A stretch of DNA of 45,341 bases, taken from positions 1 through 45,341 of the forward strand of contig JABCSY010000022.1 in NCBI GenBank assembly GCA_018238625.1, written 5' to 3'. The notes below the pieces were generated by a model. It had not been told where the DNA came from. It saw nothing but the letters and a program-made list of their open reading frames with translations, and made no database searches. A program made the translations under genes and the position numbers. The DNA comes from Promethearchaeota archaeon. Lineage in GTDB: Archaea; Asgardarchaeota; Lokiarchaeia; Sigyniarchaeales; SOKP01. Positions 1-45,341 of this stretch are shown here, one piece after another. How positions within the stretch are numbered: the stretch's first letter is position 1; each line of letters opens with the position of its first letter.

Positions 1-536
1 TTTCTTACAGTAGGTTCCCCGCCCGTAAACATTATTGCTGGTGCAGGTATAGGCTTGCTTCTAAAATGTTTCATAATTCTGTCGATTTCTTCTAATGAAG
101 GTTCAATTAAATAACCTGCTTTCCCTACGTTAGCATAACAGAAGTTGCAGTTCATATTGCATCGATTAGTCAAGTCAATTAAAGCCAGAGAGCACGTCGA
201 TAGATGTTCTGAACAAAGTCCACAGTTATAAGGACACCCTCTCGGATCTTCTCCAATACAATCTGCGGGATTGGACTCTCCGTTCTTCTCAAACTGCCAA
301 ACGACATTTCCATCTTTGTCTTTCTTTTGGTAGTGCGTCCATTTATAATACTTTGCGCTTGAGCTTATGACATCCTTGAAATCACCGTGTTCAGGACAGG
401 TTTTATGCATATATATTTGCCCGTCATCCTCTTCTTGAACAACAGCTGGTATCCGTTCTAGACACTCCGGACATATGCTGAAAGTCTTTCTAAAATATTT
501 TTCGTTTAAATAATCTGTTCCGTCTAAATGATACAT
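1..536 (-). CDS. tes: Radical SAM protein of the tetraether lipid synthase (Tes/GDGT-MAS, MJ0619-like) family, 5' part; runs off the window start
   Basis: Hand translation from ATG at 536 (not in the ORF track): MYHLDGTDYLNEKYFRKTFSICPECLERIPAVV...KTCPEHGDF...GCPYNCGLCSEHLSTCSLALIDLTNRCNMNCNFCYAN...IMFTGGEPTVR. It has CxxC...CPEHG, CPxxCGLCxxH, CxxxCxxC and GGEPT motifs in the order typical of this family. Confidence 0.8.
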   Translation of the reverse strand, partial: MYHLDGTDYLNEKYFRKTFSICPECLERIPAVVQEEDDGQIYMHKTCPEHGDFKDVISSSAKYYKWTHYQKKDKDGNVVWQFEKNGESNPADCIGEDPRGCPYNCGLCSEHLSTCSLALIDLTNRCNMNCNFCYANVGKAGYLIEPSLEEIDRIMKHFRSKPIPAPAIMFTGGEPTVR

Positions 537-755
537 ATTACTTCATTTATTTTTTTTTTTTATAATTATACGAATTAATGGCGTTTTTATATAAAAAGAA
601 AATCCAATGATTGATATTATTACAAATACCTAGATTAAAGATCGTAAAGATTGTAGAATATGTTTTCTTGTTTTCTACTATCCTTTTATTATATAATAAT
701 CTCTAAATAATGTTAAGAATTTCCAAAATTTAGGTTTTGTATAACTTTTTCAACT

Positions 756-983
756 TTATTTTCCTTGAAAATTAGGTTTTCTTTTTTCAAGAAAAATTTT
801 TTACGTCTTCTTTAAAATCTTCTGTGCCAGCACTTATCTTTATATTTTCAGCTTCAAAATCTAAATGCTTTTCTAAATCATTGTTATACGAATTATTAAT
901 TAATTTTTTCGCGTTCGCAAATGCTATAGGAGGGACTTTACTTAATTTTACAGTAATTTTTTGACTTCATCTAACAAAACGTT
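756..983 (-). pseudogene. C-terminal remnant of an enoyl-CoA hydratase/isomerase (crotonase) gene, frameshifted
   Basis: Minus strand reads KITVKLSKVPPIAFANAKKLINNSYNNDLEKHLDFEAENIKISAGTEDFKEDVK, then after a 1-nt shift near 797-802 IFLEKRKPNFQGK*, a typical crotonase C-terminus. The 5' part is missing and the fragment abuts the pncB stop. Confidence 0.7.
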
Positions 984-2384
984 TTAATTTAGAGATTTAG
1001 AATATTTTCTCGTTAGTGAGTTAGTCAACTCTCTTAATTTTTTAGAAATTTTTAATTTAAAAACATGATTTTCATCTAAAGTTTTGTATTCGCCTGGTAA
1101 TTTTTTAATATTCTTTAGATAATACTGCTGAATTTCCATTATTTGAGGTATCTTGCAAATTAAGTTTCCTTTTTCCATTATCGGAATTAATAGAGCTTCT
1201 GAGTTCGTTGGCGCTTCGTCGTTGTCTAACACTAAGATGTCTTCTTTGAAAACCCCTCGTTCGTTATAAATCCTGTAAATTTGCTTCTTTCCGGGGTAAG
1301 TTAGTTTATCTTCGCTTATTTTTATTTTAGGTAGACCATTATATTCTATTAGTTTATACACACCTGAAATAGTTGGGTCGTCCCTAGATGTTGATAACTC
1401 GGTCCCAACGCCAAATGCATCGATAGGGGCGTTGTTATCAATAATGTGTTTAATCTTGTACTCGTTTAAATCAGAACTTGCAACGATTATAACTTCTTTA
1501 CAACCATTATCGTCTAAAATCTTGCGAACTTTTTTAGCGTGTTCAATGAGATCACCTGAGTCTATTCTTACCCCTTTTATGTTGTTTTCGTATTTACACG
1601 CGCTCTTTGCTGCTTTTTCGGTGTTGTAAGTGTCAATTAAAAGTATTGATTTCTTACCGTAAATTTTATAAAATAAATCGAAACTCTCTTTCTCATCGTC
1701 AAATCGTTGGACAAAACTATGGGCCATTGTACCGCTAGAATTAATATCCAACTCGAGGTCGGCAACAACGTTACTCGAACCGTTAAAACCCGCAATATAG
1801 CTAGCTCTTGCCGCGTAAACACCCGCAAGAGGGCTGTGAGACCTTCTGGTACCGAATTCAAGAAGAACCTTATCTAGAGCAATAGATTTTATTCGAGACG
1901 CTTTAGAGGCCACAATAGTTTGGTAATTAATGGTGTTCAATAAATACGTTTCTGCTAATTGAGCGTGAAACATAGGCCCTTGGACTCTCATAATGGGCTC
2001 TTGAGGAAAGAAAAAATTCCCTTCTTTCATTGCCCACACATCTAATTTAAACTTGAAGTTAGGCAAATAGTCGTCAAAAAAGCTTGAATCGATGTTTTTA
2101 AAAACTTCTTTTTTTCTCAAGAAATTAATTGTCTTTTCAGTAAATCTAGCGTTTTGTAAGTAGTAAATCGCTTGTTCTAAACCGGCGAAAATTAAGTAAT
2201 TGCGATTTTTAGGATATTTTCTGATAAAAAGATCAAAAACTGCGATATCGTTTTCTTCATTTCTACCGTTCTCCAAATTATCTTGATAGTAAGCTGCCCC
2301 CATAGTTAATTGATAAAAATCCGTAGCAAGGATAAAGTTAATATCGTTAATAAAACCAGACTTTGGCTCTCTCATTATTTTCAT
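984..2384 (-). CDS. pncB: Nicotinate phosphoribosyltransferase
   Basis: TDFYQLTM, EFGTRR, GTMAHS, LIDTY, GVRIDSGD, DAFGVGT and GVYKL motifs. Confidence 0.93.
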   Translation of the reverse strand: MKIMREPKSGFINDINFILATDFYQLTMGAAYYQDNLENGRNEENDIAVFDLFIRKYPKNRNYLIFAGLEQAIYYLQNARFTEKTINFLRKKEVFKNIDSSFFDDYLPNFKFKLDVWAMKEGNFFFPQEPIMRVQGPMFHAQLAETYLLNTINYQTIVASKASRIKSIALDKVLLEFGTRRSHSPLAGVYAARASYIAGFNGSSNVVADLELDINSSGTMAHSFVQRFDDEKESFDLFYKIYGKKSILLIDTYNTEKAAKSACKYENNIKGVRIDSGDLIEHAKKVRKILDDNGCKEVIIVASSDLNEYKIKHIIDNNAPIDAFGVGTELSTSRDDPTISGVYKLIEYNGLPKIKISEDKLTYPGKKQIYRIYNERGVFKEDILVLDNDEAPTNSEALLIPIMEKGNLICKIPQIMEIQQYYLKNIKKLPGEYKTLDENHVFKLKISKKLRELTNSLTRKYSKSLN

Positions 2385-2390
2385 CTTAAA

Positions 2391-3404
2391 TTAAATTTTT
2401 GAAAGTTTGGTAACTCTCTTCAAAATTAAACCCCAAAAATTATCTTTATTTACACCACCACTGCATGTTATTTTATCTCCAACGTTTAATCCAACGTTTA
2501 ATTCAACCTTCTCGTAAGCATTATCGCTGACTCTTAATTTTATGTCATTGATCTTAATAGTATCCTCTTCGCGATAATCTTTAGGTTTTTTTAATTGAGG
2601 TCCAAATTTTACATCTTTTAGAGAAATTATATAGTAAATCGTTACATTACCTTGAAAATCAGATTCTCTTTTCAAAATCTTAGTAATCTCCCCTTCGTAA
2701 ACTGTGATTCTACTGTTGATATGTTTCGTTAACTGAAAATCGGCTGAATTTTCGTTAACCATGCTTACAGCTTTTCCTGACTCCTTAGATTTAACTCCGG
2801 AAGTCGTTGTCGCAGAAATTTTTATCGTAGATATTTTTGTTTCGAAATTCTTTGGTAAAACAGTTAGCTTCCAATCTGATATTTTAAAATAATTTTGTTT
2901 GAGGGAAAGAATAAAACCGACCCAAAAGTGACTACAAAACCCCATATTTGAGCCTATTCTACAATCGCAGTCGCGTTCAGGGTCAGAGATATTTTCTGGC
3001 GTTATAGATAAATAGGAAGAAACCTCCCAGTTAAAACCCTTGAATAACAATTCGATTTCGTGGTTTTTTTCATTAACAATCTTTATAACACTTAATGTTT
3101 CGCGATAATCATCGTTTATTATTTTGATTGCTGTTTGAATTTCGTTCGAAATAATTTCTAATTCTTTTTGCTCCAACAATTCTTTAAGTTCTTCTTCTGC
3201 TAACGAATCAAGTATGAAGTCAACTAGTTCTGTTTTTTTGAGTTTTGAATACCCCTTTAATTCAAAATCCCTACACATTTGCTTTAAGTCGTTAATGTTT
3301 AAAGATTGAAGTAAATAATTCAAATAAATTTTATCGTCTAATTTTTTACTCAATATTTTCACACTCAATTTATTGCTATTAGTTATTTCTATATTATTTT
3401 CCAA
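2391..3404 (-). CDS. Hypothetical nucleic-acid-binding protein: SAP/Rho-N-like helix pair, SWIM-type Zn finger and beta-rich (OB-like) C-terminus
   Basis: LNINDLKQMCRDFELKGYSKLKKTELVDFI (SAP/Rho-N-like); CDCRIGSNMGFCSH (CxC-x8-CxH, SWIM-like); ends 6 bp before the pncB start. Confidence 0.6.
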   Translation of the reverse strand: MENNIEITNSNKLSVKILSKKLDDKIYLNYLLQSLNINDLKQMCRDFELKGYSKLKKTELVDFILDSLAEEELKELLEQKELEIISNEIQTAIKIINDDYRETLSVIKIVNEKNHEIELLFKGFNWEVSSYLSITPENISDPERDCDCRIGSNMGFCSHFWVGFILSLKQNYFKISDWKLTVLPKNFETKISTIKISATTTSGVKSKESGKAVSMVNENSADFQLTKHINSRITVYEGEITKILKRESDFQGNVTIYYIISLKDVKFGPQLKKPKDYREEDTIKINDIKLRVSDNAYEKVELNVGLNVGDKITCSGGVNKDNFWGLILKRVTKLSKI

Positions 3405-3761
3405 TAATTAAATTATATTTTCTTATTTAAGTATGATTATCAATTAATTATCTAAAAACTATTATTACTATGTTCTAATACTAAAATCTCATATATATGT
3501 TAGCCTAAGATAGATTAATATAATTATTTTTATGTTCGAAAAAAGAAAAACTGATTATCAAAATCTTCAATTGATTACTAATTTTTTGCTGAAATCAAAA
3601 CGAAAAAGTGGGAAAACTTTCGGAAAATAAGTTTTTCATAACTTTACTTGTATGAAATTAACCATAAGATTTAAAAACCAAATTATCCATTTATGATCTA
3701 ATCATTTATTTATTTGTATAGAATAGTATTTGATTAAAAAGAATTAGATGTGAAAAAAAAA

Positions 3762-3971
3762 ATGAGTGATAGTACACCAGAATACTTGAAATTCTTTGGT
3801 GAAATTAAATTCGCAGAAGAAAGAAGTTTAAGCGCAAGCGATTTTGAAAGCTCTCTTAATAGTTATTTTTCGAAAGAGAAAAAACTTCCACAAGGGCGCT
3901 ATAAATTTGCTGAACTTAACAATTCTAGCACTAAAGATTTTGAAGATTCCTTCAATAGTTATTTTGAATAA
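3762..3971 (+). CDS. Small hypothetical protein with an internal duplication
   Basis: ORF 3750/3762-3971 has two copies of KFAE-x7-DFExSxNSYF and is followed by a T-rich tract. Confidence 0.55.
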   Translation: MSDSTPEYLKFFGEIKFAEERSLSASDFESSLNSYFSKEKKLPQGRYKFAELNNSSTKDFEDSFNSYFE

Positions 3972-4222
3972 AGAATTACAGATTTTTTTTAAAATTCTCT
4001 TTATATTTTAATTTTTATTTATATTACCTTTTATTTCATCATTTGATACTCCTTATCTAAAGCCTTATTTATTGACTAACAGCCTCTATTATCGTTATTT
4101 TCATAATTAAACAAAATTACATATAAAAATTATAATTTTAAATATAAGGCTCTAATTTATAATCAAAGAAAATCAATTGAAATTAAGGTACTTATTATAG
4201 GCAACTATTTTGGTCGAATATT

Positions 4223-5068
4223 ATGGAATTATTTAGTATTGGCGAAGAGAAATTCATCGAAACGAACGGAGTAAAGCTCCATACTGTTATAGTTGGGGAG
4301 GGCGAGCCTTTAATCTTGCTCCACGGATTCCCCGATTTTTGGTTTGGTTGGAAAAACGTAATTCTTGGGCTAAAAAAAGATTATAAGCTAATTATCCCTG
4401 ATATGCGCGGCTATAACTTATCTGACAAACCTAAAGGCGTTGATAATTATAAAATGGATGTTTTAGTTGAGGATATTAGAGGGTTAATTGAGTCTCTAAA
4501 CTTAGGTAGCGTTTTTCTCGCAGGACACGATTGGGGCGGTGTTGTAGCGTGGGCGTTCGCCGAAAAACATCCTAAATTAGTACGAAAGTTAGCAATTTTA
4601 AATGCTCCTCACATGAAGATATTCCAAGAAAGGTTGCGCTCAGATAAAAAACAACAAAAAGCTAGTTTTTACATATTTGAATTTCTCAAACCCGATGGAG
4701 AAAAATTTCTTTTTAAAGACGATTTTAAGTGGTTAAGATTCGCAGTTTTTGAAGGATTGATAAATAAAAAAGGTTTTACTGATTTTGACAAGAAAAAATA
4801 TTTAGAAGCGTGGGCAAAACCGGGCGCGATTTTAGGAGGGGTTAATTATTACAGGGCCAATGTAAGTTTTAGCGATTGGACAGGGAAAATAACAGTCCCC
4901 ACTTTAGTCATCCATGGAATGAAAGATGTAGCCGTGTTATCGTCGGTCTTGAATGGACTACCTGATTATGTAGCTGACCTAAAAATTGTCCGTGCTGAAA
5001 ATTCTTCACATTGGGTTATGCACGATGAGCCTGAATTAATCAATTCATCATTTAAAGAATTTTTCTAA
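4223..5068 (+). CDS. Alpha/beta hydrolase, epoxide hydrolase-like
   Basis: LLHGFP, PDMRGYNLSD, GHDWGG nucleophile Asp, NYYRA and SHWV motifs. Confidence 0.9.
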   Translation: MELFSIGEEKFIETNGVKLHTVIVGEGEPLILLHGFPDFWFGWKNVILGLKKDYKLIIPDMRGYNLSDKPKGVDNYKMDVLVEDIRGLIESLNLGSVFLAGHDWGGVVAWAFAEKHPKLVRKLAILNAPHMKIFQERLRSDKKQQKASFYIFEFLKPDGEKFLFKDDFKWLRFAVFEGLINKKGFTDFDKKKYLEAWAKPGAILGGVNYYRANVSFSDWTGKITVPTLVIHGMKDVAVLSSVLNGLPDYVADLKIVRAENSSHWVMHDEPELINSSFKEFF

Positions 5069-5275
5069 TTTTTACCGCTTAACATTCATTGAAATTACTT
5101 AAAATTAACAATGATTAAACCAAACTTTTGGAATATCCACTAATGTTTCGATATTTCGAATTAATATAATAGATAGCATAGATTTAAATGTTTACGTTTT
5201 TTGTTTAAAAATATAAGATAAAGGTTTAACTTTTATCCGAAATTATGTTAATAGAAAAACTTAATTTTTAAAAAC

Positions 5276-5728
5276 ATGTCAGAAAAAGAAGCTTGGGCTT
5301 ATCAACTTGATTGGTTGAATATTATTCATCTTATGGGTTTAGATACAATTCACCAAATCCCAGAATATAAGAGAGAAAAGGTAGTAAAGAAATTAACAAA
5401 ATTATATGATACAGAATTGTTACTATCTTTTTCCCCTAGCGAATTGGACGAATTAGTAGCAAATGAGTTAAATATCCTTATGAAAAAGGAATTAATGTCG
5501 CATGAAAAACAAAAAAAGAAAATTGAAAAGCAATTAAGAAGTAACATGGGGCCTTTAAAACAACGGATAATTCCAATCGATATGAACGACTTAAAAGATT
5601 TAAATCCAGCAGACATAGAAGATATAAAGAAGTTTTTCACTAAAATGATAATGGGTAAAGAGGACGAAGACGATAACGACGACGACAACGATACGAACCT
5701 AGACGATAAAACTGGATATTATATTTAA
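5276..5728 (+). CDS. Hypothetical protein with acidic tail
   Basis: 150-aa ATG ORF, helical, Asp-rich C-terminus ending GYYI; no family recognised. Confidence 0.7.
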   Translation: MSEKEAWAYQLDWLNIIHLMGLDTIHQIPEYKREKVVKKLTKLYDTELLLSFSPSELDELVANELNILMKKELMSHEKQKKKIEKQLRSNMGPLKQRIIPIDMNDLKDLNPADIEDIKKFFTKMIMGKEDEDDNDDDNDTNLDDKTGYYI

Positions 5729-5757
5729 ACTGATTTTATAAATATTAAAAAAAGAAA

Positions 5758-7347
5758 TTAATAAATTTTTCCCCTTAACCGTTTTAATTCTACTTTTTTT
5801 GCCTTCTTGTAAAATAGGGCGAATGTTAAATATACTATAGATGACCAAATTATCCAAGATAGGGCTTGATAAATATCTATGTTTAAGAGATAATTAATAA
5901 ATCCTTCTACGATGTAAAGTCCTGAATCTCTCGAATCTCCGGGAAATATAAAAGTTTTAGAATAAAACTGAATGGCAACAGCTTCATGTGTATTATTTCT
6001 CAAGTTTTTGAAAATATTTTCAATCGTTTTATTATTTGGAACATCTAATTTTAATCTAATAAAAGTGTTTAGGTCTTCGTTAGTGTGAATGTCAGACCCC
6101 GCCATGCAAATTAAATTGTTATCCAAGCAAAATTGACGTATCTCCGTATACTTGGTATAACCCCCTCCATTAATGATTTCAAAACCATCGACGCCCCAAT
6201 CGCGCAACTGTTCAAGCGTATGTGGTGCTCCAGACCTATCTTGGTAATTATAATGGTTTACCGTTATAAAACCACCGTTATCTTTTACATAACTTATTAA
6301 ATCAGAGGCATTCATCGCTTTAGGTCCCCCTGGGGTATAAGATTCAAGAGGTACTATCTCTTCTTCTATTCCAAAGTAATTCATATGAATTTCTGGATCT
6401 GGTTCGTGATTTGTCCATTCTTCTGCTATCCAGACTGTAAAATCCAATCCATTTTTCTCAACAAATGCTCTAGCGGCTAAAGCCCCTCTAATGTTATCGT
6501 GATCGGAAAATGCCGCTCCAGAAATCCCGTGTTCAATGTACCATAAAACTCTCTCTTCGGGTGTAAGCCATCCGTCAGAAAAGGTTGTGTGGACGTGAAA
6601 GTCAAACAAAAACTCGTCGTCGTCAAGAGGAGTAATTGGGATTATTTTATGGGTTGGAAATTGAATTGACAATAAAATAACGTTAGAACCAAGTAATAAC
6701 AATAAAATTCCGGCAAAATAAACGAATTCTTTCTTCAAATTCGCGGTAATTTTTCTATTTCCTTTTTCTAATTTAGCAGCAAAATTAAATTTAAGCCTTG
6801 GATGGAATAATTTTAAAAGAGAACACCCTGCTTTAATTGAAATTAATATAGCGCTGAAGTGTATTCCAATTTGAACTGGGACCATAAAGTATCTATTAGC
6901 AAAGAAAAATCCTTGAATTAAGTAGCCTACTAGTACTATTAGTAAAATTGCTACAAGCGTTATAGAAAGGACTTTAAACGAAAAATAAATGAAATCTGTT
7001 AATAAACTTTTTAAATAGTTGTATTTGCTTGAGTTTAATTTGCCCGATTTTCTTAAGAACAAATAAATAACGCGTAGAATAGGGTACATTATTAAATACA
7101 AGAAAAGCCAAGTAAATCGGTATTCTAAAATGAAAGCAATTGTTGCAAAGGGTTCAAAAATGTACCTTAAAAATGGCAAAAAGCTAAAATAATCAGAAGA
7201 AACGTCGGTTTGTCCAAGAGCATCCCAAAAAACGACTTCCCTACGATTAAATATTGCCAAAAAAGCTAAAATAATAATCCAAATTGAAAAGAACAGAGTT
7301 CCTATTGAAAAAACTTTGTTTTTACAAAATAGAGTCTTTAAACGCAT
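5758..7347 (-). CDS. Membrane-anchored PHP-domain metallophosphoesterase
   Basis: Several N-terminal hydrophobic segments, then DFHVHTTFSDG, SDHD, EEW, HMN, NH and GSDIH PHP motifs, plus a C-terminal TM segment. Confidence 0.8.
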   Translation of the reverse strand: MRLKTLFCKNKVFSIGTLFFSIWIIILAFLAIFNRREVVFWDALGQTDVSSDYFSFLPFLRYIFEPFATIAFILEYRFTWLFLYLIMYPILRVIYLFLRKSGKLNSSKYNYLKSLLTDFIYFSFKVLSITLVAILLIVLVGYLIQGFFFANRYFMVPVQIGIHFSAILISIKAGCSLLKLFHPRLKFNFAAKLEKGNRKITANLKKEFVYFAGILLLLLGSNVILLSIQFPTHKIIPITPLDDDEFLFDFHVHTTFSDGWLTPEERVLWYIEHGISGAAFSDHDNIRGALAARAFVEKNGLDFTVWIAEEWTNHEPDPEIHMNYFGIEEEIVPLESYTPGGPKAMNASDLISYVKDNGGFITVNHYNYQDRSGAPHTLEQLRDWGVDGFEIINGGGYTKYTEIRQFCLDNNLICMAGSDIHTNEDLNTFIRLKLDVPNNKTIENIFKNLRNNTHEAVAIQFYSKTFIFPGDSRDSGLYIVEGFINYLLNIDIYQALSWIIWSSIVYLTFALFYKKAKKVELKRLRGKIY

Positions 7348-7435
7348 AATTATAAATTTGCTTTTATCCTTTAAAATATTTTTAATTAATTGAATAGCTC
7401 TTCAAATTTTCTTAGATAAAGGAACTTATTTTATT

Positions 7436-8656
7436 TCAAGTAAAATACAGCTTTTCTTTTAAAGAACTATTTATTTGTTTAAGCAGTTGTCGTTTAACTC
7501 CGTTGTCGAACTCATAGTGTTTCGTATTTAAAAAATTCTCAAGCAATTCCCTATTTAAGTTTGGATAATCGTTATTTTTTACCCAACTAATTGCTTCTTC
7601 TATTAACTTACCATCTCCACCACCAATAAACGCGGGTAAGTAAAAATCTGCGATTATTTTAGAAGAATAGAGCGTTCTAACGTATAAGCCTTTATGCTCT
7701 AAATTACGATATAAATGAGGAACTTTTTCCGAAAGGGTATCTATTACAACATTTTTGCCAGCTTTTTGGATTTTTTTGTATAACGGAATCCATTCTTCCG
7801 ATCCTTGTGGTTGCCGACCTGCTCCGGGTACCCATTGAATACCTGTTAAGTGTGAGATAGATAAAAAATCGTCCAAAAACGGAATTTGGTAAGGACCGTC
7901 CATATGATAAATTGCGTAATCCATGTGTTCGATTTGAGTAATTATATCGGGTAATACAAATCTTTTAAACCATTTTGGGTTAAGCATCGCGATAAAATCA
8001 CATTGAACGGGGTACCAACTTTTTCTACACCAGACATTTAGCCAAGCATTGAAGCCTTTGCAATCCTTCTGAATTATTTCATAAAGCTTATCGTAGATTT
8101 TTATTAACTTTTCAAGTATTATTTCTCGACAAGCGTCTATTATGTGTGGATTACGTTTCATAGTTAGTAATAGATTAGTTGGCCCTAAGAACGAGGAAAG
8201 AATATCTAAAACCCCTCCTAGATCTGTGATTGAAACCTGATAATTTTCTTTCGCTCTTTTTACAGCATACTCCGTGATTCTAAGAATCCTTGAATACCAT
8301 TCGTTATTCTGGTTTAATTTTACGCTTTCAAGTAGAGATATTACTTCTTCAGGTTTGGTTGGACGATTAAACCAAATAGTTTCAGATTGAAATTTTGGTT
8401 CAACGCCAAAAATAGCCGCAACTATGCCGGGGCCGTAATTTGGAAAATAAGAAGGTATTGCTTCTCCACCATAAAAAGTCTTTTCCGCATTTTTCTCAAA
8501 ACTATCAATAGATTCCTCGATACCCTCTGGGTTTTTAGCTAACCTCCAGTCTTGCCCAAGAGCGTCTAAATAACCTCCAATGGCTGCCCTCTTCTTCGAA
8601 AAATAGTACGATATAACCGGACGATCGACTACCTCGTGGTCCCACCACGCATCCAT
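7436..8656 (-). CDS. Uroporphyrinogen decarboxylase-like / corrinoid methyltransferase (MtaA/CmuA-fold) family protein; true start may be ~39 nt upstream
   Basis: NYGPG, TDLGGVLDIL, QCDF..M..PKWFKRFVLP, YHMDGP and IQWVPGAG motifs. Confidence 0.7.
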   Translation of the reverse strand: MDAWWDHEVVDRPVISYYFSKKRAAIGGYLDALGQDWRLAKNPEGIEESIDSFEKNAEKTFYGGEAIPSYFPNYGPGIVAAIFGVEPKFQSETIWFNRPTKPEEVISLLESVKLNQNNEWYSRILRITEYAVKRAKENYQVSITDLGGVLDILSSFLGPTNLLLTMKRNPHIIDACREIILEKLIKIYDKLYEIIQKDCKGFNAWLNVWCRKSWYPVQCDFIAMLNPKWFKRFVLPDIITQIEHMDYAIYHMDGPYQIPFLDDFLSISHLTGIQWVPGAGRQPQGSEEWIPLYKKIQKAGKNVVIDTLSEKVPHLYRNLEHKGLYVRTLYSSKIIADFYLPAFIGGGDGKLIEEAISWVKNNDYPNLNRELLENFLNTKHYEFDNGVKRQLLKQINSSLKEKLYFT

Positions 8657-8795
8657 GCGTTCTTTCGATTCTTCGATATCCTCTTTTAATAACGTAAAGA
8701 CACACCTATTATCAATTTGAATAAATTATATGGCAAAATTATTAATCTTTTTTGAATTATTCGAATTATTTTATTACGATAAATAATTAATTAGA

Positions 8796-9380
8796 ATGAA
8801 ACAAGTTAAAGGAATAAGATACGAAACAGGTGTAATTCACGGAAGGCTCCAAATACTCCATAACGATCATGTGAAGTTTCTCCTAGCAGGAAAAAAACTA
8901 TGTAATCATTTAATCGTAGGAATTACCAATCCTGACCCTACCCTAACTAAAGCTCACGATTCAAACCCTCATCGCAGTACGTTTATCGCAAACCCATTGA
9001 CTTACTATGAACGCTATGTAATGGTAAGAGAAACTTTATTAGAAAAAGGTTTGGAATTATCAGAATTCTCTATTGTACCGTTCCCCATAAATTTACCTGA
9101 ACTATTAAAATATTACGTTCCCATGGATGTGGCGTTTTTCCTCTCGATTTACGACGATTGGGGGCGACAAAAGAAAAAATATTTGGAATCCTTAGGGTTA
9201 AAAGTTCATGTTTTATGGGATGTACAGTTAGAGGAAAAGGGATTAAGTGGTAGCGATATTCGCGATTCAATGCTAAAAGGAGAACCTTGGGAACAATTCT
9301 TGCCCACTGCTGTAGTCAAACTCGTTAAAAAATGGGATGTCATAAAACGAATTAGTGAATTAAGCAAAAAAGAATTTTAA
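8796..9380 (+). CDS. Nicotinamide/nicotinate-nucleotide adenylyltransferase (cytidylyltransferase superfamily)
   Basis: HGRLQILHNDH (HxGH-like), VGITNPD, NPLTYYER and SGSDIR motifs. Confidence 0.8.
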   Translation: MKQVKGIRYETGVIHGRLQILHNDHVKFLLAGKKLCNHLIVGITNPDPTLTKAHDSNPHRSTFIANPLTYYERYVMVRETLLEKGLELSEFSIVPFPINLPELLKYYVPMDVAFFLSIYDDWGRQKKKYLESLGLKVHVLWDVQLEEKGLSGSDIRDSMLKGEPWEQFLPTAVVKLVKKWDVIKRISELSKKEF

Positions 9381-9847
9381 TCTGTTAAAGAATTTTCTAA
9401 TTTATTTAAAATAAAATTTCGAAAATCTTTTCTAGAAAAGTCTGCTTGACCAAACTGGATTATTTCACTCGCAAGATTACCATTAAAGTCTTCATTTTGT
9501 TCGATTATTCTCATATGTCTGTCTACAATAGCAGCACCTAAAATTAGACTATAAGTATAGAAAGAAAGCATTCCTGCGTTAGACTCTTTAATTTTTCCAT
9601 CATTAATTCCATTCTGTATAACTTTTGCTGTACCCTTTAAAAAATTGAATTTTCGATATTCCTTTTCAAAAGGACCCATTTTATCAGAAGAAGGAGCCTC
9701 AATAAGATGCATCATACTAAAAGCTCCAAAATCTTTATCAGCAAACTGTAAAAAGTGTTCAAAAATCTTCATTAAAAGATTGATTGTTGATGTATTATGA
9801 TTTTTAATAATTTCGATATTTTCATTTCTATCTATAAAAATATTAAA
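9377..9847 (-). pseudogene. Probable C-terminal (ligand-binding) part of a TetR-family regulator lacking the HTH
   Basis: 131-aa ORF from 9772 with VIQNGINDGKIKE..A..LS (TetR C-terminal pattern); the frame is open only to ~9847 with no HTH or upstream start. Confidence 0.45.
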
Positions 9848-9945
9848 TTAGTTATAAAAATTGAAAAAAATCTTTTATAATCTAAGAACGAGTAAAAACG
9901 ATGCTACAATAAAATAAAAAATAAAAATAAAGTAGATTAAGTTTC

Positions 9946-11376
9946 TTATTTCTTCTTTCTGCCTTTAGGCTCAATTTTCTTGATTATTATTGACTCGGCG
10001 TGCACTTTACAGTTCTTTAAGATGATTTTGAACCCACCTGCGCCACCTACTCCCGGAATAGTCATCCCAACAGTCCCCATTGGCACCATCGCACCTTCTG
10101 CTTCCCATTCTTCTTCTTCTTCTTCTTCCGCTAACGCCTCTGCCCATGTTGCGACTATGGGATGGTCAACATCCTGTAACCATTGCTTTAGTGCGTTAAT
10201 ATCGGTAACGTCTTCTTCAGTTGCGATTTTAGGCAAAAGGTCTTTCGGAAGGAACTCGCTGATGCGGTCTTTAACTCCCTTGTTCATCCATACGACGGTT
10301 TCAATTCCGCTATTTAATCCTTGTGTTTTTCCGTCATATTGTTGATATTTCGGTGATACGATGTACTGAATGCTGATACCGTTAAAACCGGGCATCTGCT
10401 TGCCTCCTCCAGTCTGATTCGCCATTGCACTGAACGGAAGTCCGTTAATTGCTACATCGCCGTAGTTTCGATCTACAATTCCGTGTCCGTTTACTTCAGG
10501 GATGTAAAAATCGATAGCTTCGAAACAACCGCACGATGTATGTGGGAATTCCATGCCTGAAAATAGATAGATTCTATCAATTTCTCCTAACGAGCGTTTC
10601 TTGATCATCTCATTTATACCAGTATATTCGCCAGCAAGTTCGTGTAAGCATTCGCCTGGGGGAATCTCGAATAAAGGACCCTTAGGATCGACTTTTGCAG
10701 CTGCTCTTGCATCGAACCAATTAATTGAGCCGCATAAACTTGTTCGGTCAGGTGTAATGCAACACGCGTGAGTTGGTGCGAAAGATTGGCATAATACACA
10801 TCCGTAAAACATGTCTACATCTTCGTCGTGGATTGTTCTGGCTCTCTCGTCTCTCTTCTCGTAAATTCCGACTGCTATCTCATAAGGTTTTTCAATTTCT
10901 TTTTCATTTGTATAAAAAGTGACTTGAGCTTGTTTGATGATCGGTAGTTCAGCTTTGTATAGTCTAATAAGAACTTTTCCCAGTAGTTCAAACGAATTGA
11001 AGCCCTTTTCCACTGCTGTCTTAGAAATCCGCATCCAGTTAGTGTAGCGTTGGTTAAGGTGCATAATTCCGTTTACGAAATTACAGAATTCGTGAACACG
11101 TCTTTCGAAAACGGCTTCTAAATCAACTTCTAATTCTGGTCCAGCGACCTCTACTAATATTCCGATTGGATGGGTTGATCCTTCTTCCATGTCTTTTAAA
11201 TCGATTCCGTGGATTATTACTTGACCATCTTTAATCTCTTTTTTAGAAATCACTCTGCAAAGTTCAAAGTGTTTTTCCATTTTGGGCCCGCCTAATTCGA
11301 CATACATTTGTTTTGCCCTAATACGTTCACCTTCGTATACGGGTCCAATTGAAACAGGAATATCTTCAAAACTCAT
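9946..11376 (-). CDS. cdhC: CO dehydrogenase/acetyl-CoA synthase complex beta subunit (archaeal ACS)
   Basis: GPVYEGERIR, YVELGGPK, HLNQR, GCVLCQSFAPTH, CGSINW and HTSCGCFE (A-cluster ligands); acidic/Gly linker and KIILKN..IIIK tail. Confidence 0.95.
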   Translation of the reverse strand: MSFEDIPVSIGPVYEGERIRAKQMYVELGGPKMEKHFELCRVISKKEIKDGQVIIHGIDLKDMEEGSTHPIGILVEVAGPELEVDLEAVFERRVHEFCNFVNGIMHLNQRYTNWMRISKTAVEKGFNSFELLGKVLIRLYKAELPIIKQAQVTFYTNEKEIEKPYEIAVGIYEKRDERARTIHDEDVDMFYGCVLCQSFAPTHACCITPDRTSLCGSINWFDARAAAKVDPKGPLFEIPPGECLHELAGEYTGINEMIKKRSLGEIDRIYLFSGMEFPHTSCGCFEAIDFYIPEVNGHGIVDRNYGDVAINGLPFSAMANQTGGGKQMPGFNGISIQYIVSPKYQQYDGKTQGLNSGIETVVWMNKGVKDRISEFLPKDLLPKIATEEDVTDINALKQWLQDVDHPIVATWAEALAEEEEEEEWEAEGAMVPMGTVGMTIPGVGGAGGFKIILKNCKVHAESIIIKKIEPKGRKKK

Positions 11377-11415
11377 ATTGTAATTCTCCTTTTAGTATTT
11401 TTCCTTTTTTAATTT

Positions 11416-11946
11416 TTATAAATTTTCAATTAATTTTTCTAAAAATTCTTTCCAATCGTTATCGCTAAAATTCGGAAGACTAAATCGAGCGTTAGGATGT
11501 GAATATTTATCCAGTTCAACGGTTCGCAAGTGATTTTGAAAGTTCTTCAGTCGACTTAAAGTCTGACTTACGTAGTAGACAATATGTCCACCAAAAATAG
11601 CCATTCTATATTGTCCTTTGCCATCTAAACCTTTCCAATCTTTATCTACTAGTCTACCGGTAATATTAATTAACGACATATCCCATAATTTATCGTCTGG
11701 AATTTTGCCTTTTACGTACTTATATGTATGACCCGTAGTAAGGACGTGACAATCTAGTTTGTTAGCTATTTCAATAAAATAGTCAGCAACTTTTTTTCCA
11801 TCAAGTTCCCAAGTTAAAGACTCCGAGCCTATGACAAAAAGTTTCTTTTTATCGTCCTTTAAGAAGTTTGCCATGACTTTAGGATCAAAAACGGTCGTAC
11901 CCATCTCAGGTCCGGGGATATTTGCTTTTTGATATGGTCTTGTCAT
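11416..11946 (-). CDS. cdhB: CO dehydrogenase/acetyl-CoA synthase complex epsilon subunit
   Basis: PYQKANIPGP, WKGLDGKGQY, YYVSQTLSRLKNF and HPNARFSLPN; start moved to ATG 11946 (MTRPYQ), upstream of cdhC. Confidence 0.9.
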   Translation of the reverse strand: MTRPYQKANIPGPEMGTTVFDPKVMANFLKDDKKKLFVIGSESLTWELDGKKVADYFIEIANKLDCHVLTTGHTYKYVKGKIPDDKLWDMSLINITGRLVDKDWKGLDGKGQYRMAIFGGHIVYYVSQTLSRLKNFQNHLRTVELDKYSHPNARFSLPNFSDNDWKEFLEKLIENL

Positions 11947-12099
11947 ATTTACATCAATTTCCTCTGTTAAAGATTTTAGCTGTAAGTTTAAAATAATTAC
12001 TATATTTTTATTTATTAAGCCTATTTTAAAAAAGTTGGTTTTATTTAAATTGACCAAATTTATATGTATTAACATTAGAATTAAAGTGGAATATTAGAT

Positions 12100-12399
12100 A
12101 TGTGCGAGTTTAAGATAATAAAGAAAAACGATGGCTCCCAAATGTTAGAAGATATTGTAATTTTATCATATACCGAAGATAGTGAATTATTATTCAAAGA
12201 TGTGATTGGAATGGGGGAAATATTAGAGTCAGCCCTCATTTTAGATGTTAACACGTTAAATCAAACTTGTGTTGTACTGGAACATCCTCTTATTAGGGGT
12301 TTTGTTGACATAATTCAAAAAGTTAATGATAAAACAATCTCCAAATCCGAAATTGAGAGTTTTGAAAAACAATTAGGCGCTCTCAAAAAGAACCTTTAA
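12100..12399 (+). CDS. cooT: CooT-family nickel chaperone with C-terminal extension
   Basis: MCEFK start (Cys2), LEDIV and DVIG.GE motifs; divergent from cdhB. Confidence 0.7.
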   Translation: MCEFKIIKKNDGSQMLEDIVILSYTEDSELLFKDVIGMGEILESALILDVNTLNQTCVVLEHPLIRGFVDIIQKVNDKTISKSEIESFEKQLGALKKNL

Positions 12400-12400
12400 G

Positions 12401-12436
12401 TAGTACTGACGTTCTCACACGCGTTAATTTTTTATT
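12401..12436 (+). repeat. 36-bp direct repeat, copy 1
   Basis: tagtactgacgttctcacacgcgttaattttttatt; 35/36 identical to 14975-15010. Confidence 0.95.
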
Positions 12437-14514
12437 TAATTTTGATCTTTTGCTATAGCAATATTTTCTAATTTCTTTGAAATAGTAAATAAAAAAGTTG
12501 TACCCGAGCCTAATACACTACAGAATTCGATTTGTCCTCCATGTAATTCCACTAACCTTTTTGTTAAAGATAATCCTAATCCACTACCCGGTACTGAACG
12601 CACATAAGGAGAATCAATCCTCATAAATTCCTTGAATATCAGTGGATAATCTTTTTTAGCTATACCAATACCCGTATCTCTTAATATAAATTGCCAGCTG
12701 TTATCATTTTCTTTTATAGTGAGGACTATCTTTCCGACAATGGTATATTTTATCGCATTACTTAAAAGATTTAATAATATTTCTTTGAGTCTTATTAGAT
12801 CAGCATAAATCCTTTTTTCCTCATCCAAACCCTTTACAACAAATTTCAGATTTTTTTTATTATACATTGGTCTTAGACTTGACCTTAGCTGGCCAACCAT
12901 TAAATTTAATGAAAAATTTTGAATATTTAATGTTATTTGGCCAGATTCGATTTTAGATATATCCAAAATATGCTTTATCATGTCAAATTGATGCTCTGCA
13001 GATTCTTTAATATCTACTATGAATTCTTTTTGCTCTCTATTTAATAATCCATTTTTTTCCTCTAAAAGTAAATCTGAAAACCCTAAAATTGCATTTAAAG
13101 GTGTTCTTAACTCATGTGACATAGTTGATAAAAATTTTGTTTTAAAATAAGATGTTTTTAAAATTTGATCTAAATATAATTGCTGCTTTTCATTTGCTAG
13201 TTTTAATTCTTGTGTTCTCAAATCCACTTCTTTTTTCAATTCTTGATTAAAGGCTTGCCTTAGAAGTTCTGCTTTCTTTCTTTCAGTAATATCACGCAAA
13301 ATTCCTCTAAATCCTATAATTTTACTTTCTGCATCATAACATAAATAAACAGAGGATTCTAAATGTGTTATTTCACCATCGTTTGTTTTCTGTTCAAATT
13401 CAAATATCCTATCTCCTTCTCCTTTCCGATATAATTCATTCAATATATTGAAAATTTTTAATTTTGCTATCTCATCACATAATATTTGATAATTTGAATT
13501 TATTAGAGTCTTTCTGGAATATCTGGTAATATTACAAATAGAACTATTTAAAAAGGTGAAATTTCCATCTAAATCAATCTCAAAATATCCTTCCTTTATG
13601 TTTTCAAGAATATTGCGATAATTTTTTTCAGATTTTTTTAGTTGATATTCTGCTAATTTCTTCTCTGAAACATCCTCAAAAGTTACTAATAAACCCACAA
13701 CATTTCCTTCTGAATTGAATAGGGGAATTCTATTGACATCCACCCAAAATTCTTTCCCGCTTTTTAATTTCCAATATTCAATAATGTGATATTGTGCTTT
13801 CTTGAGTTTCAATACTTCCGTTTCATTTTTCAGAATGAAATCCAATTGATCTTTTTCCCAAAGCGAATTGTTGTCATTTTTAGCTACAATACTTCCAGGA
13901 GATTTAATATTAATCAAATTGGCATAATTTTTATTACAACCAAAATAGTTTAAATTCATGTCTTTCCAGTATATAAATTGAGGAATGTTTTCCATAATCA
14001 TATTTAGCATTTGAATGGAGTTCTGCAACGCATCTTCATGTTTTTTAGGTGTGAATAAATTCCAAAAACGAATTTCTGGAATCGTATTAGTAATCTTTTG
14101 AAATTTTTCTTCATTAAGTTTGAATTTTTCTTCTAATTTCTTTTGTAACGAAGTGTCTCTTAGGATACATACAATTTTATCTTTGCTTATTCTTTTTAAT
14201 TCCATTTCAATCCAAAATGGATTTCTATTAATCCCTAGCAATCTTAATTTTTGTTTCTTATTACTTTTTTCTAGAACCTTTTTTAGACTTTTGGTAAATA
14301 TCTTTTTATCTTTAGGATGAATTAGCCTCAAAAAAGATTTTCCTATGATGTTGTTATATGAAAACCCTAATCTATCTAAAAATAGATTTTGGTTGATATA
14401 TTCTAATTCAAATTCCTTTTTGGGATTTAGAACTACAATTAGTTCATCTAGTATATTCAGAATTTTGGGAAAATATAAACTGAAATTTTTAAAAAACTCT
14501 TGATTGGGATACAT
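12436..14514 (-). CDS. Multi-PAS sensor histidine kinase (orphan)
   Basis: About three PAS repeats; H-box SHELRTPLNAILGFS, N-box NLLSNAIKYT, DTGIGI and GSGLGL. Confidence 0.93.
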   Translation of the reverse strand: MYPNQEFFKNFSLYFPKILNILDELIVVLNPKKEFELEYINQNLFLDRLGFSYNNIIGKSFLRLIHPKDKKIFTKSLKKVLEKSNKKQKLRLLGINRNPFWIEMELKRISKDKIVCILRDTSLQKKLEEKFKLNEEKFQKITNTIPEIRFWNLFTPKKHEDALQNSIQMLNMIMENIPQFIYWKDMNLNYFGCNKNYANLINIKSPGSIVAKNDNNSLWEKDQLDFILKNETEVLKLKKAQYHIIEYWKLKSGKEFWVDVNRIPLFNSEGNVVGLLVTFEDVSEKKLAEYQLKKSEKNYRNILENIKEGYFEIDLDGNFTFLNSSICNITRYSRKTLINSNYQILCDEIAKLKIFNILNELYRKGEGDRIFEFEQKTNDGEITHLESSVYLCYDAESKIIGFRGILRDITERKKAELLRQAFNQELKKEVDLRTQELKLANEKQQLYLDQILKTSYFKTKFLSTMSHELRTPLNAILGFSDLLLEEKNGLLNREQKEFIVDIKESAEHQFDMIKHILDISKIESGQITLNIQNFSLNLMVGQLRSSLRPMYNKKNLKFVVKGLDEEKRIYADLIRLKEILLNLLSNAIKYTIVGKIVLTIKENDNSWQFILRDTGIGIAKKDYPLIFKEFMRIDSPYVRSVPGSGLGLSLTKRLVELHGGQIEFCSVLGSGTTFLFTISKKLENIAIAKDQN

Positions 14515-14974
14515 AAATACTTCTTAAAGATGTGGATTTTTATTTCTAACCTGATCTTAGCTTTAGACCAAAAATAATATAAAATTACATCTATTTATAT
14601 TTTCTTTATTCAAATTTCCATAAATCTAATGAATTGATGATTTCTATTATTAAAAAACTCCTCATGTCAAAAAATAATTAAAGTTCTAGTATTTTTAAAG
14701 TCTAATCTTACTTTAAAATTATATAACATTTATATCGACAAAATTTCGGACTTTTTACACAAAATTATAAATCCTAAGCTAATTTTGAGCTGAATTATCT
14801 GTATCATCCACTGTTTTTAATATATAAGGTTATGAACCGCGTGATAATAGTTAAATTACTAAAACATATGCGGTTATGAATTCATAGACATTTAATTAAA
14901 AAACTTAACAAGAAGTTCATGTTATATGAAGGAAAAGGACTTAAAACTTGCGAAATTATTTATGTAGTTAAAAT

Positions 14975-15010
14975 TAGTACTGACGTTCCCACACGCGTTA
15001 ATTTTTTATT
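14975..15010 (+). repeat. 36-bp direct repeat, copy 2
   Basis: tagtactgacgttcccacacgcgttaattttttatt. Confidence 0.95.
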
Positions 15011-15026
15011 CAGTGAATCTTCTTAT

Positions 15027-15899
15027 ATGAGTATGGAAGCAAGATTTTACGAAGAAGTAGATGATTTTTATGACATTGCATATCCTTTTTTGTTAGCGCG
15101 AGAGGCTGAAAACAACCTCCTTTTAAAAATTCTTATTTCTCTTAAAGAAAAAGTTCACGATATTGGAAAGGAGAGACCACTTTTGTTGTCATTAACGGAC
15201 CACGACGATGTAAAACTAATAGCTTTAAGAACTCCTCCACACGATCTCCTAATTTCTTATACGGATAATTTAGATACTATCGATGTGTTAGTGGAAGAAA
15301 TTACCAAACGAAACGAGAAACTACCTGGCGTACTGAGTTTTAAAGAGGCGGCAGACAAATTTGCTGAGTTATGGTGTGAACAAAATTCATTAAAACCTAA
15401 TTTATTGAGGAAAGAAAGGATTTATAAATTAGAAGAAGTCTCCAAAGATACAATTGGCACTAAGAAGTTTTCTGTTGCGTCAAAAACTCATCAGATAACA
15501 GTACTTAAATGGGCAGGGGAGATGCTTAAAGAAGCTTTAGTAGATGCAACAGAAGAAGATATTGAACAAACGGTTAATCAATTGAAAGAAGAATTTGAAG
15601 AGAATAAAAGTAAAATGTTTCTATTATTTGACAATAACGAGCCCGTTTCAATGGTGAGAAAATCAGGAAAAACTCCAAATGGGAATTTTGTTAACTTCGT
15701 TTACACGCCACCGTCCTTAAGGAGAAAAGGATACGCAACTGAGTGTGTTGCAAAATTAAGCAAGCAACTTATAGAAGAAGGAAATAAGTACTGTTTCTTG
15801 TTTACGGATTTAAGTAATCCAACTTCAAATAGTATTTATCAAAAAATAGGTTATAGACCTGTTATTGACGAAAATCACTATAAATTTTTAATAAAATAG
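15027..15899 (+). CDS. GNAT-family N-acetyltransferase
   Basis: VYTPPSLRRKGYA and LFTDLSNPTSNSIYQKIGY; start moved to ATG 15027/15033 because the longer ORF runs through the repeat. Confidence 0.88.
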   Translation: MSMEARFYEEVDDFYDIAYPFLLAREAENNLLLKILISLKEKVHDIGKERPLLLSLTDHDDVKLIALRTPPHDLLISYTDNLDTIDVLVEEITKRNEKLPGVLSFKEAADKFAELWCEQNSLKPNLLRKERIYKLEEVSKDTIGTKKFSVASKTHQITVLKWAGEMLKEALVDATEEDIEQTVNQLKEEFEENKSKMFLLFDNNEPVSMVRKSGKTPNGNFVNFVYTPPSLRRKGYATECVAKLSKQLIEEGNKYCFLFTDLSNPTSNSIYQKIGYRPVIDENHYKFLIK

Positions 15900-15928
15900 T
15901 ATTTTTAATTAGGTAACATTTTTTCGCC

Positions 15929-16705
15929 CTATTCAAATTTCTTTTGAAGATCTAAGATAAATTTTTTTTTATCTTCGTGTTCGTACCATCCAGAAGCAAT
16001 TTTTTCTATTTCATATGCATCCTGATAAGATTTATCAAGGAAGTGATTGCTGCATAGTTTAATCGCGTTCAATACAGTTTGATTTTTTGAAAAGAGAAAA
16101 CCTGCTTTTTTCATAGATTCTTCAATTAATTCCTCTCTACTACTTACAATCCCATCAATTAACCCAATTTCTAGAGCTTTTTCCGCGCTTACTTTTTCGC
16201 CAAACATAAGCATCTTTTTCGTCCATGGAATTCCAATAATTTTTGAAAATAGAACTACACAACCAGTGCCAGGGAAGATTCCAGAGCGTATTTCTGGCAT
16301 TTGAAAAAAACTATCTTTAACGGCGATTCGATAATCGCAACATATTGTGAACACAACGCCTTCGCCCATCGTTCTACCATTTATAGCACAAATAACCGGT
16401 TTTCCGTTAAATAATAATTTACAAATATCTGCAGCAGTACCTTCGAGATCTCTAACAGCAGCATGATCGCTACCATCAATAACATCTAAGTCCATTCCTG
16501 TGCTGAACGAAGAGCCGTTATTTGTTAAAATTAAACCTCTTATTTTATCGTTGTTTTGGCAGTATTCAATCGCTTTTTTTAAATATCTTAATTGATCAAT
16601 AGAAAAAGCGTTCGACCGATGAACTCTATTGAGCGTAATCGTGCCAAACCTTTTTTTTACAGAAAACTCAATATACTCTCCAAAATCTAAATTATTTATA
16701 GACAT
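15929..16705 (-). CDS. Enoyl-CoA hydratase/isomerase family protein
   Basis: ITLNR, FSTGMDL, KPVICAINGRTMGEG, CDYRIA, MPEIRSGIFPG and ALEIGLID. Confidence 0.9.
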   Translation of the reverse strand: MSINNLDFGEYIEFSVKKRFGTITLNRVHRSNAFSIDQLRYLKKAIEYCQNNDKIRGLILTNNGSSFSTGMDLDVIDGSDHAAVRDLEGTAADICKLLFNGKPVICAINGRTMGEGVVFTICCDYRIAVKDSFFQMPEIRSGIFPGTGCVVLFSKIIGIPWTKKMLMFGEKVSAEKALEIGLIDGIVSSREELIEESMKKAGFLFSKNQTVLNAIKLCSNHFLDKSYQDAYEIEKIASGWYEHEDKKKFILDLQKKFE

Positions 16706-16796
16706 AATTAAAATTTGTTTTCTTTCAATAAAAAGTAATTATTATTAAAAATCCCCTCTAACTAATAATAAGAATAATTTTAAATAGCTGAAGAAA

Positions 16797-17738
16797 ATGG
16801 AACTTGATAAAATAAAGCGCATATTGGTTGTAGGTGCTGGCACGATGGGACACGCCATTGCGCAAGTTTATGCTACTGCCGGGTTTGAAGTAGATCTTGT
16901 AGATTTAAATCAAGAGGTTCTTGATAATGCCTTGACTAAGATTAAATCAAACCTATCTTTGTTGGTAGAGTATAAGCATGTAATAAGTGGTGAAACTTCA
17001 AATATTTTAAGTCGGATCCATCCATCTACCGATTTAAAAGTTGCTGCCCAAAATTGCGATTTAGTTTTAGAAGCAGTTTCTGAAGATCGTGATGTAAAAC
17101 GAGATGTTTTCTCTCAATTAGATGAATTCTGCTCTGAAGATATTATTTTAGCAAGCAATACTTCCGAATTAAATATATTCAACGTCGCAAAAGTTAAAAA
17201 TCCGAAACGCTTAGTAATCCACCATTGGTTTCATCCGCCATACATTATTCCTTTAGTTGAAATAGTAGCTGGGCGTAAAACTTCTTCTGAAGTCATCGAT
17301 ATTTCGTTTAAATTATTAGAAAAAATTGGCAAAAAACCTTTAATCTTGAAAAAGTTCACGAATGCTTTTGTTGTCAATAAAATCCAGCAAGCAATTAATT
17401 CTGCGGTCTTTGCTCTTTTAATAAAAGGCATAGCTTCTCCAGAAGAAATTGACATGGCGATTAAGAACACTTTAGGCGTACGTTTACCGTTTGCTGGAGT
17501 AGCACAAAATCTTGATTTTGTAGGACTCGATGTTGTATACGATATTATCAAGAATATGGGCATGGATCTCGTGTTCCTTAGAGATAAAGTGAATAATGGG
17601 CAATTAGGTGCAAAAACATCAATAGGTTTTTACGATTACCAAGGTCGAACTGAAGAAGAAATCCTTACTAAGAGGGATAAACTTTACTTACAAATGCTCG
17701 ATTTTCTTAAACAAAAGAACGCATTTGAACCAATTTAA
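16797..17738 (+). CDS. 3-hydroxyacyl-CoA dehydrogenase
   Basis: VVGAGTMG Rossmann motif, EAVSE, ASNTS, HWFHPP..PLVE, FVVNKI and GAKTSIGFYDY. Confidence 0.92.
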   Translation: MELDKIKRILVVGAGTMGHAIAQVYATAGFEVDLVDLNQEVLDNALTKIKSNLSLLVEYKHVISGETSNILSRIHPSTDLKVAAQNCDLVLEAVSEDRDVKRDVFSQLDEFCSEDIILASNTSELNIFNVAKVKNPKRLVIHHWFHPPYIIPLVEIVAGRKTSSEVIDISFKLLEKIGKKPLILKKFTNAFVVNKIQQAINSAVFALLIKGIASPEEIDMAIKNTLGVRLPFAGVAQNLDFVGLDVVYDIIKNMGMDLVFLRDKVNNGQLGAKTSIGFYDYQGRTEEEILTKRDKLYLQMLDFLKQKNAFEPI

Positions 17739-17802
17739 AGAAAAACAATAATTTTCACTATTAATAAAAAAATTATAACATTGAAATTGTAATGAATTTA
17801 AA

Positions 17803-19920
17803 ATGCCCAAAACACTAGATGCATTTACCGAGGATAAAATTACCAATTTAATTAGAAAGAGAGATTTAAAAAGATCTTCAAATCTGAAAAGAGAGTTCAA
17901 CGAAATCAATCAACATCTTTATGCAAAATTAAAACACACGGAAACTGATACAAGAGCTCGATCAAAAGAAATTTTAAAACTCATTTTATGTAAGTTAGTT
18001 GATGAAATAAGTAATTCTTTACCTGATTCTATCATGTCGTTTAGCATTGGGCAGGACGAAACAGAGAAAGAATTATTCGATCGACTTCAGAAATTCTTTA
18101 AGGAGAATCTAAAAGATAAATATAAGAACCTCATTGAGAAAAATGAAAGTATCAATTTAAATAAAGAGCTGGTCTTCTTAATTGTTGAAAAATTACAAGG
18201 AATATCTCTTCTTGAATCTTCTAAAGATGTTTTGGCTGATACATTTGAGATATTTGTAAGTAGACTAATAAAAGAAGAAGGAGGGCAATTTTTTACTCCC
18301 GCGAGTATAATTAAATTTATGGTGAGCTATTTAAATCCCGAGATCGAATCTAAGGTTATAGATCCTGCGTGTGGGCATGGTGGTTTTCTATTAGAATGCA
18401 AAGACCTCTTATGGTTAAAAATTGAACAGAAATACGGAGCTCAAATAGATATTTTAAAAAAAAAGAAAAATGAAATAATATCTAATCTCTATGGAATTGA
18501 TAAAGATTCTTATTTAGCAAAATTATGTGAATTATATCTAAATATTATCAGTCAGGGCAATTCCAATATATTTTGCGAAGATTCTTTGGATCCAAGTAAT
18601 TACCAAGAAAAAACAAAAGAAATCGTAAAAAATGACTATTTTGATTATGTGTTTACAAATCCACCATTTGGAGCTAAAATTCCAATAGACATAAAAGAGA
18701 TTTTAACTTATTTCGACTTAGCTCATAAATGGGATTTTAAAAATAATATATGGGATAAGCAAAATAGGTTAGTTAAAAAACAACCACCTCAGATTCTATT
18801 TATAGAAAGATGTGTACAACTATTAAGAGACCATGGAAAATTAGGAATTGTTTTACCAGAAGGTCTTTTTGGAAATCCTTCAAATAGATATATCTGGGCG
18901 TATTTACGGAGTAAAGGCAAGATATTAGGAATAATTAGTTTAGATCAGAACACATTTATGCCTTATACTTGCAATAAAACTAGTATTCTATTCTTTCAAA
19001 AATTAAAAAATATTCCCCAGAATTATAATATTGATTTTGGAATTGTTGACAATGTTGGTCACGATAAAGATGGAAAAGTTTTGTATAAATTAAATAAGGA
19101 TGGAAGTATAAAATACGATAAAAATAAAAATCCGATTGTCAATAATGAATTAATTAATTTACACCTTAAAATTAATGAAAGTGCTGAATTCAGCTACTTA
19201 GAAGCCCAAAAAGTTTTCAAATTAAGTTTAAATCAGATAAAAAGCAATATATTCATACCTAACTATTACACAGGCGTAGAAAAAACTCTAAAATCTTTAG
19301 AAAATAATAAAGACTTTCAATTAGTTTCTATAGGTGATTTAGTAAAAAACAGACTAATCTACACAAAGAATAAAGGATATTTGCCAAGAGGGGCCGAAAT
19401 AGGTTCACATGTTTATGGTTTAGGCGATATTCCGTTTATCCGTACTAGCGAAATTAATAATTGGGAAGTCGATCTAAATTCGCATAAAAAAACTTCCAAC
19501 GAAGTATACGACCAATTTAAAGAAAAACAGAATATTGAAATTGGAGACATTCTTTTAGTAAAGGATGGTGGCCCAAATCTAATTGGAAATACGGCATTTA
19601 TTACTGAGTTAGATACAAGAATTATTATCCAGAGTCACATATTTCAGATAAAAACTCTTAAAAATAAAGAGAATATTGATTCATACCTTTTATTATACCT
19701 TCTAAATCTAGACATAGTTCAAAAGCAAATAAAAGCAATAACCTTCGTTCAAGGCACTATTGCTACAATAGGTAATAGAATAATGGATTTAATTTTACCC
19801 ATTCCATCTGAGATTAATAAAAGAAAGGAAATCTCAAAATATATTAAAGAAATTATTGATAATAAAACAGAAATAAGAAAGAAAATTAATAAACTCTCTA
19901 TTAACTATTTCAGTGATTAA
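17803..19920 (+). CDS. N6-adenine DNA methyltransferase (HsdM-like) fused to a C-terminal target-recognition (HsdS-like) domain
   Basis: GQFFTP, DPACGHGGFL, NPPF, LFIERC and GIVLPEG motifs; C-terminal IPFIRTSEI, GDILLVKDG..IGNTA and LPIP typical of type I TRDs. Confidence 0.88.
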   Translation: MPKTLDAFTEDKITNLIRKRDLKRSSNLKREFNEINQHLYAKLKHTETDTRARSKEILKLILCKLVDEISNSLPDSIMSFSIGQDETEKELFDRLQKFFKENLKDKYKNLIEKNESINLNKELVFLIVEKLQGISLLESSKDVLADTFEIFVSRLIKEEGGQFFTPASIIKFMVSYLNPEIESKVIDPACGHGGFLLECKDLLWLKIEQKYGAQIDILKKKKNEIISNLYGIDKDSYLAKLCELYLNIISQGNSNIFCEDSLDPSNYQEKTKEIVKNDYFDYVFTNPPFGAKIPIDIKEILTYFDLAHKWDFKNNIWDKQNRLVKKQPPQILFIERCVQLLRDHGKLGIVLPEGLFGNPSNRYIWAYLRSKGKILGIISLDQNTFMPYTCNKTSILFFQKLKNIPQNYNIDFGIVDNVGHDKDGKVLYKLNKDGSIKYDKNKNPIVNNELINLHLKINESAEFSYLEAQKVFKLSLNQIKSNIFIPNYYTGVEKTLKSLENNKDFQLVSIGDLVKNRLIYTKNKGYLPRGAEIGSHVYGLGDIPFIRTSEINNWEVDLNSHKKTSNEVYDQFKEKQNIEIGDILLVKDGGPNLIGNTAFITELDTRIIIQSHIFQIKTLKNKENIDSYLLLYLLNLDIVQKQIKAITFVQGTIATIGNRIMDLILPIPSEINKRKEISKYIKEIIDNKTEIRKKINKLSINYFSD

Positions 19921-20365
19921 ATTGAAGATAGAACTTTTTACTTTGCGATACTACCACGATATTATTGATCTTTGGAAAAGATCAGGAATAGAAGTAGGCT
20001 CATCCGACACAAAAGACGAGATAGCTAAGATACTAAAGCGAAATCCCGATCTATTTTTAATCGGTAAGGAAGATGGAAAAGTTGTAGCAGTAGTAATAGG
20101 TGCTTTTGATGGAAGAAGAGGTTATGTGCACCATCTTGCTATAGATCCTAATTATCAAAAAAAAGGATATGGCAAAATGATGATGGACGAATTAATTGAA
20201 AGATTTTGCAAAGAAAAAGTACACAAAGTTCACTTATTTATCGAGAAACATAATAAAGAAGTAGTAGATTTTTATAAGAAATTAAGATGGAACATTAGAG
20301 AAGACTTAATTATGATGAGCTTTGTTCCGGATAAATGTTTATATAAAAGAGACATTGATATTTGA
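19913..20365 (+). CDS. GNAT acetyltransferase (YpeA-like)
   Basis: DGRRGYVHHLAIDPNYQKKGYG, KVHL and FYKKL. Confidence 0.88.
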   Translation: MIKLKIELFTLRYYHDIIDLWKRSGIEVGSSDTKDEIAKILKRNPDLFLIGKEDGKVVAVVIGAFDGRRGYVHHLAIDPNYQKKGYGKMMMDELIERFCKEKVHKVHLFIEKHNKEVVDFYKKLRWNIREDLIMMSFVPDKCLYKRDIDI

Positions 20366-20474
20366 AAATTCTATTTTTTAATCATCATCATACTTTTTTT
20401 TAGTTTATATTAAAATTTTATATATTATTGGAAGAATATAATCATACTTACAAAATATTCAATTGTGATCAAAA

Positions 20475-22244
20475 ATGAGTGACGAAATTAACGAATATTG
20501 GATGCAAAATTGGCCTGAGGAGGTACCAAGACATATTGATGTTCCTGAAATCTCTTTAGGACAAATGTTAAGAAACACAGTTAAAGCCTATCCTGATAGT
20601 CAGGCTATATTTTTTGAAGGTTTTCGAATGACATATAAAGAGTTAGATATGGCGGTAGATCAGTTTGCTACAGCACTTTCAAAAATGGGAATTAAAAAAG
20701 GTGATGTGGTAGTTATTGATTTACCTAATATGCCCCAATATGTAATTGTCTATTACGCGATTTGTCGAATCGGTGCAATTGCGAACCCTGTAATTCCCTT
20801 AAACCGGTTTGTGGAAATTGTTCATCAAGTAAACGATTCCAAAGGTAAAATGATGGTTATTTTAGATGTCCTCTATGAAGAACATCTACAAGGTAAGGAT
20901 TTAAGTAAGATACCTACTTTGAAGGACATCATTCTAACAGGTGTTGCAGACTATCTGCCAAAAATCAAGGCAAAATTAGGAACAGCTTTAGGTAAGGTTC
21001 CCAGAATGAAAAACTGGCCTACTAAAGTTGGAGATGTAAATTTTCATAAATTTCAAGATGTTATGCAAAATGGACTTCCAATTGATCTGCCAGATGTGAA
21101 AATTAATCCGAAGGAAGATATTTCTACTTTGATTTATACTGGCGGTACAACTGGTTTACCTAAGGGTTGTATGATGTCTCATTATAATTTTGTTGTAAAC
21201 GCCGAGCAAGGGAAAATATGGGCCCAAACACAAATTGAGGTTGAAAGTACATATGGTAAAGGAGGAATGTTCACCATTCTACCTTTAGCGCATGAATTTG
21301 CATTATCTATCGCTATGAATTTAGGAATTATCAGTGGGTATAAATTAATACTGTTTATACGACCTCCAGAAAAACTTTCTACCTTTTTAAAAGTGATTAA
21401 AAAGGAAGGAGCTACTTTCGGTCCTGGCGTACCTACTTTGTGGCAAAAAATAACTCTCGATAAAGATTGTGCAAAGTTTAAAGATCAACTGACGGATTTA
21501 GTGGCTTGCCTAAGTGGTGCTGCTCCCTTACCATTAGAAGTCAAACAAGGGTTTGAAGCTTTAACAGGAGCATTAATAATAGAAGGTTTCGGTATGTCAG
21601 AAACCAGCCCAATCTTAACAGTTACACCGTTTCATAAATATAAGGAGAATACAGTGGGGTTCCCAGTTTCAGATACTTTAATTAAAATAGTAGATTCCGA
21701 TGATGGTACAAAAATTTTACCTCAATGTACTAACGAGAACTGTGAGAATTGTGGAGCTAATGAAGCAAAATATATTGGCGAAATTTGTGGAAATGGCCCT
21801 CAAGTATTTTTAGGATACTTGAATAGACCAGAAGCTACAGAATATGCGCTAAGGAAGGATTCTAAAGGACGAACGTGGTATCATACGGCAGATATTGGAT
21901 GTATTGACAAGGATGGTTATTTACATATTAAAGATCGAAAACGAGACATGATCAAATATAAAGGTCATTCTGTCTTTCCTAGGGAAGTTGAAGATTTACT
22001 ATATCAATTAGAATATGTCAACGAAGTTGGCGTTATAGGCGTTCCAGATCCAGAAGTTGGAGAAAATATTAAAGCGTATGTGTCTTTAAAACCAGAATTT
22101 CAAGGTAAAGTTACTGAGGAAGATATTTCGAAATGGGCTAAAGAAAATATTTCTGCTTTCAAATACCCTCGAATAATTGAAATTATACCAGACCTGCCAA
22201 AATCCGTAGTGGGTAAAATTTTAAGAAGAGAACTTAGAACTTAA
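20475..22244 (+). CDS. Long-chain fatty acid--CoA ligase, paralog 1
   Basis: YTGGTTGLPKG, GFGMSET, GPQVFLGY, TADIG, DRKRDMIK and LPKSVVGKILRR. Confidence 0.93.
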   Translation: MSDEINEYWMQNWPEEVPRHIDVPEISLGQMLRNTVKAYPDSQAIFFEGFRMTYKELDMAVDQFATALSKMGIKKGDVVVIDLPNMPQYVIVYYAICRIGAIANPVIPLNRFVEIVHQVNDSKGKMMVILDVLYEEHLQGKDLSKIPTLKDIILTGVADYLPKIKAKLGTALGKVPRMKNWPTKVGDVNFHKFQDVMQNGLPIDLPDVKINPKEDISTLIYTGGTTGLPKGCMMSHYNFVVNAEQGKIWAQTQIEVESTYGKGGMFTILPLAHEFALSIAMNLGIISGYKLILFIRPPEKLSTFLKVIKKEGATFGPGVPTLWQKITLDKDCAKFKDQLTDLVACLSGAAPLPLEVKQGFEALTGALIIEGFGMSETSPILTVTPFHKYKENTVGFPVSDTLIKIVDSDDGTKILPQCTNENCENCGANEAKYIGEICGNGPQVFLGYLNRPEATEYALRKDSKGRTWYHTADIGCIDKDGYLHIKDRKRDMIKYKGHSVFPREVEDLLYQLEYVNEVGVIGVPDPEVGENIKAYVSLKPEFQGKVTEEDISKWAKENISAFKYPRIIEIIPDLPKSVVGKILRRELRT

Positions 22245-22405
22245 TAATATATAGCTAAATTAAAACCTTTTTTTTTATTTTAAAACAAAAAGATATCTAA
22301 ACTTCATTTCGCCTTAAATTAAAATTAAGTTGATTTTCTAAAAATTTTAAATAGGTATTCAAAATAATATACCATATCTAATGAAAAATTATAAAATGAT
22401 TAAAA

Positions 22406-24190
22406 ATGAGTGATGATATTAATCGACCATGGTATAATTATTGGCCAGAAGGCGTTCCAAAACACATAGATTATCAGGAAATAGCTTTAGGAGATGTTTT
22501 AAGAAATACAGCAGAGGAATTTCCTAATTCTCAAGCTATATTTTTTCAAGGATATAGAATGACTTATCAAGAGCTAGATACTTCCGTAGATCAATTTGCT
22601 ACAGGACTTTCCAAGATTGGAGTGAAAAAAGGTGATGTAGTTGCAATTGATTTACCAAACATACCTCAATTTATTATAGCTTTTTATGCAACGGCTCGTC
22701 TTGGCGCAGTTGTCAACCCCATAATTCCATTACATAAATTCGTAGAAATTGTTTATCAAATAAACGATTCAAATAGCACAGTTTTGATTGTATTAGATGC
22801 CCTTTATCAAGGATATTTGCATAACAAAGACTTGAGTAAAATGCCATCTCTAAAAAACATTATCCTAACAGGTATAACAGAATATCTTCCAAAAATTAAA
22901 GCAATTTTAGGTACTGCGTTAGGAAAAGTACCTCAAATGAAAAAGAAATTATGGCCGACTCAAGTAGGCGATATTAAGTTTCATAAAATGCAAGATATTC
23001 AACAAAATGGCATCCCTATTAATATTCCGGATGTATCAATAAATCCTAAGGAAGATACAGCAACACTAATTTATACTGGTGGAACTACAGGGGTACCAAA
23101 AGGAGTCCAGTTATCGCATTATAATATGTCTGCAAACGCAGAACAAGGAACTGCTTGGATGTATAATCAAGTTCCTGAAACAAGAGAATCTCGTGGAAAA
23201 GGCGGGGTTGGTTGTTTAGTTCCCTTTGGGCATGTTTTTGGTATATCAACAGGAATGAGTCTGGGAGTTTCATCTGGTTACAAACTTATTCTTTTTGCAG
23301 CCCCTCCAGAAAAGAAATCTGATGTACTGAAACTATTAATGAATGAAGGAGCTATTTATATACCCGCAGTACCTACACTTTACAATCAAATCAACCAAGA
23401 TCCAGATTCTGAAAAATTTAAGAATAAATTGCCTGAATTGACAGCTTGTTTAAGTGGTGGTTCTGCTTTACCGCCAGAAGTTAAAAAAAAATTTGAGGAC
23501 ATAACAGGCGCATCGATAATTGAAGGATATGGAGCAAGCGAAACAGCACCAATAGTAACTGCTTCACCATTTCATAGGTATAAACCAAATTCTGCAGGTT
23601 TACCCGTATCAGATACATTGTTAAAAGTCGTAGATGTTGACGAAGGAACGAAAATTTTACCAATTTGCCCTAATGAAACTTGCGAAAATTGTGGAGAAGA
23701 AGAAGCAGAGAAATATATTGGAGAACTATGTGTAAATGGACCTCAAGTTATGTTAGGTTATTTAAACAAACCAGAAGATACAAAATACGCGTTAAGGAAA
23801 GATTCCCAAGGTAAGATTTGGTATTATACTGCCGATATAGCATGCATAGATAAAGAAGGATATTTGCATTTAAAAGATAGAAAAAGAGACATGATTAAAT
23901 ATAAAGGTCACGGTGTTTTCCCAGCGGAAGTAGAAAAATTAATATATCAACACGATGCAGTAAACGAAGTTGGTGTAATAGGAGTTCCTCACCCTGATGG
24001 AGTGGGAGAAACGATTAAGGCAATTATATCAATAAAAGACGAGTTTAAAGATAAGATAACAGAAGAAGATATGTTAGAATGGTGTAAAGATAATATTAGT
24101 CCATATAAATATCCTCGGCAAATAGAATTTATCGAAGAACTACCGAAAACTCTTATTGGTAAAATTCTGAGAAGAGAACTTCGAGAATAA
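22406..24190 (+). CDS. Long-chain fatty acid--CoA ligase, paralog 2
   Basis: YTGGTTGVPKG, GYGASET, GPQVMLGY, DRKRDMIK and LPKTLIGKILRR; colinear with paralog 1. Confidence 0.93.
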   Translation: MSDDINRPWYNYWPEGVPKHIDYQEIALGDVLRNTAEEFPNSQAIFFQGYRMTYQELDTSVDQFATGLSKIGVKKGDVVAIDLPNIPQFIIAFYATARLGAVVNPIIPLHKFVEIVYQINDSNSTVLIVLDALYQGYLHNKDLSKMPSLKNIILTGITEYLPKIKAILGTALGKVPQMKKKLWPTQVGDIKFHKMQDIQQNGIPINIPDVSINPKEDTATLIYTGGTTGVPKGVQLSHYNMSANAEQGTAWMYNQVPETRESRGKGGVGCLVPFGHVFGISTGMSLGVSSGYKLILFAAPPEKKSDVLKLLMNEGAIYIPAVPTLYNQINQDPDSEKFKNKLPELTACLSGGSALPPEVKKKFEDITGASIIEGYGASETAPIVTASPFHRYKPNSAGLPVSDTLLKVVDVDEGTKILPICPNETCENCGEEEAEKYIGELCVNGPQVMLGYLNKPEDTKYALRKDSQGKIWYYTADIACIDKEGYLHLKDRKRDMIKYKGHGVFPAEVEKLIYQHDAVNEVGVIGVPHPDGVGETIKAIISIKDEFKDKITEEDMLEWCKDNISPYKYPRQIEFIEELPKTLIGKILRRELRE

Positions 24191-24253
24191 TTAAAAAAAC
24201 ATATTTTATTCCTTTTTTTTTGTTAATATTAAATAAAAAAAGAAAGATTATTG

Positions 24254-24523
24254 TTATGATAAACTTTTATTAGCTATACTAAATGGAACTAATCTAATTG
24301 CTTTATTAGGACATCTATGGTAACATACCGAACAACCTCCACAATAAGCGTCAGTTATAATTGTTATAGCTTTTCCATTGGCGTTAAATTTTCTAATATT
24401 TAGTGGACAATACTTTACGCAAGTTCCACATGATTTACACTTAGATAATTCTGTAATCGCTTTATATGTAATTTTAGATAATTCCTTGATTTTTTTTTGT
24501 AAGTTAGGTGAGGCTGTTTTCAT
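24254..24523 (-). CDS. 2x[4Fe-4S] ferredoxin
   Basis: CKSCGTCVKYCP and CGGCSVCYHRCP. Confidence 0.85.
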   Translation of the reverse strand: MKTASPNLQKKIKELSKITYKAITELSKCKSCGTCVKYCPLNIRKFNANGKAITIITDAYCGGCSVCYHRCPNKAIRLVPFSIANKSLS

Positions 24524-24591
24524 TATTAAAAAAATTAATTATAGTTCAAAAAGAGTTTGAAAAAAAAAAAAGTGGATTATTTCTTATTCTT

Positions 24592-25614
24592 TTAAGAAAT
24601 ATTAGCACATAAATTTTTAAGCAGTTTTTCTGCTTTATTTGTAAAACTGGTAATAATATCACCAACATCCATTATTGAGTCAATTAGACCACAAGTTTGC
24701 CCTACAGGTATAGCTCCATTATCCACATCGCCTTTAGTGTATACGATTTCGTAATGATAAAGATCTTCCATAAATCCATCCAGATCGTAGGCTAATTCTT
24801 GCTTAATTTTATCTTCTTTTGTCATAATCGTTCCATGTTCTAGGCAATATTTATTTTTCAATAGTCTTATTGGCCCAAACCCACCGGTAGTAAGCATTGT
24901 ATCTCGAGCAGTCGCAGGTGGAATTAATGCTTTATAATTAGGATGGAATTCGCTTTCACTAGAAGCTATAAATCGGGTCCCCATAGCAACAGCATCAGCG
25001 CCCATAGCTAATCCCGCAGCTACGCCTTCTGGACTTGCAATACCACCACACGCAATTAAAGGCTTTTCAGGGTATTTTTGGGCAACCTGTGTAACCAGAA
25101 CTAATGTACTAATCCCTTCGTAGCTTTGATGACCGCCCCCTTCCGTTCCCGTAGCAACAACTCCATCGCATCCTGCAGCATATACTTTATCTACTAACCA
25201 TAAAGCTGGAGCGACGTGATAGTGCATGATATGAGGTGCCTTTTGTTTTAATATCTTACTGGCATTTCGAGACCCTCCGGCACTTGTTAGCAAATAGATT
25301 AACTGTTCGCGAATTTTTGGATTTGTATTGCTTAATTGAGCAATTTTTCTCAACATAATCTTATGATCCGTCTGAACGCGAGCAGTCCGAATATTAACGC
25401 CGAATGGTTTATCTGTATGTTCAATTACATACTCTAACTGTTTCTCCATATCTTTTATCGAACTTTTTCCTCGTAAAGTTGCGTGACTTACAACGCCAAG
25501 TCCTCCTGCTTCAGAAACAGCGACAGATAATTCGGTCGTGTAGAATGGACCCATCGGAGCGCTAAATATTGGATACTTTATACCAAATTTTTCTGTTATT
25601 TTAGTTTTAATCAT
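24592..25614 (-). CDS. Nitronate monooxygenase / FabK-like flavin enoyl reductase family
   Basis: YPIFSAPM, AVSEAGGLG, KPFGVN, GTEGGGH, ACGGI, GADAVAMGTRF and GQTCGLID. Confidence 0.88.
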   Translation of the reverse strand: MIKTKITEKFGIKYPIFSAPMGPFYTTELSVAVSEAGGLGVVSHATLRGKSSIKDMEKQLEYVIEHTDKPFGVNIRTARVQTDHKIMLRKIAQLSNTNPKIREQLIYLLTSAGGSRNASKILKQKAPHIMHYHVAPALWLVDKVYAAGCDGVVATGTEGGGHQSYEGISTLVLVTQVAQKYPEKPLIACGGIASPEGVAAGLAMGADAVAMGTRFIASSESEFHPNYKALIPPATARDTMLTTGGFGPIRLLKNKYCLEHGTIMTKEDKIKQELAYDLDGFMEDLYHYEIVYTKGDVDNGAIPVGQTCGLIDSIMDVGDIITSFTNKAEKLLKNLCANIS

Positions 25615-25668
25615 ATTTGATCTTTTCCTATTTTTAAAATTATGATAGTTAATAATACTTTTTTGATA

Positions 25669-26307
25669 TTAAAAATTTTCAAATTTTTTTTTTAATTTAA
25701 AATAATCATCGATAGTATTAATGTTATAAATTAATTCGATCCGTTCACTAATTAGAATCGCTTGATCAAGTTCTTGTTGATCAATAGCATCACCATTAAT
25801 AACATTAATCCCTAATGGAATTAGTTTTTTCTGATCATTTTCTGAGGTAAATACAATTGTAGGTGTTAATCCATGTTGATTAAATAATCTCATATCAGCC
25901 ATAACTGTGAGTGCTGGTTTATTTAATATAAAATATATATTAATAATTTCATCTAATATCTCTGGTTTAATTAATGGAATATCTGCTACAACTGTCATTG
26001 TAATTCCAAGTTTGAGTTTTTTAATTATGAATTTTAAATCAGAATGATAACCGGCTCCAGGAGTTTCAATTAATTCAATTGGCAAATTCAACCTCTTAAT
26101 AATCGATTTCGTATGAGGCGTAAATGATGAAACGGCAATAATCAGCTTATTGATCCTTTTAGACGCCAATATAGCATCAATAACATGTTCGATTAGATAT
26201 TTATCTCCAAGTGGAAGCAACAATTTTTCTTGATATTCTATTTCTATTTTGGTAAAATCAAATCGGGAACTTTTTCCTCCTGCCATAATTATTGCTGCAA
26301 TTTGCAT
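25669..26307 (-). CDS. cobY: Adenosylcobinamide-phosphate guanylyltransferase (archaeal CobY)
   Basis: MAGGKSSR, EK.LL, TPGAGY..DL, ADIP and NINT.DD; in the cob cluster. Confidence 0.85.
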   Translation of the reverse strand: MQIAAIIMAGGKSSRFDFTKIEIEYQEKLLLPLGDKYLIEHVIDAILASKRINKLIIAVSSFTPHTKSIIKRLNLPIELIETPGAGYHSDLKFIIKKLKLGITMTVVADIPLIKPEILDEIINIYFILNKPALTVMADMRLFNQHGLTPTIVFTSENDQKKLIPLGINVINGDAIDQQELDQAILISERIELIYNINTIDDYFKLKKKFENF

Positions 26308-26344
26308 AATTTAATCTCAAAATATTCGAGTTTTTCCCATTATT

Positions 26345-27421
26345 TTAAAGTAATAATATCGTTATTATTGAAAATATAATAGTTGAAGTAGTAAGAATAA
26401 ATAAAAAAACTGTTAATCGAATCAACTTATAAGCGGTATTAATATCGTAAGGTTCAAGAGCTTTAATAGGAATTCCTAATTTATAATATCCAATTTTTTC
26501 TAGTTGAATATTTAATAATCCCGCCATTGTACTCATTGTCCAACCCGCGTTGACGCTCTCTGTGTTATTTTTTTCTAATTTTAAGATTTTCCAAGCGTTT
26601 TTTACATTTTTTTTCATTAATAAACCTGCTAATAACATAAATAATACTGTAAGACGAGTAGGAAAGTAGTTTGAAAAATCGTCTATCCTTGCTGAAAACC
26701 AACCAATATTAATATTTTCCGAATCTTTATACCCAACAATACTATCAGCAGTATTGGTTATACGGAATATATAAGCAAAAGGAATTCCTAAGAATAACCA
26801 CATAAAATGAATATGAAAATAGGTAAAAATTATTATACCTAATAAATTTCCCATCAAATAAAACCAAAATACGCTGGTTACTGCGTCAGTAGAGCTTTCA
26901 GCAATACATTCTATAGTTGCAGAGAGAATGTGTTTTTTTTCAAGTTCCTTCGTTTCACGTCTAACTATCAATGAAAGTTCAGTTCTAGCTTTTTCTAAGT
27001 TATTTTGTTTTAACGCCTTACCAATAGGTAATGTTACATCCCCCAAATTTTTTACTGCAAATGACCATTTTAATATAAATCCCATTAAAGCAGAAAATGT
27101 TAAGATATTTATCAAGTTAGGGATAACCCAATCGGACATAATCCAAACATTCCAAAACCTCCAAAAAATAACTTGAAAAAGATAAATAGGTATACAAAAG
27201 ATTAATATAGCTAGAATTAACAACACAATTCCTAAAACTTTATCTAGCTTTTTTTTACCAGTTCTTAATTTAGATTTCAACCAACTGATTGTATTTCCGA
27301 TATGCATTACTGGATGATTTTTAAAATGTGGGTCACCAATAATCAAATCAATTATTAGGGAAAATAGAATTATCAGGCAATTAATTAAAATGAAATAATC
27401 TGAATACAGAGTAAAATCCAT
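26345..27421 (-). CDS. cbiB: Adenosylcobinamide-phosphate synthase (CbiB)
   Basis: DLIIGDP..HPV, IVRRET, ATIECIAES.TD, NTADSIVGY, ARIDD..NY.P.RL and SVNAGW. Confidence 0.92.
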   Translation of the reverse strand: MDFTLYSDYFILINCLIILFSLIIDLIIGDPHFKNHPVMHIGNTISWLKSKLRTGKKKLDKVLGIVLLILAILIFCIPIYLFQVIFWRFWNVWIMSDWVIPNLINILTFSALMGFILKWSFAVKNLGDVTLPIGKALKQNNLEKARTELSLIVRRETKELEKKHILSATIECIAESSTDAVTSVFWFYLMGNLLGIIIFTYFHIHFMWLFLGIPFAYIFRITNTADSIVGYKDSENINIGWFSARIDDFSNYFPTRLTVLFMLLAGLLMKKNVKNAWKILKLEKNNTESVNAGWTMSTMAGLLNIQLEKIGYYKLGIPIKALEPYDINTAYKLIRLTVFLFILTTSTIIFSIITILLL

Positions 27422-27436
27422 TTAATTCACTCAAAT

Positions 27437-28957
27437 TTAAATACTTAGTAATTTCATAATTTTTTTAATATCAAGATTTTCTTGAACAACTTTAGCTATC
27501 TTTTGAATATTCTTCTCTATTGTTTCTTGATATCTAATTTTTTTATATGTTCTCTTTTTTTTATTTTTTCTAAATAATAGATAATCAATAAATTGTTCCC
27601 TAAATTTATCATTATCCCAAAATCCATGAATTAAACTACCAAATACTGTCTTTTGTTTATTAATTGCTCCGATAAAAGTGAATTGAGATTGATTCGAATT
27701 ATCTTTAATTTTCAATAAAGGTATTGCGTCTGGTTCAAGGTTTATTCTTCCCATGTGAATTTCATAGCCATCGATCTGCTGTCCGTTGAACGGAGGAAAT
27801 CCTACAATTTCAGCTTTTATTTGTCTTGTTATTTTATCGTAAGATTTGAATTCCGTTCTGATTGGTAAAAAGCCTAAACCTTGATGTTCACCGATTGAAT
27901 TACCTTCAATATTCATATCAATAATAATATTTCCTAAAATTTGGTATCCACCACAGATACCCATTATTAAATATCCTAATTTCTTTAATTCGTGTAGTTT
28001 AGATGTAAAACCTTTTTGTTCCATCCACTTTAAATCGCTTATTGTATTTTTAGTGCCTGGAATGACAATAAGGTCTGCTTGATCTAAATCATCAGGAGAT
28101 TTCACGTATGATATATGTACCTCTGGTTCCCAACTCAACGCTTCAAAATCTGTGAAGTTTGATATTCGTGGTAGCCGAATAATTTTAACTTCTAAATTTC
28201 CAATACTTTCAGATTCTTCCAAAGAAAGTGAATCTTCTGCAGGTAATTTTAAATTCTGAATATATGGTATTATACCAATACATTTCTTTCCTACTAAATC
28301 TTCAAATTGATCAAAACCCCGTTTTAAAATTTTCACATCTCCACGAAATTTATTGATAACGAAAAATTTAATCAAATCTTGTTCTTCAGTTTTTAATAAT
28401 TTAATCGTACCATAAATAGATGCAAAAACCCCCCCACGATCAATATCAGCAACCAATATGACTGGTGCATTAATTAATTTTGCAACGAACATATTCGCAA
28501 TTTCAACATCGGCTAAATTGATCTCTGCCGGACTTCCAGCACCCTCAATAATAATAATATCATTATTCTCTTGTAATGATAGTAATGATTTTTTAATAGA
28601 TGGAATTAATTGTGGAATAAAATCGGAATAATAATTCTTTACATGATAATCAGCAAACGGTTTTCCCATAAGAATTATTTGCGATGATAGATCTCCTTTA
28701 GGTTTTAACAAGATAGGGTTGTGTTCAGAGATTGGTTTCGCTCTCGCAGCTATTGCTTGAACTACTTGAGATCGAGCTATCTCTGCGCCGTCTTCAGTAA
28801 CAAAAGAATTGAGTGACATATTTTGAGACTTAAAAGGAGCTACTTTATAGCCCATATCGCTAAAGATTCGACATAATGCCGCAACCAACATAGATTTTCC
28901 CGCGTATGAAGTCGTTCCTTGAACCATTAATGCTTTACATGTCATCTTTAGTTCCAT
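27437..28957 (-). CDS. cbiP: Cobyric acid synthase (CbiP/CobQ)
   Basis: QGTTSYAGKS, APFKSQNMSLNS, NPILLKP, EGAGSPAEINL, DIDRGGVFA, GICGGYQ and GYEIHMG. Confidence 0.95.
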   Translation of the reverse strand: MELKMTCKALMVQGTTSYAGKSMLVAALCRIFSDMGYKVAPFKSQNMSLNSFVTEDGAEIARSQVVQAIAARAKPISEHNPILLKPKGDLSSQIILMGKPFADYHVKNYYSDFIPQLIPSIKKSLLSLQENNDIIIIEGAGSPAEINLADVEIANMFVAKLINAPVILVADIDRGGVFASIYGTIKLLKTEEQDLIKFFVINKFRGDVKILKRGFDQFEDLVGKKCIGIIPYIQNLKLPAEDSLSLEESESIGNLEVKIIRLPRISNFTDFEALSWEPEVHISYVKSPDDLDQADLIVIPGTKNTISDLKWMEQKGFTSKLHELKKLGYLIMGICGGYQILGNIIIDMNIEGNSIGEHQGLGFLPIRTEFKSYDKITRQIKAEIVGFPPFNGQQIDGYEIHMGRINLEPDAIPLLKIKDNSNQSQFTFIGAINKQKTVFGSLIHGFWDNDKFREQFIDYLLFRKNKKKRTYKKIRYQETIEKNIQKIAKVVQENLDIKKIMKLLSI

Positions 28958-30425
28958 TCTGTTTTAAAATATCCGTTCTTAACTTCATAAGTTTTTCTTT
29001 ACTAATCGATTTAAAATCTTGTCCTAGTTCTATTAATCCATTAAGAATTTTTTCCGCATTTTCTCTTTTATGAGGAAAAATACAAGAAGAACAAGCCCAG
29101 ATAAAACCCCCCGTCTTGGAATAAACTTTTTCAAAACCACCAGTATCAGTCTGATAACAGGGATAAAATGGGCAATAACAAAAAGTACAATCTTCCAACC
29201 CCGTATGGCAGGGGTAATAATCACATTTTTTAACTAAACCTGTTAATTTTTTTTCCCTCATTGCTATATTTATTAAAATCAGGCCTTTCTCGTGCATTTG
29301 GGGTCGAAATATTTTCTTTAAAGAAGAAATTAATTTTAAATTTAATTCTCTGGATTTAATACAAATTCTAATATAATATCCATTTAATCCCTCGTAATTC
29401 GAACAATCTCTGATTAAAATCTTTTCTTCAAGTAAACATTCCTTTATATTAGACGCCTTAACTCCTGTTTTTCTCGTATTAATTAATATATAATTTGTGT
29501 TAGTAGGATAGACTTTTAACCCTTTAATCTTTTTTAATTCACTTACAACGAATTTTGATTCTTCAGAAAAGAAATTTATAGACTTATCAATAAACTCTTT
29601 AGATTTTATTATTTCTTGGGCAACCCTTTGAGCAACACAATTAACAGGCCATAATACTTGACCATTTGTGATATAATTGATAATGTTAGCATTGCTAACT
29701 CCAAACCCTATTCGAAGTCCAGGTATACCAAAAAATTTTGTAAAACTTCGACATACAAATAGATTATCAAATAAATCAATTTTATTTACGAAAGAATTCG
29801 ATTCACCTGTAAATTCGATAAAAGCTTCATCTAAAAATACAAGAATATCATTTTCTGAAGCAATCTTTATAATTTCCTCCAATTTTTCTAAAGGATCAAG
29901 TAAACCGTTAGGATTATTTGGATTACATATAAAAATGATTTTAGTTTTTGAAGTAATTTGACTAATAATAGGGTCACATTCAAACTGAAAATTATTTTTA
30001 GATTTTCTGTAAACATTGATAATTTTTCCTTCATTTTTTTGAATAGCCCAAGCATATTCAGTAAAGGTTGGTTGGTATACTATTACCTCATCACTAGAAT
30101 CGATAAACATACTACAAAAAATCGAAATTAATTCTTCAGAACCTGCCCCTATAATTAGATTTTCTGAAGTTATTTTATACTCGAAATATTTCACTAATTC
30201 TTCCTTCAATAAAGTTGATTTTGAATCGGGATATCTGGAGACTTGATTTATGGAATCCAAATATGCGCGTTTAAAAAGGTCTAGAGACGCTAATGGATTG
30301 ATATTAGTACTAAAATCTAACAACGAATTAAGATCCTGTAAATTATTGATTTTATAAATTTCGCCACCATGGCCATTGTGTGCCAACTTTCTCTTTTTTT
30401 CGTTAATTATTTTGTTAAGATCCAT
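28935..30425 (-). CDS. cobD: L-threonine-O-3-phosphate decarboxylase with C-terminal cysteine-rich domain
   Basis: HGG, DFSTNINP, YPD, CNPNNPNG, DEAF and RSFTKFFGIPGLRIG (PLP Lys); tail CDYYPCH..DCTFCYCPFYPC...WACSSC..PH; start moved to ATG 30425. Confidence 0.88.
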   Translation of the reverse strand: MDLNKIINEKKRKLAHNGHGGEIYKINNLQDLNSLLDFSTNINPLASLDLFKRAYLDSINQVSRYPDSKSTLLKEELVKYFEYKITSENLIIGAGSEELISIFCSMFIDSSDEVIVYQPTFTEYAWAIQKNEGKIINVYRKSKNNFQFECDPIISQITSKTKIIFICNPNNPNGLLDPLEKLEEIIKIASENDILVFLDEAFIEFTGESNSFVNKIDLFDNLFVCRSFTKFFGIPGLRIGFGVSNANIINYITNGQVLWPVNCVAQRVAQEIIKSKEFIDKSINFFSEESKFVVSELKKIKGLKVYPTNTNYILINTRKTGVKASNIKECLLEEKILIRDCSNYEGLNGYYIRICIKSRELNLKLISSLKKIFRPQMHEKGLILINIAMREKKLTGLVKKCDYYPCHTGLEDCTFCYCPFYPCYQTDTGGFEKVYSKTGGFIWACSSCIFPHKRENAEKILNGLIELGQDFKSISKEKLMKLRTDILKQNGTKDDM

Positions 30426-30432
30426 AAAATTT

Positions 30433-31689
30433 TCATTCCTCCATTGATTCAATAAATTTGAACAGATCATGCAAATTATTTGTAGTCTTTACATTACTTT
30501 TACTTTTTAGGTTGTTGTAAATAGTAGTTGCAATACCTTCAGTAAAATCACGATCTTCAATAGGATTTCTTTCAAAAAGCACTATTTTTTTATTACTTTC
30601 ATTTAAGATTTCTAAATTTTTTAAATTCGTAATTCCAAATGGAATATTTGCTAAAATAATAAGATCAACATTTTTTAATATAGTTTTTAGTTCTTCACTT
30701 GAATCATTTGTTATAGGGGAGAAGGGGGCTTCTGAAATAATTCTGTAATTTAATTCATTAGCAAGAATGTAATCATCGTCTAAAACATTGACGATACCTA
30801 CCGATACATCGTAATCATTCAGTTTTGGTAATATTTTCGAAGCTGCTCCTCCACCTGCTATTACATGAATCTTTTTTATTTTAAAATTGTTATCATATCG
30901 CATAGAAGTTGGAAATTCTATTTTATGAGGAATAATATATATTGAATTAGAAAATGGATTTTTTCTAACAACTACATCTATGTTATAAATTAATTTTAAA
31001 TTTTTTCTAGTTATAATTTCTTCGCGATTCCCAAAGGCGATAACTCTTCCTTCTTTTAGTAGAACAATTTTATCACAAAATTGAGTTGCCAAATTTACAT
31101 CGTGAATTATTATTATCACAATAATCCCATCATTGATGTATTTTCTCAGTCTTTCCATAAATTCGATTTGATAATTAAGATCGAGATGAGTTGTTGGCTC
31201 ATCCAATAGAAGTATTTTACTTTGCTGAGCTATTGCCCTTGCAATAATTACTTTTTGTTGTTCTCCTCCACTTAGAGTATTATATCCCCGATTCTCTAAT
31301 TCTGATAAGTTAAATTGTTCTAAAATTTCATTAACAATTTTTTTCTCTTCGGAGGTTTCTTTTGAAAATCGTCCAATATGCGTGAATCGTCCCATTTTCA
31401 CAATTTCTCTAACAGAATAATCAAAATCAATTGAAGTTGACTGTTCGACGACTGCGATTTTTTTGGCAACATCAGATATATTCATTTTTTTTATATTAAA
31501 TTCATCTACTACAACCTGACCATATTTTGACTTCAAAATACCACATAATACTTTTAATAAAGTTGTTTTACCGCTTCCATTTGGTCCAAGTATCCCATAC
31601 AAGTGTCCTTTTCCAAATTGGAGGGAAATGTCATCAAGAACTAATTTTGTCCAATATTTAAAACTAATATTTTCACATTCAATAGGCAA
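30433..31689 (-). CDS. btuD: Cobalamin ABC transporter ATP-binding protein with C-terminal extension
   Basis: GPNGSGKTT, LSGGEQQ, LLLDEPT and HDVN; extra HVIAGGG domain; between btuC and cobD. Confidence 0.85.
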   Translation of the reverse strand: MPIECENISFKYWTKLVLDDISLQFGKGHLYGILGPNGSGKTTLLKVLCGILKSKYGQVVVDEFNIKKMNISDVAKKIAVVEQSTSIDFDYSVREIVKMGRFTHIGRFSKETSEEKKIVNEILEQFNLSELENRGYNTLSGGEQQKVIIARAIAQQSKILLLDEPTTHLDLNYQIEFMERLRKYINDGIIVIIIIHDVNLATQFCDKIVLLKEGRVIAFGNREEIITRKNLKLIYNIDVVVRKNPFSNSIYIIPHKIEFPTSMRYDNNFKIKKIHVIAGGGAASKILPKLNDYDVSVGIVNVLDDDYILANELNYRIISEAPFSPITNDSSEELKTILKNVDLIILANIPFGITNLKNLEILNESNKKIVLFERNPIEDRDFTEGIATTIYNNLKSKSNVKTTNNLHDLFKFIESMEE

Positions 31690-31734
31690 TAAACCACATC
31701 CAATTTGATTAATTTAGTAAATATAAATTATTAT

Positions 31735-32763
31735 TTACATTAGTTCTCCTGATTTCTTTTTTTGAACAATTAAATACACAAAAAATGGACCACCTAATAA
31801 AGCCGTAAAAATGCCAACTGGTATTTCAAGAGGAGAAATTAGATTGCGAGCTAAGACATCCGCCCATAATAATAATAGACCCCCTCCAACGGCAGAATAG
31901 GGAATTAATTTACGATTATCACTTCCCACTAATAAACGCATAAAATGTGGTATAATTAGTCCAACAAAACCAATAGAACCACAAAATGCAACCGCAGTTG
32001 ATGTTAATAATGTCATTATTATTAAAATTATTCGTTTTGATTGTTCGACATTAACACCAATAGATTGAGCGTTATCATCGCCAAAAACCATGATATTTAA
32101 ATCTCGACCATAAAAATATAATATAATAGTTCCAGGAACCATAACAATGAATACTATATATAGATCGACCCATGAAGTACCCCAAAAACTTCCCATAAGA
32201 TAAGATAGGATATAATGTACTTTTTCTTCAGAAAAATAGAGAATAAAACTAGTAAATGCTGAAAAAAAGAAAGAAAATGCGATACCTGCCAGTAATAACA
32301 CGGTCATTGACATGCGATACCTTGTTTGTGAAAGCTTATAGATAATAACAATAGCCAACATTGCGAATAAGAACGATACTAACGGGATGGTAAATAAACC
32401 AAGTAAAGATGCAAAACCCAAAACAACACATAAAGAAACGCCACACCCTGCAGCAGAAGCAATGCCAATAATATATGGGTCTACAATTGGATTTCTGAAC
32501 AGTCCCTGTGCTGCAACACCGGCAACAGCTAACATCGCTCCAACAACAACGGACATTAAGACTCTCGGTAATCTTAATTCTAATATTATAACTTGTTCTC
32601 CACTTGTCCAAATGTGATCAATGGAAAATCCTATTTGATCTAAAATTATAGCAAAAATCTTGAAAAATTCAATCTGTACACTACCAATTGATAAAGCAAC
32701 TATTATACTAAGAAATAAAAAAAAAAAAATTAAAATAAGAACCAGTTTTTTTATTTGGTTCAA
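31735..32763 (-). CDS. btuC: Cobalamin ABC transporter permease (FecCD/BtuC)
   Basis: RLPR, QGLFRNP, G.IGFVGLIIPH and PVGIFTALLGGPFF. Confidence 0.88.
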   Translation of the reverse strand: MNQIKKLVLILIFFFLFLSIIVALSIGSVQIEFFKIFAIILDQIGFSIDHIWTSGEQVIILELRLPRVLMSVVVGAMLAVAGVAAQGLFRNPIVDPYIIGIASAAGCGVSLCVVLGFASLLGLFTIPLVSFLFAMLAIVIIYKLSQTRYRMSMTVLLLAGIAFSFFFSAFTSFILYFSEEKVHYILSYLMGSFWGTSWVDLYIVFIVMVPGTIILYFYGRDLNIMVFGDDNAQSIGVNVEQSKRIILIIMTLLTSTAVAFCGSIGFVGLIIPHFMRLLVGSDNRKLIPYSAVGGGLLLLWADVLARNLISPLEIPVGIFTALLGGPFFVYLIVQKKKSGELM

Positions 32764-32822
32764 TTTTTTAATATTATTATTGCACCTCTTTTTATTTATC
32801 TAAAATTTATTAATTCTAATTT

Positions 32823-33752
32823 TTAAGTAAACAAAAAGGGATAGAGGTATCGTGTCATATTTTCTAATGCCATTATAATTCTTGGACCCGGTCGCAAATA
32901 TATATCGTCGAAACATAAATATACTCGTGCGTTAATACATGCATTTACAACGCTATAACCTGTTCTACTACAAACATCCTGAGAATAATGCGGTGTGCTA
33001 TGTTCTGTAATAAAAATTGCGTCTGGATCGCTTCCAATTATCCATTCGTGTTGAACCGTAGGCCATTCTAATTGCAGATCGCTAAATATATTAATAGCAC
33101 CTGCCTTAGCAATCATGTCATCTATAAATGAACTACCTCCAGCTACCATTGGTGTTTCCCATATTTCAAAATAACAATCAACTGTGATGTTTTCATGAAT
33201 TGTGCTAGTTTTATTCGTTATTTCTTCCATATCTGTTGTCAACGCGCTCATTATTTCTACACCTTTTGTTTCGGCATCAGTTAAATTTCCAATTACTCCA
33301 ATATTATTAATTATCTCATCAAGAGTTTCTGCAAGTATGATAACTATGGCAAATCCCATATTCTCTAAAAGACCAACAGACTCTGCGTTCCAAGCAGCAG
33401 CAATAATTAAATCAGGGTTTAGGCTTACAATTATTTCCATATTAGGCGTAGAAAATCCTCCTATGCTAGTTTTACTTGAAGCATTAGTCGGATAATTGCA
33501 ATAATTTGTAACTCCTACTAGCCTATCGTCAACTTCCAATTCGTATAATGTTTCAGTAATTGAAGGGGCCATTGATATTATGCGTTCAGGACGATCTGGA
33601 ACTCTAACTTGCCTATCTTTAGAATCTGTGAATAAATACCCCGTTAAAGGTTCTGGTTGAGTGTTTAAAACCATGAAAATACCCAAAGAAGTACCTCCAC
33701 CAATAAGTACAACAATTAAAATAGCAGTAATGATTTTTCCTTTTTTTTCCAA
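32823..33752 (-). CDS. btuF: Cobalamin ABC transporter substrate-binding protein
   Basis: N-terminal TM anchor, RIISMAPSITE, VGVTNYCNYP, PN.E.I..LNPDL and RPGPR. Confidence 0.85.
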   Translation of the reverse strand: MEKKGKIITAILIVVLIGGGTSLGIFMVLNTQPEPLTGYLFTDSKDRQVRVPDRPERIISMAPSITETLYELEVDDRLVGVTNYCNYPTNASSKTSIGGFSTPNMEIIVSLNPDLIIAAAWNAESVGLLENMGFAIVIILAETLDEIINNIGVIGNLTDAETKGVEIMSALTTDMEEITNKTSTIHENITVDCYFEIWETPMVAGGSSFIDDMIAKAGAINIFSDLQLEWPTVQHEWIIGSDPDAIFITEHSTPHYSQDVCSRTGYSVVNACINARVYLCFDDIYLRPGPRIIMALENMTRYLYPFLFT

Positions 33753-33784
33753 TTCTTTTCACTCTTTTTTTATTGAAAATAATT

Positions 33785-33826
33785 AATAGGATAAGTTTCC
33801 TATTATAAATAGGATAAGTTTCCTAT
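33785..33826. promoter_or_regulatory. Tandem palindromic operator-like sites in the btuF promoter
   Basis: aataggataagtttcctat occurs at 33785 and 33808 (23-bp period). Copy 1 is AATAGGA-N6-TCCTATT. A TATA-like AAAACTTTTAATAT lies on the minus strand at ~33825-33838. Confidence 0.7.
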
Positions 33827-33918
33827 ATTAAAAGTTTTATGAAAATCTTAATTAGAAATACTCAATTTTTGCATATCAATCTAAAAATATTTCATGATAT
33901 GATTTTGGTTTCTTCTAA

Positions 33919-34101
33919 GATTTTATCCCTCCAACCAGATTCTTAGCAACAGCTGGTGCTTCTGATAAAACAATAACTGGAAAACATCTACTCTCGAAAA
34001 AAAGAAAAAACTTTGTAACTATTACTTTTGAAGGAGGAAATACATTTCCAAAAGAAGTTAGATGGAAAACTTATGATTTTCTGAAAGAAAATCTATTCTA
34101 G
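33919..34101 (+). pseudogene. Probable C-terminal remnant of an alpha/beta hydrolase gene
   Basis: Startless frame DFIPPTRFLATAGASDK...FEGGNTFPKEVRWKTYDFLKENLF*, preceded by in-frame stops; resembles hydrolase C-termini (..P..L..AG..D / F.GGH.FP...AY.FL). Confidence 0.4.
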
Positions 34102-34109
34102 AATCTTTA

Positions 34110-34451
34110 CTACAATCCTGCCTTTTCTCTAATTTTCTTACAGTCAATTTTGTCATCTTTTACAGGATTATTGATAAAGAAATCGAGTTCGCCACTACCG
34201 CGATATTTGTGTCCAAGAACTAATGCACTTTCTCCGAATAGATGCCATAATTTTTTTAATTCTTCCTTTGTCTGTTTGGGTTTTCGATGATGTTCTATTG
34301 ATGAACGAACAATACAACGTGCATATTCAATAGCCAAATCAACTGTTGGAAAACCTTCGATTACCATGTCATGTTCAGGATCAAAATGAAAATTGTCAAT
34401 AATTAAAACGGAATAGGTTTTCCTTTCGGTCATTACAAAATCAATTTCCAA
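34110..34451 (-). CDS. Hypothetical protein
   Basis: 113-aa ORF directly downstream of cbiZ; no family recognised. Confidence 0.6.
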   Translation of the reverse strand: MEIDFVMTERKTYSVLIIDNFHFDPEHDMVIEGFPTVDLAIEYARCIVRSSIEHHRKPKQTKEELKKLWHLFGESALVLGHKYRGSGELDFFINNPVKDDKIDCKKIREKAGL

Positions 34452-34464
34452 TTAATTTTTTTCA

Positions 34465-35586
34465 CTAAATTTTCATTGAAATCATTTTTTTTCTTATCAA
34501 GACGGAGATAAATGTTTCGAAATTTGATAAAATATCTTTGATATAACTGTTCTTATTTAGATTTAAATTTAACATCTCTTTATTTACATCAAAAGATTGT
34601 GCTAATGTAGAAAATAACATTTCAATTTCTTCATTTATTTCTGTTTTTCCTAATAATCCCCATCGGTACTCATCTAGAAGGTGAATTATTAAAGAAGAAA
34701 CAGTAACCAGTTTATTATTTTTGTCTATGGATTGAAAATGATAGATAAAATCTAATTTAGTCATTGAGTCTTGATTAAAAACATTTTTATACTTTTGCCA
34801 TAGACTTTCTTCCGTTATTCCATATCTCTCGAATCTTTTTAAAATACTATGCTGGCTATCAGGATCGCAATTTTCTTGTTTATATAATGCTTCTTTTACA
34901 GCTTTTTTTACGGATAACCCTATTAATTCACCTAACTTCGAATGTTTTCCAGTATTTGTTAAATATATAGGTGAATCCAAGTTACTAATAATAATATTAC
35001 CATCTGTGCCTGTCCCAGTTGCTAAATCGTTTGAATATTTGCTTCCTATCATTAGTTCTTGCAAAGCAGCAGTTTTTGCTTCAGTACAAATAACGAGTGC
35101 TTGAGTTAAGGCTTCAGGGGGTAATTTTACATCGATTTCTAAAATAGTATTAATAGTTCCAAATTTTTTCTTTTTTATATTTAATAAATCTCTTTCATCA
35201 AATGAAGCGGGATCACCAGCTCGGCCCCCATTAATGCCTACACCCGCAGTAACAATAGCAGTCGTTGTAATACCTTTATATGACTCTTCTTTTATCGATA
35301 CATTCTCTATGGAGGCTGCTGTACTAATGCCTGAAGTAAATTCTGGCTTTAACCCCAACTTCTCGGCGATTTTCTTTAAATGTTCTTTATAAGTTGTTTC
35401 CTTAAAAACATAAGTCCTTTCTGGCCCTTGTGTTCCATCATAATTATAAACATAATTCAATTTTTCACTATAAGCGCCGTTTAATGGTGAAGTGCTAAGT
35501 ACATTTCTTTTTCCTTTGAATTTTATAACAAGAGCTTTCTGTTCTCTATAGATTACATCACCCAACGAAGTTACAAAGATTTTCAT
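34465..35586 (-). CDS. cbiZ: Adenosylcobinamide amidohydrolase
   Basis: VLSTSPLNG, G.STAA, VTAGV..N, GTINT, TEAKTAAL, ATGTGTD and GKHSKLGELIG. Confidence 0.9.
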   Translation of the reverse strand: MKIFVTSLGDVIYREQKALVIKFKGKRNVLSTSPLNGAYSEKLNYVYNYDGTQGPERTYVFKETTYKEHLKKIAEKLGLKPEFTSGISTAASIENVSIKEESYKGITTTAIVTAGVGINGGRAGDPASFDERDLLNIKKKKFGTINTILEIDVKLPPEALTQALVICTEAKTAALQELMIGSKYSNDLATGTGTDGNIIISNLDSPIYLTNTGKHSKLGELIGLSVKKAVKEALYKQENCDPDSQHSILKRFERYGITEESLWQKYKNVFNQDSMTKLDFIYHFQSIDKNNKLVTVSSLIIHLLDEYRWGLLGKTEINEEIEMLFSTLAQSFDVNKEMLNLNLNKNSYIKDILSNFETFISVLIRKKMISMKI

Positions 35587-35658
35587 TAATTAAATTCACT
35601 TCTTTACAATCTTTAATCTTTTTTATCTAAACGAAATTGGTTTCGTAATGCTTTTTTT

Positions 35659-36237
35659 TTACCTATTTATATATTCAACGGTTGTATATGAATTACTACT
35701 ATTATCTTGATTGAACTTGATTTTTGAAACACTTCCATAGTTTATTTGTATTGAAAAAGATTTTTTCAAAGGAATATCTAGGATATATGATAAGATTGAG
35801 CGAATAAAACCTCCATGAGTAATAATTGCAACATTTTCATATTTTTTTTTTACGAGGTCTTCAAAAAAGTCAGTAGCTCTTTTATATAAATCAAGATACG
35901 ATTCTCCATTCGGACAACGAAAATTTACAAAATTATTCAACCAATTTTCGCGTTCCGTTTTATTAATTAAACTCCAATCTTTTAATTCCCAATCACCGAA
36001 ATTTAATTCAATTATACGCTTATCAATAATAGGATCCGCAATCGCTAATCTTTCTGCTAGTAGAATACATCTTTTCAATGGGCTTGAGTAAAAAATCATT
36101 TGAGGAGAAACAGAAAACTTTTTTTTTAAAATATTGACTTCGCTTTCAAAGGTTTGAGATACATCTACATCGGAGTAACCGTAACATATTCCCTCCTTAA
36201 CATTTACGCTTGTATGACGGATAAAATATAAATCCAA
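35659..36237 (-). CDS. cobC: Alpha-ribazole phosphatase (histidine phosphatase family)
   Basis: IRHT, GICYGYSDV, SSPLKRC, ELNFGDWE, PNGES and THGG; overlaps cobS. Confidence 0.88.
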   Translation of the reverse strand: MDLYFIRHTSVNVKEGICYGYSDVDVSQTFESEVNILKKKFSVSPQMIFYSSPLKRCILLAERLAIADPIIDKRIIELNFGDWELKDWSLINKTERENWLNNFVNFRCPNGESYLDLYKRATDFFEDLVKKKYENVAIITHGGFIRSILSYILDIPLKKSFSIQINYGSVSKIKFNQDNSSNSYTTVEYINR

Positions 36238-37022
36238 GGTTTAATCACCACAAATAAGTAAAATATTACTTCAGTAATTTGTTGCGTCGCTCCTAAACAA
36301 TCGCCAGTATAACCCCCTATTTTTTTCTTAAATTTGTGTCCTAAAATCCACGTGGTTACAACAACTGGAATAATTAAGAAGAAATAGTAATAATCTCTTA
36401 ACAATAAAAAGGGAACGATCCCAAATACACCACCAATAATAAAGTTGCCAAAACTCATTTTTTTTGCGAGCGGTTTAGCCTTACTATCTTCATTCTCTCG
36501 TACATATTCTTGAATAAAAATTAAAGAAGTTGACGCAAATCGACTTAAACTATGCCCTATTATAAGAATAAAAGGCAAAATTATTGGTTCAATATATAAA
36601 AGACAAGTATATTTGAGCGACAACATTAAAATCAAGGCTATAGCACCAAATGTACCTATCTGAGAGTCTTTCATAATGGTTAATACGCGTTCTTTTGTGT
36701 ACCCGCCCCCAAAACCATCAACAAAGTCTGCAAGTCCATCTTCGTGAAAGGCACCCGTTACTAAAATGGAACATATCATAGTAAGGAGGATAACGATCTG
36801 AGTTGGCATAATAAAATTACATAAGTAAAAAACCACTGCTGAAAACCCCCCAACTATCCACCCAATTAAAGGAAAATATCTCGATGACTTATTTAGATAT
36901 TCTTCTGAAAATTTAATTCGTTTAGGACACGGAATTCTAGTGAAAAATTGTAAAGCTGTAAAAAAAATATTAATTTCTTTACCTATTCTACGAAAGATTT
37001 TTTTAATTATCATATAATTCAA
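36204..37022 (-). CDS. cobS: Adenosylcobinamide-GDP ribazoletransferase (cobalamin synthase)
   Basis: FFTRIP, TGAFHEDGLADFVDGFGGG, IMKDSQIGTFG and GGYTGDCLGA. Confidence 0.95.
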   Translation of the reverse strand: MNYMIIKKIFRRIGKEINIFFTALQFFTRIPCPKRIKFSEEYLNKSSRYFPLIGWIVGGFSAVVFYLCNFIMPTQIVILLTMICSILVTGAFHEDGLADFVDGFGGGYTKERVLTIMKDSQIGTFGAIALILMLSLKYTCLLYIEPIILPFILIIGHSLSRFASTSLIFIQEYVRENEDSKAKPLAKKMSFGNFIIGGVFGIVPFLLLRDYYYFFLIIPVVVTTWILGHKFKKKIGGYTGDCLGATQQITEVIFYLFVVIKPWIYILSVIQA

Positions 37023-38068
37023 ATAGTCTTTTTAGTTACATTGGCATCTTCAAAGGAAGCCATATTATTTAAGAAATTTAATGCGGATTTAATCAATGGA
37101 TAGGCGATGGCAACGCCAGTACCTTCCCCTAACCTCATTTTAAGGTCTAATAATGGTTCTATATTCAAGTTATTTAAAACATTACTATGTCCTTTTTCAT
37201 CTGATTTATGGCAAAATATACAATAATCGAGAACAGAAGGGTTTATCTTTAAGGCGACCAATAATGCGGAGGTTACTATGAATCCATCTATTAATATTAT
37301 CATATTCAATTCTGCAGCTTGAAGTATTCCTCCACATATCATAGCTATTTCAAAACCTCCAAAAGTTGATAATACAGAAAGGGGGTTACCTTTTTCTACA
37401 TCTGGTATGTGCTTTTTAATAGCTTGTTTCAATATTTGTGTCTTTCTTTTTAAACTAGAGTCGTCTAAACCAGTCCCACGTCCTACGCACTTTTCGATAG
37501 AAATATTGCAAAGAATAGACATAATTATTGATGCAGAAGATGTATTCCCAATCCCCATTTCTCCAAATCCAATAATATTACATCCGTTTTCTCCTTGTTC
37601 CTTTACAATTAGAGCGCCTTTAGATAAAGCATTCTCGCATTGTACTTTATCCATAGCCGGAGAATTAAGAAAATTTTTTGTTCCCATTGAGATTTTAGCA
37701 TTGATGAGATTCGGAGTATTACTAAAATTAAAATTAACACCTGCGTCAACAATTTTTAAATTAATTCCGTTTTGTTTGCTAAATACGCAGATTGCTGCTC
37801 CCCCACTTAAAAAGTTTAAAACCATTTGATGTGTTACTTCTTGGGGGTAAGCACTTACTCCTTCAGAAGCAATGCCGTGATCCCCTGCGAACACAATAAT
37901 TGTAGGATTTATCAGTTCGGGGCTTAAGGTATTTTGGATTAACCCAATCTTTAAAGCGATAAGCTCTAACATACCCAAAGCGCCAATGGGTTTGGTTTTT
38001 GAATCAATTTTGCTTTGTAACTGAGAAATAATCTCTTTTGATGTAGATTTTATGTTAAATTCTTGCAT
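37019..38068 (-). CDS. cobT: Nicotinate-nucleotide--dimethylbenzimidazole phosphoribosyltransferase (bacterial-type)
   Basis: TKPIGALG.LE, FAGDHG, GVSAYPQEVT, GEMGIGNTS, GRGTG, GGFEI, DGFI and MRLGEGTG. Confidence 0.95.
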   Translation of the reverse strand: MQEFNIKSTSKEIISQLQSKIDSKTKPIGALGMLELIALKIGLIQNTLSPELINPTIIVFAGDHGIASEGVSAYPQEVTHQMVLNFLSGGAAICVFSKQNGINLKIVDAGVNFNFSNTPNLINAKISMGTKNFLNSPAMDKVQCENALSKGALIVKEQGENGCNIIGFGEMGIGNTSSASIIMSILCNISIEKCVGRGTGLDDSSLKRKTQILKQAIKKHIPDVEKGNPLSVLSTFGGFEIAMICGGILQAAELNMIILIDGFIVTSALLVALKINPSVLDYCIFCHKSDEKGHSNVLNNLNIEPLLDLKMRLGEGTGVAIAYPLIKSALNFLNNMASFEDANVTKKTI

Positions 38069-38161
38069 GTTTCAATAAAAATTTTTTAATTTTAATATTT
38101 TCTTAATTATCTAATCGTGCAATCAATAATGAAACTGACAAAAAAATAATGATCAATTTTT

Positions 38162-39364
38162 TTATTTTTCTGTAAGATCGTGTAAAACTAAACCGCTTAA
38201 TAATTTTGGGTCAAACCAAGTTGATTTTGGAGGCATGACACCACCAGCAGTGGCAATTTCTTCTAAATCTTGTATATTAACAGGATAAAGATTAATTAAT
38301 AAATCATTTCCTCTCTCAGTAATATATTTTTCCATCTCATTTGGATCTTGAATTCCACCTAAAAAAATAATGTTCTCATCAGCTCGAGGATCAATTATTC
38401 CTAATATCGGATTCAATATTTTATCCTGTAGAACAACAACATCAAGACTATCGCGTAATAAATCAAATCTCGTTTCTTTAGTAATTAATTCGTACCATTT
38501 TCCTTTCAGACATAAAGCAATTTGATTTTTTTTTTCGGGATTAAAAGCTTTTTCCATAGGAAGGACTCTAAAATTGATTTCTAGTTTTTTTAGAAATTCT
38601 TTATCATCAATAGACAATCGCCTTATAACTCGACTATTAGATAGAATCCGAATTTGATCGTCAGAAGCTATATAAGACAATAAATATTGCCAAGGAACAT
38701 CAGATTCTTTACTAGCGTTTGATTCTTTTAAATTTCTTTTGCGATATTCAGCAGCACTTGCTGCTCGATGATGACCGTCTGCGATGAATACTTTCTCTTT
38801 CTTAAATAATTCTGTTAATTTTTGAATAATAGCTGGGTTTGTCTCTTGCCAAAGTAAATGTCGATAATTATACTTTTTAAAATCAAATATGGGCTTTTTT
38901 TTTTTAATCTGCTTTACTAAGTAATTAATATCTTTATTTGCTTTAAAAATGGTCCATACAAGTCCAGCGGACACATGTGAAGAAGTTATGTGGTTAATTC
39001 GATCATAAAGTGGTTTCTTTCTAGTAGATTCATGCTTTATTATATTACCTTCTTCATAATCTTTAAGAGCAAGCCCTACTATTAATCCTTGCTGGTTAAA
39101 TTGATCAGATTCTTGACGATAGACGAAAACGCTTGGTAAAGTCTCTTTAGTGATGATTTGATTATCTTGAAATTGTTTATATACTTTAGCCGCGTTTTGA
39201 TATTTCTGATCGCCTTCACCATCGGGTAAAATAAGATGAATCATCGAATGAGGAATCTTCTTTAGTTGCTGTTCTTCCGCTTTTCCAATAATGTCATATG
39301 GATTAGTGCAGAATTCTTCAGGATCTTTAGGAAGAAACGGTTTTAGAGGGGATATTTTAACCAT
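38162..39364 (-). CDS. DUF1015 family protein
   Basis: PYDII, I.KHE.T, IADGHHRAAS and MPPKSTWFDPKL.SGL. Confidence 0.88.
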   Translation of the reverse strand: MVKISPLKPFLPKDPEEFCTNPYDIIGKAEEQQLKKIPHSMIHLILPDGEGDQKYQNAAKVYKQFQDNQIITKETLPSVFVYRQESDQFNQQGLIVGLALKDYEEGNIIKHESTRKKPLYDRINHITSSHVSAGLVWTIFKANKDINYLVKQIKKKKPIFDFKKYNYRHLLWQETNPAIIQKLTELFKKEKVFIADGHHRAASAAEYRKRNLKESNASKESDVPWQYLLSYIASDDQIRILSNSRVIRRLSIDDKEFLKKLEINFRVLPMEKAFNPEKKNQIALCLKGKWYELITKETRFDLLRDSLDVVVLQDKILNPILGIIDPRADENIIFLGGIQDPNEMEKYITERGNDLLINLYPVNIQDLEEIATAGGVMPPKSTWFDPKLLSGLVLHDLTEK

Positions 39365-39420
39365 AATATGAATTAAAAAATTTCACATTTTAAATAATTT
39401 CAATGTTTAAATTTAATATT

Positions 39421-39454
39421 ATTATAACATAAGTTTTATTATAACATAAGTTTT
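39421..39454. repeat. Perfect 17-bp tandem duplication in the divergent promoter region
   Basis: attataacataagtttt occurs twice. Confidence 0.85.
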
Positions 39455-39608
39455 CTCTCGTTCTACAACACTTACATAATTTATAAAAAAGTTAAAAAAA
39501 AATACCAATCTCTTTAATATTTTTTCAAATACTTGAGAATTAAAATTTAATTAGGATTCTAACAATAAATTAATTACAATAAAAAATTTTAAATAAAATT
39601 ATATCAAA

Positions 39609-40904
39609 ATGATAAGAATGAAAAAAGTAGCTATTATTGGAGTTGGAATTACTCCTTTTAAAGCAAGATATATGGATAAAACGCATTTTGAACTCGCTTA
39701 TGACGCGACTAAGCTCTCTTTGGAAGACGCAAACAAAAATGGGGCTGAAATAACTCATAAAGATTTAGAATCTACTGTTTACGGTATTTATAACGAACTA
39801 TTCGAACGACAATTCATGCCGGACATTTTTATAAACTCGTATATCGGAATGAACAACAAACCAGGGACTCGAATCGCTTCGGGGGGTGCTACAGGTGGAT
39901 ACACAGTGAGAATGGCTTATGCGGAAGTTGCCTCTGGTCTATCAGATCTATGCCTTTGTCTTGGCGTAGAGAAATGCAACGATTGTTATGACGAAAAAAC
40001 GGGTACGACAACACCAGAGGTTCTGAATGCAATCGCTTATTCTGCCGATATGACTTATGAATATCCAATGGGCATGATGGCGGCCAGCTCTTATGTTAGC
40101 ATGGTAAATGCGCACTTTGAAGAATTCGGTAATCCAACCGAAGAACAAATGGCTTACGTGAGCGTAAAGAATCATGGGAACGCGATAAATAATCCCAAAG
40201 CCCAATCTCCGATGAAATTGACTACAGAAGACGTATTAAATTCCAGGATAATTTGTTATCCATTTAAAATGTTGGATTGCTGTCTTTATTCCGAAGCTTC
40301 GGCAGCCTTAATATTAGCTAGCGAAGAAAAAGTAAGGGAACTAAAAATTGAAAATCCAATTTGGATAACTGGCGTAGGCGCAGCTAATACGGATTGTTTT
40401 ATCGGTAATCGAGAAGAAATTGGGCGGTTGTATTCAAATATTTACGCAGCAAAAGCAGCTTACAAGATGGCCGGATTGGACTATAATAAGATTAAAAACC
40501 AAATAGACCTAGCAGAGCTTCACGATGCCTTCTCTGGACATTACTTGTCATAAAGACAATTTGCCAGTCAAGAAGTCATTAGCTACGAAGAACTCGGTTT
40601 TGTGTCTTTTGGAGAAGGAGGTTCATGGATTGAAAAAACATTTGAAAAACCTGGAGAAGGGCCTTGGTTAGAGGGAGAACTCCCGTGCTGTCCTTCAGGT
40701 GGCTTAATAGGTTGTGGCCATGCTGTTGGAGCTACAGGAATAATGAGTACTGGAGAAGCTGCTCTTCAAATAAGAGGGGAAGCCGGTAAACATCAAGTAA
40801 CTATTGAAAAAGGACGAGCTATATCTCATTCTATTGGAGGTCCTGGTGCTGCCTATGCTGCGGTGATTGTAATGGCAAACGAGGAGGGGTTGAAAAAACC
40901 ATGA
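39609..40904 (+). CDS. Thiolase-family protein (SCP2-thiolase/Ltp-like), intron-containing: join(39609..40539,40570..40904), 421 aa (alternative start 39618)
   Basis: KVAIIGVGITPF, GVEK, VKNHGNA..NPKAQ, DCC..SE..AALIL, ELHDAFSG|QE.ISYEELGF, SGGL...GHAVGATG and HSIGG. The two track ORFs (39609-40553 and 40602-40904) are in the same frame, and the stop overlaps the next ATG (ATGA). Confidence 0.88.
40540..40569 (+). other. Candidate 30-nt bulge-helix-bulge (tRNA-type) intron in mRNA
   Basis: Central helix CUGG(40534-37)/CCAG(40564-67); 3-nt bulges ACA(40538-40) and UCA(40568-70); exon-exon stem GAUG-C-CUUCU/AGAAG-U-CAUU; intron hairpin UUGUC-AUAAA-GACAA containing the in-frame UAA. Removal gives GGA CAA GAA. 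Confidence 0.85.
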
Positions 40905-41401
40905 GCGAAAAATTTCAATCACATGAAATTAGGGATAAAATTCTAATAGAATATAAGTATACTATGGGCGGGCAATCAAAATTCTTCATAGAATTAATGA
41001 ATAATAAGAAGATATTAGGAACAAAATGTAAAAAGTGCGGGAAAGTTTGGATGCCTCCAAGAATTAACTGCTCAGAGTGCTACGAAGATACCGATTGGAT
41101 TGAGCTCCCCCACGCAGGTACGATTCAAATTAGTACGATAGTATGGTATGGGGCTGCTGAATTTATTCAAAATGTTCCCTACGGTTGTGCTTTTATTAAA
41201 TTAGATGAAGCAGATACAGCTTTGTTTCAAGGTGTATTTTCAGAAAATTTGGTTCCTTCAAAAATTAAGAAAGGACAACGAGTTAAAGCAGTGTTTAAAA
41301 AGAGGGAGGACCGAGAAGGTAGAATGACAGATTTCTTCTTCGTTCCTGAAGATGAGTGGGAAAGATGGATTAATAAACCAGAATTTGAAGGTGGTGAGTA
41401 A
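40901..41401 (+). CDS. DUF35 Zn-ribbon/OB-fold acyl-CoA-binding protein
   Basis: GTKCKKCGKVWMPPRINCSEC, GTI..STIV, PY..AFIKLD and G.RVKAVF; coupled to the thiolase. Confidence 0.9.
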   Translation: MSEKFQSHEIRDKILIEYKYTMGGQSKFFIELMNNKKILGTKCKKCGKVWMPPRINCSECYEDTDWIELPHAGTIQISTIVWYGAAEFIQNVPYGCAFIKLDEADTALFQGVFSENLVPSKIKKGQRVKAVFKKREDREGRMTDFFFVPEDEWERWINKPEFEGGE

Positions 41402-41403
41402 AA

Positions 41404-41775
41404 TTGGGTATTGCAAGTGAAAGTTTAAGTAAAATTGTTGAAAATATGAGCGGGAACGCAAAAGTTGAAGCTGTTTTTTTTACTAACATTAGTGGAAAAG
41501 AAGTTGATTGGGATATGATTTTCCAATTTAACTTGGATAACGAGGATTCTTTTTATCTTAAGGTAAAAGGAAGAAAAGCTGAACTGATTAACGGAACTGC
41601 TTCAGATCCTAACATAATTATGACGGGAGATAATAACGCAATTGTAAAAATCTGCAATGGCAAGGGAGATTTCACTCATGCGATTAGTAGAGAACAAATA
41701 AAAGTTACAAAAGGAAAAATCATTGAAGTAATACGCCTAACTCGAGCAATAACCCTTGTTTTAAAAACTAAATAG
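41404..41775 (+). CDS. SCP2 sterol/lipid-binding domain protein
   Basis: FQFNL....FYLKVKG.KAE..GT..DP.I.M and G..D...A....IKV.KG pattern; TTG start 2 bp after DUF35. Confidence 0.75.
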   Translation: MGIASESLSKIVENMSGNAKVEAVFFTNISGKEVDWDMIFQFNLDNEDSFYLKVKGRKAELINGTASDPNIIMTGDNNAIVKICNGKGDFTHAISREQIKVTKGKIIEVIRLTRAITLVLKTK

Positions 41776-41777
41776 AC

Positions 41778-41806
41778 TTTTTTTCCTTTTTTTTTTTATT
41801 ACTTTT
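41778..41806 (+). terminator. Archaeal-type oligo(T) terminator of the thiolase-DUF35-SCP2 operon
   Basis: T7-CC-T11 starts 2 nt after the TAG stop. Confidence 0.6.
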
Positions 41807-42029
41807 ATTGGTTTGCTCCGTTGCGAGTGTTTCAAAAAGAAGACTTAAAATTTTTATTAGAGAAATGATAATTTAATTAACATTCTAAGATTAACTGTTG
41901 ATATTATTAGACTAGAAATGCAAATCTTTATAAGTTTGCTTATAACATTTATCTTCTGTATTATTTAATCTAAAATTCAATACTAAAAAAAATTTAAAAT
42001 AAAATAATAAAGACGAGGTGTATCGTCAT

Positions 42030-42824
42030 ATGAAAAGAGAATTTGCTGTCTTAGGAATAGTAATAGCTTTAGGAGTGGGATTACTAGGTGGTTGGTTTAT
42101 TCCTTCGCCTATTACCACACCAGAAGGCACATCATTACTTTCTCAGATTAAATCAAGAGGCACTATTAAAGTTGGTACAAGTGCGGATTATCCTCCATTT
42201 GAAAATTATAATGTTACTTTAGACCTGATTGAGGGATTTGATGTAGATGTTACAGAAATGATAGGTGATGCTATTAATGTCACAATTGAATGGAGTGACA
42301 TTCCTTTTGATTCCCTTATTGGTGCCTGTCTATCAGGTGAGATTGACATGATTGCAGCCGCAATGACTTATAACGAGCAACGCGCTCAACAACTTGCTCC
42401 ATCTTCAACCTATATCACTGTTAGCCAAGCTGTGGTGGTAAAACAAACCTCTTCACTCACTATAACACATTTAAATAATCTCACATCCTATATAGTTGGT
42501 GTACAATCTGGTACCGTAATGCAGGATGAATTAGTGGCTTTAGGGATGACAGTAGGGGTCGATCTTATAACTTTTGCTAGAGCTGATTTGCTTATGGCAG
42601 ATCTAGATATTGGTGGAATAGATGCGGCCTATGTTGATGAACCAATTTTTACCGCTTTCAATCAAACTTATGCCCTTAAAATCATTTTTAGTACTCCTTC
42701 TGAGCCTTTAGCTCTATGGACAAGACATGGAGAACCCGAACTTTTATACGAAATAAATAATGTCATCCTTGATGGGTATCAATCGGGTTGGATCTATAGT
42801 ATGATAACAACGTGGTTTGGATGA
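42030..42824 (+). CDS. Polar amino-acid ABC transporter substrate-binding protein
   Basis: N-terminal TM, VGTSADYPPFE, GFDVD and VGVQSGT; GAGGTG SD-like site before ATG 42030. Confidence 0.9.
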   Translation: MKREFAVLGIVIALGVGLLGGWFIPSPITTPEGTSLLSQIKSRGTIKVGTSADYPPFENYNVTLDLIEGFDVDVTEMIGDAINVTIEWSDIPFDSLIGACLSGEIDMIAAAMTYNEQRAQQLAPSSTYITVSQAVVVKQTSSLTITHLNNLTSYIVGVQSGTVMQDELVALGMTVGVDLITFARADLLMADLDIGGIDAAYVDEPIFTAFNQTYALKIIFSTPSEPLALWTRHGEPELLYEINNVILDGYQSGWIYSMITTWFG

Positions 42825-43510
42825 GCGAAGCTCCAGACCTTTCATCTATTTTTTTTTATATTTTTACTAGGGGGTTGCCCAATACACTAGTACTTACTAT
42901 ATTTGGCTTAATTTTAGGTTTTGTGCTAGGTATAGCTCTGTCATTAATGAATGTTTATGGACCTAGAGAGCTTGTATGGTTGGCGAGTGGTTACGAGAAG
43001 TTATTAAGAGGAATCCCAATCTTAGTACTGATTTACATATTTCGTTGGGGAATGCCTGGGTTATTTTGGTACTTTGAAAATTCCCTAGATCGGGCATTAG
43101 CAAGCGTATCGTTAGCTCTTGCTCTCCGTAGTGGAGCCTACCAATCACAAATATTCCGTGGGGCAATTTTATCTGTCAATCCTGGACAAATGGAAGCTGG
43201 TTTTGCTTTAGGAATGACACGATTCCAAACCTTTCGCCATATAGTAATGCCTCAAGCATTACGATTAGCCGTACCTGGATGGTCGAACGAATATGCAGTG
43301 GTTATAAAAGACTCATCTTTCGCATTAGATGTTGGAATTTTCGAGATGACAAAAGCAGCAAACCAATTGACTGTCAATTATCCACAACTCCTAACTATAA
43401 CTATGGTTGTTGCTGCAATTCTTTATTTTTTGTTTACATTTCCTATAACAAAATTTTTTGGAGATCATCAAACCAAAAAATTAAAGGATTTAGGAATGGG
43501 AGGAAATTAA
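42821..43510 (+). CDS. Polar amino-acid ABC transporter permease
   Basis: RGIPILV, SGAYQSQIFRGAI, GQMEAG.ALGM, PQA and KDSS; ATGA overlap with the upstream stop. Confidence 0.92.
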   Translation: MSEAPDLSSIFFYIFTRGLPNTLVLTIFGLILGFVLGIALSLMNVYGPRELVWLASGYEKLLRGIPILVLIYIFRWGMPGLFWYFENSLDRALASVSLALALRSGAYQSQIFRGAILSVNPGQMEAGFALGMTRFQTFRHIVMPQALRLAVPGWSNEYAVVIKDSSFALDVGIFEMTKAANQLTVNYPQLLTITMVVAAILYFLFTFPITKFFGDHQTKKLKDLGMGGN

Positions 43511-43512
43511 TA

Positions 43513-44304
43513 ATGAGCAAGCCTGTCTTACGATTAGTAGATATATGGAAGTCTTATGAAGACTTAGAAGTTTTGAAAGGCATAAGTTTTGAGTTAACAA
43601 AAAAACAAGTAAAAGTTGTTTTTGGACCCAGCGGTTCTGGGAAAAGCACTTTATTGCGTTGTATTAATATGTTGGACCCACCAGATAAGGGAGAAATATA
43701 TATTTCTGGACAAAATCTTATGGAACCCGGTGTAAAACTTAATAAAATGCGAGTAAAAATAGGTATAGTTTTCCAGCACTTTAATTTATTTGCTCACCTC
43801 AAAGCAATTGATAATGTTAGCATTGGTTTACGAAGGGTAAAAGGTTTTTCAAAAGAAGAAGCCCATTCAAAAGCACTTGATGCATTAATGCGTGTTAAAT
43901 TAGCAGAATGGGCAGATCATTATCCCGCCCAACTTTCAGGTGGTCAACAACAACGTGTAGGTATTGCACGTGCTTTAGCAATGGAGCCAGATTTGATATT
44001 ATTTGACGAGCCTACCTCTGCTTTGGATCCCGAATTGATAGGAGAAGTTCTTCAAGTTATGTTAGATATTGCTAAAGCAGGAACTACAATGCTAGTTGTC
44101 ACTCACGAAATGGGATTTGCTCGAGCAGTAGCATCAGAAATGATATTCTTAGATGAAGGAGTGATTGTTGAAAGAGGAACACCAAACCATTTCTTCGAAT
44201 CACCTAAATCTGAGAGGGTTAAACATTTTCTAAGGCAAATTGATGTTTTATATGGACGACATGAGGAACTTCTTGAACCATCAGATAGGGAGGTAAATGG
44301 GTGA
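43513..44304 (+). CDS. Polar amino-acid ABC transporter ATP-binding protein (GlnQ-like)
   Basis: GPSGSGKST, VFQHFNLF, LSGGQQQRV, FDEPTSALDPE and VTHEMGFA; start moved to ATG 43513. Confidence 0.93.
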   Translation: MSKPVLRLVDIWKSYEDLEVLKGISFELTKKQVKVVFGPSGSGKSTLLRCINMLDPPDKGEIYISGQNLMEPGVKLNKMRVKIGIVFQHFNLFAHLKAIDNVSIGLRRVKGFSKEEAHSKALDALMRVKLAEWADHYPAQLSGGQQQRVGIARALAMEPDLILFDEPTSALDPELIGEVLQVMLDIAKAGTTMLVVTHEMGFARAVASEMIFLDEGVIVERGTPNHFFESPKSERVKHFLRQIDVLYGRHEELLEPSDREVNG

Positions 44305-45041
44305 TATTTCAGACCAGTTCCAATCCAATAGAGGATTTCCTTACAATTTTGAATTCTTGGGATCAAATTTTTTCAGGTTTTGTTATGACAATGTGGTTAT
44401 ACGCTTGGGCACTTTTAATTGGGTTTGTTATTGGTCTTATGTTGGCTATTTTGCGTCAATATGGTGGTAGGATAATATCTCCTATCGCAACTGGATACAT
44501 TGAAATAGTGCGTGGTACCCCAATGCTTGTCCAACTCTGGTTAATATACAGCCTACTTCTTAATCCTCTGGGAAGAGGGATCTGGTATAATAGTTTTGTA
44601 TTTTTTGGTAGAGATATCACGCTTGTTTTTCTTAATGCTCGAATTATAATTTGTATACTAACATTAAGCCTAAATAGTTCTGCGTATCAAGCTGAATATA
44701 TACGTGGGGCAATATTATCAGTTGGTACGGGACAGTTAACAGCAGCTCAATCTTTAGGTATGTCTAAAATCACAAGTATTTGTCATATTGTATTACCACA
44801 AGCTTTACGTCGGGTTATTCCTTCATGGTCTAACGAAGCAGCTTATCTCCCAAAATATACTGTAATCGTTTCTATTATTGGTGTAGCAGATATATTTAAT
44901 CAGGCAAAAAACATAGGATTTCAGACTTTGCTATATCTTCCTGTTTATACATTTGTTGCAATAATATTTTTAATTACAATAACACTAATTTCTAAGGTAT
45001 TAGACGTTGTACATAAGCGAACTGCGATTCCGGGTTTGTGA
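44301..45041 (+). CDS. Polar amino-acid ABC transporter permease 2
   Basis: RGTPMLVQL, SSAYQAEYIRGAI, GQ..AA.SLGM and LPQA. Confidence 0.92.
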   Translation: MIFQTSSNPIEDFLTILNSWDQIFSGFVMTMWLYAWALLIGFVIGLMLAILRQYGGRIISPIATGYIEIVRGTPMLVQLWLIYSLLLNPLGRGIWYNSFVFFGRDITLVFLNARIIICILTLSLNSSAYQAEYIRGAILSVGTGQLTAAQSLGMSKITSICHIVLPQALRRVIPSWSNEAAYLPKYTVIVSIIGVADIFNQAKNIGFQTLLYLPVYTFVAIIFLITITLISKVLDVVHKRTAIPGL

Positions 45042-45240
45042 TCCAATATGCAATTTAACGGGTTAAATATAACTTTTATTTGGTGAAAAACAGCTATTAT
45101 ATTACAGCAACATTACTAAAAGAAATTAATATGGTAATATTAAAAACACTTTTAGAAGATTTCAGCGTGAGTTTAACATCAATTAATAATCTAAATATTG
45201 AACCTCAAATAATTCATTATTACAGTTTAAATTGATATTT

Positions 45241-45341
45241 ATGAAAATCGTTGATTTACGATCTGACACAGTTACCAAACCTTCTCCTGAAATGTGGGAA
45301 TTTGTAAAGTCAATGGGTAATTCTCAGCTTGGAGATGATGT
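45241..45341 (+). CDS. ltaE: Low-specificity L-threonine aldolase, 5' end (runs off the window)
   Basis: MKIVDLRSDTVTKPSPEM...GDD signature. Confidence 0.85.
   Translation, partial: MKIVDLRSDTVTKPSPEMWEFVKSMGNSQLGDD

What the first reader, a model, noticed from the sequence alone, without database searches (positions are those of the whole stretch)
40524..40580. Canonical bulge-helix-bulge intron inside a protein-coding (thiolase) gene of a probable Asgard archaeon
Seen: after ELHDAFSG a 30-nt insert with in-frame TAA (40551-53) splits the gene, and the same frame resumes with QEVISYEELGF and stays intact to a stop overlapping the next ATG. The RNA folds as: exon-exon stem (G24-U80, A25-U79, U26-A78, G27-C77, one mismatch, C29-G75, U30-A74, U31-A73, C32-G72, U33-A71; numbers are 405xx); 4-bp helix CUGG/CCAG; 3-nt bulges ACA and UCA on opposite strands, both ending in A; intron hairpin UUGUC/GACAA joined through a weak U-G, mismatch, A-U segment. 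Cutting after the second base of each bulge excises exactly 40540-40569 and ligates GGA C|AA GAA, giving a 421-aa ORF. Known: EndA cleaves BHB motifs this way and RtcB ligates; such introns occur in archaeal tRNA/rRNA, and the mRNA case I know is crenarchaeal cbf5. Inference: mRNA splicing of a lipid-metabolism gene by the tRNA machinery. Such introns would be mis-annotated as pseudogenes, so they may be more widespread in this lineage.
Basis: partly seen in the sequence, partly recalled or inferred. Interest (0 to 1): 0.96.

Follow-up and report, generated by a model that had tools for sequence, protein, structure and literature searches.

The report
tRNA-type mini-intron inside Asgard protein gene
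A 30-base insert that splits a thiolase-like gene of a Lokiarchaeial (Asgard) archaeon has the shape that the tRNA-splicing enzyme cuts, and comparison with relatives indicates it is removed from the mRNA, a kind of gene interruption known so far from only two archaeal genes.

Summary
A 30-nt insert (40540-40569, in-frame TAA) splits a thiolase-fold gene. It has an exon-exon helix, a 4-bp helix CUGG/CCAG and a 3-nt 3' bulge. The 5' cut site is closed only by a U·G pair, so the motif is relaxed on that side. Of 87 distinct orthologues, 79 lack this insert, and those inspected encode exactly the predicted spliced product FSGQEV. Eight carry it. In these the 3' exon has dN/dS 0.03-0.11, and synonymous sites in the helix-forming codons are frozen (1 of 9 varies, against 74% gene-wide). 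One holder has a substitution that leaves only the BHB cut register free of a stop codon. Seven further positions of the same gene carry 28-34-nt inserts of the same geometry in other genomes, up to four per gene. The same kind of insert splits RtcB in 2 genomes and aIF2-gamma in at least 12. The host has two EndA paralogues (alpha/beta-like) and RtcB. No RNA data covered the site, so splicing is inferred, not shown. Verdict: very probably a real EndA/RtcB-spliced mRNA intron. I found no report of one in Asgard archaea. Such introns look sparse per genome.

The parts
39609..40539 (+). Exon 1 of the thiolase-fold gene (Thiolase_N; ends ...ELHDAFSG plus the first base of the Gln codon)
   Evidence: (PF00108, E 2.1e-07)
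40524..40533 (+). 5' strand of the exon-exon helix h (GAUGCCUUCU; 9 of 10 positions paired with 40571-40580)
   Evidence: synonymous sites invariant in all 8 holders
40534..40537 (+). 5' strand of the central 4-bp helix H (CUGG)
40538..40540 (+). 5' bulge ACA; predicted cut after 40539. Closed on the intron side only by U41·G63.
   Evidence: the minimum-energy folds place it in a 1-nt bulge or a 7x4 loop
40540..40569 (+). 30-nt intron
   Evidence: Absent from 79 of 87 distinct orthologues. Its removal gives a 421-aa ORF. No other copy in the genome.
40545..40559 (+). Intron hairpin UUGUC-AUAAA-GACAA (part of h')
40551..40553 (+). In-frame TAA inside the intron
40564..40567 (+). 3' strand of the central helix H (CCAG)
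40568..40570 (+). 3' bulge UCA; predicted cut after 40569
   Evidence: Position 40569 is T in L021, which fixes the cut register.
40571..40580 (+). 3' strand of the exon-exon helix h (AGAAGUCAUU)
   Evidence: U80 is C in 5 of the 8 holders, turning G·U into G-C.
40570..40904 (+). Exon 2 (Thiolase_C_1; QEVISYEELGF... to TGA 40902-04)
   Evidence: PF22691, E 1.5e-15; dN/dS 0.03-0.11 between holders
40901..41401 (+). Downstream gene, DUF35/ChsH2-type (zinc ribbon plus OB fold); start overlaps the thiolase stop
   Evidence: no inserts in 95 orthologous loci
41404..41775 (+). Downstream SCP2-like gene (score just under the Pfam cut-off)
   Evidence: 21.2 bits against a cut-off of 21.3; no inserts in 79 loci

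Best explanation

Proposed mechanism:
- In the pre-mRNA, the codons for D-A-F-S (5' exon) pair with the codons for E-V-I (3' exon) to form helix h.
- CUGG pairs with the intron's CCAG to form the 4-bp helix H.
- The two cut sites then lie 4 bp apart on opposite strands.
- The host's two-subunit (alpha-beta-like) splicing endonuclease EndA cuts after C40539 and after C40569.
- RtcB joins the exons, giving GGA C|AA GAA and a 421-aa thiolase-fold protein.
- Unspliced RNA ends at the TAA, 4 codons into the intron.

Shown here: the structure, the exact match of the predicted product to intron-less orthologues, selection on the 3' exon and on the helix-forming synonymous sites, the presence of the enzymes, and recurrence of the same architecture at other sites and in other genes.

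Inferred only: the cleavage and ligation themselves, and which enzymes carry them out.
For: 1. Insert relative to homologues. All 3 printed PDB alignments (7yvy, 6esq, 4yzo) put a 10-residue gap opposite the insert. 79 of 87 distinct orthologues lack it. All 16 insert-less rows printed read FSGQEV.

2. Not a dead gene. The 3' exon has dN/dS 0.034-0.110 in 9 holder pairs, with dS 0.24-1.39.

3. RNA-level constraint. Among the 8 holders, 311 of 422 third positions vary, but only 1 of 9 does in the codons DAFSG|QEVI. That one change turns G24·U80 into G-C. The 6 intron-less sisters vary at 8 of 9. The junction window is the gene's minimum, and only 4 of 414 windows score <=1.

4. Cut register. 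L021 ends ...CCAGTT|AAG. Registers -1 to -3, and plain read-through, give TAA where Gln is conserved. Only the BHB register (or +1) gives CAA.

5. Recurrence in the same gene. All 16 insert-holding orthologues are restored to the full-length frame (414-421 aa in the 13 complete ones; 229, 399 and 411 aa in three cut by their contig or gene extraction) by inserts of BHB geometry. There are 24 instances at 8 positions, and 19 of 24 are 30 nt long. H is 4/4 in 19 of 24 instances and at 6 of 8 sites. Background is 1.7-1.9% per register and 11-12% over 7 registers. Slid-partner controls give 2-8 of 24.

6. Recurrence in other genes. RtcB in G001 and G015 carries a 29-nt insert with H 4/4 and h' 9/9, and the product GGVGY|DINCG equals the intact G000 gene. 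aIF2-gamma carries a 29-30-nt insert in 12 of 12 junctions read, splitting GHVDHG|KTT. Pair 28-36 there is UA:8, CG:2, AU:1, and 0 of 500 shuffles reach the covariation score.

7. Machinery. There are two EndA-domain ORFs. One is most like the A. pernix catalytic subunit (3p1z_B, 8e-35) and keeps Tyr/His/Lys. In the other, Asp stands opposite the His of M. jannaschii EndA. RtcB is intact.

8. Not an artefact or a repeat. The same insert is in 8 distinct sequences from separately deposited assemblies. It has no second copy in the genome.

9. Fold energy. z is -2.7 to -3.9 in four versions, and 0-3 of 200 shuffles fold as well.
Against: - No RNA evidence. The four RNA-labelled runs had no contig over 40481-40742 and no joints, and two of those runs are probably DNA.
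- The 5' cut site is not a clean 3-nt bulge in any minimum-energy fold.
- At this site the paired columns never vary. There are only 4 distinct rows and no compensatory change. The structural evidence is therefore conservation, not covariation.
- Structure-plus-ORF scans of the whole genome showed no excess over frame-shifted controls. This genome cannot hold many such introns, or the scan is blind to them.
- For the 24-instance test, the registers were chosen among BHB-fitting candidates, which leans towards the motif. One search is the control for that.
- The cut rule (after the second bulge base) and the alpha/beta assignment rest on literature and homology, not on assay.
Confidence: 0.85

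Rival explanations
1. Translational recoding. The ribosome reads through the TAA or hops over the 30 nt (as in T4 gene 60), so no RNA splicing is needed.
For: The insert is 30 nt and in frame, with one stop. A hairpin follows the Gly codon.
Against: - Read-through would add 10 residues next to the HDAF motif, where all 3 printed homologues have none.
- In L021 the read-through frame meets a second TAA at the conserved Gln codon.
- Sister inserts are 28, 29, 31 and 34 nt long and shift the frame.
- There is no matching landing codon for GGA before CAA (the gene-60 rule is recalled).
- Recoding does not explain the frozen synonymous sites on both exon sides that pair with each other.
Confidence: 0.04
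2. A split gene. The insert simply divides the gene, and two polypeptides (314 aa, plus about 100 aa starting at GTG 40602) assemble into the enzyme.
For: An ORF with a GTG start exists at 40602..40904. The 3' part is under purifying selection, which a separate subunit would also show.
Against: - The 11 codons QEVISYEELGF between the insert and the GTG are kept as protein in the holders printed, through synonymous changes that include the Ser codon switch AGC/TCA.
- The insert lies opposite a gap inside one continuous match to solved thiolases, in the C-terminal domain (Pfam Thiolase_C_1 spans residues 268-420 of the read-through protein).
- The parallel inserts cut the P-loop GHVDHG|KTT and the motif GGVGY|DINCG, and leave a 16-nt exon piece. 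These cannot be separate polypeptides.
Confidence: 0.04
3. A non-spliced mini-insertion (MITE-like or slippage product) that has inactivated the gene, which is now decaying.
For: A stop codon interrupts the frame. The thiolase-like protein already lacks the nucleophilic Cys. The genome holds 13 matches to this query in all, the others at no more than about 35% identity, and many other broken ORFs.
Against: - dN/dS is 0.03-0.11 on both exons, across holders whose dS reaches saturation.
- There is no further stop or frameshift in any of the 8 holders.
- There is no second copy of the insert in the genome.
- The sole RtcB match in G015 (100% complete) and aIF2-gamma in at least 12 genomes carry the same kind of insert.
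Confidence: 0.04
4. An assembly or binning artefact. The 30 nt are not in the organism's DNA.
For: The genome is a 201-contig bin with 7.59% contamination.
Against: - The same insert, with 0-3 substitutions, is in 8 distinct sequences from separately deposited assemblies.
Confidence: 0.01

Closest known systems
cbf5 pre-mRNA intron of Crenarchaeota (Desulfurococcales, Sulfolobales)
   Same: [quoted passage not shown] Its hosts have a hetero-oligomeric (alpha-beta)2 EndA. The intron sits at the codon of a catalytic residue. It shows lineage-specific presence and secondary precise loss (PMC2738675 and PMC10485636, passages read).
   Different: - Different gene and phylum.
- cbf5 itself is uninterrupted in 42 of 42 genomes of this genus.
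- Here the same gene has 8 intron positions, up to four introns per copy and a 16-nt exon piece.
- cbf5 splicing was shown experimentally. Here splicing is inferred.
HVO_1309 mRNA of Haloferax volcanii
   Same: It is an mRNA cut by the archaeal splicing endonuclease, and the spliced form is the major product according to the 2023 review (PMC10485636, passage read).
   Different: It is from a euryarchaeon with a homodimeric EndA (written {alpha}2 in the review passage read). It is a single case, and I saw no comparative evidence of gain or loss.
BHB introns of archaeal tRNA and rRNA, including the intron-rich tRNA genes of Asgard archaea
   Same: The motif definition is the same: two 3-nt bulges and a 4-bp helix, with relaxed hBH / HBh' / BHL forms cut only by (alpha-beta)2 and epsilon2 enzymes (PMC5829648, passages). 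The enzymes are the same and the size range is similar. ARAGORN finds anticodon-loop introns of 5-107 nt in 17 of the 28 tRNAs it calls in this genome. Asgard genomes mostly have two EndA paralogues (preprint 10.64898/2026.10.13.758758, passages; PMC11291895, passages).
   Different: The substrate is an mRNA. [quoted passage not shown] Those papers, in the passages I read, treat tRNA genes only.
HAC1/XBP1 unconventional mRNA splicing in eukaryotes (Ire1 plus RtcB or Trl1)
   Same: It is non-spliceosomal removal of a very short intron from an mRNA by an endonuclease, followed by tRNA-ligase joining that restores or changes the frame. This is recalled; RtcB's role in XBP-1 splicing is named in the abstract of PMC8718801 (search listing).
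   Different: The endonuclease is Ire1 and it recognises twin stem-loops, not a BHB. The event is a regulated stress response. There is no evidence of regulation here.

Membership tests
Archaeal BHB intron (cut by EndA, joined by RtcB) | 4-bp central helix with the two cut sites on opposite strands | tested here: met
   CUGG 40534-37 pairs with CCAG 40564-67, 4 of 4, in all 8 holders. Such a helix occurs at 1.7-1.9% of positions per register.
Archaeal BHB intron (cut by EndA, joined by RtcB) | 3-nt bulge at the 3' splice site, flanked by an exon helix h | tested here: met
   UCA 40568-70 is a 3-nt bulge in the minimum-energy fold of all four versions. Helix h has 9 pairs.
Archaeal BHB intron (cut by EndA, joined by RtcB) | 3-nt bulge at the 5' splice site, closed by an intron helix h' | tested here: inconclusive
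   ACA is a 3-nt bulge only if U41·G63 forms. The minimum-energy folds give a 1-nt bulge (own version) or a 7x4 internal loop (L034, L068, L021) before the 5-bp hairpin. This fits the relaxed hBH / BHL class described in PMC5829648.
Archaeal BHB intron (cut by EndA, joined by RtcB) | Cuts after the second base of each bulge give a working joined product | tested here: met
   The product GGA C|AA GAA encodes FSGQEV, as in intron-less orthologues, and gives a 421-aa ORF. L021 excludes registers -1 to -3. The position of the cut within the bulge is taken from recalled literature.
Archaeal BHB intron (cut by EndA, joined by RtcB) | Host encodes a splicing endonuclease able to cut relaxed motifs, and an RtcB ligase | tested here: met
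   There are two PF01974+PF02778 ORFs of 200 and 201 aa. One is alpha-like with Tyr/His/Lys; the other has Asp opposite the His of M. jannaschii EndA in the printed alignment. RtcB is at G000:C24:7978-9285, E 4e-167, with no stops. Activity was not assayed.
Archaeal BHB intron (cut by EndA, joined by RtcB) | Spliced mRNA and excised (circular) intron present in RNA | not testable with these tools
   The only RNA-labelled runs available were kept as contigs, and none covers 40481-40742.
Thiolase (Cys-dependent acyl-CoA C-acyltransferase) | Thiolase N- and C-terminal domains | tested here: met
   PF00108 and PF22691 are over their cut-offs. Best PDB matches are archaeal thiolases, 2e-39 to 2e-34.
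Thiolase (Cys-dependent acyl-CoA C-acyltransferase) | Nucleophilic Cys in the N-terminal domain | tested here: not met
   In the printed alignments to 7yvy and 6esq, the Cys of ...AACASG... lies opposite Gly in ...ASGGATGG.... File the gene as a thiolase-fold protein (SCP2-thiolase / Ltp2-like, next to a DUF35 gene), not as a proven thiolase.
Repeated mobile mini-element (MITE-like) | Multiple copies of the insert in the genome | tested here: not met
   blastn-short of the 30 nt against the 4.29-Mb genome finds only itself at full length. The next best hit is a 16-nt match.
Programmed ribosomal bypass (T4 gene 60 type) | Matching take-off and landing codons flanking the gap | tested here: not met
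   The take-off codon would be GGA. The 3' end of the insert reads ...GCC AGT CAA, with no GGN. The defining rule is recalled.

The most novel reading that the evidence does not exclude
Lokiarchaeial (Asgard) genomes carry a small, shifting population of ~30-nt BHB mini-introns inside protein-coding genes, serviced by the tRNA-splicing machinery.

Features of this reading:
- There are several introns per gene, up to four, with exon pieces as short as 16 nt.
- They are gained and precisely lost between close relatives.
- They sit in catalytic motifs: HDAF of the thiolase fold, the P-loop of aIF2-gamma, and the metal-site motif of RtcB.
- They occur even in the gene of the ligase that must join them.

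This would be an exon-intron architecture of protein genes in the closest prokaryotic relatives of eukaryotes, built on the endonuclease/ligase pathway and not on a spliceosome.
Probability: 0.72. Interest if true: 0.88.

Novelty: new member of a known kind. Interest (0 to 1): 0.8.

Why it matters
According to a 2023 review (PMC10485636, passage read), only two archaeal genes, cbf5 and HVO_1309, are known to be spliced by the tRNA endonuclease. The review expects more.

This case would add:
- a metabolic gene, a translation factor and the RNA ligase itself;
- a new host group, the Asgard archaea;
- direct sight of intron gain and precise loss among close relatives.

Practical consequence: gene callers will report such genes as truncated or as pseudogenes. 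Metabolic reconstructions of Asgard genomes would then under-count intact genes.

Conceptual consequence: it gives a testable system for how introns settle in coding sequence, because the exon half of the motif must be made from codons. It also allows a test of whether splicing is used for control. An RtcB gene that needs RtcB to be expressed is a built-in feedback loop.

My six searches of the paper library, and the passages read in five papers, turned up no report of BHB introns in Asgard protein-coding genes. An existing report cannot be excluded.

Tried and rejected
**Genome-wide structure-plus-ORF scans of G000**. I looked for BHB geometry together with fusion of two open frames. Counts at the true cut register never exceeded those with the 3' exon shifted by ±1 or ±2. 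For example, 69 and 64 candidates against 48-70 in the controls. Gene boundaries swamp the signal, so the scans say nothing about how many introns exist. One candidate in the window (1647-1678, minus strand) lies inside an intact 466-aa ORF in another frame and is a false positive.

**Paralogue-based search for split genes in G000**. It found 61 split ORF pairs. Most differ from the paralogue by a single in-frame stop (extra length 0). Only the thiolase was a clean 30-nt case. A 29-nt case on contig C165 was followed up.

**RNA runs.** The look-up of sequencing runs gave 4 RNA-labelled runs with small shares (0.05-0.18), all kept as contigs. Laid at 90% likeness, no contig covers 40481-40742 in any run, and no joints were reported. 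This is no evidence either way. Two of the runs are flagged as probably DNA.

**Junction probes.**
- The 23-letter thiolase exon-exon junction had 0 matches in 179 loci and 0 in metagenome contigs.
- A 26-letter degenerate aIF2-gamma junction had 0 matches in 179 loci and 5 metagenome contigs.
- The one hit whose gene I read (L184) encodes a 403-aa aIF2-gamma without the N-terminal extension, on a 10.7-kb contig. It looks like an uninterrupted genomic gene of another archaeon. The hits, on 1.5-12-kb contigs, were not examined further, and the result is uninformative about splicing.

**Other negative or closed steps.**
- Rfam and tRNA scans of the window: nothing.
- Copies of the intron elsewhere in the genome: none.
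- cbf5 (42 of 42 genomes, no stops) and thermosome (about 113 matches, no stops) carry no such inserts in this genus. Nor do the DUF35 and SCP2 neighbours.

**Explanations rejected:** read-through or ribosomal hopping, a two-polypeptide split gene, a decaying pseudogene, an assembly artefact, and a repeated mobile element. The reasons are given under the rival explanations and the membership tests.
Full report
**1. What is there**

The window's + strand carries a gene whose first ORF (39609..40553, 314 aa) ends ...ELHDAFSGHYLS* at TAA 40551-53. The same frame continues RQFASQEVISYEELGF... to TGA 40902-04, which overlaps the ATG of the next gene.

- The N part matches Pfam Thiolase_N and the C part matches Thiolase_C_1.
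- The read-through protein (P0001, X at the stop) matches solved archaeal thiolases at 2e-39 to 2e-34.
- All three printed alignments put a 10-residue gap in the homologue opposite the insert.
- The next genes are a DUF35/ChsH2-type protein and an SCP2-like protein.
- In those alignments the nucleophilic Cys of thiolases lies opposite Gly. The safe name is therefore 'thiolase-fold protein'.

**2. The RNA shape**

- RNAfold of 40515-40590 gives -20.0 kcal/mol, z = -2.84, and 0 of 200 shuffles fold as well.
- The fold has the 9-pair exon-exon helix (24-33 with 71-80, one mismatch), the helix CUGG/CCAG and the 3-nt bulge UCA 40568-70.
It pairs C39-G63 and A40-U62.
- In the versions from three other genomes, where U62 is C, the 5' cut site lies in a 7x4 internal loop ahead of the 5-bp hairpin (z -2.7 to -3.9).
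- The motif is therefore strict at the 3' splice site and relaxed at the 5' site. PMC5829648 (passages read) calls this class hBH/BHL and says only (alpha-beta)2 and epsilon2 endonucleases cut it.

**3. Whose genome**

The window is contig C71 of a 4.29-Mb, 201-contig genome, 97.9% complete with 7.6% contamination. Orthologous loci in named records are almost all titled Promethearchaeota or Promethearchaeia, the current NCBI names of the Lokiarchaeial Asgard phylum.

**4. Orthologues**

I collected 100 orthologous genes. They comprise 87 distinct sequences.

- Eight carry the insert at this site: own, L004, L005, L021, L034, L068, L072 and L076. They differ by 0-3 substitutions in the 30 nt.
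- 79 lack it. All 16 insert-less rows printed read TTY TCN/AGY GGN CAR GAR GT, that is FSGQEV. This is exactly what cutting after 40539 and after 40569 produces.

**5. The gene is alive**

Between nine pairs of holders, the 3' exon has dN/dS 0.034-0.110 at dS 0.24-1.39. The 5' exon behaves the same way. A stop-interrupted gene drifting as a pseudogene would not show this.

**6. Selection on the RNA helices**

- Among the 8 holders, 311 of 422 third codon positions vary (74%).
- In the nine codons D-A-F-S-G|Q-E-V-I that form helices h and H, only 1 of 9 varies. That change (U80 to C) turns G24·U80 into G-C.
- The six intron-less sisters from the same clade vary at 8 of 9.
- In sliding 9-codon windows the junction window scores 1, the gene's minimum. 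Only 4 of 414 windows score <=1.
- On the 65-nt alignment, 98.8% of cells pair, against 25-60% when partners are slid.
- There are only 4 distinct rows and no compensatory change. This is conservation, not covariation.

**7. The cut register**

In the own sequence C39 equals C69, so several registers give the same protein. L021 breaks the tie.

- Its insert ends ...CCAGTT|AAG.
- Registers -1 to -3, and simple read-through, put TAA where Gln is conserved.
- The BHB register (or +1) gives CAA.

**8. Patchy distribution**

- On an IQ-TREE of 22 orthologues the presence of the insert needs 4 changes. The bootstrap range is 4-4, and well-supported branches alone force at least 2.
- The AU test rejects holders as one clade (p = 1.2e-62). 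The group was named after I had seen a first tree.
- The closest relative, G008 (94-96% DNA identity), lacks the insert precisely.
- Over about 19.6 kb aligned between the window and G008, this is the only indel of 9 nt or more inside an aligned block that lies within coding sequence.
- The simplest history is one gain and about three precise losses. Transfer by recombination is not excluded.

**9. The same gene has more of them**

Other orthologues carry 28-34-nt inserts at seven further positions.

- In all 16 insert-holding sequences, removing inserts at BHB-geometry cut sites restores the full-length frame: 414-421 aa in the 13 complete ones, and 229, 399 and 411 aa in three cut by their contig or gene extraction.
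- There are 24 instances in all, and 19 of them are exactly 30 nt.
- L021 has four inserts.
- L020 and L022 have two inserts separated by 16 nt of exon.
- The central helix is 4/4 at the called register in 19 of 24 instances and at 6 of 8 positions.
- Background in these genes is 1.7-1.9% per register and 11-12% when the best of 7 registers is taken. Slid-partner controls give 2-8 of 24.
- The registers were picked among BHB-fitting candidates, so one search is the needed control.

**10. Other genes**

- RtcB is present in 41 of 42 genomes of the genus and is intact in the own genome.
- In G001 and G015 it is split at residue 47/48 by a 29-nt insert (TTGG at^a, a 9-pair hairpin, CCAA aa^a or ag^a). 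Its removal gives GGVGY|DINCG, as in the own intact gene. These are the only RtcB matches in those two genomes.
- In the own genome, contig C165 (forward 258-286, minus strand) carries a 29-nt insert that splits GHVDHG|KTT of an aIF2-gamma-type GTPase. An uninterrupted copy lies on C106.
- Across the genus, 39 of 42 genomes have the aIF2-gamma gene and about 13 are split at this residue.
- All 12 junctions I could read carry the 29-30-nt insert, with H 4/4 and the product GHVDHGKTTLVK. The 13th stretch ended at its contig end.
- That alignment shows real covariation. Pair 28-36 is UA in 8, CG in 2 and AU in 1. 89.8% of cells pair, against 28-57% when slid. 0 of 500 shuffles reach the covariation score.
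- No such inserts were seen in cbf5 (42 genomes), the thermosome (about 113 matches), DUF35 (95 loci) or SCP2 (79 loci).
- The introns are therefore real but sparse. Scans of the own genome could not enumerate them.

**11. Machinery**

- The genome has two EndA-domain ORFs.
- One (200 aa) is most like the catalytic subunit of the A. pernix heterotetramer (3p1z_B, 8e-35). It keeps the Tyr, His and Lys seen in that alignment.
- The other (201 aa) is most like M. jannaschii EndA (4e-23), but Asp stands opposite its His.
- This fits the (alpha-beta)2 type reported for Asgard archaea (PMC5829648; preprint 10.64898/2026.10.13.758758; passages read in both).
- ARAGORN finds only 28 tRNAs in this near-complete genome, 17 of them with anticodon-loop introns. 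This fits heavy use of the pathway.

**12. What is missing**

There is no RNA evidence. The four RNA-labelled runs offered are kept as contigs, none covers the site, and both tools are capped. Junction probes against the metagenome contig collection were uninformative. Cleavage, ligation and the enzymes responsible are inferred.

**13. Comparison with what is known, and verdict**

The closest known case is the crenarchaeal cbf5 intron. It has the same motif class, the same type of endonuclease, the same placement at a catalytic codon and the same pattern of gain and loss (PMC2738675, PMC10485636). This finding belongs to that kind, with the RNA step untested.

What is new:
- the host lineage (Asgard);
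- the genes: a thiolase-fold protein, aIF2-gamma and RtcB;
- several introns per gene;
- visible turnover among close relatives.

My six literature searches found no report of this.

I rate the splicing explanation at 0.85 and interest at 0.8.

Noticed in passing
L119 (G001:C295:15000-17000) and L120 (G015:C2:10700-12600), minus strand: The RtcB ligase gene is itself split at residue 47/48 by a 29-nt BHB-shaped insert (H 4/4, h' 9/9). These are the only RtcB matches in those two genomes; G015 is 100% complete. Expression of the ligase would then need ligase already present in the cell.
   Followed up: yes
Own genome contig C165, forward 258-286 (minus strand; L127); uninterrupted copy at C106:3365-4927 (L126); junctions L140-L151: A 29-30-nt BHB-shaped insert splits the P-loop GHVDHG|KTT of an aIF2-gamma-type GTPase in the own bin and in 11 other genomes of the genus, with compensatory changes in its hairpin. 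The own bin holds both an interrupted and an uninterrupted copy. They may come from two strains, since contamination is 7.59%.
   Followed up: yes
L021 (G004:C318), L020 (G023:C1), L022 (G022:C5): The orthologous thiolase-fold gene of G004 carries four ~30-nt inserts. In G023 and G022, two inserts lie only 16 nt apart, leaving a 16-nt exon piece.
   Followed up: yes
window 39870-39900 (protein residues ~88-98, ...RIASGGATGG...): The nucleophilic Cys of thiolases aligns to Gly in this protein (alignments to 7yvy and 6esq). With its DUF35 and SCP2-like neighbours it may be an Ltp2-like or SCP2-thiolase-like protein and not a true thiolase.
   Followed up: partly
thiolase 40524-40580; RtcB and aIF2-gamma loci as above: All three interrupted genes are cut inside or next to a conserved active-site motif: HDAF, DINCG and the P-loop. 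The roles of these motifs are recalled. The same is reported for cbf5 (PMC2738675). This could be a real placement bias or a detection bias.
   Followed up: no
window 33899-34485: About 585 nt are present here where the closest relative G008 has 57 nt. Parts of the piece recur on other contigs of relatives (G020:C238, G008:C109). It contains a 113-aa ORF at 34113-34451 (minus strand). It may be a small mobile element.
   Followed up: no
window 25675 and 39394-39511: G008 has a 46-nt insert just after window position 25675, at the end of a minus-strand ORF. The intergenic stretch upstream of the thiolase-fold gene is 116 nt here against 16 nt in G008.
   Followed up: no
own genome, 32 places listed (e.g. 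C112:32594, C119:31969, C26:4793, C32:3539): Paralogue-supported ORF pairs are separated by a single in-frame stop (TAA 13, TGA 12, TAG 7), mostly in small repeated families that look like decaying copies. TGA lies opposite Cys of the paralogue twice, which could mean selenocysteine.
   Followed up: partly
own genome: ARAGORN calls only 28 tRNA genes in a 98%-complete genome, 17 of them with anticodon-loop introns of 5-107 nt. It also makes odd calls (tRNA-Pyl cta, two 'Stop' tta). Many tRNA genes are probably missed because of introns at other positions.
   Followed up: no
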